A stretch of DNA of 27,841 bases, taken from Elusimicrobiota bacterium. GTDB taxonomy: Bacteria; Elusimicrobiota; Elusimicrobia; UBA1565. Every line of letters starts with the position of its first letter. The stretch's first letter is position 1. Positions 1 through 27,841 of the stretch are shown piece after piece. The DNA is taken from NCBI GenBank assembly GCA_043819795.1, contig JBDREN010000040.1:1-27841 (forward strand). The letters run 5' to 3'. A program made the position numbers and the translations under genes. The notes beneath the pieces are model-generated. The model made no database searches and was not told the origin of the DNA. It was given only the letters and a program-made list of their open reading frames with translations.

Positions 1-2076
1 GCTCAAGGCGTATGCGTCGTGCGTCGAGCCGATGGAGATCGAGTGGCCGGTCCCGCGCATGAGCTTGGGAGTCGTGGCCGTCGACGCGTGGAGCTGCGCG
101 GAGTAGTCCAAGGTCAGCGTGCTTCCCAAGAGCGGGTAGTCGCCCCAGACGCGGACCGTGCCCGTGTCGAAGTCCTGGTTGTAGGACAAGAGGTAGTTGC
201 CTTCGCGGTTGAAGCCGGCCGTGGAGATGCCGACCGCCGGGTTGATCCGGGCGGCTTTCAGGATGAGGTCCTCGCTCTTGGAGGCGTTGAAAAATACCTC
301 GGCCGTTGTGTTCGCGGCGGCGGCGCCGGTCTGGTCGTAGCCGAGGCTGCCGCCCGCGAACGTGGTCGTGGAGGAGCCGTCGAGATAGAGGCCGTAGCGC
401 GAGTTGGAGTAGGAGCGGTTCGCGGCCAGGGCGCTGTCGAAGGTCGCGCCGCTCAGCCAGATGCCCTCGAAAAAGTTCGAGTAGGCGTTGTTGGAGACCA
501 GCGAGGCGCCGTGGGAGTCCATCACGGCGATGCCGGTGTCCGAGTTGTCGTGCGCGTCGTTGGAGACCAGGGTGTTGTCGTCGGAGTAGGCGGTGAGCAG
601 GATGCCGTAGAACGTGTTGGAGTAGGACTCGTTAGCGTCCAGCGTGTTGTTGGCGGAGCTGTCGAGCCGGATGCCGGCCTCGCCGTTGTCGTAGAGGGTG
701 TTGCCGCTCAGGGAGTTGTAGGCGGCGCTGTCCAAAAAGACGCCCTCGTAGCCGTTGGAGTAGCAGGTGTTCGAGCCCAGCGTGGTGCCGGAGGAGGCGA
801 GGATGTTGATGCCGTCGTCCCCGTTGGAGTGGGCGTCGTTGGAGCTCAGGATGTTGCCGGAGGAGCTCTGGACGTGGAAGCCGTCGTTCGCGTTGTCGTG
901 GGAATTGTTGCCGGTCAAGGTATTCCGGCCGGAGGAGCCCTTGAGGTAGACGCCCACGTCGTCGTTGTTGTGCGCGTCGTTGTCGGTGAAGGCGTTGTCG
1001 GATGAGCCTGTCACCCAGAGGCCCTCGTAGTTGTTGGAGTAGGAATGGTTCGAGGCCACGACGTTGCCGGAGGAGGCGTTGAGCTCGATGCCGTCGTCGC
1101 TGTTGGCGTATACGCTGTTGGCGCTCAAGGTGCTGTTGGAGACGCCCTGCAGATGGATGCCGTCGTTGTCGCTCGAGTAGACGTTGTTGGCGGCCAGCGT
1201 GATGTTCTCGGACCCGTCGACGTAGATCCCGTAGGAGCCGCCGCGGACCGTGCAGCTGGAGACGGTCCCCCGGACATCGGAGCCGTCGAAGGTGATCCCG
1301 TACTTGGAGGCGGCGTTCGCGCCCAGATCGGCGAACTCGCCGTAGGCCAGGCTGAAGCTGGTCGCGTTGCGGGCCAGGTTGCGGATGTAGGCCGTGTTGT
1401 TCGACGTGTCCGTCCCGGAGGACCTGACGACCACGTTGCGCGTCAGGTTGGCCACGACGATCGGGGTGGTGCTGGTGAGGGCGCGTCCGTTGGTGATGCC
1501 TACGGCCCAGTCGACGCTCAGGGTGGCGCCGCCGGTGATGGCCGTGACGACTCTTTCCTCGGTCGCGCCCGGCCCGGTGCCGGTGGTCGGACCTATGGTG
1601 ATGGCGTCTCCCGCGGTCCAGGCGGTGGCGCTGGAAGCGGCGATGCTCAGCTGCGTCCCGCTCGCGGCGATGCCGGCCAGGGCGAAGCCGTATGGCGACT
1701 TGGTGGCTCCGCGGACCGTGAAATCGCCTCCGTCCTGGACGATGAGGCCGTACTGCCCGGCTGTCTGGCCGTAGGCCAGCACGAGCTGGGCGGTCGTGCC
1801 CGTGGGAATGGGATCGGCCTCGGTCCCCATGTCCAGGTGGCCGCCCGCCGCCACCGTGAGGTCGCCCTGGACCAACGTGAAGCTCGACTGCCCCACCCGG
1901 CTGAACTTGAGGGTGCCCGACACGGTGGTGGTGGACGCCGTGGCGGTGGTGATGTCGACGGTCACAGTGTGGCCGTCGGCGATGACGACCTCGTCGCTAA
2001 CGGTGGGGATCGTGCCGCAGGTCCAGGTGGCCGCGTCCGACCAAGGCCCGCTCTGGACGCTGACGACCGGATCGCA
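1..2076 (-). repeat. Module 2 (cut by the window edge): G8-like domain plus 13 beta-helix rungs
   Basis: Begins CDPVVSVQSGPWSDAATW. The scaffold is close to module 1 (GGHLDMGTEADPIP, YIRNLARNATSFSL, YNQDFDTGTVR, MRGTGHSISI). Rungs lie at ~1233-330. Confidence 0.85.
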
Positions 2077-5000
2077 GACCTGCCAGAGGACCTTGCCGTT
2101 GGGGTCATCGTCGTGGTCCTCCCCCCAGAGCGCGCCGCTCTCTCTGGTGAAGGTCCAGCTCAGGCTCGAGTCGCCGCCCTCCACGCGCACGTTGTGGGCG
2201 GAGTCGAAGCCGTGCGAGGAGCGCGAGAGCCCGAAGCTCACATCGTAGAAGGTGGCCAGGGAGGTGAGGTCCCTGGCGGTGATATAGGCGTTGGTCCCGG
2301 AGGCGAGGCCCATGTAGTCGAAGGTGGTGGTCGTGATGGAGACCCCGGCCGAGCCCGAGAGCTGGATGCCTTCCGGGTCCATGTTCGTCATCGATGAGTA
2401 CTCGGCGGTGAATGCGCCCGAGTCCACGAAGGTGTAGTAGGTGCTCCCGGCGAGCATGTCCACCAAAGTGTGCGTGCCGTCCACGCCCTTGAGCACGATG
2501 CCCGCGTCGGTGTCAGCAGTGATCTTCGAGCGTCCGTCGCGGAAGCCGTCGGCGGAGCGTCCGAACAGAAGACGCTTTTGCACGTTCTGGTCGCCCGCGG
2601 CCGCGATGAGGGCGAAGTCCACCCGGTCTCCCTCCGCGGGCGTGCCGCCGTCTGTGAAGTCCACGGTGACCTGGGGGGCGGAGTTCGGGATAGCGAGGTC
2701 GGTCGGGGAGCCCGTAAAGGCGGTGACCATGTCCACGCCGGAGGAGGAGCCGTCCACGTGCCACTCGCCGTCTCGGTATTCGAACGTGATGAGCTGGCTC
2801 AGGGCGTTGGCGTCGTTGGTCGAGTCGATGGAGATCGAATGCCCGGTCCCGCGCATGACCTTCGGCGTCGTAGCCGTTGAGGCGTAGAGCTGCGTGGAGT
2901 AGTCCAGCGTGAGCGTGCTTGCCGAGATGGCGTAGTCGCCCCAGATTCGGACCGTGCCCGTGTCGAAGTCCTGGTTGTAGGAGATCAGGTAGTTGCCCTC
3001 GCGGTCGAGTGCGGTCGTGGAGATCCCGACGGCCGGATTGATGCGCGCGCCTTTGAGCGTGAGGTCCTCGCTGAAGCCGGGATAGAAGCGTACTTCGGCC
3101 TCGGCGTTGGGGAGGTCGTTGCCGTCGGAGTCGTAGCCCACGTTGCCTCCGACGAGAGTGGTGCCGAAGGTGTTCCGGATGTAGACGCCGTAGAGCCCCT
3201 GAGAGAAGATGTCGTTCGCGATCAGGGTATTGCCGGTGGAGTCTTGGAAGGAGAGGCCGATGGTCCCGTTCGAATAGATGTTGTTCGCGGTCAAGGTGTT
3301 GCTGGAGGAGGCGTTGATGCGGATGCCGTACCATCGGTCCGAATAACTGTTGTTCTCGGTCAAGGTGTTTTCGTGCGAGGAGACCCATAGGTAGATCCCC
3401 CCGCTCATGTTCGAGTAAGTGTTGTTCTCGGCCAAGGTGTTGTTGGGGGAGGAGGATTGCAGGAGAATGCCGTAGCCACCCTGGGCGTAGGCGTTGTTCT
3501 CGATCAGGGTGTTGTTGGCGGAGGAGTCGAGAAGGATGCCGGTGTATCCGTTCGCATAGCTGTTGTTCGCGGTCAAGGTGTTGCCGGAGGCGCCGCTGAG
3601 CTGGATTCCGCTGGTCGAGTGCGAGTAGAGGTTGTTCGCGGTCAGGGTGTTGTCGGAGGTCCCGTTCAGAAAGACGCCGTATCGGCCGTTGCGCACGGTG
3701 GAGCTGGAGATTGAGCCCCGGGTCCCCGCCCCGTCGAAGGTGATGCCGTACTTGCTCGTGGAGTTCGCTCCGAGGTAGGCGAACTCCCCGTGTTCCAGGC
3801 TGAAGCTGGTCGCGTTCCGGGCCAGGTTCCGGATATAGGCCGTGTTGCCGGACGTGTCCGTGCCCGAGGACCGGACCAGCACGTTCCGCGTGAGGTTCGC
3901 CACGACGATGGGGCTTGTGTCGGTCAGGACGCGGGCGGTCGAGAGTCCCACGGACCATGAAATGGTCAATGGGTCCGTCCCGGCGATGCCGTCGATTACC
4001 CGCTCCTCGACCTCGCTCGGGCCGAATGCGTTCGTGGGCCCGATCGTGATCGTGTCGCCCACGGCCCAGGCCGTGGCGCTGGAGGCGGCGATGTCCAGCT
4101 CCGTTCCGCCCGCGTCGATGCTGGCGAGCGCGTAGCCGTAGGGCGACTTGGTCGCGCCGCGGACCGTGAAGCCGCCTCCGTCCTGCACGATCAGGCCGTA
4201 TTGCCCAGCCACCGTCCCTGAGGCGAGGACGAGATGCGCGGTGGTTCCCGAGGGGATGGGATCGGCCTCGGTACCCATGTCCAGGTGGCCTCCCGCCTCG
4301 ACCGTAATGTCGCCGCCGACGAGGGTCAGACTCGAATGGCTGACCCGGCTGAACTTGAGCGTCCCCAAGACGGTCGTGGTCGAGGCGGTCGCCGTTGTTA
4401 TGTCCACCGTGACGGTGTGCCCCGTTTCGATCGTCAGCGGGCTGCAGGTGGTCGGGCGAAAACCGCTGGACCAAGTCCCGGAATCGGACCAGGACCCGGT
4501 CTGCACGCTCGCGACGGGATCGCAGGGATCCTGGATGTAGAAGCTCGCCTCCGCGCTCCAGGTGCCGCGAGCCAGGCCCGCGTCGATGGATCGGACCCGG
4601 AAGTAATACGTCGTGCTTGTCTGAATGGCTCCGCCGACCGCATCGGGCTCCGTGCTGATGAAGACCCCGTGCTTGAGGCCGCCGTCCCCGGGCCAGGTCT
4701 TGTAGGCCGGACGCGGATAATGGCCCAACAGCGGCGAGCCGTTCGCCCAGGTCAACGTGAAGGATGAGGGGGAGAGGATCCTAAGCTCGTCGCCCGAAAG
4801 GTTTATGGAACCGGTCGCCACCGCCAGGGCGTAGTAGACGCTCTCAGTGGAGCCGTTGTTGTCGTGGTCCGCCGCGTCCCACTTGAAGGTGAGCGTGCTG
4901 AAATCGGCGTCGTACTCGAAGGAGGCGGAAAGCCCGCCGGGGGCCGTGGGAGCGGTGTTCGAGCTGGGGAATACGCCCCTGTAGACTCGGTGGTTGGTGG

Positions 5001-8000
5001 TCGTGCTCACGACCCCCATATCCAGGTTCCCGTCATCGTCGAAATCGCCCCAGGCGACGCCCCAGGTGCTTTCCGCCTCGGTGCTGACCCGGACCGAGGC
5101 GAACGTCGCGTCGCCGTTGTTGCGATAGACGCGGTTGACGTCGCTCCAGTTGCCGACCGCGATATCCGGATACCCGTCGCCGTCGAAATCCCCCGAGGCG
5201 ACGCTATTGGTGTTCTCGCCCTCCGGGCTCGTCCATACGGACGTGAACGTGTCGTTCCCGTCGTTGCGATAGACGCGATTGGCCTGGCTGTTGTAATTGC
5301 CCGCCGCGAGATCCAGATCCCCGTCATTGTCGAAATCTCCCCAAGCCACGCTGCGGGTGTCTTCCGACTCGCCGCTCTCCCAGGCCGTAGTGAACGTCCA
5401 GTCCCCGTTGTTGCGAAAGACGCGGTTGACGTCCCCGTGATTGCCCACAGCCATATCCAGATCCCCGTCGTTGTCGTAGTCCCCCCAGGCGACGCTTCTG
5501 GTGTTTATCGACGCGGGGCTGGTCCAGACCGAGGCGAACGCCCCGTCCCCGTTGTTGCGATATACCCGGTTGGCTTGGCCCTCATTGACCGCCGCGAGAT
5601 CCAGATACCCATCGTTGTCGAAATCCCCCCAAGCGACCATATGGGTGGCCTCCGCCTCGGAGCTGTTCCAGGCCGACGTGAACGTCCCGCCCCTGTCGTT
5701 GCGGTAGACCCGGTTGGTCTCCCCGACACCGCTTCCGTCGTTCGCCACCGCAAGGTCGAGATCTCCGTCGTTGTCGTAATCCCCCCAGGCGACGCCGGTG
5801 GTGTACTCCGTCTCGGCGCTTGTCCAGACGGACGTAAAAGTCCCGTCCCCGTTGTTGCGATAGATCTCGTTGGCGGTGGACGTATAGTTCCCGACCGCCA
5901 GATCCAGGTCTCCGTCGTTGTCGTAATCCCCCCAAGCGACCCCGATGGTGTCCTCGGTTCCGGCGCTGGTCCACACCGAGGTCCAGCCGTAGGTCCACGT
6001 GGAGCCCGCCGCGACGTAGTTCGCCCCGTCGTCCCAGTTGAGGCTCCCGACCCGGAAGTAGTAGGTCGCCCCCATGGCCAGCCCGGAGACCGTCAGCGTG
6101 CTCAGCTCCACGTTCGGCGTGGAGGAGGAATAGACCGTGCCGGTGAAGTCGCTCGAGGTGGAGGCCTGCAGGACATAGCCCTCGGCCGTGGAAGTGGAGC
6201 CTTCCTGCGCGGCCGTCGGCAACGGGAGCCAATTGACCGTCACGCTTGTAAGGGAAACCCCCTCGAAATCGGCGCCCGAGACCTCGTTGGCCAAAGTGGA
6301 GGTCGAGGCCGAGGCGCCCGCCGGCCCCGCGCCGCAGGTGCCCTGTCCCTTGACGAGCAGTTCCTGCTCGGTGTTCGGCGGCACCGCTTCGAGGATGAAC
6401 GGAGGAGCGCTCACGTTGGCGATGGGCGTGCCCGTGTCGGTGGCGTAGTAGACGTTGTAGGAGTCGGCTTCGGTGATGAGCGACCAGGTCCAACTGATCG
6501 ATGAGATGCCCAAAGTCGTCGGCGACATCGCCGACGAGCCCTCCACCAGGCTGCCGCAGCCGTGCACCCAGACCTTGCCGCTGCCGAAGGTGTTGTTCGG
6601 GACCGCCCCGGCCGCCAGGACCTTGGAGTCCGCGCGCGCCGTGGCCGCGAGCGCGTCCTCGACCTCCTGCGGGGTCTGCGTCGAATCGTCCTGAAGCCTG
6701 AGGGCGATGAGTCCGGCCAAGACCGGCGCGGCCGCGCTGGTGCCGCTCGCGTGGTAGTGGCGGCCGTCGCGGGAGATATAGACCGCGCCCACCGTGGCGT
6801 CGTTCGACATCGAGGAGCTCACCCACTCGCCCGGGGCTGCGAAATCGGGCTTGGTCCGCCCGTCCCGGGTGGGGCCGCGGCCGCTGGAGCCGGCTATGTC
6901 ACCCAGCAGCCCCGCGGTGCAGATCGTCGTGTCGGTCGTCTCGCCGCCCGCGTCGGTCCGCCAATCGCGCTTGCTGCAGAACGACGCGACCGAGACGACG
7001 TTGTCCGCCACGGCCGGCGAGCCCAGCGTGGACGCGGTGTCCACGTGAGTGGTGAAGCTCGCGTAATTGACGTCGAAGATCCAGCCGTGGAGCTTGCCGC
7101 TGCCGCCGTTGACGGTGCGGGTGAACTTGACGTACCAGTACTGGTAGTCGATGCTGGGATTCTGGTAGATCTTGACCTTGATCTGCTTGTCGCCGCTCGG
7201 GTGGGAGTTGGTCCCGTTCCAGATCGAGATGGCCGTGGAGTCGATGAGGCTGTCTATCACGTCGGTGCCCGAGCTGGCGGTCACCGTATCATCCACCGAT
7301 GAGAACTCGTCCGTGGACACCGAGGCCGTGTACGCGTCGCCGGTGTCGGCCCAGAACTCGACATCGATCCAGTTGTACGCGGTATGGATGTCGATCCAGA
7401 AGGCGTCCGTGCCGCTCGCGGCGACGGTCGTGGAGGCGTGGATCCCGTTGTCATGATCGTTGCCCATGGCCACGACCACCGGGGTGCTGGCGGCGATGGT
7501 GTTCAGCTGCTGCTCGAAGCTGCGCGTGCCGTCGTGGGCCCCGACCTGGGCGGTCACGGCCAAGTTGATGACCGCGGGCTTGCCGAGGGCCGCCGCCTTG
7601 CCGATGATGTAGTTGACGCCGTCGATGAGGTCGGTGTCGTCATAGTCGGTTTTGACCATGATGATGTCGGCGGCCGGGGCCATGCCGGTGAAGGTGCCGG
7701 CGGGCAGGTCCCCGTCGGTGTCGCTGCCGTCGCCGGCCGCGATGCCGGCCAGGTGCGTGCCGTGGCCGCTTGTGTCCGTCTGGAGCACGACCCCCGCCGG
7801 GGAGCCGTCGATCTCATCGTCGATCTGGGCCTGGGTGTATTCGGCGCCGTAGCCGTAGCCGGACGGGAAGGGCCCCCCCGTGTGGGAGCTGATCGTCTGG
7901 TCCCAGATGTAGAGGATCCTGGTCTGGCCCCCGGCGTTGATGAAGTCCTCGTGCGTGTAGTCGATGCCGGTGTCCACCAATCCGATGACCACCCCCGCGC

Positions 8001-8484
8001 CGTCCCTGGAGCCGAAGCTGGGATAGCTCGAGTCCACCACCCCGCGATAGAGACCCGAGGTCACGGTGGTCGAGCGGACCACGTCCAGGGCCGGCCCGTA
8101 GCGGACCGCCGCCTCCGCGTACTCCAGGTCCGGGTCGGCCTCCAGCGCGTCGAGGTGGGAGAACGGCATCTCCGCGGTCACGATGCGGCCGTTCATGGCC
8201 CCGAAGCGCGCGCCGGGATAGCGGGCGGCCAGGTCCCGGCGCTTCACGCCGGGGCGAAGGCGCAGGAAGACCTTCACCGCTTGCACTCGCTTTCCGGCCT
8301 GGCCGGGAGGGCGGAGCCGGCCCTTGGAGCGCTCCGTCCCGGAGCCGGACCTGAGCTCCCGCAGGCGGGGGGCGAACTTGCGAGCCGCGGCGCGGACTTC
8401 CGCGGAAAGAAGCGGAAGGATCAGCGCCGCGATCGCGAGCAGCCGCCCGAGCCGCGCCCACGCTCTCGTCCGCGCCCCGTTCAC
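1..8484 (-). CDS. Giant secreted multidomain protein (>=2828 aa, 3' end beyond the window): signal peptide, S8 subtilase, FN3-like, FG-GAP propeller, FN3-like, tandem G8-like/beta-helix modules
   Basis: Manual translation from GTG 8484 (MNGARTRAWARLGRLLAIAALILPLLSAEVRA..., a signal peptide) stays open to position 1 (...MRGTGHSISIGSTHDAYALS). The track lists no stop-terminated ORF in this frame. The long + frame-1 ORFs (19, 1045, 4864, 6562, 7384) are its antisense shadows. The start overlaps the stop of ORF 8481..8738 (GTGA). Confidence 0.93.
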   Translation of the reverse strand, partial: MNGARTRAWARLGRLLAIAALILPLLSAEVRAAARKFAPRLRELRSGSGTERSKGRLRPPGQAGKRVQAVKVFLRLRPGVKRRDLAARYPGARFGAMNGRIVTAEMPFSHLDALEADPDLEYAEAAVRYGPALDVVRSTTVTSGLYRGVVDSSYPSFGSRDGAGVVIGLVDTGIDYTHEDFINAGGQTRILYIWDQTISSHTGGPFPSGYGYGAEYTQAQIDDEIDGSPAGVVLQTDTSGHGTHLAGIAAGDGSDTDGDLPAGTFTGMAPAADIIMVKTDYDDTDLIDGVNYIIGKAAALGKPAVINLAVTAQVGAHDGTRSFEQQLNTIAASTPVVVAMGNDHDNGIHASTTVAASGTDAFWIDIHTAYNWIDVEFWADTGDAYTASVSTDEFSSVDDTVTASSGTDVIDSLIDSTAISIWNGTNSHPSGDKQIKVKIYQNPSIDYQYWYVKFTRTVNGGSGKLHGWIFDVNYASFTTHVDTASTLGSPAVADNVVSVASFCSKRDWRTDAGGETTDTTICTAGLLGDIAGSSGRGPTRDGRTKPDFAAPGEWVSSSMSNDATVGAVYISRDGRHYHASGTSAAAPVLAGLIALRLQDDSTQTPQEVEDALAATARADSKVLAAGAVPNNTFGSGKVWVHGCGSLVEGSSAMSPTTLGISSISWTWSLITEADSYNVYYATDTGTPIANVSAPPFILEAVPPNTEQELLVKGQGTCGAGPAGASASTSTLANEVSGADFEGVSLTSVTVNWLPLPTAAQEGSTSTAEGYVLQASTSSDFTGTVYSSSTPNVELSTLTVSGLAMGATYYFRVGSLNWDDGANYVAAGSTWTYGWTSVWTSAGTEDTIGVAWGDYDNDGDLDLAVGNYTSTANEIYRNNGDGTFTSVWTSAETEYTTGVAWGDYDNDGDLDLAVANDGSGVGETNRVYRNDRGGTFTSAWNSSEAEATHMVAWGDFDNDGYLDLAAVNEGQANRVYRNNGDGAFASVWTSPASINTRSVAWGDYDNDGDLDMAVGNHGDVNRVFRNNGDWTFTTAWESGESEDTRSVAWGDFDNDGDLDLAAGNYNSQANRVYRNDGNDTFTSVWTSPEGENTNSVASGDFDGDGYPDIAVGNWSDVNRVYRNNGDATFASVRVSTEAESTWGVAWGDFDDDGNLDMGVVSTTTNHRVYRGVFPSSNTAPTAPGGLSASFEYDADFSTLTFKWDAADHDNNGSTESVYYALAVATGSINLSGDELRILSPSSFTLTWANGSPLLGHYPRPAYKTWPGDGGLKHGVFISTEPDAVGGAIQTSTTYYFRVRSIDAGLARGTWSAEASFYIQDPCDPVASVQTGSWSDSGTWSSGFRPTTCSPLTIETGHTVTVDITTATASTTTVLGTLKFSRVSHSSLTLVGGDITVEAGGHLDMGTEADPIPSGTTAHLVLASGTVAGQYGLIVQDGGGFTVRGATKSPYGYALASIDAGGTELDIAASSATAWAVGDTITIGPTNAFGPSEVEERVIDGIAGTDPLTISWSVGLSTARVLTDTSPIVVANLTRNVLVRSSGTDTSGNTAYIRNLARNATSFSLEHGEFAYLGANSTSKYGITFDGAGTRGSISSSTVRNGRYGVFLNGTSDNTLTANNLYSHSTSGIQLSGASGNTLTANNSYANGYTGILLDSSANNTLIENNAYAQGGYGILLQSSSPNNTLAENNTYSNMSGGIYLWVSSHENTLTENNSYSDRWYGIRINASSSNTLTANNIYSNGTIGLSFQDSTGNTLIANDIFSQGLYGVYIRNTFGTTLVGGNVGYDSDGNDLPNAEAEVRFYPGFSEDLTLKGARINPAVGISTTALDREGNYLISYNQDFDTGTVRIWGDYAISASTLTLDYSTQLYASTATTPKVMRGTGHSISIDSTNDANALSQLITFEYRDGEWHVDGSSSGVDMVTAFTGSPTDLAIPNSAPQVTVDFTDGGTPAEGDRVDFALIAAAGDQNVQKRLLFGRSADGFRDGRSKITADTDAGIVLKGVDGTHTLVDMLAGSTYYTFVDSGAFTAEYSSMTNMDPEGIQLSGSAGVSITTTTFDYMGLASGTNAYITARDLTSLATFYDVSFGLSRSSHGFDSAHNVRVEGGDSSLSWTFTRESGALWGEDHDDDPNGKVLWQVCDPVVSVQSGPWSDAATWTCGTIPTVSDEVVIADGHTVTVDITTATASTTTVSGTLKFSRVGQSSFTLVQGDLTVAAGGHLDMGTEADPIPTGTTAQLVLAYGQTAGQYGLIVQDGGDFTVRGATKSPYGFALAGIAASGTQLSIAASSATAWTAGDAITIGPTTGTGPGATEERVVTAITGGATLSVDWAVGITNGRALTSTTPIVVANLTRNVVVRSSGTDTSNNTAYIRNLARNATSFSLAYGEFADLGANAASKYGITFDGSDVRGTVSSCTVRGGSYGIYVDGSENITLAANNVYSSDNDGIHLQGVSNSTLSANSVYANSDDGIELNASSGNVVASNHSYSNNYEGLWVTGSSDNAFTDNDAHNNDDVGVYLKGSSGRNTLTGNNSHDNANDGFHVQSSSGNILSSNDAHSNGDDGINILASSGTTLGSNTCYSNGYEGVFLDSAAYNSLSGNTLYDNGEAGIRLDSSANNTLDANESYSNTFYGILLTAYSDDNTLVSNDAHDNSDTGIAVMDSHGASLVSNNAYSNFFEGIWLSGATFDSALAANRSYSNSRYGLYLDGSSTTTFAGGSLGYDQTGAAAANTTAEVFFNASKSEDLILKAARINPAVGISTAGFNREGNYLLSYNQDFDTGTVRVWGDYPLLGSTLTLDYSAQLHASTATTPKLMRGTGHSISIGSTHDAYALS
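2077..4524 (-). repeat. Module 1 (816 aa): G8-like domain, 8 beta-helix (PbH1-like) rungs, C-terminal beta region
   Basis: Begins CDPVASVQTGSWSDSGTW. Contains GHTVTVDITTATASTTTVLGTLKF, GGHLDMGTEADPIP and ANLTRNVLVRS, then ~23-aa GIxLxxSxxNTLxxNNxY rungs at ~3680-3130. Offset 2448 nt from the module 2 start. Confidence 0.85.
4975..5985 (-). repeat. Seven FG-GAP/VCBS-like repeats (probable 7-bladed beta-propeller) within the giant ORF
   Basis: Seven ~48-aa units of the form (W/S)GD(Y/F)DxDGxxDxAVxN...NRVYRN(N/D)GDGTF near 5930, 5790, 5630, 5485, 5340, 5195 and 5050. DxDxDG loops are typical Ca2+-binding motifs. Confidence 0.9.
6580..8010 (-). other. S8 subtilase catalytic domain (CspA/CspB-like, with an inserted beta-domain) within the giant ORF
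   Basis: Catalytic triad motifs: GAGVVIGLVDTGIDYTHEDF (Asp 7972-7974), DTSGHGTHLAGIAAG (His 7762-7764), SGTSAAAPVLAG (Ser 6736-6738). Also oxyanion VVAMGND and SGRGPTRDGRTKPDFAAPG. A ~120-aa insertion (~7440-7070) follows the GN motif, and a prodomain-length segment lies at ~8390-8020. Confidence 0.92.
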
Positions 8485-8738
8485 CGGAGCACCCCGATCA
8501 TCCCGGAGTCCGCCCGGCTCTTGTGGAAGCGCAGGCCAAGCGGCAGGCATCGCGTCGAGCCCGCCGACCAGCCGCCGGTCCGCGCGCTTGTGATTTGTGC
8601 CCACGAAGCCGAGGGGCCCGCCAACAGGACCGCGAGAGCGAGGCACAACGGGGCCAAGAATGCCGGAAGGGAGGGGAATGCGGCGGACTTTGGGGGCAGG
8701 CCGCGTCTCGGCGATTCGGGGGCTTGCTGGCCGGTCAT
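8481..8738 (-). pseudogene. Small ORF (85 aa): signal peptide plus a truncated G8-module start; possible relic N-terminus or leader
   Basis: Hydrophobic FLAPLCLALAVLLAGPSASWA/Q with a signal-peptidase-like site, then ITSARTGGWSAGST resembling the module starts, then unrelated sequence. The stop overlaps the giant gene start. Confidence 0.45.
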
Positions 8739-8996
8739 GGGCGTAATTACCGCTCAATAATACGCTTACCTTATAGGCGCGAAATCTTTGTTACGGCGGT
8801 GCGAAGTCGCGGCGAGTTGTTGTTTCTCGGGAAATCCGCGTCGAATCCGGCGCCCGCCCCTTTGTTTTTTCTTCGTTTTTTCGGGTCCGGTTCCTTCCGC
8901 CGCGTCGGGTCGGGCGCTTTCCTGGTCTTTTTTCCCCGCGTCTGATTCGTGCTGTTGCGAGAGGATCGTCGGGGCAGGCAAAAACGACAGAAGTCC

Positions 8997-9025
8997 TTGC
9001 GCATGATGGGCTGACGGGCTATACT
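8997..9025 (+). promoter_or_regulatory. Sigma70-type promoter of the HTH gene
   Basis: TTGCGC (8997-9002), 17 nt, TATACT (9020-9025). GGGGAGG RBS precedes ATG 9052. Confidence 0.65.
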
Positions 9026-9051
9026 ATGGCGGCTAGGCCGGGGAGGCTCAG

Positions 9052-9510
9052 ATGGGAAGACCAGAGGTCGCGGGAAGCGGGGCCGCCGTGCGGATGCTGT
9101 GGCGCGAGATCCGGCGCTCGAGCGAATCGCGCTTCGTCCAGCGGGCGCACGCCGTGCTGGCGGTGTGCCGCGGGTTCAACTGCAGGGAGACGGCGGCGGT
9201 CCTCGGGCGGAGCCCCCGGGCGGTCGAGTACTGGGTCAGGCGTTTTCACGACGAGGGAATCGCGGGCCTGCGCGAGCGTCCGCGCTCCGGCCGGTCGGGG
9301 GCGTTGACGCGGGAACAGAGGGAGTTCCTGCGCCTCGAGCTGGCCGGAGAGTCCGGGGCGGCCGTCCCCGCGCGGGGACGCTGGACCGGGTCGCGCCTCC
9401 GGCGGCATCTTACGGAGAGATACGGAGTGCGGCTGGGCGTCCGGCAGTGCCAGCGCCTGCTCGGGCGCCTGCGAGGGGCCCCCGGAGCCGGTATTATGGG
9501 GCGCAGTTAG
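9052..9510 (+). CDS. Winged helix-turn-helix protein resembling the IS630-family transposase N-terminus, without a DDE domain
   Basis: RAHAVL...ETAAVLGRSPRAVEYWVRRFHDEGIAGLRERPRSGR...WTGSRLRRHLTERYGVRLGVRQCQRLL is the typical IS630 orfA pattern. Good RBS. Only ~90 nt separate it from the next gene. Confidence 0.8.
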   Translation: MGRPEVAGSGAAVRMLWREIRRSSESRFVQRAHAVLAVCRGFNCRETAAVLGRSPRAVEYWVRRFHDEGIAGLRERPRSGRSGALTREQREFLRLELAGESGAAVPARGRWTGSRLRRHLTERYGVRLGVRQCQRLLGRLRGAPGAGIMGRS

Positions 9511-9533
9511 ATAAGACGTATTGGGGTGAGGCG

Positions 9534-9562
9534 TTGCCTCCGGCGACTTCGACTGCTAGAAT
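9534..9562 (+). promoter_or_regulatory. Sigma70-type promoter (extended -10) of the foldase gene
   Basis: TTGCCT (9534-9539), 17 nt, TAGAAT (9557-9562) preceded by TGn. Confidence 0.6.
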
Positions 9563-9597
9563 GGCCCGGAGACTACCTGGTTGCCAAGGAGAGACCG

Positions 9598-10461
9598 ATG
9601 AAGGGAATGCTTTTCGTGCTCGTGGGGACGTTATTGGGGGCTGGAGCGGTTTCGGCCGAGGCCAAGGCCAAGGACCCGGTCATCGTGAAGGTGGATGGGG
9701 CCGAGATCCGGAAGAGCGAGGTGTATCAGCGGCTTTGGGACATCCAGGGGACGACGGTGCTGGAGCAGATGATCGACCGGCACCTGATCGAGCGGGACGC
9801 CAAGAAGCGGAAGATCGTCGCGGATGAGAGTGATGTCGAGCGGCGCATGGACGCGATCGGGCAGCAGCTTCCGGAGGGGACTTCTCTGGAGCAGAAGCTA
9901 AACGAGTCCGGGCTGACTCTGGAGAAGCTGCGCAAGGAGATCACCTTCGAGGTGCTGCGGGACGGCTTGGTGGTCGAGGCCGCGGAGATCGCGGTCTCCT
10001 CGACCGAGGTGCGCGCCGCCTACGAGGCGAACCGGAACCGGCTGGGGAACCCCGAGGCGGTCCGGCTCCGGCACATCCTCGTGCAGACGGAGCGGGAGGC
10101 GGACGACCTGCTGATCGCCCTCAAGGCCGGAGCCGATTTCGAGAAGCTCGCGTCGGCGAAATCCCTCAACGCGGACACCCGGGACAAGGGGGGGGACCTG
10201 GGCTTCATCACGCCGGGGATGCTGCGTCCCGAGATCGAGAAGGCGGTCTGGAAGCTCAGGGCGGGCGAGCTCAGCCCGATCGTCGACACCGGCCAAGGCT
10301 TTCACATCTTCCAGGCAGTGGAGCGGCGCGAGGGGAAGCCCGCCGAGTTCGAGGAGGTCTCCGCGGACCTCCACCGCGCGATCCGCAACAGGAAGATCGC
10401 CGCGGCGCTGCCGGGCGTCGTTAAGGACCTGCGGGCCAAGGCGAAGATTGAGCGGGAGTAG
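9598..10461 (+). CDS. PpiC-type peptidyl-prolyl isomerase / PrsA-SurA-like foldase, exported (287 aa)
   Basis: AAGGAG RBS before ATG 9598. Signal peptide MKGMLFVLVGTLLGAGAVSA. Parvulin motifs VRLRHILV, FEKLA...S, KGGDLGF, GELSPIVDTGQGFHI, with a SurA_N-like helical region. Confidence 0.9.
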   Translation: MKGMLFVLVGTLLGAGAVSAEAKAKDPVIVKVDGAEIRKSEVYQRLWDIQGTTVLEQMIDRHLIERDAKKRKIVADESDVERRMDAIGQQLPEGTSLEQKLNESGLTLEKLRKEITFEVLRDGLVVEAAEIAVSSTEVRAAYEANRNRLGNPEAVRLRHILVQTEREADDLLIALKAGADFEKLASAKSLNADTRDKGGDLGFITPGMLRPEIEKAVWKLRAGELSPIVDTGQGFHIFQAVERREGKPAEFEEVSADLHRAIRNRKIAAALPGVVKDLRAKAKIERE

Positions 10462-10469
10462 TACCGGAA

Positions 10470-11006
10470 CTAACCTTCCACGGCGTCGGCGACCGACGCC
10501 GCCACGTCGAGGATGCCGCGCAGCGCGTCGGCTTCGGTGGGAGACGGCATCCGCACCTGGATCTGGTTCGACACCGCCAGGATCCTGACGTCCGGCATCC
10601 GCAGCAGCTTCTGGCGCGTGGCCGGATCCAAGGCGCCTTCGCCGGCCTCCGGCGGAGTGGCCCGCGCCAGGTAGCGCTCCTCGAACGCCGGGTCGCCCAG
10701 CGTCAGACGGTCGTGCACGACCATCCCGGCGGCCCGCTCCATCTCCGCCCGAGGGCCGATCTCGACGCGGATCGCGCTCCGGCACTGCAGGGGGCTGGCC
10801 AGCAGCGCGCCCCCCTCGACGGAGCTCACCGTGACGCGACGTCCTTTCCATTCGCCGCCCATGCGCGGCGGGTCCGGCGCGTACTGCATGCCGACAGCCG
10901 AGGCCAGCGCGGGCCAGCGCGAGGCCGGGTTCCTGAAGCGGCTCTCCCTCCAGAAATAGAGCGCGACCGGCACCGCCACGCCGACGAGTATCAATAGGAT
11001 CTCCAT
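10470..11006 (-). CDS. Hypothetical protein with a single N-terminal membrane anchor (178 aa)
   Basis: MEILLILVGVAVPVALYFW transmembrane segment followed by a soluble domain. The ORF fills the gap, converging on the foldase gene. Confidence 0.75.
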   Translation of the reverse strand: MEILLILVGVAVPVALYFWRESRFRNPASRWPALASAVGMQYAPDPPRMGGEWKGRRVTVSSVEGGALLASPLQCRSAIRVEIGPRAEMERAAGMVVHDRLTLGDPAFEERYLARATPPEAGEGALDPATRQKLLRMPDVRILAVSNQIQVRMPSPTEADALRGILDVAASVADAVEG

Positions 11007-11227
11007 GTCCTCATCTTAGCACATGCCCGCGCCGGTTGCGCGAAGCGCCAACCGGTCGCGTGCACCGCTGGGTCATCAAGGGGGGTGCCCGCCGAAGGCG
11101 GGCAGGGCTTCTCTGTAGTCTGAGGTGTAAGCGCGCCAAACGCTGCGCGCTTGACGCGTCGAACCCGAAGCGAAGGGCGCGACAGGCCTCCATTTCGGAA
11201 ATGTTTCAGATGATTTGAATCGGCCAC

Positions 11228-11257
11228 TTGCGGCGCCCTTCCCGGGACTGCTATCCT
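11228..11257 (+). promoter_or_regulatory. Putative extended -10 promoter of the peptidase/ATP-grasp pair
   Basis: TTGCGG (11228-11233), 18 nt, TATCCT (11252-11257) preceded by TGn. It ends 10 nt before ATG 11268, and there is no Shine-Dalgarno sequence. Confidence 0.45.
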
Positions 11258-11267
11258 CTCCTTCACC

Positions 11268-12434
11268 ATGCCCGACGAGCGCGACGGCGCTTCCGATACG
11301 CAGAAGGGCCCGCCGGCCGGCGGCGCCGGCCTCGGCCTCGGCAGCGGGGCGGAGGAGCAAAAGGCCGCCGGCCGGAAGCCCAAGAGCCGGCGCCAGAGCC
11401 CTTCGCGCCTGAGGCCGGACCGCCGGCCCATCGACTGGGAAAACATCAGCGACGAGGAGCTTCTTCGCAAGCGCATTTGCGACCTCCCTCTGAGCATCGA
11501 GGGCACGGAGCTTGAGGAGCGCATCCAGACCGTCTACGGGGAGCTGGAGGCCAGGGGGATCCTCTTCCGCCCCGAGGTCTATCTCGGGGACGAGTGGTTC
11601 TCGCCGGAGGGCGATCCGGTCATCTCGATCCCGTTCTACCTCGCCCATCCGCGGCTCATCAGGCTCCAGCGCAGCCGCGTCCTCGAGGCCGAGGGCGAGA
11701 CGCGCGCCTGGTTCCTGCAGCTGCTGCGCCACGAGATGGGACACGCGCTCATGCACGCCTACGGCCTGCATAGGTCCCGGGGCTACAGGAAGGTCTTCGG
11801 CAAGAGTTCGCAGCCGTATCCCGAGAAGGTCCGCACGCGGCCCTACAGCCGGAAGTACGTCCGCCACCTCGAGGACTGGTACGCGCAGAGCCATCCGGAC
11901 GAGGATTTCTCCGAGACCTTCGCCGTCTGGCTGACGCCGGACATCGACTGGCACGAGCAGTACGCCGGCTGGGGGGCGCTCAAGAAGCTGGAGCTCGTGG
12001 ATCGGATGATGTCCGGCATTCGAGGCAGGAAGCCCAAGAAGCGGACGGGGCCGAAGTACCGCCGTCTTTCCAAGATACGGATGACCATCGCCCAGTACCA
12101 TAGGATCACGCGCAAGGCGCTCGAGGAGGACTTCCCGGACTTCTTCGACGGGGACCTGAAGGCCATCTTCAGTCCCGAGGGGGGGGCGGACGGCGAGCGG
12201 GCCGCGAAGTTCCTCCGGCGCCATCGCCGGATGCTGGTGCGCGGCATCGCGCAGTGGACCGGGGAGAAGCGCTACACCATCCACCACCTCGTCACGCGTT
12301 TCGCCGAGCGCTGCGCGGAGCTCGGACTGTACGTCCATCTTCCGGAGTCGGAGACGCTGGCCCAGGCCAGCGCCTGCCTGACGGCGATGGCCGCGCACTA
12401 TTTCCTGACGGGCAAGTTCAAGAGGCGTCTCTAA
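11268..12434 (+). CDS. Putative zinc-binding metallopeptidase (HExxH zincin, Peptidase_Mx-like)
   Basis: LLRHEMGHA (HExxH) and WYAQSHPDEDFSETFAVWL, which supplies a likely third-ligand Glu. No signal peptide. Low-complexity N-terminal ~50 aa. Confidence 0.8.
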   Translation: MPDERDGASDTQKGPPAGGAGLGLGSGAEEQKAAGRKPKSRRQSPSRLRPDRRPIDWENISDEELLRKRICDLPLSIEGTELEERIQTVYGELEARGILFRPEVYLGDEWFSPEGDPVISIPFYLAHPRLIRLQRSRVLEAEGETRAWFLQLLRHEMGHALMHAYGLHRSRGYRKVFGKSSQPYPEKVRTRPYSRKYVRHLEDWYAQSHPDEDFSETFAVWLTPDIDWHEQYAGWGALKKLELVDRMMSGIRGRKPKKRTGPKYRRLSKIRMTIAQYHRITRKALEEDFPDFFDGDLKAIFSPEGGADGERAAKFLRRHRRMLVRGIAQWTGEKRYTIHHLVTRFAERCAELGLYVHLPESETLAQASACLTAMAAHYFLTGKFKRRL

Positions 12435-13444
12435 TGGGAAAGAGCCTGAAGGTCCTGACGCTGTTCGACAGCCACTCGGCGAAGCCGCGCGGGCATGACT
12501 TCGCCGAAGAGTTCGAGAAGGACGAGTGGAAGTCCGAGCGGCACGTCGTCGAGGGGCTTCGCTCCCTCGGGCACGATGTGCGCATGCTCGGCCTCTTCGA
12601 CGACGTGGCCCTCCTGATCGAGGACGTCAAGGAGTTCGCGCCCGACGTGGTGTTCAACCTCATGGAGGAGTTCCATCAGGACCCCTGCCTGGTCGCGAAC
12701 GTGGCCGCCGTGCTCGAGATGCTCGGCGTCGCGTACACCGGCTCGACGCCGCTGGGCCTGCGGCTCTGCAAGGATAAGGCCTTGGCGAAGATGATCCTCG
12801 TGCACCACGGCGTCCCGACCCCGCCGTTCCAGGTCTTCGAGCGCGACCGCGTGATCAAGAGGAGCTCGGGGGTGAAGCTCCCGATCGTCGTCAAGCCGAA
12901 GGTCGAGGACGCCTCCTACGGCATCGCCAAGGCGTCGGTGGTCGAGGACGACGAGGCTCTGGAGGAGCGAGTTCGCTTCGTCCACGAGAGCACGGGGCAG
13001 GCCGCCTTGGCCGAGGAGTACGTGGACGGGCGCGAGGTCTACGTGAGCATCCTCGGCGCCCACCGCCTGCGGGTCTTCCCGCTGCGGGAGGTGAAGTTCG
13101 GGCAGCTCGCCGAGGGGGACAACCTGCCGATCGCCACCTACAAGGTGAAGTGGGACGCCGCCTACCGCAAGAAGCGCGGGATCGAGTACGTCTACGTGGA
13201 GGATATGGAGGAGGCGCTGGTCAAGAAGATCGAGGACATCTCCCGCGCTTCTTACCGGGCCCTCGAGCTCGGGGGCTACGCCCGCGTCGATGTGCGCATG
13301 GACCAGGAGAGTCGGCCCTACGTGCTCGAGGTGAACCCCAACCCCTATCTCGCCAGGGACGAGGACTACGCGCAGTCGGCCGAGCGCGGGGGCCTGCCCT
13401 GGGAGAAGCTCCTGCAGGCCATCATCAACGAGGCCGTCGAATGA
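12434..13444 (+). CDS. D-Ala-D-Ala ligase-like ATP-grasp enzyme, non-canonical (336 aa)
   Basis: ATG 12434 overlaps the upstream TAA (TAATG). Motifs PDVVFNL, GVAYTGS, DKALAK, PIVVKPKVEDASYGI, EEYVDGRE, GYARVDVRM, LEVNPNPYL. Confidence 0.85.
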   Translation: MGKSLKVLTLFDSHSAKPRGHDFAEEFEKDEWKSERHVVEGLRSLGHDVRMLGLFDDVALLIEDVKEFAPDVVFNLMEEFHQDPCLVANVAAVLEMLGVAYTGSTPLGLRLCKDKALAKMILVHHGVPTPPFQVFERDRVIKRSSGVKLPIVVKPKVEDASYGIAKASVVEDDEALEERVRFVHESTGQAALAEEYVDGREVYVSILGAHRLRVFPLREVKFGQLAEGDNLPIATYKVKWDAAYRKKRGIEYVYVEDMEEALVKKIEDISRASYRALELGGYARVDVRMDQESRPYVLEVNPNPYLARDEDYAQSAERGGLPWEKLLQAIINEAVE

Positions 13445-13477
13445 CCCCCGCGCGCGTCCTTCCCGGCGCGCGGACTG

Positions 13478-15331
13478 CTACGTGATCCGCTTGGCGTAGA
13501 CGTTGAGGAGGTCGCTCCGGCTGACGATGCCCACGACCTTCTGCGGGTCGTCGTGCGATACGACCGGCATCCGGTCGATGCCGCCGTGATGCATGCGGCG
13601 CAGGGCCTCGCTGACGGGAGTGTCGGGGTAGAGGGGCTGGCCGGAGGAGCGCATGAACTTCTCGATCGGCATGTCGGCTCCCGGCGGCGGCTCGACGCTG
13701 TAGGCGGCCTGGGCCTCGGCGTAGGTCATCATCCCGACAAGCTTCCCCTCCTTGTCCACTACGGGGAATCCGGTCCGCTTGGTCTTGTTGAAGTGGCGGC
13801 CGAGCTTGCCGATCGGGAAGTCGGCGTCGAGCGTCGTGACCTTCTTCGACATGAGCTCCGAGACCGGCGTCTGGGCGGCGAGGGACGTTTCGGGCTCCTG
13901 TTTCCATTTGACGCCTTTGCGCACGAGCTTCAGCGTGTAGATCGATTCGGGCTCGACCACGCGCGCCACCAGGACCGCGGTCACGACCGAGATCATGAGC
14001 GGCAGGATGATGGCGTAGTCGTAGGTCATCTCGAAGAGGATCAGGATGGCGGTCAGCGGCGCGTGGGTGGCCCCCGCGACGAAGGCGGCCATGCCCACCA
14101 TGGCGTAGGCTCCCGGGTCCACGATGCCGGGCAGCAGCAGCGCGAACACCTGGCCGAAGAACGCCCCCATCATGGCCCCGCAGAACAGGCAGGGCATGAA
14201 GATGCCGCCCGAGCCCCCGGAGCCGAGGGTAAGCGACGTGGACAGGCACTTGGCCGCCAGCAGCACGAGCAGCACTCCGGGCGCGAATCCGCTGCGCAAG
14301 GCCTGTTCGATCACGATGTAGCCCGTGCCCAGGGCGCCGGGGACGAAGAAGCCGACAACCCCGACGAGCAGGCCGCCCAAGGCCGGCTTCCACATGGGGT
14401 TGATCTGCTTGCCCAGGACCCCGCAGCGCAGGTCGAACTCGTCCTCCAGCCGGTAGAGGAAGCGCACGAAGACCTTGCAGAGCACGCCGGCGAAAACGCC
14501 CAGCAGGAGGTAGAGGATCAGCTCGCCGGAGTGGACCAGCCTGTACTCGGGGACGCTGAAATAGGCGGCGGTTCCGTGCAGCCCCCGGGAGATGGTGGCG
14601 GCGATCACGGAGCTCAGGACGACCATGGCGAACGGGCCGGCCGTGATCTCGCCGAGCATGATCTCGAGCGCGAAGGCCATGCCCCCGAGCGGGGCGTTGA
14701 ACGCCGCCGCGATGCCGGCCGCGGAGCCCGCCGCCGCCATGGTCTTGAGCGTCACCGCCGGCAGCTTGAAGAGCTGGGCGAGCCGCGAGCCGATGGAGGC
14801 TCCGATCTGCACGATGGGCCCCTCGCGGCCCGCCGAGCCGCCCGTGCCGATGGTGAGCGCGCTGCACAATGCCTTCAGGGCCGCCACCCGGCCGCGGATG
14901 CGTCCGCCCTGCTGGTGCATCGCGAGCATGACCTCTGGCACCCCGTGCCCTTTGGACTCGGGGGACAAATACACGATGAGCGGGCCCACGGCGAGGCCTC
15001 CGAGCGCCGGGAATACCAGTATCCGCCAACGTTCCAGAAGCGGGAGGGCCGCCAGTTTCGCGGGCGAGCCCCCGAGCCCGGACTCGAAGACCCAGCGGAT
15101 CAGCGTGTCGAAGATGTAAGCGAAGACGCCCGTGAACATCCCGATCAGGATGGCGAGGACGACCAGGAACTTGGTTTCCGAGGGCGCGAGGAGCGGCCCG
15201 AACCTCTTCCAGGTCGAGGTTCCCCACTGGCTGAGCTCCGACGCGTAGGCGGCGGCCATCCGCGTCCATTCGGGGAGCTGGCCTTCCTGTCGGTCGCCTA
15301 CGCGCCTTCGCTTCTTATCGCTTTCCGCCAT
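13478..15331 (-). CDS. CLC-family chloride channel/transporter with two C-terminal CBS domains (~617 aa)
   Basis: GHGVPEV, GGSAGREGP, AAAFNAPLGG, GGSGGIFMP and SIYTLKL motifs, many transmembrane segments, and a CBS pair (FPVVDKEGKLVGMMT; MPVV...VVGIVSRSDLL). Start placed at ATG 15331 (uncertain). Confidence 0.92.
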   Translation of the reverse strand: MAESDKKRRRVGDRQEGQLPEWTRMAAAYASELSQWGTSTWKRFGPLLAPSETKFLVVLAILIGMFTGVFAYIFDTLIRWVFESGLGGSPAKLAALPLLERWRILVFPALGGLAVGPLIVYLSPESKGHGVPEVMLAMHQQGGRIRGRVAALKALCSALTIGTGGSAGREGPIVQIGASIGSRLAQLFKLPAVTLKTMAAAGSAAGIAAAFNAPLGGMAFALEIMLGEITAGPFAMVVLSSVIAATISRGLHGTAAYFSVPEYRLVHSGELILYLLLGVFAGVLCKVFVRFLYRLEDEFDLRCGVLGKQINPMWKPALGGLLVGVVGFFVPGALGTGYIVIEQALRSGFAPGVLLVLLAAKCLSTSLTLGSGGSGGIFMPCLFCGAMMGAFFGQVFALLLPGIVDPGAYAMVGMAAFVAGATHAPLTAILILFEMTYDYAIILPLMISVVTAVLVARVVEPESIYTLKLVRKGVKWKQEPETSLAAQTPVSELMSKKVTTLDADFPIGKLGRHFNKTKRTGFPVVDKEGKLVGMMTYAEAQAAYSVEPPPGADMPIEKFMRSSGQPLYPDTPVSEALRRMHHGGIDRMPVVSHDDPQKVVGIVSRSDLLNVYAKRIT

Positions 15332-16674
15332 AATGACGATACCAGATAAGCGTCGAGCCTGTTGACCGGGACCCATCGGGCCTCGGCTGGCAGCCGTCCG
15401 CGGGAGAGGCGCGCGTCACGGACGGTGAGGGTGATGCGGTGGCGGGTGACGCTGTGGCGCACTGTGTTTACCACCGGCCCGACATCTACCCTGAGGGGCC
15501 GGGGCACGGCGCCCCTCCGGGGTCGACGCCGCACCACCGCCCCGACTTCCGCCTTGAGCGCGCCGCGCGGCCGCGCGGTCTTCAGGTGCCGGGCCTCCGG
15601 GAGGCTCCAATGGCCGGGCAGGAGCCGCTCGTCCGGAGAGCGGCGCCACAAGAGGAGCCGTCCGTCCTCCCGGATCCGCAGCCCGGTCCAAGAGAGCCGG
15701 ACGGGCTCGCGCCGCGGGCCGGCCTCGGGCAAGCTCTCCTGGATCCCTTTCCGGAAGGCGGCGCAGCCGCGCGTCAGCGGGCATTTCCCGCAGGCCGGGG
15801 CCCGCGGGACGCATACCTGCGCGCCCAGCTCCATGAGCGCCTGGTTCCAATCACCGGGGCGCTCGCGGTCGAGGCAGGTCCGGGCCAGGCTCCAGACGCG
15901 TCGCTGGACCGCGGGGTCCTTGAGGTTCCCGCGCAGGCCGAAGAGCCTCGCGAACACGCGCCCCACGTTGCCGTCGGCCAGCTCGACCGGCTTGCCGAAG
16001 GCGATGGACGCGACGGCCGCGGCCGTGTACCTGCCGACGCCGGGCAAAGAGCGCAGGACCTCCGGCTCCGACGGGACGCGGCCGCCGTGCATGCGGACGA
16101 TCTCCCGGGCGGCCCGCAGAAGGCCGCGCGCCCGCCTGTAATAGCCCAGTCCGGCCCACAGCCTGAGCACGTCCCGCTCCCCGGCCCGCGCCAGGGCATC
16201 GACGTCGGGGAAGCGCTCGAGGAAGCGCTTGTAGCGCGGGAGCGCCGCCGCGACCTGCGTCTGCTGGAGCATGGTCTCCGAGATCCATGTCCCGTACGGA
16301 GACGGCCGCTCGCGCCACGGCAGCCGACGGCGATGGCGGCCGTACCACTTAAGGAGCGCGCGCTTTTGGGTGGGGGAAAGTCCCGTCCGCCCCCCTGCCG
16401 CTGCGCGTCCCCCCAGTCCTGCGCGCTTCCCCTGGGGGGAAGCGCGCAGCAAGCCCCTCACCCCCCGCCCTCTCCCGCAGGGAGAGGGGACCATCCGCCC
16501 CCCTGCCGCTGCGCGCCCCCCCGTGGGGGGGGCTTGCGAATCCGCCCCCTGAAACGCCTGCGCGCCTCCCCGTGGGGGAGGCTTGCGGCCGCGCCCCCCT
16601 GCCGCTGCGCGCCCCCCCGCGGGGGGGGCTTGCGACTTGGGGGCTTGCGTGCTGGGAGGGCTTTGCTTACTCAT
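15298..16674 (-). CDS. mutY: A/G-specific adenine glycosylase MutY with a ~100-aa repeat-derived N-terminal extension
   Basis: WY...RRLPWR, WISETMLQQTQV, WAGLGYYRRAR, HhH motif LPGVGRYTA, DGNV, and the 4Fe-4S motif Cx6Cx2Cx5C (CVPRAPACGKCPLTRGC). ATG 16674 overlaps the permease stop. The start is uncertain; the conserved core begins near 16375. Confidence 0.9.
   Translation of the reverse strand: MSKQSPPSTQAPKSQAPPAGGRAAAGGRGRKPPPRGGAQAFQGADSQAPPTGGRAAAGGRMVPSPCGRGRGVRGLLRASPQGKRAGLGGRAAAGGRTGLSPTQKRALLKWYGRHRRRLPWRERPSPYGTWISETMLQQTQVAAALPRYKRFLERFPDVDALARAGERDVLRLWAGLGYYRRARGLLRAAREIVRMHGGRVPSEPEVLRSLPGVGRYTAAAVASIAFGKPVELADGNVGRVFARLFGLRGNLKDPAVQRRVWSLARTCLDRERPGDWNQALMELGAQVCVPRAPACGKCPLTRGCAAFRKGIQESLPEAGPRREPVRLSWTGLRIREDGRLLLWRRSPDERLLPGHWSLPEARHLKTARPRGALKAEVGAVVRRRPRRGAVPRPLRVDVGPVVNTVRHSVTRHRITLTVRDARLSRGRLPAEARWVPVNRLDAYLVSSLWRKAIRSEGA
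16388..16634. repeat. Cluster of GC-rich palindromic REP-like repeats
   Basis: CGCCCCCCTGCCGCTGCGCG occurs three times (16388, 16496, 16592). Hairpins include CTGCGCGCTTCCCC-TGG-GGGGAAGCGCGCAG (16419-16449) and three C-run/G-run stems ending CTTGCG. Also CCCCTCACCCCCCGCCCTCTCCCGCAGGGAGAGGGG (16454-16489). Confidence 0.85.
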
Positions 16675-17956
16675 ACCGCAAGGCCTCCACGGGGTCGAGC
16701 CTTGATGCCTGGTAGGCCGGGATGAGCGAGAATACGAAGCCGCAGCCGGCCGCGATCGCGAGCGTCGCGGCGTAGTGCCACCACTGGAGGCTTTCGATCT
16801 GCTTGGCGCCTTCCTCGCTGAGATAGTGGAGCCCCGAGAGCCCGATCGCGATGCCGGCGATCCCGCCGAGAAAGCCCAGCATGCTCGCCTCGGTGACGAA
16901 CTGGAAGAGGATGTCGCTGCGCGTCGCTCCGATCGAGCGGCGGATGCCGATCTCTCGGACCCGCGAGAAGATCGTGGCCAGCGTCACGTTCATGATGCCA
17001 ACGCCTCCGGCCAGGATCGCGACGATGCCGACCGAGAGAACCGCGATCGCGTGCTTGCGCATGCTGCTGAGCATGCGCTGGATCATCTCGCGGAAATCCT
17101 CGATCTCGTAGTCCTGCGCGCCGCGGTGGCGCACGCTTAGCAGGGTCTCGATGCGCCGCCGGCCCCGCGGGATCGTCTTCTCGTCGCCGGTGTCCACGAT
17201 GATCCTGTCGATCGCGTCGGGGGCCCCGCCGGCGCCCTCTCCGGAGGAGCCCAGGTAGCGCTGGACGCTCGTTATGGGGGCGTACACCGAGCCCCTGCCG
17301 CCGCGCATGAACCACCGCGGGTCCTTGTCCTTCGGTGGGTTCTTCAGCACTCCCACGACCGTGAATATCTCCTCGTTGAGGCGCACGGTCTTGCCGATCA
17401 TGTCCTTGTGCTTGGCGAAAGTGTCGAACGCGTCGTCCTTCCACCATCGGGCCCAGAACGGCTTCTCCCCGGCCCAGCCGCCGGGTTCGTCGAGGATGCA
17501 GACGCGCGCCGCGGTCTCCACGTCGTGGTCGGTGAAGAACCGGCCGCGCAGCGTGTAGACCCAGTTGCGCTTGCGCCATTCGGGCGTGATGCCGGTGACG
17601 CGCACGCCCTCCTCGAAGGACCCATGGCGGAACTGTATGTTCGCGCTGAATACCGGCGAGACCATGAACAGCCACGGAAGCGCTTCGCGGATCGTCTCGG
17701 CGTCCTGGAGCGTCAGGCCCTTGGAGAGGCGGTTGGACTCCTTGCCTTCCTGCTGCCACTTCTTTCCGATCTCCAAGCGTCCGGGCCCGGCGAGGGCGAA
17801 GGCCTTCTCCCGCTGCTCGTACATGCGGTGGACATGAGCGAACGTGTAGAGGATGGCCGCGACGCCGAAGGCGATGGACGAGAAGCTTAGGAACGAGCGC
17901 ATCTTGTGCGAGCAGATCTCCCAGAACCCCGTGCGCAGGGACTCGCCGATATTCAT
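16667..17956 (-). CDS. ABC transporter permease, MacB/FtsX family (429 aa)
   Basis: HKMRSFLS...IAFGVAA TM1, periplasmic domain (GRFFTDHD, FTVVGVL), GGVGIMNV, RVREIGIRRSIGA, and the C-terminal ASRLDPVEALRYE. Confidence 0.92.
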   Translation of the reverse strand: MNIGESLRTGFWEICSHKMRSFLSFSSIAFGVAAILYTFAHVHRMYEQREKAFALAGPGRLEIGKKWQQEGKESNRLSKGLTLQDAETIREALPWLFMVSPVFSANIQFRHGSFEEGVRVTGITPEWRKRNWVYTLRGRFFTDHDVETAARVCILDEPGGWAGEKPFWARWWKDDAFDTFAKHKDMIGKTVRLNEEIFTVVGVLKNPPKDKDPRWFMRGGRGSVYAPITSVQRYLGSSGEGAGGAPDAIDRIIVDTGDEKTIPRGRRRIETLLSVRHRGAQDYEIEDFREMIQRMLSSMRKHAIAVLSVGIVAILAGGVGIMNVTLATIFSRVREIGIRRSIGATRSDILFQFVTEASMLGFLGGIAGIAIGLSGLHYLSEEGAKQIESLQWWHYAATLAIAAGCGFVFSLIPAYQASRLDPVEALRYE

Positions 17957-17993
17957 CGGCCCACCGCTCGCTGAACCCTCCGAAGCGGAGACT

Positions 17994-18683
17994 TCATAGG
18001 TCGTTTTCTCCGTTGCGCTCTTCTTTGACCAGCTTTCCATCCATGATGTGCAGCACGCGTTCGGCCCGGTCGGCGATCCCGCGGTCGTGCGTCACCACCA
18101 GGACCGTCATCCCCTCCGCGTGCAGCTCGCCGAAGAGGTCCAGGATCTCGCCGGACGTCTGCGAGTCCAGGTTGCCGGTCGGCTCGTCGGCCAGCAGCAG
18201 CCGGGGCCGGTTGGCCAGTGCCCGCGCGATTCCGACGCGCTGACGCTCGCCGCCCGAGAGCTCGATAGGCGTCTGGGCGGCCCGGGCCGCGAGCCCGACC
18301 CTATCGAGGAGCATCCGGCCCCGCTCGAGGCGTTCGGCCATCCCCATCCCGGCGTAGCTCATCGGCAGGCAGACATTCTGGAGGGCCGTCAGCCGCGGCA
18401 GGAGGTTGAAGGCCTGGAAGACGAAGCCCAGCTTGGTCCGCCTGATCATGGTCCTTTGGGAGTCGCCGAGTCCGTCGACCCTCAGCGCGCCGAGCCGGTA
18501 GGTCCCCGAGGTGGGGGGGTCCATGAGCCCGAGGATGTTGAGGAGCGTGGACTTGCCGCAGCCGGAGGGCCCCATGACCGCGGCGAATTCCCCCTTTCGC
18601 AGTCGGAAGGAGACTCCGCGCAGCGCCCGGAAGCGGCGGCCGCCCTCCCCGTACACCTTGACGAGGCTCGAGACCTCGATCAC
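17994..18683 (-). CDS. ABC transporter ATP-binding protein, MacB/LolD family (229 aa)
   Basis: GTG 18683 overlaps the adaptor stop (GTGA). Walker A GPSGCGKS, GFVFQAFNLL, LSGGERQRV, LLLADEPTGNLD, VVTHD. Confidence 0.95.
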   Translation of the reverse strand: MIEVSSLVKVYGEGGRRFRALRGVSFRLRKGEFAAVMGPSGCGKSTLLNILGLMDPPTSGTYRLGALRVDGLGDSQRTMIRRTKLGFVFQAFNLLPRLTALQNVCLPMSYAGMGMAERLERGRMLLDRVGLAARAAQTPIELSGGERQRVGIARALANRPRLLLADEPTGNLDSQTSGEILDLFGELHAEGMTVLVVTHDRGIADRAERVLHIMDGKLVKEERNGENDL

Positions 18684-19672
18684 TTGGCGGCCGCCTCCTC
18701 GAAGGCCGCGGGCGGCAGGGCTGTGGACTCGACCGGCTTCTCGGTGTGGACCTTGTCGCCTTCCTTGATGCCGCGGGTGATCTCGACGTCGAGCTCCGTC
18801 CGGAGCCCGGTCTCCACGATGGCCTGCCTGGGCTTCGCGCCGGGAACGTCCAGGTAGACGATCGTCTTGCCCTTCTCCTCGAAAAGTCCCGACAGCGGCA
18901 TCTTCAGCACGTCCTCCCGCTTTTCGAGCAGGGCGTCGACGCGGGCCGTCATGCCGGTTCGCAGGCGTTTGTCTCCGTGGTTCAGCGTGACCTCGACGCG
19001 GAAGACCTTGCCGCCGACCGACTCCCGCTCGGCCTGGGGGGAGATCATCGTGACGTCCGCGGGGAACCTCGTGTCCGGGAGCGCGTCGATCTTCACCTCC
19101 ACCCGCATCTTCTCGCGGAGCTTCATGATGTCCATCTCGCTTATCTTCAGCCTGACGATGACGACGCGCATGTCGGCCACCGTCATAAGATAGGTCGGGT
19201 TCTGCGACTCGAAGAGCCCCGTCACGTAGTCGCCCACCTCGGCGAATCGCGCGTCGGGACGTCCGGCCTCGCCGGTCTTGATGTGGCGCAGGAGGAGGCC
19301 CCCGATCGGCGTCGTCACCGTCGAGGGAAGGTAGCGCTCGGCCCCGGTCTTCCCGGGCTGGACCACGGCGATCTCCTGGCCGGCCCTCACGATCTGCCCC
19401 TCGTGGACGAAGAGCTTGATGATGCGGCCGCTCACCTTCGAGGCGATGTCCACGGAATTCTTCGCGGCGACGTCTCCGATCTCGCGGAAGCGGACCTCCA
19501 GGTCCCCGCGCGTCACGGCCGCCAGGGTCTCTTCGGCCGGCGGCTCGGCGTCCTTCTGCTGCTTCCTCTTCTTGAGGTGCTCGATCCCGGGCCCCACGGC
19601 GCCGGCGACGAGCAGCAGGATCGCGGCCGTCTTCCAATGGTGCCTCTTCGAGATCAGCCACCTCAGCGCCAT
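18680..19672 (-). CDS. Periplasmic adaptor / membrane fusion protein (MacA-like) lacking the alpha-helical hairpin
   Basis: N-terminal transmembrane segment, lipoyl half IASKVSGRIIKLFVHEGQIVRAGQEIAVV, beta-barrel motifs ISEMDI, DALPD and LRTGMTA, and VETGL...VEITRGIKEGD. Confidence 0.88.
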   Translation of the reverse strand: MALRWLISKRHHWKTAAILLLVAGAVGPGIEHLKKRKQQKDAEPPAEETLAAVTRGDLEVRFREIGDVAAKNSVDIASKVSGRIIKLFVHEGQIVRAGQEIAVVQPGKTGAERYLPSTVTTPIGGLLLRHIKTGEAGRPDARFAEVGDYVTGLFESQNPTYLMTVADMRVVIVRLKISEMDIMKLREKMRVEVKIDALPDTRFPADVTMISPQAERESVGGKVFRVEVTLNHGDKRLRTGMTARVDALLEKREDVLKMPLSGLFEEKGKTIVYLDVPGAKPRQAIVETGLRTELDVEITRGIKEGDKVHTEKPVESTALPPAAFEEAAAK

Positions 19673-21018
19673 ATGGGCTCTCCTATCGCGACCAGGTATC
19701 GCGCATAGTTAAGGTTGGTGTCGTGGAACGCCTGCACGCGCTCCACTTGGGCGTTCACGTGGTCGCTCTGCGCCTCGGAGAGGCGGATGACGTCCGCGCT
19801 CCCCTGGCTGTACTGCTCCTTGACGATCTCGAGGTTCTGGCGGGAGATATCCTCTTTGCGCATCGCTATCTCGTTGGTGCGCAGCGCGCGCAAGAGCTCG
19901 ATGTGCGCCCGGTAGGCCTCCTCGCGGATCTGGCGGCGCAGGGACTCGCGGGTCTGGCGGCTGGAGCGCCAATCGGCCCGGGCGGCCATGAGGTCCTGCG
20001 CCTGGGAGTAGACGTTGAAGGCTCCCGGCAGGGCGAGCTTCATCGTGACGTTGTAGACGGCGGCTTTCAGCCCCGAGTCCGCGGCGGTCCGGCCGTACGG
20101 GGCGTCGTATGGGTGGCTGAAGTCGAAGTCCAAAGAAAGGGTCGGTCCGATGTTGATCCGCGCAAGCCGGTACGATATATCGGCGTTCTCCAGCTCGAGG
20201 AGGTTCCTCCTTATTTCCGGCCGGTGCATGAGCGCGCCGCGGAGCCCCTCGTTGAGGCGCGGCGCCTCGGTCGTGCCCAGGGAGAGAGACTCGGGGAGCG
20301 CCACCGGGGTGTCCTCCTCGAGGCCGATGAGGACGTTGAAGCGGAAGAGCGCCAGACGCCTCTGGGCCTCGACCGTCTCCATGTTCAGCTCGCTCGATCG
20401 CCAGTCGGTCTCCGTCTTGAGCAGGTCCGAGAGGCTCTTCATGCCGTGCTCGTAGCGGTCGAGCGTCAGCTGATACTGCTCGTGCTGGACTTTGAGGTTC
20501 TGGCGCGCCACCTCCAGCAGCTTCTTCTGGAGCAGCAGCCCGTAATAGGCGCTGAGGGCGGTGAGCGCCTGGCTCTGGCGGCTGCTCTCGAGGTTCTGCT
20601 CGGCGACCTTCCTGCCCAATCGGTTCGAGCGCACGCCCAGCTTGTCCCGGTAGTTGTTGAACAGGTTCCAGGAGGCCCCCGGCGAGAGGGTGAGGTCGTT
20701 GGCCGGGATCTTCCAATCGTCGAACGTGAACCGGTCACCCGGGGCGAGCTTCGCGGGATTGAGGACGGCCGAGAAAGAGAGCGCCGGGAAGAACGACTTG
20801 GCGAAATCGGACCGTTCCTTGGCCTTGCTCGAGGCCATGGCCTCGAGCGTCTGCCGCACCTCGGGCGCGGCGTCGAGGACCGCGCGGACGTAGGACGCCG
20901 TGGACCAGGCTATGGGGCCGGCCTGAGCCGCCTCGTCCGGCGCCGAAGCCGTCGCGGCCCCGGCGGCGTTGGCACCTGCCGGGACCGAGAGCAGAAGCGA
21001 CAGGATCCAGAGCGGCAT
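19663..21018 (-). CDS. TolC-family outer membrane efflux protein
   Basis: Signal peptide and two OEP-like repeats (AYYGLL...RYEHGMKSLSDLL; EQYSQGSADVIRLSEAQ). Located in an operon with the adaptor and ABC genes. Confidence 0.88.
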   Translation of the reverse strand: MPLWILSLLLSVPAGANAAGAATASAPDEAAQAGPIAWSTASYVRAVLDAAPEVRQTLEAMASSKAKERSDFAKSFFPALSFSAVLNPAKLAPGDRFTFDDWKIPANDLTLSPGASWNLFNNYRDKLGVRSNRLGRKVAEQNLESSRQSQALTALSAYYGLLLQKKLLEVARQNLKVQHEQYQLTLDRYEHGMKSLSDLLKTETDWRSSELNMETVEAQRRLALFRFNVLIGLEEDTPVALPESLSLGTTEAPRLNEGLRGALMHRPEIRRNLLELENADISYRLARINIGPTLSLDFDFSHPYDAPYGRTAADSGLKAAVYNVTMKLALPGAFNVYSQAQDLMAARADWRSSRQTRESLRRQIREEAYRAHIELLRALRTNEIAMRKEDISRQNLEIVKEQYSQGSADVIRLSEAQSDHVNAQVERVQAFHDTNLNYARYLVAIGEPIWR

Positions 21019-21021
21019 TCG

Positions 21022-21369
21022 TCACTCCTGGACCAAGAGATTGACGATGACCTGGCGGACTCCTGGGACGCGGCGGACCACCGCGGCGATGGTCCGCTTC
21101 TCCTCGTGCGAACGCGCGATGCCGGAGAGAGTGACGACGCGCATGTGGGTGTTGATCTCCATGTACCGGAGGCTTATCTCCGGGCGGGCCTTCAGCTCGG
21201 CCTCGACCCGGGCGGTGATGCCCGGGTCGCTGAGATCCAAGCCGCTCATGCGGCTTTGACAACCGGCCAGCAGCCCCATCGCGGCGAACCCGGCGAGGAG
21301 GATGAACGCTCGGGCGCGCGCGCGGAATTCCGCTCCGGAGATCCGGTCAGAAAAGAACCCTTTACCCAT
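21022..21369 (-). CDS. BON-domain lipoprotein (~115 aa)
   Basis: Lipobox LLAGC. BON pattern SDPGITARVEAEL...INTHMRVVTLSG...VPGVRQVIVNL. Start placed at ATG 21369, downstream of the predicted promoter. Confidence 0.85.
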   Translation of the reverse strand: MGKGFFSDRISGAEFRARARAFILLAGFAAMGLLAGCQSRMSGLDLSDPGITARVEAELKARPEISLRYMEINTHMRVVTLSGIARSHEEKRTIAAVVRRVPGVRQVIVNLLVQE

Positions 21370-21377
21370 GGTCGTAC

Positions 21378-21426
21378 TTGTGCGAAGAGGCCGGACATTG
21401 TACAATTTTATCAGGATAAATCTCAA
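21378..21426. promoter_or_regulatory. Bidirectional sigma70 promoter built on the palindrome ATTGTACAAT
   Basis: Plus strand: TTGTGC (21378-21383), 17 nt, TACAAT (21401-21406). Minus strand: TTGAGA (21426-21421), 18 nt, TACAAT (21402-21397). It is an AT-rich island between divergent operons. Confidence 0.65.
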
Positions 21427-21437
21427 ATTTCCCCGAC

Positions 21438-22091
21438 ATGAAGATACTTCTCGCCACCGGCAACCGCCACAAGGTTTCGGAGATCACCGATATCCTCCGG
21501 AGCGCGTCGCCCGGACGCGGACACGGGGACGCGCGCGCGTCCGGCGGCGCGCCGGCCTGCTCCGACGCGGACATGGAGCTGGTGTCCCTGAAGGACTTTC
21601 CGCGATTGCCGGCCGTCGTGGAGGACGGCCAGACCCTCGAGGAGAACGCCGTAAAGAAGGCGGTGCTGCCGGCCATGGCGCTGGGCCTGTGGACGCTGGC
21701 CGACGATACGGGGCTCGAGGTCGACGCTCTCGGGGGCGCTCCGGGCGTCTTGTCGGCGCGCTTCGCGGGACCGGCTTGCGATTTCGACGCCAACTGCCGG
21801 AAGCTGCTCGCGCGGATGCGCGGCGTCGCCGCGCCCGAGAGGCGGGCGCTGTTCCGCTGCGTGGTCGCGCTGGCCTCGCCCGACGGGACGGTCCGGATCA
21901 AAGAGGGCCGGCTCGAGGGCGAGATCGTGGACGCTCCGGCGGGGACGAGCGGCTTCGGGTACGACCCCGTGTTCTTCGTCTCTGACCTGGGCAAGACGCT
22001 GGCGGAGCTGCCCTCCGAAGAGAAGAACCGCATCAGCCACCGGGCGCGCGCCCTCGATGCCATCCGTCCGCTTCTCAAGGAGCTGTGGTGA
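21438..22091 (+). CDS. rdgB: Non-canonical purine NTP pyrophosphatase (RdgB/HAM1 family)
   Basis: LATGNRHK, EDGQTLEENAVKKA, ADDTGLEVDALGGAPGVLSARF, GFGYDPVF, EKNRISHRARA. Confidence 0.96.
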   Translation: MKILLATGNRHKVSEITDILRSASPGRGHGDARASGGAPACSDADMELVSLKDFPRLPAVVEDGQTLEENAVKKAVLPAMALGLWTLADDTGLEVDALGGAPGVLSARFAGPACDFDANCRKLLARMRGVAAPERRALFRCVVALASPDGTVRIKEGRLEGEIVDAPAGTSGFGYDPVFFVSDLGKTLAELPSEEKNRISHRARALDAIRPLLKELW

Positions 22092-22711
22092 GGGCGACGA
22101 TCCATCTGGCGACGGTCCTGGTCCTGGTCCTGGCGGGCGCGGCTTCGGGCCTGGCGCGGGCGGGCTGTCCCTGCAAGGCGAATACTGCCCCGAAAACGGT
22201 CGATCCGGCCAAGACGTGCTTGGCGGGGGCCGTTGCGGCCGGAAGGACGGGCGAACCGCACGCCGAGCCCGAAGCGGCGGCTCCGGCCCGGCAAGAGCCC
22301 CCGGCCGCCCAATCCTCGCCGCAGGCCGTCCCGGCGCCTTCGCCTGTCCCTCCGCCGCCCCCGGCGGACGCGTCCCCTCTTTCACCCGCCGACAGGCGGG
22401 CCCTCGAGGATTCCCGGGTCGTCTTGGAGGAGGCCGTGGGGCGGGCGCCGGACAGCGTGGAGCTTTGGCAGCGCCTCGGGCTCGTTTACCAGGGGCTCGG
22501 GTCCGCGGAGGAGGCGCGGAGGGCTTTCGAGAAGGTCGTGGAGCTCAGGCCGGAGGACGCGGCCGGCTGGTACATGCTCGGCCTGGTCTATGAGAAGCTC
22601 TTCGACCCCGCGCGCGCGATCACGGCCTGGGAGAAATGCCTGCGCCGCTCCGTGGATCCCGAGATGGCCGCGCTGGCGAAGAAGCATCTGGAGTTCCTGA
22701 GGACGCGGTGA
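22088..22711 (+). CDS. Exported TPR protein with a Pro/Ala-rich linker
   Basis: GTGA overlap with rdgB, signal peptide, Pro/Ala-rich linker, and TPRs (LWQRLGLVYQGLG...FEKVVELRPED; WYMLGLVYEKL). Confidence 0.8.
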   Translation: MRATIHLATVLVLVLAGAASGLARAGCPCKANTAPKTVDPAKTCLAGAVAAGRTGEPHAEPEAAAPARQEPPAAQSSPQAVPAPSPVPPPPPADASPLSPADRRALEDSRVVLEEAVGRAPDSVELWQRLGLVYQGLGSAEEARRAFEKVVELRPEDAAGWYMLGLVYEKLFDPARAITAWEKCLRRSVDPEMAALAKKHLEFLRTR

Positions 22712-23340
22712 GACGCGCCGGTCCCATTCTCGCCGTGCCGGCGCTGCTCGCGGCGGCGTGCGCCGGTCCGGAGGTGGCCTTCAACCCGCGCTACGAGTTT
22801 TCCAGCCTCAAGCGCGTCGCGGTGGTCAGCTTCGAGGGGACCGGAGGCTCGGCCGCGGCCGACTACCTGGCCCACGCCCTGCTGGCGACGGGCGCGGAGG
22901 TCGTGGAGCGCAGCCGCATCGAGGCCGTTTTCTCGGAGCACCACCTCTCGACGCTCGGCGCCCTCGAGCCGGCGACCGTCAAGGAGGTCGGCAAGCTCCT
23001 CGCAGTCGACGCCCTGTTCATGGGATCGGTGACCCAGTACGCCCCGCCGCAGAGCTACCTGGTCGTGGAGGGCTCCTCGGCCTCCTTCGCGCAGGCGGTC
23101 GCGCCCGTCGGAGGACCCGGCAGCACGTTGTTCTCCCGCAGGCCGACGCCCGGGTTTCCCGGCACGAACATCGTCAGCTCGTCGGCCCGGGTGGGCCTGG
23201 CGGCGCGTCTCGTGGACGTCGAGACCGGGTCGGTGGTCTGGTCCGCCCACCAGAGCTACGAAGGTTTCGACATGGATTGCGCGCTGTCGGCGGTCGCGAC
23301 TTCCTTCGCCAGGTCCCTGGCCAGCCATTGGAGACGGTGA
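22708..23340 (+). CDS. Lipoprotein, CsgG/HfaB-like fold
   Basis: GTGA overlap, lipobox-like LLAAAC, KRVAVVSF, VVERSRIEAV, VGKLLAVDALFMGSV, ARLVDVETGSVVWS. Confidence 0.75.
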   Translation: MRRAGPILAVPALLAAACAGPEVAFNPRYEFSSLKRVAVVSFEGTGGSAAADYLAHALLATGAEVVERSRIEAVFSEHHLSTLGALEPATVKEVGKLLAVDALFMGSVTQYAPPQSYLVVEGSSASFAQAVAPVGGPGSTLFSRRPTPGFPGTNIVSSSARVGLAARLVDVETGSVVWSAHQSYEGFDMDCALSAVATSFARSLASHWRR

Positions 23341-25118
23341 CGCGGAACACGGGCGCGCCCAAGTCCCTCGCGCCGTTGGCGAGCGCCGCTTTGTGCGCGC
23401 TCCTGTTCGTTCTCGCCTCCTTCGTCCCGGCGCGCGCCGGGAAGACGGAGCCCCCCGCGGACCAGAGCACCTATTGGGACAGGATCATGGAGGCTCAGGC
23501 CGCGCGCGACCTCTACCTGGGCTCCAAGCTGCTGGAGCAGCGCCGCTACGCGGAGGCGGTCAAGCAGTTCGCGAAGGCGGCCATCAAGGCGCCGAACGAC
23601 CCGAAGGCGCACCAGATGCTCGGGGTCGCGTACTACTGGTCGGGGCGCGTGGACCAGGCCGAGACGGAGTTCCGCGAGAGCCTGCGGCTCGACGGGGACG
23701 ATGCTCAGACGCATCTCCTGATGGGGATCGTCCACGCCTGGAAGGGCGAGACGCGCGCTTCCTACGAGGCGTTCCTCAAGGCGGCGAGCCTCAATCCGGA
23801 GCGGGCCGACATCCAGATGAACCTCGGCTCGACCGAGGAGACGCTCGGGAAGTATCCCGAGGCGCTCGGCCACTTCCGCAGGGCGGTCAAGCTGGACCCG
23901 GAGCATCCGCTCTACCACTTCCAGCTCGGGATGCTCCACCGGCGTCTGGGGCGCGCCGAGGACGCGATCGCGTCGCTCAAGAAGGCGATCAAGCTCTTCT
24001 CCGGTTACCAGGACGCGATGCTGGAGCTCGGCGCCATCTACGAGAAGATCGGGAAGGTCGACGACGCTCTCGAGCTCTTCGAGCGCGCCGTGCGGCTGAA
24101 GCGGCGGGACGCTGTCGCCCGTTTCCGCATGGCCCGGGCCTGCGCGCTTCTCGGAAAGCCCGGAAGGGCGCGCGACGCGCTGCTCGGCGTATTCCACCTG
24201 ACCCCGGCCGACCGGGCCAGCGGGCTGGCCTTGTCGGTCTCCTACGGCGGGCGTTCCGGCGGCGAGGACCGCCGGTCCGGCTCGGCGGAGGGCGCCGAAG
24301 AGGAGCGGCCGGCCACCGAAGAGGCCGCCGGGCCGCTGGAGGTCCTCGCCCGCAACCTGGCCCGCATCCCCCTGGACCAGGAGGCCGTCCTCCAGGTGGA
24401 CATGGTGTTCCTGCCGCAGGCGAAGCTCGTGCGAAGCGGGACCGGGGAGACGCCCTCCGCTCTCAAGCGGGCTCTGGAGCAGGCGGGCAAGCGGCCCAAG
24501 CCCTCCACGCTGGGCGCGCAGCGCGAGTTCATCCTCCCGCCCGCGAGCGCGGCCGGGCGTCGCGCGGAGGTCCAAAAGATCGTCAAGGACCTGCGGAGCG
24601 TGCTCGATACCGCTCCCCCCGACGCCGAGACGCGCTTCGCGATGAACCTGAAGTTCTCCGAGCGCGCGGCGGGCCCCGGGGCTCCCGACGCGGGAAAGGA
24701 GCGGAAGGTCTCCTACCAGCCTCGTGACGTGGGCAACGATCTCGGACTGTGGGTCATGGGGACCGGCTGGATGGCTCTCGTCGAGGAGGTCCTCGAGGAG
24801 GACGGGCGCGCGGGCTCCGATGCGGCCCTGTGGCGGGTGATCGAGGGGATAGGGTTCTCGACGCTCGGCGAGGCGGCGCGGGCGTCCTCCGCGTTCGAGC
24901 GGGCGATCGAGATCGATCCCGACAGCGAGCTGGCGTACCTGGGGCTCGGGGTCGCCATGGTGATCCGCGGCGACGAGTCCGGCGCGGCGGAGGCGTACCG
25001 GCGCGCGCTCAGCATCAACCCCAAGAACAAGACCGCCGCCGAGGGTCTGAAATGGCTGCTGCGCGAGCCGGCGTCCGGGGCCGCGGACGCTCCGTCCGCC
25101 GAGGAGGCCGCTAAATGA
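23337..25118 (+). CDS. Exported multi-TPR protein (593 aa)
   Basis: GTGA overlap, signal peptide ending PARA, about 6-7 N-terminal TPRs, a non-TPR middle region, and about 2 C-terminal TPRs. Confidence 0.85.
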   Translation: MTRNTGAPKSLAPLASAALCALLFVLASFVPARAGKTEPPADQSTYWDRIMEAQAARDLYLGSKLLEQRRYAEAVKQFAKAAIKAPNDPKAHQMLGVAYYWSGRVDQAETEFRESLRLDGDDAQTHLLMGIVHAWKGETRASYEAFLKAASLNPERADIQMNLGSTEETLGKYPEALGHFRRAVKLDPEHPLYHFQLGMLHRRLGRAEDAIASLKKAIKLFSGYQDAMLELGAIYEKIGKVDDALELFERAVRLKRRDAVARFRMARACALLGKPGRARDALLGVFHLTPADRASGLALSVSYGGRSGGEDRRSGSAEGAEEERPATEEAAGPLEVLARNLARIPLDQEAVLQVDMVFLPQAKLVRSGTGETPSALKRALEQAGKRPKPSTLGAQREFILPPASAAGRRAEVQKIVKDLRSVLDTAPPDAETRFAMNLKFSERAAGPGAPDAGKERKVSYQPRDVGNDLGLWVMGTGWMALVEEVLEEDGRAGSDAALWRVIEGIGFSTLGEAARASSAFERAIEIDPDSELAYLGLGVAMVIRGDESGAAEAYRRALSINPKNKTAAEGLKWLLREPASGAADAPSAEEAAK

Positions 25119-26701
25119 CGCCGGGCAGGAGACGACGGGCGTCGGGAGGCGTTCCGCCGGCCAGCCCGATGATGGACTTCGTGCGCCGCATCCATTTCGT
25201 CGGGATAGGGGGAGTCGGGATGAGCGGCATCGCCCAGGTGCTCCTCAACCTCGGCTACTCGGTCTCAGGCTCCGACCTCAAGGCGACCGAGCTGACGCGG
25301 CGCTTGGCAGCGGCGGGCGCCGAGGTCCGGATCGGCCACCGGGCCGCGAACATCCGGGGAGCGGAGGTGGTCGTGATCAGCACGGCGGTGCCTCCGTCGA
25401 ACCCCGAGGTGGCGGCGGCGCGGGCCGCGGGTATCCCGGTGGCCCGGCGCGTCGAGCTGCTCGCCGAGATCGCGCGGCTCAAGAAGACGATCACCGTCTC
25501 CGGGACGCACGGCAAGACGACGACCACGGCGATGGCGGCGATGGCGCTGCAGGCCGCCGGGGCCGACCCGACGGTCATCGTCGGAGGCCAGGTCGCCAAC
25601 CTGGAGGCGGAGTCGCCCCGGCCGCGGACGGCCGGCGGGTCCCGGTCCCGGCACGAGCTGCCGGTCGGCGGGACGAACGCCCGCGTCGGTCTCGGCGAGT
25701 ACCTGGTGGCCGAGGCCGATGAGTCGGACGGCTCTTTCTTGAAGCTTTATCCGTTGGTGGCGGTCGTGACGAACATCGATGACGACCACCTGGAGCACTA
25801 CGGCGGCTTCTCGGCGCTGAAGAAGGCGTTCCTCGAGCATCTGCATCATCTTCCATTCTACGGGACCGCCGTGCTCTGCGCGGACGATCCGGTCCTGCGC
25901 GGGCTCATGGGCCGGGTACGGCGGCCCGTCGTGACCTACGGGCTGGCGCCCGGCAGCGGCTCCGGGCGCCGCGCCGGGACCCGCGGCGGCGCCGCGGACT
26001 GGTGCGGAGTCGTCCTTCCCGCGGCAGGGAAGGGCGGGCTCGGCGCCGGCACGCGGATGGCGGTCTATCACCAGGGGCGCAAGAAGGGAGTGCTGAAGCT
26101 CCGGGTGGCCGGCAGGCACAACGCGCTCAACGCCCTGGCCGCCGTGGCGGTGGGCGGCTTTCTCGGACTGGACCTGCGCAAGGTCTTCCGGGGCCTTTCG
26201 TCTTTCAGCGGCGTCGGCCGCCGCATGGAGCGGCTGGGCGAGGCGGGCGGGATCGACTTCATCGACGACTACGGGCATCATCCCACCGAGGTCCGGGCGA
26301 CGCTGGAGGCGCTGGCGGGGACGTCGGCGAGGCGGGGTCCGGCCGCGGGACGGCGTTGGGCGGGGAAGCGCCGGATCGTGGCTGTTTTTCAGCCGCACCG
26401 CTACAGCCGCACGAAGGCGCTCCACCGCGCCTTCGGGCCGGCCGTCCGGAAGGCCGACGCGGTCTATGTGATGGACATATATCCGGCCGGCGAGCGGCCG
26501 ATACCGGGCGTGACGTCCAAGCTGATCCTCGACGCGGTCCGTCGCGCGGGTGTGCCCGCGTACCCGTTCACGCGCCCGGTGGACCTCGTCCGGGAGCTGC
26601 GGGAGGGGGACGTGGTCTTGACGCTCGGGGCCGGCGACGTGTGGAAGGTGGGAATGGACCTCCTTCGCCGCCTCCAGAGCCGCACGTTCGTGGCCCTGTG
26701 A
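25115..26701 (+). CDS. murC: UDP-N-acetylmuramate--L-alanine ligase
   Basis: IHFVGIGGVGMSGIA, SGTHGKTTTT, EADESDGSFL, TNIDDDHL, GRHNALN, DDYGHHPTE, FQPHRYSRT, TLGAGD. ATGA overlap with the upstream gene; alternative ATG near 25169. Confidence 0.97.
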   Translation: MTPGRRRRASGGVPPASPMMDFVRRIHFVGIGGVGMSGIAQVLLNLGYSVSGSDLKATELTRRLAAAGAEVRIGHRAANIRGAEVVVISTAVPPSNPEVAAARAAGIPVARRVELLAEIARLKKTITVSGTHGKTTTTAMAAMALQAAGADPTVIVGGQVANLEAESPRPRTAGGSRSRHELPVGGTNARVGLGEYLVAEADESDGSFLKLYPLVAVVTNIDDDHLEHYGGFSALKKAFLEHLHHLPFYGTAVLCADDPVLRGLMGRVRRPVVTYGLAPGSGSGRRAGTRGGAADWCGVVLPAAGKGGLGAGTRMAVYHQGRKKGVLKLRVAGRHNALNALAAVAVGGFLGLDLRKVFRGLSSFSGVGRRMERLGEAGGIDFIDDYGHHPTEVRATLEALAGTSARRGPAAGRRWAGKRRIVAVFQPHRYSRTKALHRAFGPAVRKADAVYVMDIYPAGERPIPGVTSKLILDAVRRAGVPAYPFTRPVDLVRELREGDVVLTLGAGDVWKVGMDLLRRLQSRTFVAL

Positions 26702-26718
26702 CCCCGAGGTAGAGCGCG

Positions 26719-27492
26719 TTGCACGCGAGGTACGACCAGCATTACCTGGTATCTGATGAGGCGGCCGACGCCATCGTGGCGGCGGCCGGCGTCCGCGCCG
26801 GCGGCGCGGTCATCGAGATCGGGCCCGGGCGCGGCATCCTGACCGGGCGCCTCCTCGATGCGGGGGCGCGGCTGACCGCCGTCGAGGTGGACCGGCGGCT
26901 GGTCGCGCATCTTGAGGGCCGGTTTAGCTCCCCTTCCTTCAGCCTTCTGCACGCCGATTGGCTGAAGCTCGACCTGGCGGGCCTGCCCACGCCGGCGACG
27001 GTCGTCTCGAACCTGCCCTATTCCGTCGCGTCGCCCATCCTGCGGAAGCTGCTCGACTGGCCCGGCTGGCGGAGCGCGGTGCTGATGTTCCAGCGGGAGG
27101 TGGCCGACCGCATCCTGGCCTGGCCGGGGACGAAGGCTTACGGCCTGCTGAGCCTCTCGGTCCGGATCAAGGCCGACGCGTCGCTCGTTCGCGTCGTGTC
27201 GGCGGACTGCTTCCGGCCCCAACCGAAGGTCGAGTCCGCCGTCGTGCGGCTCGAGCGCCTCGCTCGGCCGAGGCTCCCGGAGGACGTTTCGGAGAGGGCG
27301 TTCTTCGCCGTGGTCCGGGCGGCCTTCGGCCAGCGCCGGAAGATGGCCGCCAAGGCGGTGGCGGGGAATATGGGCCTGCCCCGCGCGGAGGTCGAGGCCG
27401 CGTTCCGGGCGAGCGGCGTCCCGCCGTCCGTCCGGGCGGAAGATATCGGCCTCGAATCCTTCATCGCCCTCGCCCGCGCGTTAAGACGGTAA
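26719..27492 (+). CDS. rsmA: 16S rRNA m6,2A dimethyltransferase RsmA/KsgA
   Basis: EIGPGRGILT, AVEVD, VVSNLPY, MFQREVADRI, YGLLS, FRPQPKVES, AFGQRRK. TTG start with a GAGGT RBS. Confidence 0.95.
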   Translation: MHARYDQHYLVSDEAADAIVAAAGVRAGGAVIEIGPGRGILTGRLLDAGARLTAVEVDRRLVAHLEGRFSSPSFSLLHADWLKLDLAGLPTPATVVSNLPYSVASPILRKLLDWPGWRSAVLMFQREVADRILAWPGTKAYGLLSLSVRIKADASLVRVVSADCFRPQPKVESAVVRLERLARPRLPEDVSERAFFAVVRAAFGQRRKMAAKAVAGNMGLPRAEVEAAFRASGVPPSVRAEDIGLESFIALARALRR

Positions 27493-27493
27493 G

Positions 27494-27580
27494 ACGGTGC
27501 CGGGCTTGACTTTTGGGAGTTATTGATCGCATTTGTGGCGTTCGCATGCAATAATTCCCAAAAGTCAAGCCCGGCACCGT
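27494..27580. repeat. 87-bp element with 32-bp inverted arms (REP/MITE-like hairpin)
   Basis: ACGGTGCCGGGCTTGACTTTTGGGAGTTATTG (27494-27525) matches the reverse complement of 27549-27580 at 31/32 positions, with a 23-nt loop. Confidence 0.88.
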
Positions 27581-27841
27581 TTCCTGACTTCCGCGATGGG
27601 ACACCCAGACAAAGCCGTATGGTAAGCCACCGTTTCCGTCGGTTGACTCTCTGAGGCTCTGCCGTCGCGGCGTCGTGTCCTCGGAGAGTCGCGTCAGCGC
27701 AGTTCGTACGCGGCCTGAGGGACGGATTCCCCTCTCCCCCGAAGGGCTAATCTTTACCCACAACTATTTTGAGCACAAGGGGAGATGGGGATTTTTGAGA
27801 AGATTCATGATGGAGGCGTCAGTGGTAAAGGTTGTAAGCCA

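Follow-up and report, generated by a model that had tools for sequence, protein, structure and literature searches.

The window analysed here, 27,841 nt in length, is the whole of one contig (C40) from an Elusimicrobiota genome of 4.99 Mb in 241 contigs (90% complete). Its minus strand holds a single frame (P0001), running from position 8484 down to position 1 over 2,828 codons without a stop, a length expected by chance at about 1e-28 from base composition. Third-position GC content is of the coding type throughout (GC3 0.91 overall, 0.84-0.94 in each section), and we read 1..8484 as the 5' part of a giant gene. The frame does not close within the window, since the contig itself ends there. 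The initial annotation had described a frame of at least 2,828 codons missed by the ORF track. An identical 2,828-residue protein is already recorded in a public protein collection, and the frame was therefore not overlooked by gene callers in general. Across the genome, 21 coding-like frames of at least 3,000 aa make up 7.4% of genome length, and the accessible text of published work on the phylum describes Elusimicrobiota as rich in huge proteins that lack functional assignment (PMC11573180).

The giant frame stays open upstream to 8790, and two starts were considered. TTG at 8757 was rejected, as it would give no signal peptide and a low GC3. GTG at 8484 is the better start because it shares bases with the stop codon that ends a coding-like frame upstream and because the N-terminus that follows it aligns with the signal peptide of a paralogue. 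The upstream frame (8481..8738, minus strand, 85 codons) begins with a signal peptide, goes on with the initial ~16 residues of a G8 module and continues as unrelated sequence. Its TGA and the start codon of the giant gene overlap as GTGA. GC3 is 0.83 in this frame and 0.66 in the extension of the giant frame that overlaps it. A six-frame search of the genome with its start motif gave two matches, one here and one at the true start of a sister G8 gene on contig C76, and on these matches the 85-codon frame is the orphaned start of a G8-headed gene. A search for sigma-70 promoter matches upstream of the giant gene found none.

Divergent from this upstream region, a plus-strand frame (9052-9510, 152 aa) with a helix-turn-helix resembles the N-terminal part of an IS630 transposase (E 3e-18, below cut-off) and is possibly a scar of mobile-element activity. 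The gene at 9526-10461 (plus strand), adjoining the giant gene, encodes a prolyl isomerase of the PpiC/SurA type that could assist the folding of exported cargo; no conserved linkage between the two genes was seen, and a synteny test of the contig join based on the isomerase gene gave nothing. Further along the plus strand, 11268-13444 holds a putative zinc metallopeptidase (Peptidase_Mx) and then a D-Ala-D-Ala-ligase-like ATP-grasp protein. Downstream of ksgA lies a 32-nt inverted repeat (27494-27580, 97% complementary), and the right end of the contig is a repeat common to C7, C39, C41, C46, C178 and C209.

A Pfam scan of the 2,828 residues found Peptidase_S8, FG-GAP, two G8 domains and Beta_helix/NosD, with fn3 just below its cut-off; all features that follow are on the minus strand. 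Residues 1 to ~32 (8389..8484) form a predicted Sec signal peptide, judged from the sequence rather than by a signal-peptide predictor: the N-terminus is basic and hydrophobic, residues 12-30 are the most hydrophobic stretch of the protein, and the alignment with the paralogue on contig C71 runs from residue 10. No second hydrophobic segment was found in P0001. A likely pro-domain (residues ~33-130, 8095..8388) is conserved in that stand-alone paralogue, its role being suggested by subtilase architecture. The S8 subtilase itself (6550..8094; PF00082 at 93.6 bits, above cut-off) is of the Csp type, with an inserted domain, and carries its triad in order, D171 (7972-7974), H241 (7762-7764) and S583 (6736-6738), together with the oxyanion residue N342 (7459-7461). 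It is followed by two FN3-like domains (residues ~650-835, 5980..6537), by seven FG-GAP repeats predicted to form a seven-bladed propeller (residues ~845-1175, 4960..5952), with seven copies of the motif W/S-G-D-x-D-x-D-G-x-x-D at residues 851-1145, and by a domain that trails FG-GAP propellers in this protein family (residues ~1180-1320, 4525..4947). The remainder consists of two G8/beta-helix modules of ~820 aa. Module 1 (2068..4524, 819 aa) comprises G8, an inserted beta-sandwich, a parallel beta-helix and a C-terminal beta region, while module 2 (1..2076) has a longer helix and is cut by the contig end. The signal peptide, intact triad, FN3-like domains, seven FG-GAP repeats and at least two large G8-like modules that had been read from the sequence at the outset are thus all upheld.

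The break at the contig end is caused by a repeat. An identical 141-nt sequence (1..141 of the window) terminates both C40 and C110, a contig of 2.7 kb, and the assembly stops at this site because the two-copy repeat lies inside the gene. No contig in the assembly starts with the terminal node of C40, and neither reads nor contigs span the gap from C40 to C110 or C19. Run X1, in which the strain is represented by fragments of 150-375 nt (depth 2-5) and which contrasts with runs X2 and X3, where it is nearly absent, yielded a contig that continues in frame for 95 nt past the edge and carries the C110 letter at position 142. The leftward extension to a stop codon that had been proposed thus succeeded for 95 nt, in which no stop was reached. 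The sequence of the giant gene was not found in the RNA runs searched.

Contig C19 begins open inside the same module type and then encodes a further six complete modules, four propellers of seven repeats each and an extended series of FN3 domains; exact 141-nt overlaps chain it to C66 and C220. In a tree, the C40, C110 and C19 modules group together and are separated, with support 100/100, from the modules of a second G8 gene (C76/C89/C141); the second C40 module, the C110 module and the first C19 module also have an unusually long helix in common. In the bin the sole unassigned start for such a module is on C40 and the sole unassigned end on C19. Complete relatives (G001:C33, 6,006 aa; G010:C119, 6,776 aa; G003:C68) keep the order head, propeller, G8 module, FN3, propellers, FN3 and C-terminal sorting domain (CTD). 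We consider it very likely from these comparisons that the giant gene continues through C110 and C19/C66. Adding the piece lengths and the gaps taken from module register, its total length would come to 13,700 aa without C110 and 14,700 aa with it (minimal estimate), and further pieces may be missing, since the genome is incomplete. In full, the order would be S8, two FN3 domains, a propeller and nine G8/beta-helix modules, then FN3 and another four propellers, and finally over 25 FN3 domains ahead of a type-B-like C-terminal sorting domain. The second G8-module giant gene, on C76/C89/C141, ends in an FN3 run and a type-A-like CTD and has a PorV gene of its own; within it, C89 represents a tandem loop that collapsed in assembly, its two ends being one 141-nt sequence. 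A join of C40 to C89/C141 was rejected, as an exact overlap links these contigs to C76 and their modules fall in the separate clade.

The ~820-aa module occurs at full length in 10 of the 16 genomes of the family and in one genome of another family, and all 11 full-coverage homologues with a taxon name are from Elusimicrobiota. Structure prediction, a step that the initial annotation had proposed, was run on module 1 and on a two-module junction. The module (819 aa, modelled from 24 aligned copies) folds at pLDDT 92.1 and pTM 0.89, with G8 (PF10162, above cut-off) continuous with the parallel beta-helix. Its best fold match is TMEM2 (PDB 8C6I; Foldseek E 2.5e-12), at Z 28.2 and rmsd 3.0 over 501 aligned residues with 15% identity; AlgG, AlgE and NosD come within about 1 Z unit of this match, over ~310 residues, and the comparison barely covers residues beyond ~655. 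A PDB sequence search with the module gave no sequence-level match to TMEM2. The model thus shows the TMEM2-like G8 and beta-helix fold that had been proposed from the sequence. Neighbouring modules abut through a linker of few residues, and the junction model (pTM 0.55) has low confidence at the junction itself, which is compatible with a hinge but may stem from the truncated construct instead.

What the modules do is suggested by how they vary. Among the copies in this genome the main helix is 199-382 aa long (338-382 aa in the second module of C40, the module of C110 and the first of C19, versus 199-269 aa in the others), and among the 24 aligned modules it spans 128-317 aa, a 2.5-fold variation. 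Between module positions 279 and 493, no D, E, K, R or H is conserved at 75% in these 24 modules, although variable rung numbers blur the alignment and a catalytic rung could therefore be hidden. Conserved charged residues occur outside the main helix, and the invariant residues of the module are mostly Gly and Trp but include R60, D82, D157, R213, D633, K650, D736 and R768. In a beta-helix enzyme, both the register of the rungs and the catalytic cluster would be expected to be preserved. Because the helix varies in length and, at this threshold, shows no conserved charged or histidine residues, unlike such an enzyme, the best reading of the modules is as non-catalytic spacers or binders, and the polysaccharide degradation suggested at the outset is not borne out.

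TMEM2 itself is reportedly active in one study. In the accessible text of a separate study it had no activity and no assignable active site, whereas the active sites of beta-helix enzymes map to the concave face (PMC10206443). This bears on the idea of a multi-enzyme attack machine, in which each beta-helix module would be a polysaccharide lyase, hydrolase or epimerase and, together with the protease, would attack matrix or the walls of prey. The nearest solved folds do include AlgG/AlgE epimerases, tailspikes and lyases, Tyr is the commonest residue on the outward helix face (49/199 pattern-picked positions, a noisy count), and the giant proteins of Omnitrophota have been linked to predation in the accessible part of 10.1101/2023.11.21.568195. 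Yet the non-enzymic NosD scores as well as the enzymes do, and together with the precedent of TMEM2 and the variable main helix, in which no acidic or basic residue was seen to be conserved, this makes joint enzymatic attack unlikely.

The far end of the inferred gene points to how its product may be exported. At the end of the C66 frame, whose join to C40 is the probable one described above, PF13585 (CHU_C) scores 29.1, over its cut-off of 27, and TIGR04131 24.8, under its cut-off of 35. Directly behind this CTD lies a PorV-family barrel fused to TPRs (PorV_fam E 2e-18, PorP_fam E 3e-5, both under cut-off). The pairing is genome-wide: there are 29 PorV-family loci (32 matches), and 21 of 24 CTD-ending frames, defined by profiles built in this analysis, have a PorV-family gene within 600 nt downstream, with two frames sharing one barrel. 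Type-B-like tails adjoin their own barrel subtype, and the type-A-like CTDs among these pairs likewise have their own barrels. A SprA/Sov-like gene (G000:C134:12856-18522, plus strand, 1,889 aa, E 2e-15, below cut-off) is found once per genome in 39 of the 41 members of the order, and every one of these matches falls below the family cut-off. The SprA, PorV and type B CTD assignments at the giant locus thus score below NCBIfam cut-offs. GldL, GldM and GldN were found in none of four Elusimicrobiota genomes (90-100% complete) by a search in which a Flavobacteriales control was positive for all three and which distant homologues could escape. In loci of relatives (L077, L081-L089), a small stand-alone CTD protein (120-150 aa) often lies between cargo and barrel gene, and two such proteins are encoded in this genome, on C158 and C172.

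Behind the barrel with its TPRs come a HAMP kinase and a FliF-FliG fusion, which lies two genes behind the barrel on C220. Orthologues of the barrel and of FliF-FliG lie at most 4 kb apart in 14 of 40 relatives, and a type-B-like CTD gene was upstream in all 11 such loci examined. The genome has five FliG_C copies (C218:40218, C220:2753, C56:15234, C214:7084, C237:7763). MotA lies near three of them, and three come after a giant CTD gene with its barrel; a search for flagellin found none. This conserved arrangement hints at a link between barrel and motor. The giant protein could, for example, be a moving adhesin, a SprB-like filament that is driven along the envelope or drawn into it by a flagellum-derived FliF-FliG/MotAB motor in place of GldLM. 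However, no MotA was found at the C220 locus, unlike at three other FliG copies, the FliF-FliG gene there sits among two-component genes and may signal, and the argument depends on the inferred C40-C19 join, so that we regard a moving adhesin as quite unlikely. Near the FliF-FliG cassette of one relative (L080:5787-8186, minus strand) is a 799-aa, tail-fibre-like protein with a collagen repeat and a Peptidase_S74 chaperone domain.

The protease head has a different history from the rest of the protein. The best solved relatives of the S8 domain are the clostridial Csp subtilases, inserted domain included, and a scan of the genome collection with S8 gave distant matches only. In a tree of 16 rows including both C71 and P0001 (L001, P0082, P0083, P0088, P0093 and P0099 were left out), S8 is sister to the copy on C71, with support 99/98. 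That copy belongs to a stand-alone S8-FN3-CTD gene present in 10 of the 16 family genomes, and the two domains share 66% of their protein and 76% of their DNA sequence, with triad and signal peptide retained in the giant. In relatives the domain is likewise carried by FN3 stalks, the frames being between 1,345 and 3,494 aa long. G8 and S8 occur together only in P0001 among 76 module matches (1,435-4,095 aa) and again only there among 29 matches to long S8 proteins (1,555-4,949 aa), the best ~8,000 candidates having been scored in each case. The heads that precede the first propeller in relatives differ, and include a glycine-rich region, carboxypeptidase-regulatory-like repeats and Kelch propellers.

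Thus, the S8 head is probably a late, lineage-specific and swappable copy of the stand-alone S8-FN3 gene. It would have arisen by duplication of that gene and recombination into the head slot, and in the simplest history an S8-headed cassette would have recombined into a G8-headed gene just after its promoter and initial codons. The old start of that gene would remain as the short upstream frame, which probably provides translational coupling to the new one. The protease may be under relaxed selection, because dN/dS (NG86) between S8 and C71 is ~0.6, with dS probably underestimated at GC3 0.9, and because the residue after the catalytic Ser is Ala in P0001 where 17 of 17 other alignment rows (C71 not among them) have Met or Gln.

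The initial annotation had proposed that the protease might process the chain. Such a polyprotein, cut by S8 into free modules after export, would fit the intact triad at the N-terminus, and the accessible text of 10.1101/2023.11.21.568195 proposes the same for S8 and C39 domains of Omnitrophota giants. We consider it very improbable: no other module-bearing protein found carries S8, the abutting modules offer few linker residues, and any modules freed before export would lose the single C-terminal sorting signal. That the gene is instead a recent non-adaptive fusion or is decaying, with the S8 head a passenger on a non-functional giant, is hardly credible, for although the fusion is seen once, dN/dS is as high as stated, an orphaned start and an IS630-type fragment lie upstream and the C19 assembly has one frameshift, the frame runs for 2,828 codons without a stop, S8 has kept triad and signal peptide at its present distance from its source, and the frameshift is missing from a 342-nt contig of run X1.

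Our preferred reading, held with moderate confidence, is a giant surface-anchored adhesive stalk of G8/beta-helix modules with a Csp-like protease at its predicted distal tip and T9SS-like export. Sec would carry the protein to the periplasm, from which a SprA-like barrel would take it across the outer membrane; the C-terminus would then be held by the protein's own PorV/PorP-like barrel, as SprB is by SprF. The modules and propellers would bind and space, through the Tyr-rich helix face and the Ca-type FG-GAP loops. A beta-helix rises 4.8 A per rung and an FN3 domain spans ~3.5 nm. With these dimensions the stalk, which would be hinged rather than one rigid helix, might reach on the order of 200 nm, a rough estimate. 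At the tip, S8 would mature by removing its own pro-domain and could then cleave proteins on whatever the tip touches, such as biofilm matrix or neighbouring cells. An exported surface protein with a role in attachment, as first suggested, is supported. We add a broader conjecture, which is rather unlikely as a whole: that Elusimicrobiota use T9SS-derived export and display without the Gld motor, with a SprA-like pore and one PorV-like barrel per cargo, energised or moved by a FliF-FliG/MotAB motor that lacks a flagellum, and that the filament of ~14,000 residues is a contact weapon whose module stalk grips other cells and brings a swappable enzymatic tip to them, here a protease.

The locus gives one giant Elusimicrobiota protein an anatomy and a putative export route. 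It comprises a previously undescribed bacterial repeat of ~820 residues on the TMEM2/fibrocystin fold, a CTD that goes with a barrel of its own, and a head slot seen after its content was exchanged, where the former start can still be recognised. In the literature we found no description of the module, of a T9SS in Elusimicrobiota or of this export arrangement, though genome work on groundwater Elusimicrobia may mention them. Reviews, in their accessible text, confine the T9SS to the Fibrobacteres-Chlorobi-Bacteroidota group (PMC11205867). If the export reading is true, type IX-like secretion reaches beyond that group and works without the Gld motor, and the minimal requirements of the pathway would therefore be testable in Flavobacterium. 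Work on fibrocystin could also benefit, with single modules as a soluble bacterial model of its G8/beta-helix fold.

As first suspected, we found no characterised protein with the same architecture. Like the clostridial Csp proteases (CspB 4I0W, CspA/CspC; NF040809), the S8 catalytic domain has an insertion of ~130 residues, but it scores far below their cut-offs (NF040809 106/1250 bits, NF040808 86/675 bits), and it is predicted to be exported and is fused to a stalk, with no spore role. The Omnitrophota giants (Archaeovorins, dockerin type) are, in the accessible text of 10.1101/2023.11.21.568195, likewise more than 10,000 aa long, with an N-terminal peptidase (S8 in some) and beta-helical regions, and come from uncultured groundwater or biofilm lineages. 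Further features ascribed to them there were not seen here, namely numerous transmembrane segments, SecA-like domains, glycosyl transferases and hydrolases, and a helix of the antiparallel kind: Pfam found no transmembrane, SecA-like, glycosyl transferase or hydrolase domains in P0001, and C19, inspected by eye and with local profiles, consists of modules, propellers and FN3 domains. Compared with TMEM2, CEMIP and fibrocystin, the inferred full gene has nine tandem copies instead of one or two, with variable helix length; the module has 819 aa against 1,270 in the TMEM2 ectodomain, and P0001 has no Pfam match to the lectin-like GG domain and no membrane anchor.

The closest parallel is with SprB-SprF and other pairs of type B CTD and PorP in the Bacteroidota T9SS, where, in the accessible text, the cargo needs and stays bound to its cognate PorP/SprF-like barrel (PMC9143113, PMC12618676). 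The giant repetitive cargo, the predicted Sec signal and, given the probable join to C66, the CHU_C-type CTD with its adjoining putative cognate barrel gene resemble that system, and the genome has a SprA-like gene, below cut-off. The system described here differs in its phylum, in barrels that score better as PorV/PorQ than as PorP, in type-A-like CTDs with barrels of their own, and in a giant cargo that, unlike SprB, is built of G8/beta-helix modules and a protease head. Because the Gld motor components were not found, and neither were the lectin-like domain and anchor of TMEM2, we place the giant protein outside any described family; by analogy, it most likely works like the SprB-type tethered surface proteins.
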